From the NCBI GenBank assembly GCA_043228905.1, contig JBHGNT010000004.1, positions 12,090,001 through 12,154,000 of the forward strand: a DNA stretch of 64,000 nucleotides, read 5' to 3'. A model generated the notes under the pieces. The model had not been told where the DNA came from and searched no databases. It worked only from the letters and a program-made list of their open reading frames with translations. Positions 1 to 64,000 of the stretch are shown one piece after another. Origin of the DNA: Azolla caroliniana (lineage: Eukaryota > Plantae > Polypodiophyta). The translations under genes and the position numbers were made by a program. Numbering within the stretch: position 1 is the first letter of the stretch; the number at the start of each line of letters is the position of its first letter.

Positions 1-1468
1 TTTCTAAAAACTCCTAGAACTTGAAGAGATAATCTACGAATATATATATAACATGAGCATGTATTTGGATGTGTTGGTTACAACATAATACTTGACTATA
101 ATACAAGAGGTCAAGAGTTTGAATCTTCATAGTGCAAGGGTGAGCTAAAGTACAAAATCAAAGTTGATTGATGACTGAGCGAGTCCTCACCAGAAATAAC
201 AACATGATTGAATGTGAGCGACCATGTGAGGTCCTCACTAGAGATTGGAACAACAATGCTCTCCTTTTCGACTAACTTTTTGAAAGCGTGATGTAGGGGG
301 GAGTGGGAAGTGGAGCACTGAAGAGCGTGAGAAACCATGTGTTGTCCTCACTAGAGACACGAACACCAATGGACATGAGCAATCATGTGTGGTCCTTACC
401 GAAGACTAAGTGAGCGACCATGTGTGATTCTCACCGGAGACTGGAACACCGATGGCCGTGAGCGATCATGTGTGGTTCTCAGCAGAGACTAGAACACTGA
501 CGGACGTGAGCGACCATGTGCTCCTCCCCGGGAATGGGAACACGAACAGTAGTGATCAACCAAGTAGTCCTCACCGAGAACTGGAACACAAACGGGAGTG
601 AGCGACCATGCGGTCCTCACCGACAATTGGAACACCAACATACATGACTGACCATGTGCGGTCCTCACCAGAAATGGAACAACAAGAACGAAGGAGTGCA
701 AGTGGAGCGGTTGACTGGACTTCTTCTATCATGAGAGGGTAAATAGTGGAGGTTGACCCAGAACATGGCACAAACGGTAGCGATAGCGAGAAACCAACGT
801 GATCCTCACTAGGAAAGTGAGCAGTTCTGACCCCCACCGGAACTAGAAGGTGGGCGATCGAAATCGATCCTCATCAAAAGAAAGTGGAATGAAATGTAGA
901 CCAAAATGAAAATGGGCGATGATGAAGAAAGGGTGATGAGGAAGATGGGTGATGCTTCTAGTTGGAAGGGATTCAAACTATCACGGACACCAATTGCGGA
1001 CTACGCCCGAGCATGGATGACGAACATGGAACTAGAAATGACGAGGCTAAGAACTCTAGAAGCTGTGAGTGATGAGGCTATAAACTTAGGAAGCTATGGA
1101 GAGCATGAAGACAGAGATGAAGAACGAGACAAGATGGAATGGAGAAAGAATACTAGATTGATGTGTCAATGATTGGTGTTGAATACCTTGAAAGGGACCA
1201 AGGAGGTTACAAGCATTTATATTGTACGCTTAAGTACATGCATTAGAATATTCTCGAGAATATTTTGGAGAATATTCTAGAACCCTCTAGAACCTTCTAG
1301 TTCTAGAACTTTCTAAAAACTCCTAGAACTTGAATAAATAATCTACGAAGATATATATAACATGACGGTCACCATATATTTGGATGTGTTGGTTACAACA
1401 TAATACTTGACTATAATATAAGAGGTCAAGAGTTTGAATCTTGACATAACCGTTGTCATGTTTGTGAC
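1..1468 (-). mobile_element. Non-autonomous chromovirus-like LTR element remnant: LTR copy ~979-1450 and a second partial LTR copy at 1-~130, with no coding capacity between them
   Basis: 1-130 aligns to 1311-1445 (ttctaaaaactcctagaacttgaa...ggtcaagagtttgaatctt). On the minus strand the LTR ends gtgata|GTTTGAATCCC at 979, the same junction pattern as the gypsy copies at 26102 and 35913. No clear PPT or TSD was found. Confidence 0.55.
176..815. repeat. Degenerate tandem repeat, ~45-50 bp unit (gagcgaccatgtg..gtcctcacc.gaga.tggaac), about 10 copies
   Basis: The motif recurs near 176, 216, 330, 376, 411, 459, 507, 600, 648 and 800. Confidence 0.8.
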
Positions 1469-1469
1469 A

Positions 1470-1989
1470 TAGTGCTTGATGGACTTGTATAAAAGGTATC
1501 TCTTAAGGTGCCCACAAGTTCGGCTTCCGCTCGAAATACAACTCGTGTGCTGACACCTTATCCCCAATTCGGTGTTGGATGTAGATGGTCGTCCGGACCG
1601 CTTCGGCCTAGTAGAACTTGGGCATGTTCTTCTCCTCCAGCATTGCCCTTGCCGCATCGACAATCGACCGGTTCTTCCTTTCAGCCACACCATTTTGTTC
1701 CGGTGTGTATCTGTAACTGAATTCTCTCCGAATTCCCATTTGTTGCAAATAATTGTTGAATTGGCCGGAAAAATATTCTTTTCCACCATCCGAATGCAGG
1801 CACATGATTTTCCTTTCCGTTTCCCGTTCGACTAAACTTTGCGAGTTCCGAAAACAATTGAAAACTTCACTTTTCTTTTCGATCAAGTAAATCCATGTGT
1901 GCTAGTTATAGTCGTTGATGAAGGAGACGAAATATCGGCTCCCGCCAAGATGAACGTTCTATGCCGGTCCCCATACATCTGAATGTATT
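1470..1989 (-). pseudogene. Ty1/copia integrase fragment (host element; continues at 7548-~7665 after an insertion)
   Basis: ORF 1608-1886 SDGGKEY...YTPEQNGVAERKNRS is the rve core. It is homologous to 53781-54233, and 7548 onward matches 54271 onward. Confidence 0.85.
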
Positions 1990-2392
1990 TCTTGAGAATC
2001 GAACTCAACTTCCCATAGAGAGTGTTCACACTAGTCATTGGACATCATTCTAGGACATTTTTGTAATTAGTAGAAAGGGCATTTGCCCTAGACTAGTTGG
2101 TATTTAAACCAACCTCTTGTAACCTAGTTACTGTTGGATGTAATATACAATTTCTTGTTTTAGAAATCTCTCTCTCTCTCATTCTCTCTCTTGTCTCATG
2201 TGCACATACACACACATAGTTCTTCCGCTGTATAGAATCACTCTTGATTCTTTACATGGTATCAAAGCGAATGGTTACTTGATCCAAGCCCATCGCCTTT
2301 ACGTGTGTTGTGACCAAGCTCAGAGAGAACTGACCGATCGCTACAGCAACGATTTCTGCACAACTCACATCAAGAGTAGAAGAAGTTTGACG

Positions 2393-5300
2393 ATGAGCAC
2401 CCAGATGGGAAGCGCTCTTCCCATCGAGAAGCTCGATAGAAGAAACTTTGCATCTTGGGAGTACAGGATACATCAGTACCTTGTTGGACAAGGTTACTGG
2501 AGTTATATCGAGGGAGCTCACGAAATGCAACCCAAGCCAACACACGCCGACTACCTAGCATGGGAGCAAGTTGCGAGTCGTGTGTTGTACTGCCTTGCGT
2601 CATGCATTCATGACCACATGCTTGGTGATATTTGAGATCGCAAAACCATAAAAGAAGCTTGGGGAATTGTCAAGAAGATTTTTGCCGCTAATACAGCTGC
2701 ACGGAAGCTCCAACTTCGAAAGGAGCTAAACAACGTGCAACAGAGGGACATGTTGATCATTGGCTATACCTTGAAGATCAAGGAGTTGTGCGATGCCCTT
2801 GGTTCAATTAATGTCATCATCGATGATGAAGAAATGGTGCAAATACACCTCGGTGGCTTGGCACCTCGATTCGGCACGATCAAATCGGCCATTCTTGCGA
2901 GGGAAAACCCTCCCTCCTTTTTCGACATTCAATCGATCCTGTTAGTTGGAGAAAATCACGTTTGACAAAGGAACAATGTGCCTGATGGTCAGATGCTCTA
3001 CTCATAATCGGATGATAGAAGAGGATTCGGCTGTGCAAATAGAGGTCAGTTCGGACGAGGCTGACACGATCGGCCGACCCAAGAGTGTAATTTCCACCAA
3101 TGGCAAGAGGACAGAAATAGTCCTAGAGAGTTCAACAAAAGGGGGAGCCACCCTGGTGGATTGAGCATTCATAACAACCTCATCGAATGCGGGTATTGTG
3201 GAAAACAAGGCCACTATGAAGAGGAGTGTCGGAAAAAGATACAAGACTCGGCTTCGACTAGCCGACAACTCACAAACTACAGTTTGAATTCTGACTACGA
3301 CGATCGTGGTGGGATTTTCGTAATGAGGCATGAAGCACACATGATGTTGGCACTGGCCCCGACTAGCACCTCTTCTTCAAATAGCATATGGTTTGTCGAA
3401 TCGGGAGCATCCAATCACATGATGTCACATGAAGATTGGTTATGAGAATTACGAAAGCCCGATTGACCTGAGTATGTCGAAACCGGAGATGATACGATTC
3501 ACCCCATTCGGCATGTCGAAACCGGAGATGATACGAAAGCCAATTCCAAAGGTTCAAGAACGGAGTCGAAAAAGTCACGCTGCCTTCGATCGGATGGAGT
3601 CAAAGAATATTTCTAGGGCAAGTTTTCGGAATATCTCCAAAAGGAAGGAATACGACGAGAATTCTCATGTCGACGTACAGGTTAGCAAAATGGTGTAGCC
3701 AAATGGAAGAATTGGCATATAGTAGAGGTTGCATGTGCAATGATGAATAAGAAGAACCTACCAAAATCATACTAGCCAGAAGCGGCGAACACAACCGTAT
3801 ATCTCATGAATAGGTGTACAACCTCTAGGTACACGACATAACCTCTTATGAGAGGTTTTTTGGAAAGAAACCGGATTTATCACATGTACATATTCCTGAC
3901 GAGACACGACAAAAGCTCAATCGCCTATGTACATATTCCCGACGAGACGCAACAAAAGCTAGACCCGAAATCGGAGAAATGTATCCTTGTAGGGAAAATG
4001 CTAGAAAGCATCTACCCAAAAAGCTCGAGTAAGTCGAGACGTTGTTTTCGATGAGTCAGTATCCTAGTACGATCCCGAGACGACTCTGATTTCTACTCCA
4101 ATCGACCCAGAATCGGCTGAATGAGAGATAGAAGACGAATTTCGACCCGGTATCGGCCGAACGAGAGATAGAAGACGAATTTCGACTCAGACACATGTTC
4201 GAAGAAAGTCCAATTAACACAAGGCGTAGTGGACCACGGGAGCCCCCGAGTGACCAAAGCACATCTTGGCTGAGTTCGAAACTTGCCAAACAGAAGGCCA
4301 AGATGTCCGAATACGAAGATCCAATCGACAACGAGTCAACTCACTCCCTTGACAGTGAGTTCGAAGGCTTGGACATCCCAATCATCCAAATGAATGGAGC
4401 AAAGAAAGTATTAGTCTCCGTGAAAGAGAAGCTACGTTGGTTCACCCGTGAAAAGAACCCTATAAGCCGATTTGGCTACGACGAGTACATGGCGTATGAT
4501 TACACCTTTATGATGAAGGTAGCGACTGTCCGAGAGCTGGAAACACTTTCCGAAGTCGTGAAGGACCCACGTTGGGTTGATGCGAAGAATGAAGAAATGC
4601 AAGGCTTATGCAAAAACGAGACATGGGATCTTGTTCCTCAATCTCTGCAAAAGAAAGCGATTGGGTGCAGATGGATCTACAAGGTCAAAAACAATGTCGA
4701 TGGCTCCATAAATCACCTCAAAGCACAACTCATTGCGAAAGGATACACACAAACGCACGAAGTCAATTACGAGGAGACCTTTGCCCCGGTGGCAAAGATG
4801 AAGACTGTGCAGACCGTAATTGCATTTGCAACCACGAAAGGGTGGCATCTCCACCAGATGGGTGTCAAGAATGCCTTTCTTCAAGGAAAATTGGAAGAAG
4901 AGGTGTATATCGTACAACCACCCAGGTTCGAATTATGTACTCTTTCGAAAGCCATGTGCCGACTCAAGACGAAGATCTATGGCCTCAAGCAAGCATCACG
5001 TGCTTGGCATTCGAAGATCACTCAGTATCTTTAACGAATCAACTTTCGAATGTCGAAATCAGACAACTCCCTATACATCGGAAACGAGCTGCACAACCCG
5101 ATTGTCATTATCCTATGCGTGGATGATCTAATAACCGGAGGAAAGGATCTCGCCGAGATCATTAAGGTCAAATTCCTCCTATCTGGCAGATTCGACATGA
5201 AAGACCTACACGAGCTCCATTACATCCTTGGCATCAAAGTAATTCAGACACCAGTCGGGATACTGATTTCTCAACGGCACTACATTCTGAACTTACTCCA

Positions 5301-6095
5301 CAAGTTCAGAATGACAAAGTGTTAACCCGTGTCTACACCTCTCGACCGAAATCTCAAGCTCAATGTCAATTCGGGCATAGCCGAGTGCGATCCAACTCAA
5401 TATCGACAGCTGATTAGCAACCTGATTTATCTAACGATCACACAATCTGACCTCAACTATTCAGTTGGCCTACTTAGTCAATTTATGCAGAACCCACGAA
5501 ATGATCATCTTGATTTCTCTAAGAGGATACTTCGGTATGTTAGTATGACAATGGATTACGACATCATGTATAAGTTGAATATGCTTAGTCGACTCGAAGG
5601 GTACACGGACGCAAACTGGGTCGGTTATAAGGCCGATAGACGATCCACTTCCGGATTCGTCTTCTCCCTCGGCAGCAGAGCGATCTCCTGGAGCAGCAAA
5701 AAGCAATTGAGTGTCACACTATCCAGCACGGAGGCCGATTACAGGGGTGCAACAGTTGCTGCGTGTGAAGTTGTGTGGCTCAAATGCATCTTGAAGGACC
5801 TGGGCGTTCCCATCACGGATCCAATTTTCCTCTTCTGCGACAACATGAGCAACATCATGCGTGAACTAAACACATCGAAGTGCACTACCACTTCATTCGC
5901 GAGCGCGTTCAGGTCGGCAAAATCAATCTCCAACACATCAATACAAACTTTCAAATTGCTGACATCTTTACGAAGTCCTTAGGATTCAACAAGCTCGGGC
6001 AATTCGTATTGGGCCTTGGTCTCACGATCTCTACATTGCCAAGCTTGAGGGGGAGTACAACATGTAACACGGAAGCAATTGAGAAGCAGAAGTAA
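2393..6095 (+). pseudogene. Fragmented copia gag-pol (gag, zinc knuckle, protease, partly deleted integrase, RT, RNase H)
   Basis: CGYCGKQGHYEEEC knuckle, WFVESGASNHM protease, AIGCRWIYKVK...[17 protein letters not shown], and YTDANW...STEADY RNase H. Many stops and frameshifts. Confidence 0.9.
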
Positions 6096-7039
6096 CCGAC
6101 CAGAGGAATTGGAGTATGATGAACAATGAGCATGAAGCCATAAAACCGAACAACCAAGTTCGAAGATGTCGAAAACCGCCGAATAACCAAGTTCGAAGAT
6201 TTCAAAAGCCGGAAACCGATTCGTCCGAATCAATGTATTGTGAAGACCAAACCGAAACGACTTTTCGACATACGGAAGTTGTGTTCGAAGGGGCGTGTTG
6301 AGAATCGAACTCAACTTCCCATAGAGAGAGTGTTCACACTAGTCAGTGGACATCGTACTAGGACATTTTTGTAATTAGTAGAAAGGACATTTGCCCTAGA
6401 GTAGTTGGTATTTAAACCAATCTCTTGTAACCTAGTTACTGTTGAATGTAATATACAGTTTCTTGTTTCAGAACTCTCTCTCTTTCTCTCTCTCTAATTC
6501 TCTCTCTTATCTCACGTGCACATACACACACACACATAGTCCTTTCGATATACAGAATTAGTCTTGAGAATGGATGCCGGTGTTGCTTCCCGAGCTAGCA
6601 AGCTTCACAAATTTGGGCCTTCCGGCCCCTTAGTTTTGGCAATCCGATAACTACCTATTTCGATTGCAAGTATTGAAGCCTCTAATAGTTCACATGGCCG
6701 ATCCTCTTTTGCCATAGATCGATATCTGATTTGATCTTCAAACCCTTTGCAAAAAAACCAGAGCCAACGTCATTGGTGTAGAGGATGAACATCCTCCTAT
6801 TCCTGTGCCCTTGCGTGATTATCCGGCCTTCTTCCTCTATGAAGCACCACTGGTGCGTGAGCCCGATCCTTCTACTTCATTGCAAGGTCAGGAAATAATC
6901 CATATTTTTGGTACTTATAAATGGAAGTCTATTTTGGTAATACTCCATAGTACTTATAAATGTTTGTATAAAAAACAATTAGTAATTCTCCTACTACATG
7001 GACCAATACTGTCTTGAAATGTGAATCTGAACTAATTGG

Positions 7040-7460
7040 CCATTTAGTTCTCTCCTCCTAGATTCACTAGTATTGACTATGGTAATAACCCTGTTAAGTA
7101 AACTTAATTTACAACTTAGTATTGTCCTCCCAGGTGCACAAGTACTAATTAATGTTCAGGCCTTGTAATGTATCCTTATTTTACAACATAGTATTGTCCT
7201 CTTTGGTGCACATGCACAAGTACATACTATGGTTTACAACTAAGTACTCAGATACCACATGCAAAAGTACTAATTTATAACTTAGGGTTGTCATCCCGTT
7301 GGCATGAGTACTAATTTATATCTCAACACTATCCTCTCTTGTGCATTAGTACTCATAGATAACTTAGTACTATCCTCTTTCGTTCATTAGTACTAATTTA
7401 TAACTTTGAACTGCCATCCGGCAAGCACGGGCACTAATTAATACTTAGCCTTGTCCTCTC
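7040..7460. repeat. AT-rich degenerate tandem repeat (~40 bp; agtactaatttataacttag..tcctc)
   Basis: The agtactaat / acttagta / gtcctc motifs recur about 10 times. Confidence 0.6.
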
Positions 7461-8519
7461 TTATTCTCTCTCTAGTCTCACGTGCACACACACACACACA
7501 CATAGTCCTTCCGCTGTATAGAATCACTCTTGATTCTTTACAGTATTAGATCGAGCTTGTTACAGCTCTGGTTTCTTTTGGTGGGGAACGGATGCCGGTA
7601 TTACTTCCCAAGCTGGCAGGCTTTTTGGGCCTTCCGGCCACTGAATTTTGGCAATCCGAAAACTACACGGCGATCCTCACACCAATCCGTGGACACCAGT
7701 AGTTCAAGCCGACGTGGCAACGTGAGACCGATTGAGAAGGATGGTGGCGGCAAGTGAACGGGATCAAGCAAAAGGGACGACAACCGGTCACTAACTGAAA
7801 CCGGGCCGGAAGACAACGCGGAAGGCGGGAGAGGAGAAAGAAAGACCGGTCCTATGGGATCCTCACACCAATCCGGAGACACCGGCAATTAAAGCCGACA
7901 TGGCAACATGAGACCGAGTGAGCAGGATGGTGGCGGCTGGAAACGGGAACCGACGATGCAGGAAGAGCGAGCTGGGGCCAACAAGGTCGGAGTTGATGAG
8001 GACCGAACCCTTACCGACCAGTTATGGTTTCGAAAGGAATCCGGTGAGGGGTAAGCATGGAGTGGAACAAGAGATGTGCGAGTGGCCATCAAGGGCTGAA
8101 GCAAGCATGAGTACGAGACGATGTTCCTCAAGCATAGAACAGCCATGGCGGCAAAGCTGTTAGGGTTAACTTCTTCTTCTCCTCCTACTTCTTGAGATGT
8201 CGGGCGCCGCAGCCATGGCGGCAAAGCTGTTAGGGTTAACTTCTTTTCTTTTGAGTGTAGCCGGCTCGAAGCCGGGGTTGTATCTTTCCCCTTTTGTAAT
8301 ATATACACTTACATTTGTTTGTGCATATTGGTGTTTCTGGTGGTATCAAGTGTATAGCCCTTTTCGTTTCCAGTGCATAAGACTCAGTGTCGCACGCATG
8401 CCCCTTTCTCTCTCTCTCTCTGGTGTTTGGTTGCCTCCAGGTCATGTCCGGAGTCGGTTTTCTTGGCATCCCTTTTCTCCCTCGTCCGAGACCCCCGTGG
8501 TCCTGCCCCTTCTACACGC

Positions 8520-9000
8520 ACGCGTGTAATAACGCGACAACGTTGAGCAAAGAACACTTGAGATAGAAAACGCAACCCATAAAGGAAAGGGTGATGCAAA
8601 GAGGACACAGTAGAACATCTGAGATAGCGAACACCTGAGAGAGAGAACGCTGCCAACAGAGGGATACTAGAGGATGCAGATGGGCCTCGACGAGGAGAGT
8701 TTGCAAAGAACGCCTGAGAGAGAGAACACGGCCAACAAAGAACACCTAGAGGATGCAAATGGGTCTTGACAAGGAGAGTTTGCAGAGAACACCTGCGAGA
8801 GAGAACGTCGCCAGTAGAGCAAACGTCGATGCGAAGAGGACACAAAAGAACACCTGAGAGAGAATGCAGCCAATAGAGAACACCTGGAAGATGCAAATGG
8901 GGCTCGATGAGGAGTGTTTGCAGAGAACGTGGGTAAACAACGAGCGTACTGTTGTAGCAGAGAGGACACGACGAGCAGGGATTACATGGAGTTCGCAGAG
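8520..9000. repeat. Degenerate tandem repeat (agaacacctgagagagagaacg...aggatgcaaatgggc..gaggagtttgc)
   Basis: The units are visible in the DNA and as repeated peptides in the spurious ORFs 8384-8896 and 8667-8969. Confidence 0.7.
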
Positions 9001-9151
9001 TTTGCAGAGAACGTAGAGAAACCTATGTAGAAGGTGGAAGAGAGAGACTCCAGAGAGGGAGGTATGAACGTAGGGAATCAACGAGTAGAAGGGGGAAGGA
9101 AAGAGTGAGAGAGAGGGGAGGTACAAACCTAGAGAATCACTGAGTGGAAAG

Positions 9152-9152
9152 G

Positions 9153-9183
<31 letters not shown>

Positions 9184-9223
9184 TCTAGCTGACTAACTGA
9201 CAGTTTGAGATAAAACTTTGAGC

Positions 9224-9284
<61 letters not shown>
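9152..9284. repeat. (GA)n microsatellites
   Basis: GA runs at ~9152-9183 and ~9226-9284. Confidence 0.95.
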
Positions 9285-9289
<5 letters not shown>

Positions 9290-10171
9290 AGAGATAGACA
9301 ACCTCAAATGAAATTGACTACAAGAGGGACACTTGGACATAGACATAACAGTGGAAGGATGTGCAATGTTTTGTCATATTTGAAATCCATTTTCATTGAA
9401 TGTGACTTTTAATTTTAACACAAGTGATGATCAACTTTTTAGACACAAATATTGGATTTTTTTAACATTTTTAAGTCTTTCGTCCTCATAGAATTAGTAC
9501 TAAACATTTGGCCAAATGTTGGTACACCGTAGCGTGCTCTGACCCCTATTCGTATGGGACATAAAGTACGCATTAACTACTCTATTACTTAAATATTCTA
9601 CACATATTTACATTTCTTTATACATCGGTCTTTGTATATGTGCATACTTGCACATCCTCGTTCACACGCTCAACCTACCGGTTCTCCTTCTCGTCCCAAA
9701 ACCCGCGTTCACATGCGTTCTGACAGGAACCCAAAGTTCCTTATGCGCAACGCTCGGCCACAACCGAGCTTAGAATGATACACAGAAAGCGGGAAATAAA
9801 ATGCGACACAAAGAAGGAGAGAATACACAGGAGCTTTACGTGGAAAACCCCAAACTAGGGGAAAAACCACGGAAGCCCACAGGCTGCAAACTGTCACTAT
9901 GTGGGAATATACAACAGTGAGTTCACTGAGGCACCGACCTCGTGCTCACAAATCTTCGCCATAGGCGGCGGTTACAACAGAGGCAACGACCTCTTTCTCT
10001 CTCTCTCTCTCTGTACAGTTATGCACACTACTCTCGTGCAAAACAGAAAATGACAACAACAACAACATACTAAAAGTTTGCCCTAAGTCATATTTATACT
10101 AATATGACTTTTCAGCTATTTACAAATATAGCCTCGATGGGATCTCAGAAACATATTTACGAATATGTCTC

Positions 10172-10400
10172 TTCCTCCGGTTCTCACCGGGCCTGTATCA
10201 TCCGGCTCTCCGTAGCCGGGTACTCCTCTTCCGGTTCTCACCGGGCCTGTACCATCCGGTTCTCCGTAGCCGGGTACTCCTCATCCGGTCTTCACCGGGT
10301 TTGTATCATCCGGCTCTCCGTAGCCGGGTACTCCTCATCCGGTCTTCACCGGGTTTGTATCATCTGGCTCTCCGTAGCCGGGTCCACCTCATACGGATTC
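10172..10400. repeat. ~42-bp tandem repeat inside the LTR (5 units here, 7 units in the 5' LTR at ~15020-15300)
   Basis: Unit tcctcatccggtcttcaccgggtttgtatcatccggctctccgtagccgggtac; it translates as repeated SSSGxHRxCIIRLSVAGY. Confidence 0.85.
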
Positions 10401-10480
10401 GGCCTCGGCCGAGTTTGTTCGTCGGCACTGTTCTTCTCCCTTCCCATCCGGAGGGACCTGTCTCCCAACAAACTCCCCCT

Positions 10481-13400
10481 TCACTCCGGCATGGGGTGTC
10501 TTACCAGTCCGATCCGCTTCTGGCATGCGTCCAGCTTGTCGGGTGTCAACACTTTGGTCAGCATATCTAACCCGTTCTCGGCCGTGTGGATCTTCGTCAG
10601 TGCGAACTCCTGGTCATCTACTGTTTCCCGGATCCAGTGATACCTCCGCTGGATATGCTTCGTCTGGGAATGGTAGGCCGCATTCTTAGCAAGGTGGATG
10701 GCACTATGACTGTCGCAGTAGCGTCGGTATTCCTCTTGTCGGATACCGAGCTCTCCAATGAAGTCCTTCATCCATAATATTTCCTTGCCGGCTTCCACAG
10801 CCGCCATGTACTCCGCCTCTGTGGTTGACAATGCAACCGTCTTCTGCAGCCTCGACTGCCACGAAACAGCTCCCCCTGCATATGTCATCACATACCCGGA
10901 TGTAGACTGGCTGGTATCCACATCAGCCGACATGTCCGAATCGGTGAAACTGTCCAGTTGAGGTTTTCCGGAGCCGAATCGGAGACACATATTTGAAGTG
11001 CCCTTCAAATACCAGAGTATCCATTTGACCGCGTTCCAGTGCTCCTTGCCGGGATTACTCATGAACCGGCTCACCACTCCGACTGCGTATCCAATATCCG
11101 GTCGGGTACAAACCATTGCGTACATCAAGCTCCCGACGGCAGAGGCATATGGAATCTTCATCATATCTGCCTTCTCTCCTTTCGTCTTCGGGCTTTGCTT
11201 GCTGGATAGCTTGCAGTTTGCCGGAAGTGTCGATCCGACCGGTTTTGCATCTGACATGTTGAACCGGTGAAGCACCTTTGTCACGTACTTCTCTTGTGAC
11301 AGCCATAATTGCTTCACTTTCCGGTTACGGATGATGTGCATCCCCAGCATCTGTCTTGCCGGACCCATGTCTTTCATTGAGAAGGTTTGGTTGAGGGCCT
11401 TTTTCAGCATCTGTATTTTGACTTGGTCACGTCCGACGATCAACATGTCATCCACGTACAGAAGGAGTATCAAGAAGTCGCCTCCTTCAAACCTCTTCAC
11501 AAACACGCAGTGATCGGCCTGCGTCTTGTGGTACCCTTGATCGATCATGAAGGAGTCGAACTTCCGGTACCATTGTCGGGGAGCCTGCTTCAGTCCGTAC
11601 AGGCTCTTCTTCAACCGGCATACCAGGTGCTCCTTCCCTTTCTCCACGAATCCTTCCGGTTGCTGCATGTAGATCTCCTCTTCGAGGTCTCCGTGAAGGA
11701 ATGTCGTCTTCACGTCCAGCTGCTCTACCTCAAGGTCCATGCTTGTTGTTATACTCAGCACCGTCCAGATGGAGGTCATCTTTACTACTGGGACAAATAT
11801 CTCGTCGAAGTCCACGCCCTTCTTCTGCTGGAACCCCTTCACCACGATCCTGGCTTTGTATCTAGGGGGATTGCCGGCATCTCCCGGTTTCAACTTGTAC
11901 ACCCACTTGTTTCGGAGTGCCTGCTTTCCTTTCGGCAACTCCACCAATTCGTATGTATCGTTCTCATGCAGGGAATCCATCTCGTCTTGCATGGCACTTA
12001 ACCATTTTCGGCTGTGGGTGTCTTCCTTCACTTCTTCGAAGCTTTCCGGCTCCCCCTCATCGGTCAGCAGAACATGCTCTGCATCCGGAAATCTCTGGGG
12101 GGCCCTTCTCTCTCTGAGAGGATATCTCCGTCTTTGGGCTTCGGTAACCGGCTCCTCCATTTGCTCTTCATCCGAATCCGATTCGGGGTCTTGGCCGGTT
12201 CCGGTCTCAGATTCCTCTACTTCTTCTTCTGCCGGTTCGGTATCCTCACCGTAACCGGCTGGTTCCTCGAGTGCTAACCGGTCTCTTTCCGGTTGGGTCT
12301 GCTCATCGTAGAGTCTATCCTTACCGGTCGACTCAGAGTTCATTATCTTCTTCTCCGACTTCCAGTCGGCGAGCGTCTTGTCCTCCATGAAGATAATATC
12401 TCGACTCCGGAATACCTTCTTGTCGACCGGGTCCCACACTCGGTAGCCGAACTCATCGCCACCGTAACCGAGGAATATGCATGGCCGGGTCTTTGGATCT
12501 AGCTTTCCTCTCCGGCCCTTAGCTACATGCACGTATGCGAGACACCCGAACACCTTCAGATGCCGGTAGGATACTTCCTTACCGGTCCACACTCTCTGTG
12601 GCGTGTCTTCGTCCAAGGGTACTGAGGGTGATCTATTTATCATGTATGTCGCCGTCGACAATGCCTCAGCCCAAAACTTCTTGGGTAGTTTTGCATGCGC
12701 TAGCATACTCCGGACCCTCTCCATTATGGTCCGGTTCATCCTCTCGACCAGTCCGTTTAGTTCCAGCGTCTTCGGCACGGTAAATTCGAGCCGGATTCCT
12801 TTCGAGCGGCAGTACTCCTCGAACTGCCCCCGATACTCCCCTCCGTTATCTGCTCGAACCGCCTTCAGCTTCCGGCCGGTTTCTCTTTCCACTCTCGCGT
12901 GGAGCTCTTTGAAGACGTATAACACCTGATCCTTTGTCTTCAACAGTGTGGCCCACAGCTTCCGGCTGTGCTCATCTATGAACGTCATGAAGTACTGCGC
13001 TCCAGCATGTGACTTCATGTCTACTTGACACACATCCGTATGCACCAACTCCAGTGGTGCATTACGTCTCATCGGTGGCCTTGGTCGGAAGGAGGTCCGG
13101 TTCTGCTTACCGGCCAGACAATCAGTGCACTTCTCTAAGTGCACGTTCTTCACTGGAATGAGGTTGTCGTCTGCAAGCCTCTTCATCGCCTTCTCGCTCA
13201 TATGACACAACCTCTTGTGCCACAGCTCACCGGTAGTGTCGGATGCCACGTTCACTTCTTCCGGACATAACCGGGCATTCATCAGGTACAATGTGTTTAC
13301 CTTCCGGGCCCGAGCCACAATCAGGCTCCCTTTGCTGAACTTCATGACACCATTCCGAATGCTACCCGTGTAGCCTTCATCATCTAGCCGACCGGCTGAT

Positions 13401-14542
13401 ATCAGGTTCAGACGAACTTCCGGAACGTGTCGGACATCCTTCAGCAGCAACTTGCATCCGGTTGGTGTTGACAGCCACACGTCTCCTATGCCAACAATTC
13501 GGCATGTACCTTCGTTCCCCATCCGGACACAGCCGTGATCACCGGCTGAGTAGGATGAGAAGCATTTCCGGTCCGGGGTAAGGTGGAACGATGCTCCGGA
13601 GTCTACCACCCAGGTCATCTCGTCGCCGGCAAGGTTTATCTCACACTCCTCAGTGATGAGCATCAACTCTTCTTCACTTGCCGCGATTGCCGTCGTTCCC
13701 TTCCGGTCTGGCCCCCTCCGGTCTTTACCGTTCCGGTCTTAACCATTCCGGTCCAGGGTTTGCTTCGAATCGGTACCGTCAGTTTCCTTGTCTTTACGGA
13801 AATGCCTACAGTTCTTTTGGAAGTGTCTCGGCTTGCTGCAATAGAAGCAAGTAGGCCTCCCCCTTGACTTTGACCGTGTCCCCGACTTCTCCCGGTTCTG
13901 GGGACTACGGTTTCTCTGTCTTCTGCGTTCCGATTTGGTAAGAAGCGCTTTGGAGTCGGAGCACGTATCTTTGTCTTTCCGACACGCCTCCTCATCTAGC
14001 AAGCTCGACTTTACTCTTGCTAGGGATAACCGTTTTCCTTCCGGCCCGGCATTGCCCAAAGTGACAACCAACGTCTCCCAGCTATCCGGGAGGGAACCGA
14101 GCAGGAGTAGCGCTAGTACCTCATTGGCGAGAGGTACTTCCAATGACGTTGCCTGGTGTATCAGCCCCTGGAAGGCATTGATATGCTCCGCCATGTTGGA
14201 GCCATCTTGGTACCGGAGTCTTACTAGCTTCCGGAATACCGAAACCTGATTAACAACATTTTTGTTTTGAAACATTATGCCCATCTTCTCCCAGAGCTCA
14301 TGAGCCTTGCTCTCTTCATTGAAGTTGTTGTACAGGCTCATGTTGATGAAGCACCGTATGTATGCCGTTGTCTTCATGTGCATCACCTCCCATATCATGG
14401 CGTCGATTTTGTCCGGTCTCTTGTCCCCGAACTGAACCGGCAACCAGAGGTCTTTAACTACAAGCATGTCCCTCATCTTCGACTTCCACACTGAATAGTT
14501 GGAGCCGGTAAGCTTGAACATGCCGCCAAACGATTCGTCCAT
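10481..14542 (-). pseudogene. Copia gag-pol polyprotein interrupted by one in-frame TAA at 13739-13741
   Basis: ORFs 13739-14722 and 10481-13666 are in the same frame. Motifs: gag, CFYCSKPRHFQKNC, WVVDSGAS, rve, YVDD and RNase H. Confidence 0.92.
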
Positions 14543-15429
14543 TTTCTGTGTCGATTTTGCTTTGATACCACTTGACGGGAACCCAAAGTTCCTTATGCGC
14601 AATGCTCGGCCACAATCGAGCTTAGAATGATATACAGAAAGCGGGAAATAAAATGCGACACAAAGAAGGTGAGAATACACAGGAGCTTTACGTGGAAAAC
14701 CCCAAACTAGGGGAAAAACCACGGTAGCCCACAGGCTTCAAACTGTCACTATGTAGGAATATACAACAGTGAGTTCACTGAGGCACCGACCTCGTGCTCA
14801 CAAATCTTCGCCACAGGCAGCGGTTACAACAGAGGCAATGACCTCTGTCTGTCTCTCTCTCTCTCTGTACAATTACGCACACTACTCTCGTGCAAAACAG
14901 AAAATGATAACAACAACATACTAAAAGTTTGCCCTAAGTCATATTTATACTAATATGACTTTTCGGCTATTTACAAATATAGCCTCGATGGGCTCTCAGA
15001 AACATATCTACGAATATGTCTCTTCCTCCGGTTCTCACCGGGCCTGTATCATCCGACTCTCCGTAGCCGGGTACTCCTCATCCGGTTCATACCGGGTCTG
15101 TATCATCCGGCTCTCCGTAGCCGGGTACTCCTCTTCCGGTTCTCACCGGGCCTGTACCATCCGGTTCTCCGTTGCCGGGTACTCCTCATCCGGTCTTCAC
15201 CGGGTTTGTATCATCCGGCTCTCCGTAGCCGGGTACTCCTCATCCGGTCTTCACCGGGTTTGTATCATCCGGCTCTCCGTAGCCGGGTCCACCTCATACG
15301 GATTCGGCCTCGGTCTATCGGCCTCGGCCGAGTTTGTTCGTGGGCACTATTCTTCTCCCTTCCCATCTGGAGGGACCTGTCTCCCAACACGTTCAACTCC
15401 CTTTTCACCCGGTGGTCGGAATCCTTTAC

Positions 15430-15720
15430 GACACCGGAAACGCCGACGATCATAGGTCTACATCGGGCTTTGTTTTTTCACTTCGAAGCGATGTGATTGC
15501 CTGAAGCAGTAAGAAGCTATATCGGTCAAAAGGCTATTAAACGATCTGCAGGAGGAGGTATCTGATCCGACAACGATATACTGTGACAACTTTAGCAATA
15601 TCTAGTTAGCGACGAACCTCGTCTTCCATGTCTAGACCAAGCACATTGAGGTGCACTACCATTTTGCCTGTGCACATGTCCTTTCCGGTGATGTCAAATT
15701 GGTGTATGTTGGGACTGCCA
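15430..15720 (+). pseudogene. Copia RNase H remnant
   Basis: Translation gives RSTSGFVFS..., YCDN... and TKHIEVHYHF-like stretches with stops. Confidence 0.7.
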
Positions 15721-17479
15721 ATATCTATTGGGAATTCGGTCCCTTCAGATGGGATCCGGATGAGCCGGATGAAGGAACCGGATCCAAAAGGGTTCCGGAT
15801 GAGACCCGGAAACCGGATCGTGTGAATTCGGATGGATCCGGTGCAAACCAGATCCAAGGACGTAAGTGTAAATATGTTTCATAGTGAGCCCATCGTGGCT
15901 ATATTTGTAAATAGCCCAAATGTCATATAAGTATAAATATGACATAGGGCAATCACTTTATATGATTATGAGATGTGATTATTGCGAGTTGTTGTATACA
16001 GGGAGTGAGAGAGAGAGAGAGATATACATAGAACTAGTTTTTTGTTGTAACCGCCGGTTGGCAAAGACAAAATAGAGCTCAAGGTCGTTGCCTACAAGTC
16101 TCACATTGTATTCCTCCCCTCTCATAGTGATAGTTGGAGTCTGTGGGGTTTCCTGTTTAGGGTTTTCCACATAAACATCCTGTGTTATCTCGATTTCAGT
16201 TTGTTCTTTTCTCTTCCTTGTTAAAGACTCAGTCGTAGCCGAGCGTTATTTCCACACAAACTTCGCTCAAAGTACCTCTAGCCGATGAGGTACTTGCATT
16301 GCTCCTGCTCGGCTCCCTCCTAGATAGTTGGGAGACACTAGTTGTCACTTTGGGCAACGCCGGGCCGGAAGGAAAGCAGTTGGCCTTAGCAAGGGTAAAA
16401 TCAAGCTTGCTAGATGAAGAAGCTCGCCGGAAGGACCGGGTGCTCGGAACCAATCTGAAGGCCTTGGTCACGGAAGATGACCATTACCGGGGAAGAGGCC
16501 GGTATCAGAGTCCCCAAAACTGGGACAAATCGGGGACGAGGTCAAAGTCAACGGGGAGGCCTACTTGCTTCTATTGTGGGAAGCCGGAGCACTTCTAGAA
16601 AAACTGTCGGCATTTCCGGAAAGAGAAAGGGGCCAACACCACCGATCCGAAGAAGAGTTCGGACCGGGGAGGTTCAGATCGGAAAGGAACATCGGCGATC
16701 GTGAAAAGTGAAGAAGAACTGATGCTCATTACCGAGGAGAATGAGTTAAACCTTGTCGACTATGAGACAACATGGGTTGTTGATTCCGGAGCATCGTTCC
16801 ATCTGATACCGGACCGGAAATGCTTCTCATCCTATATAGCCGGAGATCACTATTGTGTCTGGATGGGGAATGAAGGTGCATGGCGAATTGTCGGCATAGG
16901 AGATGTGTTGTTGACGACATCAACTAGATGCAAATTGCAGTTGAAAGAAGTCTGACATGTTCCGGAGGTTCGGTTGAACCTGATATCAGCCGGTTGGCTA
17001 GATGATGAAGGCTACACGGGTCATGAAATTCAGCAAAGGAAGCATGATCATGCCTTGTGCCTGGAAGATCAACACGTTGTATCTGATGCATCCCTAGATA
17101 TGCCAGGAAGAACTGAACATAGCATCTGACCTTGTCAGTGAGCTGTGGCACAAGAAGTTGTGTCACATAAGTCAGAAAGGGATGAAGAGACTTGCCGAAT
17201 ACAATCTCATTCCTGTGAAGGACGTGCAACTTGAGAAGTGCATTGATTGCTTGGCCATCAAGCAAAACTGAACCTCCTTCCAGTCAAGACCACCGATGAG
17301 ACGAAATGCATCACTTGAGTTGGTGCATACCGATGTGTGTCAAGTGGACACGAAGTCACATGCCGGATTGCAGTACTTTGTGACGTTCATGGATGACCAC
17401 AACCGGAAGCTGTGGGTCTCACCGCTGAAGACAAAGGATCAAGTGTTATCCGTCTTCAAGGAACTCCACGAGAGAGTGG

Positions 17480-20400
17480 TGTTGGGATTACGGTCCCTTT
17501 CGGATGGGATGGTCGGATATCGGAGATGAATGCCGACAAGCCCGGTTTCGGTTTCGGAACCGGATGATGAAGACCCCGGCTTCGGAGCCGGATGACGAAT
17601 GTACCCGGAGCGAGATCCGGATGCGGGGACATATCTGTGAATATGTTTGCCAAGGGCCCTTGAGGTTATAGTTGTAAATAGCCCCAAAGTCATATGGGTA
17701 TAAATATGACTTAGGGCAAACAGTTTGAATGTTGCTACTCATTTTTCTGTTTTTCCACTCAAGAGGAGTGAAGAGAGAGCAGCCGTGAGAGAGATAGAGC
17801 GTGAGAGAGGAGGAGGTCGACGCCTCTGTGTATTTCCGCCGCCTGTGGCGAGGACAGCGAGCTCAAGGTCGTCGCCTTGCAGCTCGCCATTGTATACTTC
17901 TCTGTGCATAGTTTTGGTTCGGAGTCTTGTACTCCCGTGGTTTTTCCCGTACAGGGTTTTCCACGTTAAATCGTGTGTCCACTAATTTACTTCTACATTT
18001 CCCATTTTCTGCAACAACGATTCGTGTGTTTCCTTGGTTGTAGCCGAGAGGTGAAGTTTGGAAAGTGTCGATTGATTTTCCATCAATTTGGTATCAGAGC
18101 GAGCTGCTGCAGAAAATGGAAGGCGGCGGCAGCCGGCAGCCGGGGATGATGGTGCTGAATGCGCAGAATTACGCCGACTGGAAGATCAAGATGGAGGATC
18201 TTCTGATTGTTCGGGACCTGTATGAACCGATTGACAGGTCGGAAATACCGAAGGGAGTACTTGAGTCGGAATGGAGGCTTCTGAACCGGAAAGCCGTAGC
18301 AACCATTCGGCAATACGTAGACTTGAGCGTTCTACAACATGTGGCGAACGACATCAACGCATATGAGATGTGGCGGAAGCTGTCGGGCCTCTACGAGAGG
18401 AAGAATGCGTTGAACCGGACCTCCCTGATGAGGAAGATAGTGAACCTCAAGTACCGGGACGGCGAGAGTATGGTGGAACACGTAAGCACGTTCATGGGAT
18501 TCGTGAACCAGCTTGCGGCGATCAAGTTCCCGTTGGAGGATGCAATGCAAGCCATCATTCTGATGTGTACACTGCCGGAAAGCTGGGAGAACTTGGTGGT
18601 GACTCTCAGCACCTCCTGCACCGAAGATAACTTGTCCCTACAAACGGTAAAGACAAGTATTTTGAACGAAGAAGCGCGTCGGAGAGATAAAGAACCGGCC
18701 TCCGATCCGAAGATGTTGTTTACCGAATCGGATCGGGGAAGACAACGGAACCGGAGTCCGCAAAGATGGGAGAAGTCGGGGACCCGGTCGCGGTCAAGAG
18801 GAAGGCCCACATGCTTCCACTGTGGGAAGCCGGGGCACTTCCGAAAGAATTGTCGGCATTACCGAAAAGACAACGGAGCCGACGACACCGATTCGAAGAA
18901 GTCTTCGGAACGAAACGGGGCTTACCGGGGAGCCACGGACCGGAATGGTTCGGATCGGCGAGGGCAGGACAGGAAAGGAACGACGGCACTCGCGGCAAGT
19001 GAGGAAGAAATCATTCTCATCACCGAAGAAGGTGAGCTAAACATTGCCGGCGATGAGACGACCTGGGTGGTCGATTCCGGAGCGTCGTTCCACCTGACCC
19101 CGGAAAGAAGATACTTCTCATCCTACACAGCCGGTGAGCATGGCTGTGTTCGGATGGGAAATGAAGGTACGTGCCGGATCGCCGGCATAGGAGACGTGTG
19201 GTTGACAACCTCGACCGGATGTAAAATGCTGCTGAAGGATGTTCGACACGTTCCGGAGGTTCGATTGAACCTGATTTCGGCCGGGAGGCTAGACGATGAA
19301 GGCTACACAGGTAGCATCCGGAACGGCGTAATGAAGTTCAGCAAGGGGAGCCTGATAGTGGCTCGGGCCCGAAAAGTCAACACACTGTACCTGATGAATG
19401 CCCGGTTATGTCCGGAAGAGCTGAATGTGGCAGCCGACACTGCCGGTGAGCTGTGGCACAAAAGACTGTGCCACATGAGTGAGAAGGGGATGAAGAGGCT
19501 TGCAGAAGACAACCTTATTCCAGTGAAGCATGTGCACCTGGAGAAGTGCACCGATTGCCTGGCCGGTAAGCAGAACCGAACCTCCTTCCACTCAAGGCCA
19601 CCGACGAGACGTAGCGCACCATTGGAGTTGGTGCACACCGATGTGTGTCAGGTAGAAACGAAGTCACATGGCGGAGCCCAGTACTTCGTAACTTTCATAG
19701 ATGATCATAGCCGAAGACTGTGGACGGCACCGATGAAGACAAAGGACCAAGTGTTGTCCGTCTTCAAAGAACTCCACGCGAGAGTGGAAAGAGAATCCGG
19801 CAAGAAGCTGAAAGCGATACGAGCGGATAACGGAGGGGAATACCGGGGACAGTTCCAGGAGTACTGTCGCTCGAAGGGAATTCGGCTCGAGTTTACTGTG
19901 CCGAAGACGCCGGAACTGAACGGGCTGGCCGAGAGGATGAACCGGACCATAATGGAGAGGGTCCGGAGTATGCTGGCGCATGCGAAATTACCCAAGGGGT
20001 TTTGGGCTGAGGCAATGTCGACGGCGACATATGTGATAAACCGATCACCCTCAGTACCTTTGGACGGAGACACGCCGCAGAGAGTGTGGACCGGTAGGGA
20101 AGTATCCTACCGGCATCTGAAGGTGTTCGGGTGTCTCGCATACTTGCATGTGGCAAAGGACCGGAGAGGAAAGCTAGATCCAAAGACCCGGCCATGCATA
20201 TTCCTCGGTTACGGCGATGACGAGTTCGGCTACCGAGTATGGGACCCGGTCGACAAGAAGATATTCCGGAGTCGTGATATCATCTTCATGGAGAACAAGA
20301 CACTCGCCAACTGGGAGTCGGAGAAGAAGATGAAGAGCTCCAAGTCGACCGGTGAGGATCAACTCTACGAGGAGCAGTCCCGACCGGCAAGGGACCGGTT

Positions 20401-22805
20401 AGCACTCGAGGATCCGGCCGAAGACGGTGAAGAAACAGAACCGGCCGAAGAAGATGAAAATGATACCGGAACCGGCCCCGATCCCGAAATGGATTCGGAT
20501 GAAGAAGAATCGGAAGAATTGGTCACCGAAGCTCCGGAACGGAGATATCCTCTAAGAGAGAGAAGGGCCCCTCGGAGATTTCCGGAACCAGAGCACCTGT
20601 TGCTAACCGACGAGGGGGAGCCGGAGAGCTTTGAAGAAGCAAAGCATGACACCCAGAGCCGCAGGTGGTTGAGTGCCATGCAGGACGAGATGGATTCCCT
20701 GCATGAGAACCACACATATGAACTTGTGGAGTTGCCGAAAGGAAAGCGGGCACTTCGAAACAAGTGGGTGTTCAAGCTGAAACCGGGAGATGCCGGAAAC
20801 CCCCCGAGATACAAAGCCAGGATCGTGGTGAAGGGGTTTCAGCAAAAGAAGGGCGTCGACTTCGACGAGATATTTGCCCCGGTAGTGAAAATGACCTCCA
20901 TCCGGACAGTGCTGAGCATAGCGGCAAGCATGGACCTCGAGGTAGAACAGATGGACGTGAAGACGGCATTCCTTCACGGTGACCTCGAAGAAGAGATCTA
21001 CATGCAGCAACCGGAAGGATTCGAGAAGAAAGGGAAGGAGCACCTGGTATGCCGGTTGAAGAAGAGCCTTTACGGACTGAAGCAGGCTCCCCGGCAATGG
21101 TACCGGAAGTTCGACTCCTTCATGACCGACGAAGGGTACCTCAAAACGCAGTCCGACCACTGCGTGTTTGTGAAGAAGTTCGAAGGAGGAGACTTTCTAA
21201 TACTCCTCCTGTACGTGGACGACATGTTGATCGTCGGACGAGACCAGGTCAAGATACGGATGCTGAAGAAGGCTCTTCACCGAACCTTCTCAATGAAGGA
21301 CCTGGGTCCGGCGAGACAAATACTAGGGATGCACATCATCTGGGACCGGAGCAAGAAGCAGTTGTGGCTGTCACAGGAAAAGTACGTGACAAAGGTGCTT
21401 AAACGGTTCAACATGTCGGAAGCAAGACCGGTCGGATCGACCCTCCCGGCAAATTGCAAGCTGTCCAACAAGCAAAGTCCCAAGACAAAGGCTGAAAAGG
21501 AGGATATGATGAAAATGCCGTATGCCTCAGCCGTCGGGAGCTTGATGTACGCCATGGTGTGTACGAGACCGGACATAGGATATGCAGTCGGAGTGGTGAG
21601 CCGGTACATGAGCAATCCCGGCAAAGAGCATTGGAACGCGGCCAAGTGGATACTCCGATACCTGAAGGGCACGACAAACGTGTGCCTCCGATTCGGCTCC
21701 GGTAAGCCCGAACTCGACGGCTTTACCGATTCGGATATGTCGGCTGATGCAGATACTAGCCGGTCCACATCAGGGTATGTGATGACGTATGCAGGGGGAG
21801 CGGTTTCATGGCAGTCGAGGCTGCAGAAGACGGTTGCGTTGTCAACCACGGAGGCGGAGTACATGGCGGCTGTTGAAGCCGGCAAGGAAATAATATGGAT
21901 GAAGGACTTCATTAGAGAGCTCGGTATCCGACAGGAGGAGTACCGACTCTACTGCGACAGTCAGAGTGCAATCCACCTTGCGAAGAACGCGGCCTATCAC
22001 TCCCGGACGAAGCACATCCAACGAAGATATCACTGGATCCGGGAAAGGATAGAAGACAAGGAGTTCGTGCTGACGAAGGTCCACACGGACGAGAACGGGT
22101 CGGATATGCTGACCAAGGTGCTCACACCCGACAAGCTGGAAGCATGCTGGAAGAGGATCGGATTGGAGAGACATCCCATGCCGAAGTGAAGGGGGAGTTT
22201 GTTGGGATTACGGTCCCTTTCGGATGGGATGGTCGGATATCGGAGATGAATGCCGACAAGCCCGGTTTCGGTTTCGGAACCGGATGATGAAGACCCCGGC
22301 TTCGGAGCCGGATGACGAATGTACCCGGAGCGAGATCCGGATGCGGGGACATATCTGTGAATATGTTTGCCAAGGGCCCTTGAGGCTATAGTTGTAAATA
22401 GCCCCAAAGTCATATGGGTATAAATATGACTTAGGGCAAACAGTTTGAATGTTGCTACTCATTTTTCTGTTTTTCCACTCAAGAGGAGTGAAGAGAGAGC
22501 AGCCGTGAGAGAGATAGAGCGTGAGAGAGGAGGAGGTCGACGCCTCTGTGTATTTCCGCCGCCTATGGCGAGGACAGCGAGCTCAAGGTCGTCGCCTTGC
22601 AGCTCGCCATTGTATACTTCTCTGTGCATAGTTTTGGTTCGGAGTCTTGTACTCCCGTGGTTTTTCCCGTACAGGGTTTTCCACGTTAAATCGTGTGTCC
22701 ACTAATTTACTTCTGCATTTCCCATTTTCTGCAACAACGATTCGTGTGTTTCCTTGGTTGTGGCCGAGAGGTGAAGTTTGGAAAGTGTCGATTGATTTTC
22801 CATCA
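17480..22805 (+). mobile_element. Intact Ty1/copia element: LTRs 17480-18085 and 22200-22805 (606 bp), PBS 18089-18100, PPT ~22188-22197, TSD AGTGG
   Basis: AGTGG at 17475-17479 and 22806-22810. PBS TGGTATCAGAGC. About 4 substitutions between the LTRs by eye. Confidence 0.97.
18116..22189 (+). CDS. Intact copia gag-pol polyprotein (gag-ZnK-PR-IN-RT-RNaseH, ~1357 aa)
   Basis: Uninterrupted ORF with CFHCGKPGHFRKNC, VVDSGAS, HTDVC/RADNGGEY/NGLAERMNR, LYVDDM and FTDSD...STTEAEY. Confidence 0.96.
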   Translation: MEGGGSRQPGMMVLNAQNYADWKIKMEDLLIVRDLYEPIDRSEIPKGVLESEWRLLNRKAVATIRQYVDLSVLQHVANDINAYEMWRKLSGLYERKNALNRTSLMRKIVNLKYRDGESMVEHVSTFMGFVNQLAAIKFPLEDAMQAIILMCTLPESWENLVVTLSTSCTEDNLSLQTVKTSILNEEARRRDKEPASDPKMLFTESDRGRQRNRSPQRWEKSGTRSRSRGRPTCFHCGKPGHFRKNCRHYRKDNGADDTDSKKSSERNGAYRGATDRNGSDRRGQDRKGTTALAASEEEIILITEEGELNIAGDETTWVVDSGASFHLTPERRYFSSYTAGEHGCVRMGNEGTCRIAGIGDVWLTTSTGCKMLLKDVRHVPEVRLNLISAGRLDDEGYTGSIRNGVMKFSKGSLIVARARKVNTLYLMNARLCPEELNVAADTAGELWHKRLCHMSEKGMKRLAEDNLIPVKHVHLEKCTDCLAGKQNRTSFHSRPPTRRSAPLELVHTDVCQVETKSHGGAQYFVTFIDDHSRRLWTAPMKTKDQVLSVFKELHARVERESGKKLKAIRADNGGEYRGQFQEYCRSKGIRLEFTVPKTPELNGLAERMNRTIMERVRSMLAHAKLPKGFWAEAMSTATYVINRSPSVPLDGDTPQRVWTGREVSYRHLKVFGCLAYLHVAKDRRGKLDPKTRPCIFLGYGDDEFGYRVWDPVDKKIFRSRDIIFMENKTLANWESEKKMKSSKSTGEDQLYEEQSRPARDRLALEDPAEDGEETEPAEEDENDTGTGPDPEMDSDEEESEELVTEAPERRYPLRERRAPRRFPEPEHLLLTDEGEPESFEEAKHDTQSRRWLSAMQDEMDSLHENHTYELVELPKGKRALRNKWVFKLKPGDAGNPPRYKARIVVKGFQQKKGVDFDEIFAPVVKMTSIRTVLSIAASMDLEVEQMDVKTAFLHGDLEEEIYMQQPEGFEKKGKEHLVCRLKKSLYGLKQAPRQWYRKFDSFMTDEGYLKTQSDHCVFVKKFEGGDFLILLLYVDDMLIVGRDQVKIRMLKKALHRTFSMKDLGPARQILGMHIIWDRSKKQLWLSQEKYVTKVLKRFNMSEARPVGSTLPANCKLSNKQSPKTKAEKEDMMKMPYASAVGSLMYAMVCTRPDIGYAVGVVSRYMSNPGKEHWNAAKWILRYLKGTTNVCLRFGSGKPELDGFTDSDMSADADTSRSTSGYVMTYAGGAVSWQSRLQKTVALSTTEAEYMAAVEAGKEIIWMKDFIRELGIRQEEYRLYCDSQSAIHLAKNAAYHSRTKHIQRRYHWIRERIEDKEFVLTKVHTDENGSDMLTKVLTPDKLEACWKRIGLERHPMPK

Positions 22806-22887
22806 AGTGGAAAGAGAAACCCGACGGAAGCTGAAGGCGGTTCGAGTAGATAACGGAGGAGAATACCGGGGGCAGTTCAAGGAGTAT

Positions 22888-23361
22888 TGTTAAGATTCTA
22901 TTACTAATCAATAGACCAAAGTAAAGTATAAGAAAGAAAATAGATTGGATAGAAGAACCCGTTCCACCCGAGCACCCCCTAGCTATGATCTAGACATAAC
23001 CAACCTACCACCGACATCTCATACCGTCGGATATTAGGATGACTAATACCTTGGAAGAGATAAACACGATCGTCGAGACGAAATCCTAGCCTGCACCACT
23101 GGTGTCTAAGACAGTAGCCTTCCGAATGTAATCCCCTTATGAGGGTAGCTAAGCCTCATATTTATACATTTTCCTAGGCCCCTTGAATAGATGTGCCTTT
23201 CTAAAAGGTTGTCCATTGATTGGTTGTCCAAATCATGATAGTGCATGCACCTATCATTCCTTCTATCCAATCATTAGTCCCCTTTTTAACATTAGTGAAC
23301 ATACCCTTCACTAATATAAATATTAGTGACCTACCCTCACCAACGTTATATGTACAAAACA
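22888..23361. mobile_element. Solo LTR (474 bp) inserted in a copia integrase
   Basis: Begins TGTTAAG and ends AAAACA. Flanked by AGTAT (22883-22887) and AGTAA (23362-23366). The host integrase reading resumes at tgtcggtcgaaggg. Confidence 0.75.
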
Positions 23362-25672
23362 AGTAATGTCGGTCGAAGGGAATCCGGCTTGAATTTACCG
23401 TGCCGAAGACGCCGGAATTGAACGGATGAACCGGACCATAATGGAGAGATTCCCAAGCATGTTAGCACATGCCAAGTTACCCAAGATGTTTTGGGCTGAG
23501 GCGCTGATGATGACGACCTATGTGATAAACAAATCACCCTCACCACCCTTGGAAGGAGACTCACCGCCGAAAGTATGAACCGGTAAAGATGTATCGTACC
23601 AACATCTGAAGATGTTTGGTTGTCTCATATATGTGCATGCCGCAAAGGAGAACAAAGCAAAGCTAGACCTGAGTCCAAGCCATGCATATTCCTTGGATAC
23701 GACGACGATGAGTTTGGTTATCGAGTGTGGGACCTGGTCGACAAGAAGGTGTTCGGGAGTCGGGATATAGTCTTCATGGGAGACAGGACCTACCCGGTTG
23801 AAAACCGAAAGTTAGCCAGTAACAGATTGACACTCGATGAACCAGCCAGTTTCGGACAAAAAACCGAACCGACCGAAGAAGAAGAAGAAAGAGACACCGA
23901 AACCGGACAAGACCCCGAATCACATTCGGATGAAGAACAAACGGACGAATCGGTAGTTGAAAACCAAAAGCGTAGGTACCCTCTCAGGGAGAGAAGAGCC
24001 CCCTGGAGATTTGCGGATGTAGAGCATGTATTGTTGACCGATGAGGAGGAGTCGGAAAGCTTCAAAGAAGCAAAGAAAGACACCCACAGCCACAAGTGGT
24101 TGACTGTCATGGAGGACGAGATGGATTCCCTGCATGAGAACCACAAATACGAACTGACGGAGTTGCCGAAAGAAAAGAGGCCACTCTGGAACAACTAGGT
24201 GTACAAGCTGAAACCAGGAGACGCCGGAAATCCACCAAGGTATAAGGCCCGGATCGTGGTGAAGGGCTTCTAGAAGAAGAAAGGAGTTGACTTCCATGAG
24301 ATCTTTGCCCCGATAGTAAAGATGACATCCATCCGGATAGTATTGGGCATAACGGCAAGCATGGACCTCGAGGTAGAGCAATTGGACATCAAGACGACAT
24401 TCCTACATGGCGACCTCAAAGAAGAGATCTACATGCATCAACCGGAAGGATATGAGAAGAAAGGGAAGGAGCACTTGGTGTGCCGGCTGAAGAAGAGCTA
24501 ATACGGATTGAAGCAAGCCCCCCGACAATGATACCGGAAGTTCGACTCCTTCATGAACGATCAAGGGTACCACAAAATGCTAGCCGATCATTGTATGTTT
24601 GTGAAGAAATTCGACTGAGGTGATTTCCTGATTCTCCTTATTGGGAAATCGGTCCCTCCGGAAGAGAGCTGGTGAGAACCGGAAGAGAAGACATATCTAT
24701 AAATATGTTTTTTTTTAGTAAGCCTATTGAGGCTATATTTGTAAATACCCCTTAGTTCATATAAGTATAAATATGACTTAGGGCAATCATGTAGTATGAT
24801 GTTGTCATATTGTTGTACAGAGAGAGCGATAGAGAGAGTGAGATACAGAGCGAATGAGATACTCTGTTGTAACCGCCGGTTGGCGAAGATACAGAGCTCG
24901 AGGTCGTTGCCTCCAAGGCTCTGTTTGTACCTTTCTCCTATATAGTGATAGTTCGGAGTCTGTGGGCTCCTGTGGTTTTTCTTGTTCAGGGTTTTCCATG
25001 TAAACATCCTGTGTATTTCCTTTTGTACTCTCCATTTCCCATTTCTGTGTTTCATTCAAAGTGAGGTGTTCAAGACTCGGTTGTGGCCGAGCAATATTCC
25101 GCATTATTCTCGACAAACTGGTATTGGAGCAAACAACACAGGAAATGGAAGAAACGTTCGACGGCATGTTCAGGCTCACCGGCTCCAACTACTCAGTGTG
25201 GAAATCGAAAATGAGGGATATGTTGGTGGTTAAAGATGTTTGGTTTCCGGTTCAGTTCGGGGACAAGAGACCAGATAAGATCGACGCCACATTGTGGGAG
25301 GTGATGCACATGAAGATGAGGACATACATCCGGTGCTTCATCGACATGAGCTTGTACAACAACTTCAATGAAGAGAGCAAGGTTCATGAACTCTGGGAGT
25401 AGATCAGCATCATGTTCAAGAACAAGAATGTCGTTAATCGGGTTTGGTATTCCGGATACTAGTGAGGCTCTAGTACAAGGAAGGCTCTAGTATGGCGGAG
25501 CACATGAATGCCTTCCAGGGGTTGATACACCAAGCAACCTCGTTGGAAGTACCTCTTGCCGATGAGGTACTTCCATTAATCCTGCTCGGTTCCCTCCCGG
25601 ATAGTTGGGAGATGCTAGTTGTCACGTTGGGAAATGTCGGGCCAAAAGGAAAATAGTTGTCCCTAGCTGTCA

Positions 25673-25744
25673 TAATATGGCAAGACTCGAACCCATGACC
25701 TTATGCTACATGGGTCGAGCTCTTGACCATTAGACCATACATTA
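25673..25744 (-). other. 72-nt tRNA-like sequence (Pol III A box and B box) at the start of the gypsy LTR; also present in the LTRs at 31700, 35490 and 40692
   Basis: Reverse complement TAATGTA TG GTCT AATGGTCA AGAG C TCGAC CCATGTA GCATA AGGTC ATGGG TTCGAGT CTTGC CATATTA has canonical tRNA spacing and 6/7 acceptor pairs. The anticodon stem is unpaired. Confidence 0.6.
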
Positions 25745-26207
25745 TAATACGTAGAATATTATTTTTATTTATATTTTATTATAGAAAATGGATGTATATT
25801 CCAGATTTCTCTGGAACATTCTAGAAACTTCGGGAGTATTCCTTAGAACACTATAAAAAGAGGCACGAGGCATTATTTCGAACCAAATCGGTTCAACGCT
25901 AGTCTTAAGCCTCCTAGCTACTACTGTACAGTCTCGTCACATAATATATATCTTTTCTTATCATCTCTCTCTCTCTCTCTCTCAATCTCTCTCTCCCTCC
26001 CTCTCACTCACTCTTTCCTTCTCTCGAGAGTTCTTCACCTCTCTTAGTACTAATACTTCTTTTAGTCCTAATTCCTTCTCTGTCTTAGAACTGTTCTTGA
26101 TAGTTTGAACCAATTTTCCGGTTTGTTGGTCGATCTTCCTTTCCTCCTCTTCCTTTCCTCCTTTTCCTTTTATTTTCTTATTAATCCTCTTATCCTCCCT
26201 AGTAAAA

Positions 26208-27205
26208 TGGAAACTGTTAGCGCTCAGGAATACCAATTTGTTTTCTTGGATCTCCAATGCTTAAAAGAGAAATTTGTAGCACTAGAACAAGAAAATCATC
26301 ACTTGTTGGGGGATCTTCAACAAATAGCGTTGGAAAAACAACAACAACATGGGGAGCTGACACTACGTGTACAACAACTCGAAGCGACTATCATATCATT
26401 ACAACAACAAGGATCAAGCACTCAAGGGATTCACAAAGAACCCAAGATTGGTCTTCTTGCAAAATTTGATGGGACCCGATCACAGTTTAGAGGGTTTTTG
26501 AATCAGGTACGTTTAGTGATACAAATGCATCCTTCTCGATATCCCACCGATGCATCACGAGTGGGACTAGTAGGCACTCTCCTTAGTGGCTCAGCGTTAG
26601 CATGGTTTGCTCCATTGTTGGAAAAGGATTCTCCATTATTAAACAGTTTTGAAGAATTTATAAGTGAGTTTAAGGCTTTTTTTGGAGATACTGACAGCAT
26701 AAGGACTGCACTCAACAAAATCCGGCGATTACACCAAGTTGATCGTCCAGCTTCCACATACGCTGCAGATTTCTGCCTACTCGCTGCCGATATCCCTTGG
26801 GATGATCACGCATTGATGGAGCAATTCCGTTATGGCTTACGCAACGATGTCAAGGATTTACTCTTGACCTTCCCCGAAGAGCCAAAGTCATTAACAGAAG
26901 CAATTAGTCGCGCGATGAGATGCGACAACCGCCTCTTCGAACGACGTTCAGAACGACAATTCCAGATCCCGAGAGCAAGATCAGAGCCTACCTATGCCTC
27001 AGTGGTAGTGAAACCTTTTCTGAGGGAGTCATATAATGCGCCTCCAACAAGTACTCCAACTCCGATGGAAATTGACACCACACGTCGTCGTGGACCGCTA
27101 TCGGAAGAAGAAAAGCAACGACGCCAAGCAAACCGACTATGTCTTTATTGCGGTGGACCAGGGCATATCGCGGTAACTGTCCCCATAGGCCAAGAAGGCA
27201 GGTAA
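26208..27205 (+). CDS. Gypsy gag (retrotransposon gag/PEG10-like with CLYCGGPGH knuckle), frameshifted at the end of the first copy
   Basis: Coiled-coil N-terminus, KFDGTRSQFRGF, LLSGSALAWF, QFRYGLRNDVKD, PMEID and CLYCGGPGH. Confidence 0.85.
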
Positions 27206-28078
27206 ACCAAATAGTTGCTAGTTCTGATTGTACTAAACCCGAGTCTATTTAAGTAGGGAAATCTGATAGTCCTAATAGTACTAATAGCCCAAATCTAGCG
27301 CGATGAGATGCGACAACCGCCTCTTCGAACGACGTTCAGAACGACAATTCCAGATCCCGAGGGCAAGATCAGAGCCTACCTATGACTCAGTGGTAGTGAA
27401 ACCTTTTCTGAGGGAGTCATATAATGCGCCTCCAACAAGTACTCCAACTACGATGGAAATTGACACCACACGTCGTCGTGGACCGCTATCGGAAGAAGAA
27501 AAGCAACGACGCCAAGCAAACCGACTATGTCTTTATTGCGGTGGACCAGGGCATATCGCGGTAAACTGTCCCCATAGGCCAAGAAGGCAGGTAAACCAAA
27601 TAGTTGCTAGTTCTGATTGTACTAAACCCGAGTCTATTTAAGTAGGGAAATCTGATAGTCCTAATAGTACTAATAGCCCAAATCTAGCGCGATGAGATGC
27701 GACAACCGCCTCTTCGAACGACGTTCAGAACGACAATTCCAGATCCCGAGGGCAAGATCAGAGCCTACCTATGCCTCAGTGGTAGTGAAACCTTTTCTGA
27801 GGGAGTCATATAATGCGCCTCCAACAAGTACTCCAACTACGATGGAAATTGACACCACACGTCGTCGTGGACCGCTATCGGAAGAAGAAAAGCAACGACG
27901 CCAAGCAAACCGACTATGTCTTTATTGCGGTGGACCAGGGCATATCGCGGTAAACTGTCCCCATAGGCCAAGAAGGCAGGTAAACCAAATAGTTGCTAGT
28001 TCTGATTGTACTAAACCCGAGTCTATTTAAGTAGGGAAATCTGATAGTCCTAATAGTACTAATAGCCCAAATCTAGCG
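26908..28078 (+). repeat. Three tandem copies of a 388-389 bp gag C-terminal segment
   Basis: ATGAGATGCGACAACC at 26915, 27303 and 27692, giving near-identical 112-aa ORFs. Confidence 0.95.
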
Positions 28079-28148
28079 AACAAATTTGATGTCCTTAGTC
28101 AGTTAGAAGAAGAGTTAAACAACTAAGTCCAGCCAAAATAGGAGCCGT

Positions 28149-31100
28149 TTGGTTGGACACCCTAGATCTGTGCAGCCCATTAGTGGTTCCATTCCCTCTA
28201 AGCAAGTTAGCAATGTGGTCGTAGCCCAAGTAACAGTTAGTACTAAAAGTACTCCTCCAGTACATGTCTTAGCACTTCTAGATTCTGGAGCTAATTCTTG
28301 CTTCATGGATAGGAAATTTTCCCAAGCTCATCAGATATCTCTCAGAAAACTCCCGTGTCTTGCCCTTGTAGTAGTCGTCGATGGTCGTCCCATTGCCTCA
28401 GGAAATATCATAGAAGAATCAGAGCCCGTTAATATTGTCCTAGATAATCTAGCATGTGTCATATCATTTAATATAATTAGCATCCCAGAACACCCCATTG
28501 TCTTAGGATTACCATGGTTCAAATTACATAACCAAGACATAGATTGGCGGACAAGAGAAATCCGGCATTGAAAAGCCCGAGGGTCTACTCATGAGATTGC
28601 AACGATTTCACTACATCAGTTGCGTGAGGAAGGATGCAAGGAAGAAATGTTCCTCTTCGCAATATCAGTAAAACCCTCCAACACCACTAAAGAGGAATCC
28701 ATCGTTCAACTTCTAGAGAAGTATCGTCAGTATGCCGATGTGTTTGATAAAGTACAAGCCAATACGCTTCCTCACCATCGCGAATATGATTGCCCCATCG
28801 ATTTACAACCGGGGAAAGAGCCACCATGGGGACCGATCTACAATCTGTCACCAACCGAACTGGAAGTCCTTCGGGCCTATATAGAGGAGAATTTGGAGAA
28901 TGGTTTCATACGACATTCGAAATCTCCAGCCGGCACACCCATTATCTTCGTCAAAAAAAAGGATGGATCACTTCGGCTCGTTGTAGATTATCGTGGCTTG
29001 AATAAGGTTACAATCCGAAATAGGTATGCACTCTCCCTTATCTTAAGTCTTTTAGAACGGATCAATGGTGCCAGGTTCTTCACGAAGATTGACTTACGGG
29101 GAGCCTATAACCTCGTACGGATCCAACCAGGAGATGAATGGAAGACCGCGTTCCGCACCAGATATGGGCACTTCGAGTATACGGTCATGCCATTCGGCCT
29201 CACTAATGCGCCAACAGTCTTCCAACACATGGCAAATGATATTTTACGAGATCTCTTGGATGTGTGTCTAATCATCTATTTGGATGATCTACTGGTTTAC
29301 TCGAAGACCCAAGAAGAGCATGATTCTCATGTACTGTTAGTACTAAAACGACTTCGAGAACATGGTCTTTATGCAAAGCTGGAAAAATGTAGTTTCGGGT
29401 GCAACCAGGTGGAATTTCTCGGCTGTCATTTCCTCAGAAGGCATCTCCATGGACCCAGCTAAGGTCAAAACGGTGGTAGAATGGCAGACTCCGCGTTCGG
29501 TGCGGGATGTGCAATGCTTTCTAGGCTTTGCCAATTTTTACCGGAAGTTTAAAAAGGATTACTCAAAGCTCGGTTTGCCTCTTACACAACTTACTAGGAA
29601 GGGACAATCGTTCGTTTGGTTTGAAGAAGCGGACATGGTTTTTGAGAATCTTAAACAGGCATTTACATCGGCTCCGATTCTAGCTCACGTTGATCCAGAA
29701 AAACCATTCATCATCGAAGTGGACGCATCGGATTTTGCATTGGGAAGCATTCTATCACAACGACGTAATGATGAAAAGCTACATCCTGTGGCTTTTCACT
29801 CACGCAAGTTTGACGCCGCCGAAATCAACTACGAAATTCATGATAAAGAGCTATTGGCTATAGTGGACTCTTTTATGCAATGGAGGCATTTTCTAGAGGG
29901 ATCTTCTCATCAAGTCACTGTATTCAGTGACCACAAAAACCTCGCCTATTTTCAAGACGCTCGTGTGTTAAATCGACATCAAGCTCGGTGGGCCCATTTT
30001 CTCACGTGTTTCGACTTCAAGATTACATATCGACCTGGGAAGCATCAAGGGAAAGCAAATGCATTATCACGGCGTTCGCACCTAGCACTGCATCCCGGCG
30101 AGCCAGCTTTTGATAACCAAAAGCAAGTAATCTTGGGACCGGCACGACTGCAAGCAACACAGGTCTTTGGCATGCCCATGGATTCCCACGTTATCGATAT
30201 CATATGTGCGGACCTGATGACAGATGCTTTCGCCCAAGCTATACTAGCACAAATTGATCCCTCTCGAGCGTCGTGTTCACAGTCGCAACCACTAGGTACG
30301 GACTACCGGCAATTCAAATACCATGATGGATTACTCTTCTTTAAAGAACTTTTGTATGTACCTAATGGTTCTTGCCTCCTTCAAGTAGTACAAAACTGTC
30401 ATGACACATATACAGCTGGGCATTTTCGTAGTACTAAAACATCAGATTTAGTACAACGATCATTCTGGTGGCCCCGTATGCGACAATTTGTCGAAGATTT
30501 TGTTCGGACTTGTGACACATGCTGCAGAGCAAAAATGCCAAGGCATCATCCATATGGTTTATTAGAACCATTACCAATTCCAAGCAAGCCGTGGCAATCC
30601 ATTGCTCTAGACTTCATCACAGATCTTCCAGTCTCTAAGGGGTTCAATGCGATTCTAACAGTGGTAGATCGATATACGAAGATGGCTCATTTTTTGCCAT
30701 GTACTAAGGAAATCTCTAGTGAAGACACCGCCGAAATTGTCATGCGTGAAGTATGTCGGCATCATGGACTTCCTGATAGTATCATCAGCGACCGTGGACC
30801 CCAGTTTGTGTCAAAATTCTGGAAGCACCTTTTTTAAATGCTCAAGGTCACTTGTAACCTCTCCTCCGGCTACCACCCACAAACCGACGGCCAAGCCGAA
30901 TGAACAAATCAAACGTTGGAGCAGTACTTGTGGTGCTTTCTCAGCTATCATCAGGATGACTGGGCAGATATTCTCCACTTCGCCGAATTTGCCTATAATA
31001 ACTCTATCCACGCATCGACTAAAGTTATGCCATTTTATGCTTATACGGGATGTCACCCCCGGTGGTGTGTACTTGAAACCCCAGAGGTGTCCACAAATCC

Positions 31101-31707
31101 TTGCGAGGAGGATCGTTTGGAGCGGTTACGCAAGATACAAGCGGATTTATCCACTCATCTCCAACAAGCTCAGCAAACACACAAGGTTTATGCGGATCGT
31201 CATTGACTCCCATCCAGTTTTAACATTGGAGATCGGGTATGGTTACTCCAACGACACATCAAGACTACTCGCCCATGCGAGAAGTTGGATTATCGGCGAT
31301 TAGGTCCTTTCCATATTATAGGAAAGATTAATGATGTCGCTTTTAGTCTCGATCTACCTCCACAACTTCGGATACATTTGGTGTTTCATAGTTCTCTCCT
31401 TGAACCCTATCAAGAGAGCACCATCGCAGGACGTATTACACAGCCTCCACCCCTGATCAAGCTTGAAGATGGACCTGAGTACGAGGTTGCCGCCATCCTT
31501 GATTCCAAGATTGTTCGCAACAAGCTCTACTATCTAGTCGATTGGCTAGGATATAGTCCTAGTGAACGTACTTGGGAACCGATAGAGAATGTCACCAATG
31601 CTCGTGCTCTTCTTGAAGACTTCCATCGTCAATATCCAGACAAATCGGGTCCTCAATCAAAAACGACTCGTTACAATCGTCGTTTTAAAGGGGGGATAGT
31701 GTCATGA
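28149..31707 (+). pseudogene. Gypsy pol (protease, RT, RNase H, integrase, C-terminal chromodomain), disrupted
   Basis: ALLDSGA, YLDDLL, EVDASD, H-H-C-C/SDRGPQF integrase, and the chromodomain YEVAAILDSKIVRNKLYYLVDWLGYSPSERTWEP. Confidence 0.93.
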
Positions 31708-34700
31708 TATGGCAAGACTCGAACCCATGACCTTATGCTACATGGGCCGAGCTCTTGACCATTAGACCATACATTGTAATACGTAGAATATTATTTTCAT
31801 GTACGTTTTATTATAGAAAATTGATGTATATTCCAGATTTCTCTAGGACATTCTAGAAACTTCAGGACTATTCCTTAGAACACTATAAAAAGAGGCACGA
31901 GGCATTATTTCGAACCAAATCGGTTCAACGCCAGTCTTAAGCCTCCTAGCTACTATTGTACATTCTCTTCACATAATATATATCTTTTCTTATCATCTCT
32001 CTCTCTCTCTCTCTCTCTCGATCTCTCTCTCCCTCCCTCTCCCTCACTCTTTCCTTCTCTCGAGAGTTCTTCACCTCTCTTAGTATTAATACTTCTTTTA
32101 GTACTAATTCCTTCTCTGTCTTAGTACTATTCCAGACACTAGCAAGGGTAAAATCAAGCTTGCTAGATGAAGAAGCTTGCCGGAAGGACCAGGAGTCTGG
32201 AACCGATCCGAAGGCCTTGGTCACAGAAGATGAACACAACCGGGGAAGAGGCCGGTATCGGAGTTCACAAAACCAGGACAAGTCGGGGACAAGGTCGAAG
32301 TCAAGGGGGAGGCCTAATTGCTTCTATTGTGGAAAACCAGGGAACTTCCAGAAGAATTCTCAGCATTTCCGAAAAGAGAAAGAAACCGTCACCACCGATT
32401 CGAAGAAGAGTTCGAACTGAAATGGTTCAGACCGGAGAGGCTCGGATCAGAAAGGAACGTCGGCGATCATGACAAGTGAAGAGGAATTGATGCTCATTAA
32501 CAAGGAGAATGAGTTGAACCTAGTCAGCGACGAGACAACGTGAGTTGTCGATTCCGGAGCGTCGTTCCACCTAACACCAGACCGAAGATGCTTCTCATCC
32601 TACACAGCCGGAGATCATGGTTGTGTCCAGATGGGGAATGAAGGTACATGTCAAATTGTCAGCATAGGAGATGTGTTCTTGAAGACATCAACCGGATGCA
32701 AGTTGTTGCTGGACGATGTCTGACACGTTCCGGAGGTTCGACTAAACCTGATATCAGTCGGTCGGCTAGATGATGAAGCCTACACGGGTAGCATCCGGAA
32801 CTGAATCATGAAGTTCTCCAAAGGGAGCCTAATAGTGGCTCGAGCCCGGAAGTTCAACACATTGTACTTGATGAATGCCCGGATATGCTGGGAAGATGTG
32901 AATGTAGCATCTGACACAACCGGTGAGTTGTGGCACAAAAGACTATGTCACATGAGTGAGAAGGAGATGAACAAGCTTGCTGAAGACAACCTCATTCCGG
33001 TGAAGGACGTGCAACTTGAGAAGTGCACCGATTGCTTGGCCGGCAAGCAAACCCGAACCTCCTTCTGGTCAAGACCACCGATGAGACGGAATGCACCACT
33101 TGAGGTGGTGCATACAATTGTGTGTCAAGTGGACACAAAGTCACATGGTGGATCATAGTACTTCGTGACGTTCATAGATGACCACAGCCGGAAGTTGTTG
33201 GTCTCACCACTAAAGACAAAGGATCAGGTGTTATCCTTCTTCAAGGAGCTCCACGCGAGAGTGGAAAGGGAAACTGAAGGCTGTTCGAGCAGATAACTAA
33301 GGAGAATACCGGGGGCAGTTCAAGGAGTACTGATGGTCGAAGGGAATCCGACTCGAATTTACCGTGCCGAAGACGCCGGAATTGAACGGGCTGCCCGAAA
33401 GGATGAACCGGAACATAATGGAGAGAGTCCGGAGCATGCTCACACATTCTAACTTGCCCAAGACGTTTTGGGTTGAGGTGCTGATGACGGCGACCTATGT
33501 GATAAACAAATCACCCTCAGTACCCTTGGGAGGAGACTCACCTCAGAAAGTATGGACCGGTAAAGATGTGTGTTATCGGCATCTGAAGGTGTTCGGGTGT
33601 CTCGCATACATGCATGTGGTGAAGGACAAGAGACAAACGTTGGATCCAAAGTCCAGGCCATGCATATTCCTTGGATACGGCGATGATGAGTTCGGTTACC
33701 GGGTGTGGGATTTGGTCAACAAGAAGGTGTTCCGTAGTCGGAACATAGTCTTCATGGAAGACATGACCATTGCCGACTGGAAGTTAGAGAAGAAGATGAT
33801 CAACTCTGGATCACCCAATGAAAACTAGTTTGAGGACACAAGGACCTACCCAGTTGAAAACCGGATGTTGGCCGGTAACCGGGTGACACTCGACGAACTG
33901 GCCGGATATGGACAGGAAACCGAGCCGACCAAAGAAGAAGAAGAAGAAGACACCGAAACCGGACAAGATCTCGAATCGGATTCAGATTCACAACAAACGG
34001 AGGAACCGGTAGTAAGAAGCCAAGGACAGAGATATCCTCTCTGAGAGAAAGAGCCCCTAGGGGATTTCCAGATGCAGAGCATGTGTTGCTAACTGATGAG
34101 GGGGAGCCGGAAAGCTTCGAAGAAGCAAAGAGAGATACCCACTGCCACAAGTGGTTGAGTGCCATGTAGGACGAGAACCACACATACGAACTGATGGAGT
34201 TGCCGAAAGGGAAGAGAGCACTTTGGAACAAGTGGGTGTACAAGCTTAAACTAGGAGATGTTGTAAATCCACCAAGGTAGAAAGCCCGGATCGTGGAGAA
34301 GGGCTTCCAGCAGAAGAAAGGATTGGACTTCGATGAGGTCTTTCCCTCGGCAGTAAAGATGACATCTATGTGGATGGCATTGGGCATAACTGCAATCATG
34401 GACCTCGAGGTAGAGCAACTGGACGTCAAGATGGCAATCCTCCATGGTGACCTCGAAGAGGAGATCTACATGCATCAACCGGAAGGATTTGAGAAGAAAG
34501 GGAAGGATCACTTGGTGTGTCGGCTGAAGAAGAGCCTATAAGGATTGAAGCAAGCTCCCCGGCAATGGTACCGGAAGTTTGACTCATTCATGACCGACCA
34601 AGGGTACTAGAAGATGCAAACCGATCACTGCGTGTTTGTGAAGAAATTTTACGGAGTTGATTTCCTGATACTCCTCCTATATGTGGATGATATGATGATC

Positions 34701-35489
34701 GTCGGACGAGACCAAGGCAAGATTTGGATGCTAAAGAAGGCTCTGAACCGAACCTTCTCAATGAAAGACTTGGGTTCAGCAAGACAAATATTGGGAATGC
34801 ACATCATCCGGGACCGGTCGAAGAAGTTGTTGTGGTTGTCACAGGAGAAGTACATGACAAAGGTGCTTCAACGGTTCAACATGTCGGAGGCGAAGAGGGT
34901 CGGATCGACACTTCCGGCAAACTGCAAGCTGTCCGGAAAACAAAGCCCGAGGACAAAGGTTGAGTAGACGGATATGATGAAGATTCCATATTCCTCTGCC
35001 ATCGGAAACTTGATGTACGTGATGGTATGTACCCGACCGGATATCGGATATGCAGTCACAGTGGTAAGCTGGTTCATGAGCAATCTCGGAAGAGAGAACT
35101 GGAACCTGGTCAAGTGGATACTCCGGTACTTGAAAGGCACCACGAGTATGTGCCTCCGGTTAGGCTTCGGTAATCCCCAACTTGACCGATTCACGGATTC
35201 GGATATGTTGATTGATGTGGATACCAGCTGGTGTACATCCGGATATGTCATGAATTATGCAATGGGAGTTGTTTCGTGACAGTCGAGGCTGTAGTAGACG
35301 GTTGCGTTGTCAACCATGGAGGTGGAGTACATGGCAGTTGTAGAAGCAAGCAAGGAGATAATCTGGATGAAGGACTTCATCGGAGAGCTAGGAATTGAAT
35401 AGGACGAATACCGACTATACTGCGACAATCAAAGTGCCATCCACCTTACAAGGAATGCGGCCTACCATTCCCGGACGAAACATATCTAG

Positions 35490-38400
35490 TGTCATGATAT
35501 GGCAAGACTCGAACCCATGACCTTATGCTACATGGGTTGAGCTCTTACCATTAGACTATGAATTGTAATTTGTAGGATATTATTTTCATTTATGCTTTAT
35601 CATAGAAAATTGATGTATATTCCAGATCTCTCTGGAACATTCTAGAAGCTTCAGGATTATTCCTCAAAACACTATAAAAGGAGGCACAAGGCATTGTTTT
35701 GAACCAAATTGGTCCAACACTAGTCTTCAGCCTCTTAGCCGATTTGTACTTATCTTTCATATAATATAAGAGTTGTTGTCATCATCCTTTCTCTCTCTCT
35801 CCTCTTCTCACTTCCTCTCTCTCAGGAATCTTACGCAGTCCCGTCCTCTTAGTACTAATAGTACTACTCTTCTTAGTACTAATTCCATCTCTGCTTTAGT
35901 ACTATTCCTGACAGTTTGAACCAATTTTCCTCTTTCCTCTAGCCTACTTGTCGTTCTCCCTCATCCTCCAACCCTTTTCCCTCTACTATGGCTACTGTTA
36001 GCCCCCAAGAATATCAATCCGTTTTCTCCGAGTTACAGTGCCTAAAAGAAAAGTTTGTTGCCCTGGAACAAGAAAACCAACTGCTCATAGGGGATCTGCA
36101 ACAAATCGCTCTAGAAAAGCAACAAACGCAGCAACAGCATGGGGAGTTAGCGTTACGGGTGCAACAACTCGAAGCGGCATTGCAACAACAAGGCTCAAGT
36201 CCCCAAGGATTTCATAAAGAGCCGAAGATTGGACTTCCTGTGAAATTTGATTGAACGCGATCGCAATTCAGGGAATTCCTTAATCAGGTATGATTAGTCC
36301 TCCAAATGCATCCTTCCCGATACCCCACTGATGCATCCCGAGTCGGCTTCATGGGCACGTTGCTTAGCGGCTCAACCTTAGCATGGTTCGCTCCGCTTCT
36401 AGAAAAACAATCGCCATTGCTTAATAACTTTGAAGATTTTATTAGTGAGTTCAAAGCCTGCTTTGGAGACACCGACAACATCAGGACGGCGATCAACAAG
36501 ATCCGGCGATTGCGTCAAGGCGATCATCCAGCCTCTGCCTATGCGGCGGATTTCCGCCTACTCGCTTCCGATATACCCTGGTATGATCAAGCACTAATGG
36601 AGCAATTTCGCTATGGCCTGCGAAATGATGTCAAAGATCTACTTCTAACCTTCCCCGAAGAACCAAAGTCTCTTACGGAGGCATCAGTCGAGCGGTCCGA
36701 TGTGACAACCGCCTCTTCGAACGGCGTTCGGAACGTCAATTACAGATACCACGCACTAGGCCGGAGCCCACTTACGCCGCAGTCGCGGCTAGACCGTTTG
36801 CACGAGACATACCTCAAGCAAATACTTCGACACCGATGGAGATTGATACCATGCGTCGACGATGCCCGTTATCGGAAGAAGAAAAGCAACGACGACGTGC
36901 AAATCGATTATGTTTTTATCGCAGTGGACCAGGGCATATCGCAATCAATTGTCCCCATAGGCCAAGAAGACAGGTAAATCAAATTGTAGCCTGTACTAAA
37001 CCTGAGTCAATTCTTCCCTTAGGAGTGTCTGATAGTATTAATAGTACTAATAGAGTGTTTGATAGTATTCATAGTACTAATAGCCCAAGTATCTCAAATA
37101 AATTTGAAATCCTTAGTCAATTAGATGAAGAGTTAAACGATTGAGTCCAGCCAAAATAGGAGCCGTTTGGTTGGACAACAGCCCTAGATCTGTACAGCCC
37201 ATTAGTGGTTCCATTACTTCCAAGCAAGTTAGCAATGTGTTCCTAGCCCAAGTCATTGTTAGTACTAAAAGTACTCCCCCAATACCCGTCCTAGCACTTT
37301 TAGATTCCGGAGCTAATTCCTGTTTCGTGGATCGAAATTTTGCCCAAGCTTCTCAGATATCCTTAAGAAAACTTCCTTGTCCCGCATCTGTAGTAGTCAT
37401 TGATGGTCATCCCATTGCTTCCGGGAATATTGTAGAAGAATCAGAACCCATTCAAGTTGTCCTAGGTAATTTTGTGTGTGTAATATCATTTAATATAATT
37501 AGTAGTCCAGAGCATCCCATTGTCCTAGGATTACCTTGGTTTGAATTACATAATCCAGCCATAGATTGGAGAACAAGAGAAGTCTGATATCGACCACCCC
37601 AAGAATCAACTCACTAAGTTTCGACCATTTCACTCCATCAACTATGCGAAGAAGGACCCAAGGAGGCAATGTTCCTATTTGCAATATCAATACATCCTTC
37701 CAGCACTATTAAGAAGGACTCCTCAGTACAACTTCCAACAAAATATCATCCTTATGCCGATGCATTTGACAAGGTAAAAGTCGGTACCCTTCCTCATCAC
37801 CGTCCCTATGACTGTCCCATCGATTTACAACCAGGAACTGAGCCACCATGGGGACCAATTTACAACTTGTCACCCACCGAGTTAGAAGTCCTTCGAGCCT
37901 ACATAGAGGAGAACTTGGCAAGCGGGTTCATCCGCCATTCGAAATCTCCGGCCGGTGCACCTGTCTTCTTTGTCAAGAAGAAAGATGGCTCACTTCGTCT
38001 TGCCGTTGATTACCGCGGATTGAATAAACTCACCATCCGGAATAGGTATGCACTTCCTCTTATATCAAGTCTTTTAGAGCGAGTTAATGGTGCCAAGTTT
38101 TTTACTAAAATCGACCTACGAGGAGCGTATAACCTCGTGCGGATCTGACCTGGAGATGAGTGGAAGACCGCCTTTCGCACGCGGTATGGGCATTTCGAGT
38201 ATACTGTTATGCCGTTTGGCCTAACCAATGCACCCGCAGTCTTCCAACACATGGCAAATGATATATTCAGAGATCTCTTGGATATCTGTTTGATCATTTA
38301 TCTGGATGATCTATTGATTTATTCGAAGACCCAGGAAGAGCATGATTCTCATGTACTATTAGTACTAAAGCGACTCCGCGAGAATGGTCTTTATGCCAAG

Positions 38401-41115
38401 CTAGAAAAATGTAGCTTTGACTGCAAGCAAGTGGAATTTCTAGGCTACGTCATCTCCTCAAAGGGCATCGCCATGGATCTAGCTAAAATCCAAACTATAC
38501 TAGAGTGGCAAATTCCACGGTCGGTACGAGATGTACAATGTTTTCTAGGTTTTGCTAACTTCTACCGTAAGTTTATACAGGATTACTCGAAGATTATTTT
38601 ACCTCTCACACAACTTACAAAGAAGGGCCAAGCATTTCTTTGGTCCATAGAAGCAGATATGGCTTTTCGGCATCTTAAGAAAGCCTTTGCATCAGCACTG
38701 ATTCTAGCTCATGTGGATACAAGCAAACCATTCATCATGGAGGCCGACGCATCAGATTTCGCCCTCGGTAGCATCCTTTCTCAACAAGGCGATAAAGAAG
38801 AGTTGCATCCGGTTGCTTTCCATTCGCGCAAATTGGATGTCACAGAAATCAACTACGAAATACATGAGAAGGAGTTATTAGCCATCGTGGATTCATTTGT
38901 ACAATGGCGGCATTTCTTAGAGGGCTCTCCACATCAGTTCATTGTCTTTAGCAATCATAAAAATCTTGCTTATTTTCAGAACGCTCGCGTACTAAATCGA
39001 CGGCAAGCTCGGTGGGTGCAATTCCTCACGCGTTTCGACTTCAAAATCACATATCGACCGGGGAAGCAGCAAGGAAAAGTAGATGCACTATCACGGCGTT
39101 CATATCTTGCACCTCGTCCTGGTGACGCAACATTTGATAATCAAAAGCAAGTAATCTTGGGACCAACACGATTGCACACGACGCGGATTTTTCACACCCC
39201 GATGGATTCACGGATTACCGATGACATACGTGCAACCTTGAAGACGGATAGTTTTGCTCAAGACATCCTGGCGCACATTGATACTTCTCGGGCATCATGT
39301 TCTCAGTCTCAACAACCAGGTATTGACTACCAACAATTCGAATATCATGATGGTTTGTTATTCTTTAAAAAGCACGTATATGTCCCCGATTGCTCCTGTC
39401 GCCTTCAAATCGTCCAACATTGTCACGACACCCATACGGTGGGACATTTCGGTAGTACTAAGACGTTGGAGCTAGTGCAGCGATCTTTGTGGTGGCCCCA
39501 TATGCGTCGTTTTGTCGATGACTACGTTCGGACCTGTGATGCTTGCTGCCGAGCAAAGATGCCACGACACCATCCATATGCCACAACACCATCCATAAGC
39601 CGTGGCAGTCTATTTGTCTTGATTTTATCACAGATTTGCCGGTCTCGAAGGGGTTCGATGCTATCCTAACCGTAGTCGATCGATATACGAAGATGGCACA
39701 TTTTGTGCTGTGTACTAAAGCCATCACTAGCGAGGAAACCGCCGCTCTTGTTATGCGTGAGGTATTTCGGCATCATGGCCTCCCAGACAGTATTATCAGT
39801 GACCGAGGCCCGCAATTTGTCTCCAAATTTTGGCAGCATCTCTTCAAGATGCTCAAGGTCTCCTGCAACCTCTCCTCCGGCTACCATCCTCAGACCGACG
39901 GGCAGGCGGAATGAACAAACCAAACGCTAGAGCAATATCTCTTGTGTTTCCTGAGTTATCAACAGGACGATTGGGCCGAGATTCTCCACTTTGCGGAGTT
40001 TGCGTATAATAATGCTATTCACTCCTCGACTCGGGTCTCCCCATTTTTCGTTTATACCGGTTTCCATCCTCGCTGGTCGGTGATCGACACTCCGGAGCTA
40101 CCTACCACCCCTCGTGCCAAGGATCATTTGGAGAGGCTACGCAAGATCCAGATGGATCTCTCTACTCACCTTCGTCATGCTCAACACACACAGAAGACTT
40201 ATGCGGATCGTCATCGGATTCCCTCCTCTTTTGCCATTGGAGATCGAGTATGGCTCTTACATCATCACATCAAGACTACTCGACCGTGCGACAAGTTGGA
40301 TTATCGACGACTCGGTCCCTTCCGTATTACGGGTAAGATTAATGATGTCAACTTCCGCCTTGATCTCCCTCCGCAACTTCAGATACATCCGGTTTTCCGT
40401 TGTTCTCTTCTTGAACATTATAAAGCAAACACCATTCCCGATCGTGTGACACCACCGCCGCCCCCGCTGGAGTTGGACGCCGGCCCAGAGTATGAAGTTG
40501 CTGCCATCCTCGATTCCAAACTTGTTCGCAACAAACTTTATTACTTGGTCGATTGGCTCGGTTATAGTCCGAGCGAACGTACTTGCCAATGCACAGGATC
40601 TTCTTGCTGATTTCCACTGAAAGTATCCGGACAAACCCGGTCCGCAATTAGCGCCGACTCGTTCCACTCGTCTTCTTTAAGGGGGAGATAGTGTCATGAT
40701 ATGGAAAAACTTGAACCCATGACCTTATGCTACATGGGTCGAGCTCTTACCATTAGACTATGAATTGTAATTTGTAGGATATTATTTTCATTTATGTTTT
40801 ATCATAGAAAATTGATGTATATTCCAGATCTCTCTGGAACATTCTAGAAGCTTCAGGATTATTCCTAAAAACACTATAAAAGGAGGCACAAGGCATTGTT
40901 TTGAACCAAATTGGTTCAACACCAGTCTTAAGCCTCTTAGCCGATTTGTACTTACCTTTCATATAATATAAGAGCTACTGTCATCATCCTATCTCTCTCT
41001 CCCCTCTTCTCACTTCCTCTCTCTCGGGAATCTTACGCAGTCCCGTCCTCTTAGTACTAATAGTACTACTCTTCTTAGTACTAATTCCATCTCTGCTTTA
41101 GTACTATTCCTAACA
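35490..41115 (+). mobile_element. Second Ty3/gypsy chromovirus, related family: LTRs 35490-35913 and 40692-41115, TSD TCTAG
   Basis: TCTAG at 35485-35489 and 41116-41120. PPT aagggggagatag before 40692. Confidence 0.95.
35988..40680 (+). pseudogene. Disrupted gypsy gag-pol with chromodomain
   Basis: ORF fragments 35988-37144 (gag), 37141-37587 (PR), 37669-39669 (RT/RH) and 39543-40610 (IN, chromodomain YEVAAILDSK). Confidence 0.92.
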
Positions 41116-41779
41116 TCTAGCGAAGGTACCATTGGATCCGGGAGAGAGTAGAAGATCAAGAGTTCGTGCTGACAAAGATCCAAACGGAGGAGAACGGGTC
41201 GGACATGTTGACCAAGGTCTTGACAAGCGACAAGCTGGATGTGTGCCGAAAGAGGTTTGGGTTGGCAAGACATTCCATGCCTTAGTGAAGGAGGAGATTG
41301 TTGGGAAATCGGTCCCTCCGGATGGGATCCGGTGATGAATAAAGAGGACCCGGTGAGAACCGGAAGAGAAGACATATCTGTAAATATGTTTTTTTCTTGA
41401 GTAAGCCTATTGAGGCTATATTTGTAAACAACCCTTAGTTCATATAAGTATAAATATGACTTAGGGCAATCATGTAGTATGATAGTCATATTGTTGTATA
41501 GAGAGAGCGATAGAGAGAGTGAGATACAGAGCGATACTATGTTGTAATCGCCGATGTCGTGAAAATACGACGAGGACACGTGAACTTGAGGCAGGACCCC
41601 GGGGCCTCCAACTAGAGGATATCAGATTGATATGTTTATATTAAACAATTAATGGAAATAAGAAAGATTGACAAATTTCATTAACGAAGGAAAAGAAAGA
41701 TTACAATCAATCCCAAGATTGGGATTACAAAAGTTTTAGCTTATGGAGATTGGTAGAGTAATAGATTAGAAGATTTTGA

Positions 41780-41965
41780 GATATGGATTCCGTAGGGAAA
41801 ATTATGGTTTTTGAGTTTTATGGCTTCCGTAGAGAAAATTAGGATTAGGTTATATGAGAGATATGGCTTCCGTAGGGAAAATTCGGGTTTTTGAGTGTTA
41901 TAGCTTCCGTAGGGAAATTAGGGTTTTTGAGTGTTATGGCTTCCGTAGAGAAAATTAGGGTTTTC
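41780..41965. repeat. ~33-bp tandem repeat in the LTR (ttatggcttccgtagggaaaattagggtttttgagtg); also at 55906-55993
   Basis: About 5 copies are visible directly. Confidence 0.8.
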
Positions 41966-42907
41966 TTTTCGTATTATGGCTTGGATAAGATAAGAGAGCT
42001 AAGAAGGAAAAGAAAAATAATATGGAGAGAGAGCATGAGTGTAGGAAAAAATGGAATATATATATGGAGTTCTCCGTTGATCATAGCCTTCAATGTTACT
42101 TTGCATGTCCACTTTTAGTTGCATGGCCTCTACTTTCAGTTGCATCCAATTTTAGTTGCATGGCTTTCTCTTTTAGTTGCATGTGACCGTCCACATGACC
42201 TTTACTTTAGTTTTCTTTAATCTACTATAATTAGCCACATGATCCTATCATCTGTCCGTCTCGATCACCGCCCATCCAATCCGTCTGGTCCGCGTCCAAC
42301 CTCGTCCGATCACCAGTTGCATCCGGTCGCCGGTTTCCGACTCCATCTGATTGCCAATTTTACCGGTTCCGGTTTGCTTTCTGACCGGTTCTGGTTTGCT
42401 TTCCGATCGGTTCTGCTTTATTGCCAATCGGTTTTTGGGCACTTGGCCACAATCATCCATCTAGACAAAGTGGCCAAAGTGCTCTTACCACTAATGAAAA
42501 GTAAAGGATCTCAATGTGATTATATAGCCAAGGCCTTAAATTTCCTATCTATGTGGGATAAATCATAGTTCTATTTCCCTATCTTCTCAAACTTCATGTG
42601 CTCATAATTTGATATGTAGTTGTCCATTTTGTATCTAGTAAAATGCGTTTTAAAGCTCTTGAGTACATCCATCTTCCTATAACAAGCTAATAATCTAATC
42701 TAAAATAGTTATTTTATTATTTATTATTATTATTTTTAAATAGTTCTCATATCATGTGTGAAAAACCACACGACATTCACCCCCACCAAACCCACACATC
42801 CACCGGTATGTGCCAATTGTAGTGAGGTTCCTCTTTTGATTATTCTACTTCATCGATGTCTCTTCTTTATACTCAAACCGCCATTGCCATCCAATCCACC
42901 ATATTCT

Positions 42908-44619
42908 TCATTTAGTCTTTGCATTTCCATGACTGATTGTCATGGCTCTCTTTGCTCCTCTAGAGCATAATGCTTCACTCCTTATGCACGTGCCACCTTC
43001 ATCTTGGCCATCTCCTTGGTCATCTAATTTTCTTTTATCATTCTTTTTTGTTCCATGCATGCCTTTCAAAGGCCTTATTGAAATACTATTGTTGAGAACT
43101 CTTAGTGAGTCGTTCTTTAGCAGCATGCTCTCCTCTAGGTCCTTAAGCGACCACATTGCATGCTTCCCACTTTGTCCACTTTCGTGGTATACTCTCGTGT
43201 TGGAGCTAAACATGACTTCCATGCTAGTGTCATCCTTGTCAGATTTTATGATTACATCTTTTGGATCCATTAGGCCCACTTGGCCCTCGTCTTCCCTTGT
43301 TGTGCTTTTCCTTGGCTCTTTGTTGCAAGAATCAGCTTTCGTTCTTGTGCTTTTCTTGAGCTCTATGTTGCAAGCATCAACTTTCGTTCTTGTGCTTTTC
43401 TTCAGCTCTATGTCACACACACTGACTTTCGTCATTCTGCTTTGCTTTACGTCCTTGTTGCACACGTTGACTTTAACCCTTGTTTCCTCGCCACCATCGT
43501 CCTTCTCTTTGGTCTTACATCGGTTAATGCCCAAGTCTCTCAAACGAGTGTGGAGGAATTTTGTAGTTTGGCATTGCCTTTGTCGTGCTACCTTTAGCCA
43601 CTTCCACCTTATGGTTGTTCGCATTGGCATTGATCTTTGTTTCTTTGCCACCACCTTCTGTCTCTTGGGTCTTACATCGGTTAATGCCCAAGTCTCAAGA
43701 ACTTTTGTGGGGAAAGTCTCTTCATGATCATCATCTACCCTCTTCATCTTCACATCTCCCTCTTCTTTGAATGTGTTAGCTTCGGCCTTCACTTCCTCGC
43801 CGCCACGTTCCGTCTCTTGGGTCTCACATTTGCTTTCTGACGCATCTGCCCAAGTCTCCGGAACAAGTGTGGAGAAAATCTCGACATGGCCATCCGCCAT
43901 TGACTCGTTCAAAGCCATCTCTGACTCGATGTCATTTTTCGTGGTTATATCCTCAATCATGTCGGCCTCACACTTTTTATCTCCTTTGATCATGCAAGCT
44001 TTGCTCATGCTTGCACCTTCACCACTTGATGTTTCTGACACGATGCATGTTTCGAAACATTTGTCTTCGCTTGAAGTGTCATTCGCCACCCTCGATTCAT
44101 TTGTTTCATTCTTCATCATTATTTTTTGCAAGACGAGAAGGCGTCTTGGTCCACATCTTCTCCCGTGGTGCTATCATACTGAACTTGGTCCTTCGCATTG
44201 GTCATATCATGACTCCACCTTTATTGGGAGGTCTCTTCTTCTTTGATAACCATTTTAATCGGTTTTGGTTCCATTATAAGATTCTCTTTGGCCTCGACTT
44301 GCATCTTTAAATTCTCATATACCTGGTTTATGAAGGCCTCTATGTCGAGTACCATCAAACCTTCCCTCTTCAAGCTCTCTTCTTTAGGTGGTAGTTTGTA
44401 GTTGCTTCCCCTCCTCCTTTCACCATCTATCATGGGTTGTATTGTTGCCGATGAGAATCTTGTCTTCCTCTTATCGTGCAGTTGACATACTCTTTCCACT
44501 TTCGTCCAATCCTCGGTGAGGCCATTTGCACCATCATCATCCTGAAGTCGGATTTCAATGGCCTTCCTTTCCTTCAGATCGATTGACTTCACAAACATTA
44601 GGACTTTTTCCACCCCCAC
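42908..44619 (-). pseudogene. Degenerate gag-like, low-complexity E/K-rich ORF(s) of the tRNA-Trp element; no pol motifs
   Basis: ORFs 44221-44619 and 42908-44131 carry a 15-aa repeat (KVxxCxIELKKSTRT). No RT or IN motifs were seen. Confidence 0.5.
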
Positions 44620-45282
44620 CAGTCTTTAATCCCGCTCCGAGAGTTGTGCAAAGAAACACTCGAATTCAACAAAAGCATGCATGGCACTTTGCTGGGTCTT
44701 TAATGATGATACCCATTGGTCGAACTCGTATAGTTTGCATTTCTTCTACTCTTTGTATCTATATGCCTCCATGAGATATCCTCCTGCCACCTCGTTTCGC
44801 GTCGGGTTCACCAAAGATGTCGCGAAAATACGACGAGGACATGTGAACTTGAGGCAGTAACCCAGGGCCTCCGACAAGAGGATATTAGATTCGTATGCTA
44901 TATTAAACAATTGATGGAAATAAGAAAGATTGACAAATTTCATTAACAAAGGAAAAGAAAGATTACAATCAATCCCAAGATTGGGATTACAAAAGTTTTA
45001 GCTTATGGAGATTGGTAGAGTAATAGATTAGGAGATTTTGAGATATGGATTCCGTAGGGAAAATTAGGGCTTTTGAGTGTGTGGAAGCGTATGTGCAAAA
45101 GCATAAGAGAGAGAGCGAGAGAGAATAATACACAGAATACAGAGAGTACTCAGGAGAGACAGAGAGAGCAGAACAATAATCTATTACAAAACTTATATCA
45201 ACACTCTGTACATGAAACGTGCTCAACAACACTGTTTATACAAGTCCTGAGAGGACTCACAGAAGTACTGCGTACTTCAATG

Positions 45283-48200
45283 TGTCGGAATTCCGTGCTC
45301 GGCCACAACCGAGGAACAGGATCGATTCACAGAAAACGGGAAATACAACAATACACGAAAAAACAATAGAGAGAAGGGTACACTGGATGTTTTACGTGGA
45401 AAACCCTAAATGGGAAAAACCACGGGAGTGCAAGACTCCAACTATCACTATACGTGGGAATGTACAATGGCGAGCTGCAAGGCGACGACCTTGAGCTCGC
45501 TGTCCTCGCCACAGGCGGCGGTATTACACAGAGGCGTCGACCTCTTCCTTCCTCTTTCGCTCTCACTCTCTCTCGGCTGCTCTCACTTCGCTCCCTCTTA
45601 GTGGAAAACAGAAAATGAGCAACAACAACAACTGTTTGCCCTAAGTCATATTTATACACATATGACTTTCGGGCTATTTACAAATATAGCCTCAAGGGCC
45701 CTTGGCAAACATATTCACAGATATGTCCCCGCATCCGGATCTCTCTCCAGGTACATACGTCATCCGGCTCCGTAACCGGGGTCTTCAGCATCCGGCTCCG
45801 TAACCGGGGTCTTCAGCATCCGGCTCCGTAACCGGGGTCTTCAGCAACCGGCTCCGTAACCGGGTACTCTTCATCCGGCTTCATGCCGGGTACTCTTCAT
45901 CCTACGGTTCCGTAACAGCCTCCGGGCTTGCCGTCATTCATCTCCGGACATCCCATCCGGAGGGACCGAAATCCCAACAAACTCCCCCTTCACTTCGGCA
46001 TGGGATGTCTCTCCAACCCGATCCTCTTCCGGCATGCTTCCAGCTTGTCGGGTGTGAGCACCTTGGTCAGCATATCCGACCCGTTCTCGTCCGTGTGGAT
46101 CTTCGTCAGCACGAACTCCTTGTCTTCTATCCTTTCCCGGATCCAGTGATATCTTCGCTGGATGTGTTTCGTCCGGGAATGGTAGGCCGCGTTCTTCGCA
46201 AGGTGGATGGCACTCTGACTATCGCAGTAGAGTCGGTACTCCTCCTGCCGGATACCGAGCTCTCTAATGAAGTCCTTCATCCATATTATTTCCTTGCCGG
46301 CTTCAACAGCCGCCATGTACTCCGCCTCCGTGGTTGACAACGCAACCGTCTTCTGCAGCCTCGACTGCCATGAAACAGCTCCACCTGCATACGTCATCAC
46401 ATACCCTGATGTGGACCGGCTGGTATCTGCATCAGCCGACATATCCGAATCGGTGAAGCCGTCGAGTTCGGGCTTACCGGAGCCGAATCGGAGGCACACG
46501 TTTGCCGTACCCTTCAGGTATCGGAGTATCCACTTGGCCGCGTTCCAATGCTCTTTGCCGGGATTGCTCATGTATCGGCTCACCACTCCGACTGCATATC
46601 CGATGTCCGGTCTCGTACACACCATGGCGTACATCAAGCTCCCGACGGCTGAGGCATACGGCACTTTCATCATATCCTCCTTTTCAGCCTTTGTCTTGGG
46701 ACTTTGCTTGCTGGTCAGCTTGCAGTTTACCGGGAGGGTCGATCCGACCGGTCTTGCTTCCGACATGTTGAACCGTTGAAGCACCTTTGTCACGTACTTT
46801 TCCTGTGACATCCACAACTGCTTCTTCTTCCGGTCCCGGATGATGTGCATCCCTAATATTTGTCTCGCCGGACCCAGGTCCTTCATTGAGAAGGTTCGGT
46901 GAAGAGCCTTCTTCAGCATCCGTATCTTGACCTGGTCCCGTCCGACGATCAACATGTCGTCCACGTACAGGAGGAGTATTAGAGAGTCTCCTCCTTCGAA
47001 CTTCTTCACAAACACGCAGTGATCAGACTGCGTTTTGTGGTACCCTTCGTCGGTCATGAAGGAGTCGAACTTGCGGTACCATTGCCGGGGAGCCTGCTTC
47101 AGTCCGTAAAGGCTCTTCTTCAACCGGCATACCAGGTGCTCCTTCCCTTTCTTCTCGAATCCTTCCGGTTGCTGCATGTAGATCTCTTCTTCGAGGTCAC
47201 CGTGAAGGAATGCCGTCTTCACGTCCATCTGTTCTACCTCGAGGTCCATGCTTGCCGCTATGCTCAGCACCGTCTGGATGGAGGTCATCTTCACTACCGG
47301 GGCAAATATCTCGTCGAAGTCGACGCCCTTCTTCTGCTGAAACCCCTTCACCACGATCCTGGCTTTGTATCTCGGGGGGTTTTCGGCATCTCCCGGTTTC
47401 AGCTTGAACACCCACTTGTTTCGAAGTGCCCGCTTTCCTTTCGGCAACTCCACAAGTTCATATGTGTGGTTCTCATGCAGGGAATCCATCTCGTCCTGCA
47501 TGGCACTCAACCACCTGCGGCTCTGGGTGTCATGCTTTGCTTCTTCAAAGCTCTCCGGCTCCCCCTCGTCGGTCAGCAGCACGTGCTCAGGTTCCGGAAA
47601 TCTCCGGGGGGCCCTTCTCTCTCTTAGAGGATATCTCCGTTCCGGAGCTTCGGTAACCGGTTCTTCCGATTCTTCTTCATCCGAATCCATTTCGGGATCG
47701 GGGCCGGTTCCGGTATCGTTTTCATCTTCTTCGGCCGGTTCTGTTTCTTCACCGTCTTCGGCCGGATCCTCGAGTGCTAACCGGTCCCTTTCCGGTCGGG
47801 ACTGCTCCTCGTAGAGTTGATACTCACCGGTCGACTTAGAGCTCTTCACCTTCTTCTCCGACTCCCAGTCGGCGAGTGTCTTGTCCTCCATGAAGATGAT
47901 GTCTCGACTCCTGAATATCTTCTTGTCGACCGGGTCCCATACTCGGTAGCCGAACTCGTCATCGCCGTAACCGAGGAATATGCATGGCCGGGTCTTCGGA
48001 TCTAGCTTTCCTCTCCGGTCCTTTGCCACATGCACGTATGCGAGACACCCGAACACCTTCAGATGCCGGTAGGATACTTCCCTACCGGTCCACACTCTCT
48101 GCGGCGTGTCTCCGTCCAACGGTACTGAGGGTGATCTGTTTATCACATATGTCGCCGTCGACATTGCCTCAGCCCAAAATCCCTTGGGTAATTTCGCATG

Positions 48201-50791
48201 CGCCAGCATACTCCGGACCCTCTCCATTATGGTCCGGTTCATCCTCTCGGCCAGCCCGTTCAGTTCCGGCGTCTTCGGCACAGTAAACTCGAGCCGGATT
48301 CCCTTCGAGCGACAGTACTCCGCGAACTGCCCCCGGTATTCTCCTCCGTTATCCGCTCGTATCGCTTTCAGCTTCTTGCCGGATTCTCTTTCCACTCTCG
48401 CGTGGAGTTCTTTGAAGACGGACAATACTTGGTCCTTTGTCTTCATCGGTGCCGTCCACAGTTTTCGGCTATGATCATCGATGAATGTTACGAAGTACTA
48501 AGCTCCGCCATGTGACTTCGTCTCTACCTGACACACGTCAGTGTGCACCAACTCCAATGGTGCGCTACGTCTCGTCGGTGACCTTGAGTGGAAGGAGGTT
48601 CGGTTCTGCTTACCGGCCAGGCAATCGGTGCACTTCTCCAGGTGCACATGCTTCACTGGGATAAGGTTGTCTTCTGCAAGCCTCTTCATCCCCTTCTCAC
48701 TCATGTGGCACAGTCTCTTGTGCCACAGCTCACCGGCAGTGTCGGCTGCCACATTCAGCTCTTCCGGACATAACCGGGCATTCATCAGGTACAGTGTGTT
48801 GACTTTTCGGGCCCGAGCCACCATCAGGCTCCCCTTGCTGAACTTCATTACGCCGTTCCGGATGCTACCTGTGTAGCCTTCATCGTCTAGCCTCCCGGCC
48901 GAAATCAGGTTCAATCGAACCTCCGGAACGTGACGGACATCCTTCAGCAGCATTTTGCATCCGGTCGGGGTTGTCAACCACACGTCTCCGATGCCGGCAA
49001 TCCGGCACGTACCTTCATTTCCCATCCGAACACAGCCATGCTCACCGGCTGTGTAGGATGAGAAGTATCTTCTCTCCGGGGTCAGGAGGAACGATGCTCC
49101 GGAATCGACCACCCAGGTCGTCTCATCGCCGGCAACGTTTAGCTCACCTTCTTCGGTGATGAGCATGATTTCTTCCTCACTTGCCGCGAGTGCCAACGTT
49201 CCTTTCCGGTCCTGCCCTCGCCGATCCGAACCTCTCCGGTCCGAGGCTCCCCGGTATGCACCGTTTCTCTCCGGTGACTTCTTCGAATCGGTGTCGTCGG
49301 CTCCGTTGTCTTTTCGGTAATGCCGACAATTCTTCCGGAAGTGCCCCGGCTTCCCACAGTGGAAGCATGTGGGTCTTCCTCTTGACTGCGACCGGGTCCC
49401 CGACTTCTCCCGTCTTTGCGGACTCCGGTTCCATTGTCTTCCCCGTTCCGATTCGGTAAGCAGCGCCTTCGAGTCGGAGGCCGGTTCTTTATCTCTCCGA
49501 CGCGCTTCTTCGTTCAAAATACTTGTCTTTACCGTTTGTAGGGACAAGTTATCTTCGGTGCAGGAGGTGCTGAGAGTCACCACCAAGTTCTCCCAGCTGT
49601 CCGGCAATGTACACATCAGGATGATGGCTTGCATTGCATCCTCCAACGGGAACTTGATCGCCGCAAGCTGGTTCACGAATCCCATGAACGTGCTTACGTG
49701 TTCCACCATACTCTCGCCGTCCCGGTACTTGAGGTTCACTATCTTCCTCATCAGGGAGGTCCGGTTCAACGCATTCTTCCTCTCGTAGAGGCCCGACAGC
49801 TTCTTCCACATCTCATATGCGTTGGTGTCGTTTGCCACATGTTGTAGGACGCTCACGTCGACGTATTGTCGGATCGTCGCTACGGCTTTCCGGTTCAGGA
49901 GCTTCCACTCCGACTCAAGTACCCCTTTCGGTATTTCCGACCTGTCAATCGGTTCGTACAGGTCCCGAACAATCAGAAGGTCCTCCATCTTGATCTTCCA
50001 GTCGGCGTAGTTCTGCGCATTCAGCACCATCATCCCCGGCTGCCCGCTGCTGCCGCCTTCCATTTTCTGTGTTACCGTCGCTCTGATACCACTTTGTCGG
50101 AATTCCGTGCTCGGCCACAACCGAGGAACAGGATCGATTCACAGAAAACGGGAAATACAACAATACACGAAAAAACAATAGAGAGAAGGGTACACTGGAT
50201 GTTTTACGTGGAAAACCCTAAATGGGAAAAACCACGGGAGTGCAAGACTCCAACTATCACTATACGTGGGAATGTACAATGGCGAGCTGCAAGGCGACGA
50301 CCTTGAGCTCGCTGTCCTCGCCACAGGCGGCGGTATTACACAGAGGCGTCGACCTCTTCCTTCCTCTTTCGCTCTCACTCTCTCTCGGCTGCTCTCACTT
50401 CGCTCCCTCTTAGTGGAAAACAGAAAATGAGCAACAACAACAACTGTTTGCCCTAAGTCATATTTATACACATATGACTTTCGGGCTATTTACAAATATA
50501 GCCTCAAGGGCCCTTGGCAAACATATTCACAGATATGTCCCCGCATCCGGATCTCTCTCCAGGTACATACGTCATCCGGCTCCGTAACCGGGGTCTTCAG
50601 CATCCGGCTCCGTAACCGGGGTCTTCAGCATCCGGCTCCGTAACCGGGGTCTTCAGCAACCGGCTCCGTAACCGGGTACTCTTCATCCGGCTTCATGCCG
50701 GGTACTCTTCATCCTACGGTTCCGTAACAGCCTCCGGGCTTGCCGTCATTCATCTCCGGACATCCCATCCGGAGGGACCGAAATCCCAACA
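45283..50791 (-). mobile_element. Very young full-length Ty1/copia element: LTRs 45283-45979 and 50095-50791 (697 bp), TSD CAATG
   Basis: CAATG at 45278-45282 and 50792-50796. No LTR differences were found by eye, and the ORFs inside the two LTRs translate identically. Confidence 0.96.
45990..50063 (-). pseudogene. Copia gag-pol with a single in-frame TAG (48498-48500) in integrase
   Basis: Near-identical to 18116-22189; SHGGAQYF there is SHGGA*YF here. Confidence 0.93.
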
Positions 50792-51639
50792 CAATGCTCA
50801 CTCGAGCGTCTAGCACTAACTACGAGACTATTAACTCCCTAGTAGTGTAGCTGCTACTAGGCTTCCAGTTATTGATGGATTCAACTAACCGGCTCCCCAG
50901 CTCACTGGCTCTTTTGCTCACCGGGTGCTCACCGTCTCACCGATCCATCTCGCTCACCAACTCAGGCTTATTCAGCCGATCTGGTTCCCGTTGAGCTAGC
51001 CGCTCAACACTCCCCCTCAAGCTCAATTTGAGGTCCGGTCGTAGTGTCAACGTATGTGGCAACCGGTCCTTCTACCTGGCTCCTTCTGGTATCGCACCGC
51101 CTCACTCGCGCTCCTCGTTTGGTCTGGTTCTGTTTGCCAAGACCCCTCTTGTTCTGCGCACCTCGACCTTCTCGGTCGGCTCATCTACTCAACAGGCCCA
51201 ATTCAGCTCCCTCGTTACTGCGACTCCGACACTTGCCGATCCGTCGATTCCTCCGTGATTGCATCGACTTCCGCTGCGTCTGTGTCTGCTTGGCCTTTAG
51301 TTGATCCGGCTCTCCGAATCCAACTCTTGAACCAAATCAGATGTCTCTAATTCGTTCCTGTTCTTGTCCGAATCGGTTGCTCCCGATTCGTCTTCCGGTT
51401 CTAGGCCCTTCACCACATCAAACCATGTCCGAGTCTTGGCCTTCTTCTTCCGGTTGGCTCTGTCCTTCTTGACTCTACCGCCACTATCGCTTGTTCTGAC
51501 TTGTTCTGATGTGTCAACTTCCTTTGTTGACTTAGCTCCTTTCTTCTTCTTGTGTCCCCCTTTGTCGGTTCTTTCCTTACCGGCGCAATCGGAAGTGTCT
51601 TTGCCTTTGCCCGTTCCGGTAGTGTCTGTTCCCATTCTC

Positions 51640-54600
51640 CCCCTCAAGTGTGGCATGTCGAGATGCTGAACACCAAGCATTTCGATGAAGTGTTGCAACT
51701 TGTCCGATCCAAGCAGTTTGGTGAAGATGTCGGCAACCTACCGATCCGTTTGAACATACCGAAGTTCTACTTCACCGTTCAAGCTGCATGTTGCTCATAT
51801 AGTCGCAGTAGATCAGGATCGGGGTCGGTACCTCGATCCGTAGGTCTTGCAGCAGTCGCCGAAGCCAAATGGCTTCACATGTGGCGATGGTAGCGCCCCG
51901 ATACTCAGCCTCAGCGCTCAATAGAGCTACTGTTGGCTGCTTTTTGCTGCTCCATGCAACAACCGCACTGCCTAGGGAAAACATGTAACCGTAAGTTGAT
52001 CGGCGATCTGATGCATCGTCGGCCCAGTCGGCATCCGTGTAACCGACTAGCTCTTCGGTTATACATCGTCAGTATAACAATCCCCATGTACCGCAGTATT
52101 CCGTGCCGCTCATGTACCGCAATATTCGGTGCGCGCACTGAAGATGCTCTACGGTCGGGTTCTGCATGAATTGGCTAATGACACCGACCGGATAGCTGAT
52201 GTCGGGTCGGGTGATGGTCAAATATATAAGGCTTTTGACAATTTTTCGGAACCGTTTCTCATCGCAGGCCAGTCCGGAGTTGCGACAGAGCTTCTGGTTC
52301 CGGTCCAGGGGTGTTGAGACAGGTCGGTATTCTATCATGGTGAACTTTTACAGCATCTTCAACACATAGTGTCTTTGTGAGAGCAATATGCCGTCGGGGG
52401 TTCGGATCACCTCGATCCCAAGGAAATAGTGAAGGTCCCTCAGATCCTTTATCTCAAATGCGTCGGACAACTGGGACTTGATTCGGCCGATTTCATCGAG
52501 TCCGTGTCCGGTGATGACTAGATCATCAACATACAGCAAGATGCAAACCGGACCGTCCGGACCTTACCGGATGAACAACAAAGAGTTGGACTTGGAGGCC
52601 GCAAACCTCATCTTACGCAACCGGTGCGTAATCTTCGCATTCCAAGCTCGAGGTGCTTGCTTCATGCCATAAAGTGACTTCTTCAGCCACCATACCGCCA
52701 ACTTGTTCATCTCCAACTGAAAACCGGGGGGTTAGGTCATGAAGACCTCTTCCTCAAGATCTCCTTGAAGAAATGCATTCTTCACGTCCATCTGGTGAAG
52801 ATGCCACCCCCTTACCGCAGTAACCTCCAGCACCACACGAACTGTCGTCATCTTCGCTACCGGAGCGAAGGTCTCGTCGTAGTCGATTCCGTGGGTCTGC
52901 GCGTATCCCTTCGCCACTAACCGGGTCTTGTACCGGTTAACTAAACCATCGGCATTGTACTTTACTTTGTAAACCCACTTGCATCCAATCAGTTTACAGT
53001 GACCAGGAGGGTCAACCAGGTCCCATGTCTCGTTGGCATCAAGTGCCCGCATCTCTTCTTCCATAGCATCAAGCCAATGTGCGTCCTTTGCCGCTTCTGC
53101 GTAGCTCTCCGGGTCACGCACTTCCGCCACCTTGGTCATGTACGCATAGTGATGCGCCATGTACTCATTGTACCCGTACCGCTTAACAAGTTCCTTCTAG
53201 CAGGTTGACTGACGTAACCCACCGTTACCTGGTTTAAGGCCCTTCTTGGCCGGTTCGGTCTTCAGTGCCGAAGAACCATCATTTTCCTTTCCGGAGTCGG
53301 ATCCGCTCTGATCCAACTCATCATTACCGGTTTCATAATTCGGCCTCTTCTTCTTCCCCTTCTCTTTGCGCGTGAACCGTCTCCTCGGTTTCTTGCGCGG
53401 AGAGAGCACAATAGAGTCTTCACTACTCGCTGATTCCTCTTCTGACTGGTCTCTCGTTCGGGCCCACTCAACCGAAACGATTCCAGATTCTCTTCTTGAG
53501 TCCCGGATTCATCATCTTCTATCTGGACCGGTTCAGGCTCCTCAGTCTCATCCTCCGGTATCGGGTCAGGGTCGGAAGTCGGAGTTGGTAAGGAATACCA
53601 TGATGCCGTTTCATGGAACTTGACATCGCGGCTAACTCGGACCTGCTTTGTCCGGGGGTTATAACACTTATACCCCTTTTCCTCATGTGAGTAGACGACG
53701 AGGATGCACTTCTCCGATTTTGCATCCAGCTTCCTCCGCTTCTCATCTGGCACATGCACATATGCAATGCTACCGAATATTCAAAGGTGTCTCAAATTCG
53801 GCTTGCACCCGAAATACAGCTCATGCGCGAACACCTTGTCACTGATCCGGTTTTGGATGTAGACGGTTGTCCGAGCCACCTCCACCCAGTAGAAATGGGG
53901 CATGCTCTTATCCTCCAGGATCGCCCTTGCCGCGTCGACAAGCGACCGGTTCTTCCTTTCGGCCACACCGTTTTGCTCCGGTGTGTATTTGCAGCTGAAC
54001 TCTCTCCAAACTCCTGTTTGCTGCAGATAACTGTTGAATTGGCCGGAAAAATATTCCTTTCCGCCATCTGACCGCAGGCACTTGATCTTCCTCTCCGATT
54101 CCCGTTCCACCATGCTTTGGAGGTTCTGGAAAAAGTCGAAGACTTCGGTCTTCCGCTCAATGAGGTAGATCCATGTGTGCCGGCTATAGTCGTCGATGAA
54201 GGAGACGAAGTATCGACTCCCGCCAAGACTCACGTTCTATGCCGGTCCCCATACATCTGAATGAATAAGGTCGAGCTTGTTATGGCTACGGTTTCGTTCG
54301 GTGGGGAATGGATGTCGGTGTTGCTTCCCGAGTTGGCAGGCTTCACATATTTGGGCCTTCTGGCCACTAAACCTCGGCAAACCAAAAACAACTTGTTTCG
54401 TTTGCAGGTCTTGAAGCCTCCGGTAATTGACGTGGCCGATTCGCTTGTGCCAAAGATCGATGTCCGATTCAATCTTTTGTCCTTTGGCGAACAAAGCGGT
54501 CTAGATCTGTTTGAATCGGCACGCTTCTTCCAACACTCTCTTTCTCTGTGGCCCTTTTTGCCACAATACTAGCATTCCGTGGCGGATTTGTCATGCCGGC

Positions 54601-55348
54601 CTACGACGCCGCCTTGACTCCCCCTGCTTGTGGAAGTCTCGGAACTGCTGTCAGCGCATTCTCTGTGTCTTCTTTCCTGCTCTTGCCGGCCGCCTCCAGT
54701 GCGTGCCGACCCACCTCGTGCCCCATGCCCACGGGGCCTATTTGTCTCTGTGTACAACATCTGGCTGTCCGATTGAGCGGTCCTGAACCCACTCGCATGG
54801 TTTTCTTCGACCATTAGCATCGATTGCAAATCAAAGAAGGTCGGTGGTTTCTCCCGGGTGCAGATCGTTGTCCGGATTGGCCCGTACCTTTGCGCTAGAC
54901 CATCAAGGCAGATTTGTACCATTTCGTCTTCGTCGACCGTCACGTTGATGGACCTGAGTGTATCGCAAATCTCCTTTATTTTGGTGGTGTAGTCCGTAAC
55001 CGACATATCTCTTTGTCGGATGTTGTTTAGCTCTTGTCGGAGCAGCAACTTACGAGTTGTGGTACTTGCGGCAAAAATCTTACGTAGATTTTCCCCGGCC
55101 TCCTTCGGCGTCTTTGCATCCTTGATGTAGTCGAGCATCTAGTCGTGCACACAAGACGCAAGGCAGTATAATACTCTGCTCACTCCTTCCTCCCATACCG
55201 GGAAGTCCTTGTGTCCAGGCTCTAGTGCTACCTCATTTGTTCCTTCCACAAAACTCCAATACCCATGGCCCAATACGTATTGCATTTTGTATGACCAGGA
55301 CGCGTAGTTGCTCCGGTTGAGCTTCTTTGTAGGAAGTGAACTCGCCAT
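51640..55348 (-). pseudogene. Disrupted copia gag-pol; the protease region appears deleted near 54500-54560
   Basis: Gag 55348-54569, LWHKRIGH...CEACQLGK, rve 54233-53781, RT 53160-52348 and RH 51984-51772. Confidence 0.88.
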
Positions 55349-57032
55349 ACCTCTGTCCCTATTTCTTTTTTCTCTATCTACTGTTCTGTTCTCACAACGT
55401 GTAGGGTTTGTCTTTTGAAAGCAAATGTCGGCTGTAGAGGTCTTCAACCCTCGCGCTCTGATACCATGTGGAAGCGTATGTGCGGAAGCGTAAGAGAACA
55501 GCTTGGCTGCGTAGCAGCAAAGAGAGAGAGAGAGAATAATACACAGAATACAGAGAGTACTCGGGAGAGATAGAGAGAGCAGAACAATAATCTATTACAA
55601 AACTTATATCAACACTCTATGCATGAAACGTGCTCAACAACACTATTTATCAAGTCCTAAGAGGCCTGACAGAAGTACTACCTACTTCAATGCTCACTCG
55701 AGCGTCTCACACTAACTACGAGACTATTAACTCCCTAGTAGTGTAGTTGCTACTAGGCTTTTGGTTACTGATGGATCCAGCTAACCGGCTCCCCAGCTCA
55801 CCGGCTCTTTAGCTCACCGGGTGCTCAATGGCTCACCAATCCGTCTCGATCACCGGCTCATGCTTATTTAGCTGATCCAGCTCCAGTTGCGCTTGCCGCT
55901 CAACCGAGTGTTATGGCTTCCGTAGGAAAAATTCGTGTTTTTGAGTGTTATAGCTTCCGTAGGGAAATTAGGGTTCTTGAGTGTTATGGCTTCTAACACG
56001 TTCACGTTCACAAGTGGAAGGATTGCGCATTCCACTTGTAGAATCTTCTTAAAACGAAGCAAATACACCCTCTCAACAAAAATTGGATGCACTAGTATCA
56101 CATGTTCCTCAACTTGATGAGAATTTGCAAATATAAAAATACATGATAGATCTACGAGTGGAGATCATTAGAAATCATGCAAGTTTAGACATGTTGATAA
56201 GTTAATGTAGGCATAATAAAGTTCAACTATGGCTCAATATGTCACTACTGTGCGACAAGGGAAACACTAACTTAAAGACTTATATTAATTAGGTAAGTTT
56301 TACAAAAATATCAGGTGTACTTGTATCCATACTAATAAAATGAGATATAATTTATACTTTGACCCATACGTGCATGTATGTAATTGTGGAAAATGTGCAC
56401 ATTAGGATAAGTGATTGGAATAACTAACTTATTAAAGTATTCAATACTTGTATTTAAAGTTGATCTAATCTATTCCTCAGTTTGTTCATATGGGATCAAA
56501 CCATATGTTTATAATTGTGGACAATGTAAGGCAGTGAACTTTAGGATAATGTCGTGGAAATAACAAACCTATTAGGCTTTCATATCTGTATTTAAAATTG
56601 ATCTACTCTATTGCTTAGGTGATTCACACAAGATCAAACTCCAAACGATAACGCAACTGGAACCATTATCAACACACTACACAATCTAAGCAGCAATGGA
56701 ATAGAAACATAATAGTTTTAACAATAGAAGACAAAGATCCATAATAACAACATGGACAGTCATGGCAACAATTATAGGGCCATGTTCTGTTAAGGTTAGC
56801 TTGGACCAAAATCAGCCTCAATTTAAACTAGTTCATGTTTCTCCATAAGTTTGGTAGTCAGCTATGCACGCGGTGAAACCAATGTCATAAATCTACTAAT
56901 CAAGTATATAAAAATAAAATTGAAACATATAGAAGATTATAAAGAATAGAATCCACTAGGTAAAACCCAAAATTTGTATTAATAATGTGAAATCTTAACA
57001 AATCGTCAGTGTCATTTTCTTCATAGAGTCTA

Positions 57033-60000
57033 TTACATAGCAATCAATTCATCAACGTCATTTTCTTCATCATCTTGTGTAGAACTGTCTTCGGCTATAC
57101 GTGCATTGGTTTCCCCTGTTAGCCGAGCCAACGAAATATCTTCTATAAGCTCATCATCAAGCTCTATTAGCTCCCCCGGTTCGCCGGCTAACGGAGGAAT
57201 AGGCTCTCGCGAAGCAGGTTGAAACCTTTCTGTATTGGCGAGGTTCTTTGCACTGACCTCCTCATCCTGGTCTGGGCACTCCCACAAAGCCTTAATCCGC
57301 ATATTAATAAATATAACTTGGTCCTCGTCCTTCTCCAATGCAACTGTATTTCTAAAAAGCTTCAATGCACATGCAGACGTAGTTCCTGTGATGTAAGTAA
57401 CAAGAAGATTTAGTTGTCAAACGAAAAAAAAGGGATTGGTTATCTCAAGATCGTTACCCTAGTTCGAGGAATACCTGTGCCAGAAAAGAGATCTAATATC
57501 CAGTCTCCTTCGACAGAAAACATCTCGATCAAGCGCATCATAAGTCGTTGAGGTTTTTGGTATGGGTTGACAAGTCCCCGTTCTGTCGTGGTGACATGTC
57601 GCAATTTCCGTGTCACTGCTGGATATACCAACAGATTTGAACCTCCCACTTCATTAGAATGCTCTTTGATTCTCTATTTCTTAATTTCATCGAAGTAGCC
57701 AACCGTTATGTATTCAATGGCATTAACGAACCGAAAAGTTGGCCCTCTATTTACATTGGTCTTGATCCTATAAAAAATAATACATCGAGTTAAGAATAGA
57801 TTCAACAACCTTAAGAAATGCAATATAGTGAAAGACACCTATAAATAATCCTTACCATGCAAGGTTCTCGATGCCATGGCAACGAGATCTCAAAGCTTGA
57901 GCTACCGAGTAGCCTTGGTCCATACTATGAAAGACAACTATTCGCCACAAGGATGCGGTCGTTAGCTCAGCGAAATCCTTGACCATCTTCTCCAATTGTT
58001 TAAACCTAAACGGTTCATCGTCGTATGATGACCCAGCCATTCGAAATCCGTAAGGAATATCCGAAATCATTAGCGTATATTCCTTCTTTGGCACCTTCTG
58101 GATCAAGTCGATGACATCACTGCAAACCACATTGTAGTAAAGATCTCTCGTAATGTCTTTTTTGTGGCTAAATTTTTTAAAGGAGCCATCTTCCTCCATT
58201 TCGTACGCCTTGACTAAGCGACGATCCTTTTCTTTTCTGGCTCGCTCGAGATGTGCAAGGAAGGATGTAGGGAAATCGTGTATATCCTTAACTTCTCCTT
58301 GTTTCTTGCCTCGACACGGTTTCTAATAGAAGCAATAGGACATCAGGTATTATTATACAAGCTCTACATATGATGAAAGGGTAATGAAAAACCATGAATA
58401 CTAACCCAATCCTTGAATGCAATAAAATACTCTGATAACGCCTTATACGAAGAAGTTAGAGGATAATCCTCGGTCACTTGTTCCCAAGTTATACATCCAA
58501 GTTGTTTCATCATAACTTCTTGGATCTTCATGTACACCTTATGACTGTAAAATTAGAAATCAAGATTAGAACTTTGAATTACACTAGATAGACTACAATT
58601 TCAGTATTTGAAAGACTTACTTATTGAACTCAGTGACCATTTCTTCAAGGCTTAAATCTTTCGCCACAACCCTTGACAAAACCGACACAAGAAGTTGCTC
58701 GTCCTTAATACCTTGCATCGCTCTCCATAGAGACAGCTTCATGTCGTCTGCCGCTTCTTCAATTGTCAAGTCAATTTTCTTGGCGGCTTGTGACTTTAAC
58801 TCTAGTTGAGGGTCAACCCTACATTTCTTTTGTCGTTGACCCTTTACCTCCTTATTCTCCCACATTGAGAAGATTTGATCTTGTAGGTCCCATACTTCTC
58901 CATCTCTAAACGCCAATTGAAACCAAGACTCATACTTTCGAAGACCATCGGACCTAACATTATCATCTACCACAATGCCGACTTCATGCAGACATTGACG
59001 TCAAAAGCCTGGATGTAACTTCACACAAAACTTTTGTTTCACGTCTAAATACTCGTGGTGGAAGAACCGTATACGCTCAATGGACGACATTTTCTGCCTA
59101 TAGTCATTATCATTATTATGGTCCCATGCCAACAGCTTAGCCTCTTCGGTTGTGAGCCCAACATAAATTTTGCACTCGGCATACTTGAAGAAGAAAGTTG
59201 TTGGATGTTCTCTCACAAGTTGCTGACGTGCCTCTGCTGAATGCGATCCACCAATGACAAAATAATTATATTGATCATGCTTTCTAATATCAAAATCTTC
59301 AATGGTTTCACATTCTTCAAGATCTACCATAACAATAAAAGGCACCACAATGGCATGAGGATTAATTTTCATTTTTTTCTTGAGATTTTGAACATGCATG
59401 CAGTGTGGCTCTCTAATCTCAAGTGGTCGTCGACCTGTTTTTTCATCAATAAGGGGCCGATGGATGTGTGTTATAGGCAAATTAAACACTTTCCCTTTCC
59501 TGACCAGTTTCCGTTGCATTAACTCTCTCCTTATCTTATTCTGCTCGGATGACAAAACACCCGAGGCCAGCTTAGCTCCTGGCGTCCCCTTATTATCCTC
59601 CTCTTCGTTTTCACTTGTTGAATCCGTATCCGACATTTTGGTTGTCTTCTTCTTTGGTGGTCTTGACTGGACTTTGGATACCCTTTTTGTGGCCTTCAAT
59701 GGGGAGGGCACTTCATCTCTTAGAGTTACATGGCCTTGTATATAAGGCCTCAAGGTAACAATAAGGTTTTGTGAGCTTTCAAGATCTTTTTTGAACACTT
59801 CTGGCCCACAAGATTCCTTTACTAAAAGGTCTTCTGAAAGGAACACTTTATGTACCCCCTTGGAGCACTCTATCATTACCAGTATGTTGGCCGAATCTGC
59901 ATCTTCGTAGTCAAATCGTAGAATACGGCCATACATAAATGGGGTTTCCTTTCCAAGCTGCCCCTCCCCCTACTTCTTTGCTGTATACAATACGACTTTT

Positions 60001-61323
60001 TTCTTTGAGTCGACATATTGCATACACCATTCCTTGTCTGTTAGATCTCGGTCAGGAAGATCTTCACCTCCAGTAGCGGCGACAAGTTTCTTTTGGCTAA
60101 CATCACTATGTGGCTGAGATTTTGTCTCTTCGTTAAAGAGAAGCTTTTTCCCTCTCTTCATGGTCTCAGGAGCTACCTTGGTCTGGGCTTCGATTGGAGA
60201 ACCTTGTATGCGAAGCTTTATTTTCTTCACGGGTCGGTCCGACAGGTTCTCAAACGACCTATTTAAGAAAGTATATGCAAAAACATAAGTTAGGTGGTCA
60301 CGTAGATTAAGGTTGTATATTAACATGAAGAACAGTTCTCACTAGCAGTCCTATATTCAAAAATCTATTATAGGCAGGGCTATTCAACCTAGAAAATATA
60401 TATCGTAATAAGTAAACAGGGTTATATATTCTTTTAAATAGTAGGTATGACTTATATAGATTCCAAACCTATATTGAGGAGAATTTGCTATCGTAAAGGC
60501 AATTTGTGGATCATTTTCTACTATTTTAAGCTAAAGTAGGTCATAAAACCCCTATAATTAGAACATGTTTTTTTTTAAAAGTAAGGAAAGTCAACATAAA
60601 AAAGATTGATTTTGCCAGACAATTTGATATCTTTTCCACACCATAATTATTTGTTACCCCAAAAACACAATTTTTCTCTCTCAGAGCCTTCTTTTATACA
60701 GGAACTCGATACGGCGTATCGAGTTCCCATTTAAAGTTTAGGATTTAAACAAGAACTCGATACGCCGTATAGAGTTCCTCTGCTTTCTTTGCTTTTTAAA
60801 CAGGAACTCGATACGGCGTATCGAGTTCCTGTTTAAAACCTAAACTTTAAACACGAGAACTCGATACGGCGTATCGAGTTCCTGTTTAAAGTTTAGGTTT
60901 TAAACACGAACTCGATACGGCGTATCGAGTTCCTGTTTAAAAAGCAAAGAAAGCAGAGGAACTCGATACGCCGTATCGAGTTCCCATTTAAAGTTTGAAA
61001 TTTAAACACGAACTCGATACGGCGTATCGAGTTCCTGTTTAATGTTTAGGTTTTAAACAGGAACTCGATACGCCGTATCGAGTTCCTATTTAAAGTGTAT
61101 GTTTTAAACAGGAACTCGATACGCCGTATCGAGTTCCCGTTTAAAAAGCAAAAACAAATTATGAACTCGATACGCCGTATCGAGTTCATGTATAAAGTTT
61201 GTATTGTATACATGAACTCGATACGGCGTATCGAGTTCTAGAGCGACGAAACATATTTACAAAAATGTCCACAGTGTCAGAGGCCTACCTGGAGTTCTTG
61301 CGCTCGATTCTCTTTGAAGACAT
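57033..61323 (-). pseudogene. Six-exon gene: ParB/Srx-like domain plus beta-class N6-adenine/N4-cytosine DNA methyltransferase (~974 codons; nonsense codons at 59970-72, 59001-03 and 57674-76). Exons: 61323-61289, 60258-58621, 58544-58406, 58322-57856, 57767-57475, 57385-57033
   Basis: All five introns are GT-AG and keep the frame (total 2925 nt). Motif IV-like ISDIPYG (58061-58050) precedes W|IKTN, NPYQKPQRLMMRLIEMFSVEGDWILDLFSGTG|TTSACALKLFRNTVALEKD, the typical N6_N4_Mtase order. ParB-like YFVIGGSHSAEA...YVGLTTEEAKLLAWDHN. Confidence 0.85.
60702..61238. repeat. Array of 11 palindromes GAACTCGATACG(G/C)CGTATCGAGTTC, 51-bp period, in intron 1 of the methyltransferase gene
   Basis: Starts at 60702, 60753, 60804, 60857, 60908, 60959, 61010, 61061, 61112, 61163 and 61214. 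One copy has a single mismatch. Confidence 0.97.
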
Positions 61324-61466
61324 GGTTGATCGTGTGGAAGTGGAGGCGGAGATCGCGCTTTGGTGCTTTGTGCTCTGTGTGCTTTGTGTGCTTTTTGTGC
61401 TCTCTACGTTCTGTGTGCTCTGTACGCTCTGTACGCTCTAGTGAGTGAAATATGAAGAGGTCTTCC

Positions 61467-61474
61467 TATTTATA
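61467..61474 (-). promoter_or_regulatory. TATA box (TATAAATA) of the methyltransferase gene
   Basis: Reverse complement ccctataaataggaag lies ~145 bp upstream of the ATG at 61323 (context caaccATG). Confidence 0.6.
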
Positions 61475-62138
61475 GGGATTGACCACATTGGTTAAAGTAA
61501 CCATAGTCACCTTAACCAAGGTTGGTAACTTTGAGGATAGTTAGTTGGTAACCATAGTCACATTAACTAGAGTAACTTATGATTGCATTAATGATTACAA
61601 AGTCAAACTAACATATTGATCAATCTTTTATAGTCATAACAACCTGCAATGACTTCAAAGGTTATGAAGGAGACAATGATAGAGGTTCATGAATGTACCA
61701 ATGATTGATTACTAAAAGCAACAATTTTTATGACTCTCAAATGCTATGTATTAAAGATGTTGGCATGAATTAACCAATGATTGATAAGTCTAATATTTAA
61801 AATGGTGAGCATTAAAGAACCAATGAGTGAGACGTTCTATATCAAAATGGGTGCCATTAATTAGCCAATGATTTTAACATTAATCCAACATATTCATGGC
61901 TTGTTAATGATTAGTTTTATATTTTACTTGATTTAACTTCATATAGATCTAGTTTATATAATAATTGATATTTTAAGTACAATTACTTTATTAAAAATAA
62001 TTTTTTGATGTATTGTATTAATAGAATATTACATAATATAGACATTCTATTGATTTGGCTTTTGTTTAGAGAGGAGCTTATTAGTTTTTTCCTTACCCTA
62101 AGCACATAACTTAGAGAGCCCTATCTAGACCTTAAGCC

Positions 62139-64000
62139 ATGAGTGAAGATTCACCGTTCTCGATTGAAGAATATTGTTTGTCATCAGACCCATCGTTTTC
62201 TACTGAAGAGTATTGTTTGTCAACAGAGTCACCATATTCGATTGAAGAATATTGTTTGTCGACCGACTCACCATATTCTATCGAAGAATATTGTCTGAGC
62301 TCATCTACAGGGAACGTAAATAATGACACATGTGAAGAGTTCTCTATTGAAGAATAAAATATTAATAAAGATACCGAGAATGAAGGTAGTGCCCAGGAAA
62401 CATTGAATAACATTGGCGATGGTCACAACAGAGAATTAGACTGTAACAAGGTTACACCAACCTCTATGCAGGAAGAGAAATCTGGGAGCCCTATGCATAT
62501 TAGAAGAATCCCACAAAGAATTCGTCTGGCTAGATTTAGCTTGGTGACATCAGATAAACAGATTGGATTTGATGTCAAAAAAATATGGTGTGCCTGTGGT
62601 TGTATGTCTATGATTGGAAAATCAAAGTTGCGAGAATTAAGGCGATACTATTTTTCGATGACCGGTGATGAGCAAGACACTTACCTCGGGTCACATATGC
62701 AACTAGTATCTGACAAATGTACGGGGATCAAAGTATCATTCGAGTATTATATCTTCCATGCGCAACAGATATGTAGAGTTGCATTCAAAATTGCGTTATG
62801 TGTTAGTAACATGCGGCTACATAGAGTACAACAACGTCTACTTAGAGGGGATCAGATGCTCAATTGTAAAGAGGTTCCAAGTATGAAAGGTGCAATTGGA
62901 AGACATGCTATTGGCTGGATGAAAACTTACTTTCAGTTAAATTGTGAAGTAATGCCCACTACAGGTAGGATGCATCTTTCTGATAATTATACACATCGGG
63001 AAGTTTATGATGTCTATCGATCTGATATGTTGGGCTCACGTAATAAGTCTATCACCTATAGCCAATTCACAAGATTATGGAGAGCTCGGTTTTCAAATGT
63101 TATTATTCCTCGTAAAGTACGTATGGGGTATTGCTCCATTTGTGCAAATCTTAAAAGTTTGGCTAAAGGTGCAAAGACATCAATGGAAAAGGATACGAGT
63201 AAGAAGTTACTACAAGAGCATCGTGAGGCACAATCCTTAGAACGAAGGAAGGCGATGCATCATAGAGAGAAGTGTTTGAAGAGGCCCGAACAATACATGT
63301 GCTTAATGATAGATGGCATGGACCAGAAGAAGACATGCTTGCCGCATATGCGGAGGCTCCCCAAAGATGTCAATGATGAGTGCCTCGTTCAAATGCACTT
63401 GGTGGGATGCTTGTCTTATAATAGGTCCGTTCGACCTCACGTCTTCATTACTTACCCCAATGTTCACAATGACCCTAACCTAACAGTTACAGTGATTCAC
63501 CGAGTTTTGATGTCTTGGGGCCAACCTTTCCCCCCTGTTCTATACATTCAATTGGACAATACTGCTAGAGAGAACAAAAATTCAACTGTATTTGGCTATC
63601 TAAGTATGTTGGTCAACCTAGAATTGTTTAGGAAAGTGAAAGTCAATTTCCTTTTGGTTGGCCACACACATGACCATATAGATCAGATGTTTAGCACATT
63701 CTCCAGACAGTTGTCTCGGCATGATGCTTTCACTTTACCTAAACTATTTGATGTCATTTGTGATGCTTATACACCACACCCAAAAGTGTTACACTTGAAG
63801 GAGGTATATGACTTTAAGAGATATATATTAGATGGGGGTGGTGGGAATGTTAAAGTGCTTGCTCAGTTAACAATCACATTTTTATGATAAAGAAAAATGG
63901 AATAAGTGGTTCTACACTTTTGTATGCTAAACAATATTCATCTTCTACAACATGGGAACCTGAAGGTGGTTGCCAGTTATTACTTTGTATGCCGAGTACA
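62139..64000 (+). pseudogene. Putative transposase (DUF7869/Sola-like RNase H-fold with a Cys-rich N-terminal part); nonsense codon at 62355-57, frameshift near 63870, runs off the window
   Basis: ORFs 62139-62357 and 62403-63887 are in frame. Motifs CACGC, CRVAF, CEVMP, FTRLW..F..VIIP..GYCSIC, LMIDGMDQ, LYIQLDNTARENKN and FLLVGHTHDHIDQMF. Confidence 0.7.
62148..62300 (+). repeat. Four 42-bp-class coding repeats (SP(F/Y)SIEEYCLS-like)
   Basis: Visible in the ORF 62139-62357 translation. Confidence 0.85.

Follow-up and report, generated by a model that had tools for sequence, protein, structure and literature searches.

Nested LTR elements in plant repeat DNA fill the window (the whole 64,000-nt stretch of Azolla caroliniana DNA that was analysed) as far as ~55,900. 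At 55995 the base composition shifts and a different element begins, comprising a terminal inverted repeat (TIR), a minus-strand gene whose spliced product joins a ParB-like region to an amino-methyltransferase, an array of palindromes in the first intron of that gene, and a divergently oriented transposase gene (Table 1). The element extends beyond the window end, with its second terminus outside. The initial annotation, made from the sequence alone, had described two divergent genes with an ~800-bp region between them, and the measured length agrees with that description. Both genes are broken, and the copy in the window is dead: it is a decayed member of a multi-copy plant DNA transposon family.

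Table 1. Features of the element in the window (positions are those of the window).
Feature	Position	Strand	Remarks
Terminal inverted repeat (TIR), 5'-AACAC..., ~26-36 bp	55995..56030	+	methyltransferase-side element end
Exon 6: end of SAM-binding motif I (FSGTG/TT across intron 5) and acidic tail	57385-57033	-	
Exon 5: amino-methyltransferase YQKP and DLFSG, stop at codon 791	57767-57475	-	Pfam N6_N4_Mtase E 4.7e-8
Exon 4: catalytic motif IV variant DIPY at ~58050-58061	58322-57856	-	invariant in 22 non-redundant open models
Exon 3, linker	58544-58406	-	junctions colinear with Ceratopteris P0005
Exon 2: variable N-terminus, predicted ParB/sulfiredoxin-fold and helical domains, stops at codons 108 and 431	60258-58621	-	
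Predicted ParB-type helical DNA-binding domain	~58621-59093	-	in exon 2; L017 model
Predicted ParB/sulfiredoxin-fold domain with GGSH motif	~59100-59516	-	in exon 2; L017 model
11 palindromes GAACTCGATACG-S-CGTATCGAGTTY	60702..61238	.	25 bp each, 51-bp period (one 53), in intron 1
Exon 1, 35 nt, short basic peptide	61323-61289	-	similar micro-exon in 8 loci
Shared intergenic region, likely bidirectional promoter (putative function)	61324-62138	.	815 bp; same layout in 9 loci examined
DUF7869 (Sola-like) DDD transposase, 5' two-thirds	62139..64000	+	cut by window end

The AACAC... terminus recurs at 33 ends, each with different flanks, and in three related loci (L017, L042 and L071, from the set described below) it is present at both element ends in inverted orientation, identifying the element as a DNA transposon with TIRs, as had been proposed. 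Full elements measure between ~7.6 kb, in L042, and ~8.6 kb, in L017. The TIR at 55995 in the window splits a 37-bp repeat, and an uninterrupted paralogue without AACAC lies at 41856-41943. Sola DNA transposons are described as generating a 4-bp target-site duplication (PMC10741241, available text), and flank symmetry at the 33 ends, ranked without a significance test, was highest at 4 bp (0.016) and next highest at 6 bp (0.007). A matching duplication was absent from L042 and L071, the only contigs with both ends and flanks, which are possibly collapsed assemblies. An AA/TT target without duplication is disfavoured, because the paralogous flank reads on as CGTAG and not as AA.

The plus-strand frame matches Pfam DUF7869 (E 1.6e-50), is 67-84% identical to intact relatives of 917-929 aa across their first 573-585 residues, and contains the motifs IDGMDQ, QLDNTARENKN and GHTHDHIDQ. 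It is interrupted by a stop at 62355-62357 and a frameshift near 63872-63881. Predicted catalytic Asp codons lie at 63312, 63555 and 63681; in an alignment of 69 sequences, two of these residues are invariant and the third is at least 90% conserved. An AlphaFold model (pLDDT 83.3) gave Mos1 as the best Foldseek match, a weak one (E 1.7e-3; none reached 1e-3), and VIA aligned 129-162 residues of the model with integrases, Mos1 and Metnase (Z 8.2-8.9, rmsd 2.6-3.5). The transposase sequence returned nothing meaningful in a search of PDB profiles, matches to the C-terminal domain were limited to unnamed eukaryotic clusters, and no literature on DUF7869 by name was found in open-licence text. An RNase H-like/DDE fold is thus predicted by both Foldseek and VIA, in keeping with the earlier designation of this protein as a transposase. 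Together, the fold matches and the Asp conservation assign it to the DDE/D class, an assignment that stops short of the superfamily. The transposon is likely Sola-type, a label resting on transposase motifs that we take to be Sola-like and on termini resembling those of Ectocarpus Sola1-1_Ec32.

The minus-strand gene was recovered as the initial annotation had drawn it, a six-exon ParB-like plus methyltransferase fusion of exactly 974 codons and a stop, with GT..AG borders at all five introns and premature stops at codons 108, 431 and 791. Its motifs lie at codons 348 (GGSH), 692 (DIPY), 829 (YQKP) and 854 (FSGTG), so that catalytic motif IV (DIPY) precedes SAM-binding motif I (FSGTG), as in beta-class PF01555 enzymes. 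With this motif order and an above-cutoff Pfam match to N6_N4_Mtase, its classification as a beta-class amino-methyltransferase holds.

The family to which this copy belongs has many copies. Contig records of three DNA runs aligned to 55400-64000 numbered 14,794, 10,803 and 14,285 and covered all 30 bins; mostly 90-99% alike, they show that many diverged copies exist, the record depth not being a copy number. A metagenome contig scan identified at least 122 stretches encoding a relative, the best 80 of which make up our locus set (L0xx). The relatives within these best 80, at 56-90% identity, apparently stem from one assembly series and so represent diverse subfamilies, not independent host lineages. 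Fourteen loci had 2 kb or more of sequence upstream of exon 2, and a rule-based call placed a head-to-head transposase in 12 of them. It was also present in L071, across an internal deletion, and transposase pieces were seen in three shorter loci (L013, L019 and L067); L065, with a 2.1-kb flank, was without transposase, and in L033 and L050 transposase matches lay downstream, apparently belonging to neighbouring elements. The co-occurrence of transposase, ParB-methyltransferase gene and array in other copies, proposed from the single copy in the window, is borne out by the related loci, 12 of 14 of them head-to-head; the two genes travel together, and with a TIR shared by 33 ends with different flanks the locus is not single-copy.

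The cargo gene has been maintained across this diversity. Gene models containing exons 2-6 could be built for 37 of the 80 kept loci; under automatic placement, 34 of the 37 had GT..AG borders at all four introns 2-5 (the exceptions being L029, L037 and L062), and 30 of the 37 were stop-free with introns at the same positions. Removal of near-duplicates left 22 non-redundant open models, across which DIPYG, YQKP and DLFSGTG are invariant. Most of their 231 pairs were saturated at synonymous sites; among the unsaturated pairs, median dN/dS was 0.027 for the ParB-like part (7 pairs), 0.044 for the helical part (6) and 0.050 for the methyltransferase (10), showing purifying selection on all three. 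Transposase and ParB-region distances are correlated over 11 elements (Mantel r 0.78, p 1e-4, two near-duplicates left out), a correlation that in part reflects shared ancestry, and both trees group the window copy with L022, L017, L032 and L042, the deeper nodes of the ParB tree being poorly supported. One RNA run contained seven short partial pieces of the element, which carry no weight either way on expression.

The 11-copy palindrome array reported for intron 1 was confirmed in place (Table 1), and in 300 dinucleotide shuffles of the intron the mean number of palindromes was 0.003 and the maximum 1, against the 11 observed. Across subfamilies a core of CGATRC-N3-GYATCG is kept, and flanks and spacers vary. 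Matches to this core with at most one mismatch number 190 in 51 kb of intron-1 region, compared with 12 in 277 kb elsewhere, and 10 of those 12 sit in one contig containing a second element. Fully covered introns hold from 1 (L042 and L043) to 15 (L022 and L035) palindromes, and L077 holds no palindrome matching the core; that the intact-looking L042 and L043 have just one palindrome, and L077 none of the core type, counts against the model favoured below. Spacings between palindromes cluster at 31-33, 40-43, 50-53, 63 and 72-73 bp, and the period that fits them best is ~10.3 bp (R 0.47, p 4e-4; 31 distinct values, each counted once). The putative recognition-helix segment of the ParB-like protein is, like the core site, nearly invariant, and this together with the phasing is what would be expected if the protein were the cognate binder of the array; in principle that part could instead fall to the transposase or to a factor of the host.

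The ParB-like domain proposed in the initial annotation went undetected by sequence in Pfam and PDB profile searches, and was found by fold search. The exon-2 region of the open copy L017, modelled with AlphaFold (pLDDT 86.6), matched Myxococcus xanthus ParB and Noc in Foldseek (E 2e-5, alignments of ~290 columns) and PadC in VIA (Z 9.3, rmsd 3.1, 99 residues). For residues 155-324, the best VIA rows were the DNA-binding domains of KorB (Z 5.3), ParB and SopB, at low Z of 4.0-5.3. In ParB, the arginine patch GERRxRA mediates CTP binding (PMC7333895, available text); at what the fold match suggests is the equivalent position, the family has GGxH(S/T)xxA, with His in 90 and Arg in 1 of the rows listed and mostly Ser/Thr in the next column. 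This replacement of the arginine patch by GGxH(S/T) weakens the earlier suggestion that the protein spreads as a CTP clamp: it is ParB-like in fold and should not be classed as a CTP clamp, and it probably does without the sliding of a classical clamp.

The chemistry of the methyltransferase is suggested by its neighbours. The SAM-binding half of a Ginkgo homologue, the part to which the PDB match is limited, is nearest the 6mA enzymes M.RsrI, M.MboIIA and CcrM (E 2-5e-6), as against E 0.35-0.9 for 4mC enzymes. The restriction to that half, and the repeated shifts between 6mA and 4mC in the history of the N6_N4 domain (PMC8885841, available text), count against the model favoured below. So does motif IV, which reads DIPY here, compared with the canonical (D/N/S)PP(Y/F), such as DPPY or SPPY. 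Among distant homologues, motif IV reads DPPY in P0134, P0159 and P0164, DFPY in Chara and DAPY in Adiantum.

The ParB-like region has named homologues in the plants Ceratopteris (57% identity), Adiantum and Ginkgo, in Riccia and in Chara, with more distant ones in Branchiostoma, Saccoglossus and Exaiptasia, and PF01555 lies in the same protein as the ParB-like region in 9 of 30 homologues scanned. In Riccia, R1sor_010795 (DUF7869) and R1sor_010796 (ParB-like plus N6_N4) carry consecutive tags on one chromosome-length contig; apart from this pair, no adjacency between named transposase and cargo tags is listed. Of short stand-alone methyltransferase relatives a single fragment turned up, and prokaryote and viral contigs, scanned by patterns sensitive to close relatives only, gave no relative. 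The nearest named Atlas clusters are phage ParB_N plus N6_N4 fusions, which at 0.86-0.87 (below 0.9) serve as a lead only.

The host's 5mC has probably left its mark on the element. Outside the array, the CG observed/expected ratio is 0.3-0.8, compared with 0.8-1.0 in neighbouring LTR elements. The window copy differs from the family majority at ~10-15 of 1,641 exon-2 positions, 5 of the 15 differences coming from matches listed in one contig comparison alone. Among these differences, C>T/G>A changes affect 8 of 193 CG/CHG sites and 3 of 513 CHH sites, a ~7-fold enrichment (p 0.002; p 0.019 on the smaller difference set), so the element body in the window copy was probably 5mC-methylated; CG and CHG are the methylated contexts described for Ceratopteris repeats (PMC9477723, available text). 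Protection of the whole element, which the initial annotation had entertained, is not supported, given this enrichment and the CG/CHG depletion outside the array; both are indirect signs, and both count against the model favoured below. Each palindrome has four CGs, and the 11 in the window show no CG transitions in 88 cytosines, against 4 in 104, a test of array protection with low power (p 0.13).

The feature as a whole is almost certainly a transposon that carries a conserved ParB-methyltransferase gene as cargo together with an array of phased sites. As to what the cargo does, we lean, at somewhat better than even chances, towards a ParB-fold/methyltransferase protein that binds the array in its own first intron and methylates adenine on element DNA. 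Protein dimers would bind each palindrome, aligned on one helix face, and the tethered enzyme would then write 6mA in the neighbourhood of the array and of the promoter that both genes share. That mark may keep the small control region usable where the host silences transposons by CG/CHG 5mC, and intact copies could act in trans on dead copies such as the one in the window. A wider reading, possible though doubtful, would make this an ancient streptophyte transposon lineage, selected in ferns, whose ParB-derived reader on phased operators deposits 6mA (or 4mC) and thereby licenses the control region against 5mC silencing. Methylation at the promoter or the ends might, on a rather unlikely alternative, serve autoregulation, with the array-bound protein damping or timing transposase output and not resisting silencing, much as Dam plays a timing role for IS10/IS50. 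The position of the array just downstream of the gene's first exon and beside the shared promoter, and an element body without protection from CG/CHG loss, speak for such a switch; the strong constraint and long co-inheritance, however, suit either role.

The mark itself could also be 4mC, written at the CG of the TCGA/CCG core and directly blocking host 5mC. This we consider quite unlikely: the four CGs per palindrome and the lack of CG transitions in the 88 array cytosines are as it would predict, and eukaryotic 4mC enzymes exist in the same Pfam family (bioRxiv 10.1101/2021.02.12.428880; PMC8885841; available text of both), but motif IV begins with Asp, as opposed to Ser in N4CMT and MpDN4MT1, the PDB neighbours are 6mA enzymes, and the difference between 0/88 and 4/104 is not significant. 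It is improbable that the protein is a DNA-binding scaffold, bridging copies or helping to assemble the transposition complex, with a methyltransferase domain that is catalytically inactive or of secondary importance. Inactive transposon-borne methyltransferase domains have been reported for DIRS1 (PMC4738411, available text), and the non-canonical DIPY and the replaced ParB arginine patch would fit such a role, yet neither the catalytic Asp/Tyr nor the SAM-binding FSGTG varies, and dN/dS is ~0.05. A single-copy host gene that happens to adjoin a transposase is refuted by the 14,794 contig records of one run over all 30 element bins, by TIRs shared among 33 different flanks and by the many diverged subfamilies.

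The initial annotation had presented the locus as a candidate new system. Its layout and the self-marking hypothesis are, however, already in print for algae (PMC12477816; bioRxiv 10.1101/2025.02.11.637652; available text of both), so it is not a new kind; the window element is a land-plant member of a recently described algal kind. We found no land-plant report of such a transposon in open-licence text, although Repbase or the Bostrychia Table S6 may list plant members. As described in the available text of PMC12477816, with which we compare by description, Ectocarpus Sola1-1_Ec32 is likewise a Sola-type DDE element with an opposite-strand gene, encoding a 1104-aa ParB-like plus N4C/N6A methyltransferase; such proteins are proposed there to bind and modify their own transposon, with green and red algal cases cited, the green-algal ones by reference to Iyer et al. 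2011. That element is 21.5 kb long with a 282-bp TIR, AACCG…CGGTT termini and 2 intact copies, whereas the land-plant element measures ~7.6-8.6 kb, has a 26-36 bp TIR and AACAC…GTGTT termini and comprises many open subfamilies; the palindrome array present here has no mention in the same text. The Plavaka (EnSpm) elements PAG2/PAG3 of the red alga Bostrychia combine a ParB-like protein with adjacent tandem inverted-repeat arrays, a PF01555 methylase on the same element and a proposal of self-binding and self-modification (bioRxiv 10.1101/2025.02.11.637652, available text). They differ in belonging to another transposase superfamily, in fusing ParB to a 2OG-oxygenase and in having the methylase as a separate SET fusion. 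The algal proposals come from single families, and the available text of both sources cites no biochemical test of them. The family described here supplies numerous natural versions with open frames, a defined candidate site (CGATRC-N3-GYATCG) and a rule for its spacing, which makes the self-marking idea directly testable in a model fern.

VANC of the Arabidopsis VANDAL transposons, compared by description, is also encoded by a transposon and targets tandem repeats in the non-coding sequence of the element that encodes it; its action is 5mC loss across the whole element, and its targets differ between families (PMC5735166, available text), whereas the element described here has a predicted writer, a family-wide core site and no visible element-wide protection. 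If self-marking is borne out, an enzyme and a target would have been named for land-plant DNA amino-methylation, together with a counter-silencing route other than that of VANC; if the mark licenses the control region, land plants would have a defined amino-methyl mark that a transposon encodes and directs to specific sites, and with it a programmable writer ready for use. MpDN4MT1 of Marchantia (bioRxiv 10.1101/2021.02.12.428880) and the bdelloid N4CMT (PMC8885841) are likewise eukaryotic beta-class amino-methyltransferases of prokaryotic origin; both are host genes, with SPPY as their motif and 4mC as the mark they write, and the available text of both sources neither mentions ParB nor describes them as transposon cargo. 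Phage ParB-terminase loci have been described (PMC4738411, available text), and the phage ParB_N plus N6_N4_Mtase fusions have the same domain order as the gene here and, as an Atlas lead, are its plausible ultimate source; the gene in the fern differs from them in being spliced.

Scanning of the related transposon loci with the exact 11-mer CTGTACGGACA returned eight matches in total, placing it 14–22 nt downstream of the exon-1 donor of the methyltransferase gene in seven loci, with no match on the opposite strand; the window carries a variant. The 11-mer could be a second binding element or a splicing element. In several subfamilies, the promoter region that the two genes share contains repeated near-palindromes resembling TAAC(C/T)AT(A/G)GTT.

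Coordinates of features in the window and in related loci (L-numbers)
Feature	Location	Strand	Remarks
11-mer CTGTACGGACA	L014:3730, L017:3604, L022:3659, L030:4034, L035:6137, L037:6666, L041:3551, L011:791		
Variant of the 11-mer	window ~61274	-	
TAAC(C/T)AT(A/G)GTT-like near-palindromes	window 61497-61567; intergenic regions of L017, L022, L035, L037, L041		
Small hairpin	window 56011-56038		
Acidic 39-bp repeats	window 62147-62297		transposase N-terminus
Intact L017 transposase	L017:387-2846	-	
Nested LTR retrotransposons	inner 45283-50791, inside 45060-55905 (window)		
389-bp tandem repeat	window 26910-28078		3 copies, 99% identical

The small hairpin lies directly internal to the methyltransferase-side terminal inverted repeat; in relatives, the end on the transposase side lacks it.

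The N-terminal repeats of the transposase encode 13-aa units (S/P-F/Y-S-I-E-E-Y), and similar runs are present in its relatives. The C-terminal domain of the intact L017 transposase (residues ~655-770), corresponding to the portion past the window end, is confidently predicted to be beta-rich, and its Atlas matches comprise unnamed animal clusters only. Homologues of the ParB-like domain (P0157, P0161, P0132 and P0140) come from lancelet, acorn worm and sea anemone.

Elsewhere in the window, the inner LTR retrotransposon is very recent, since its 697-bp LTRs are 100% identical.
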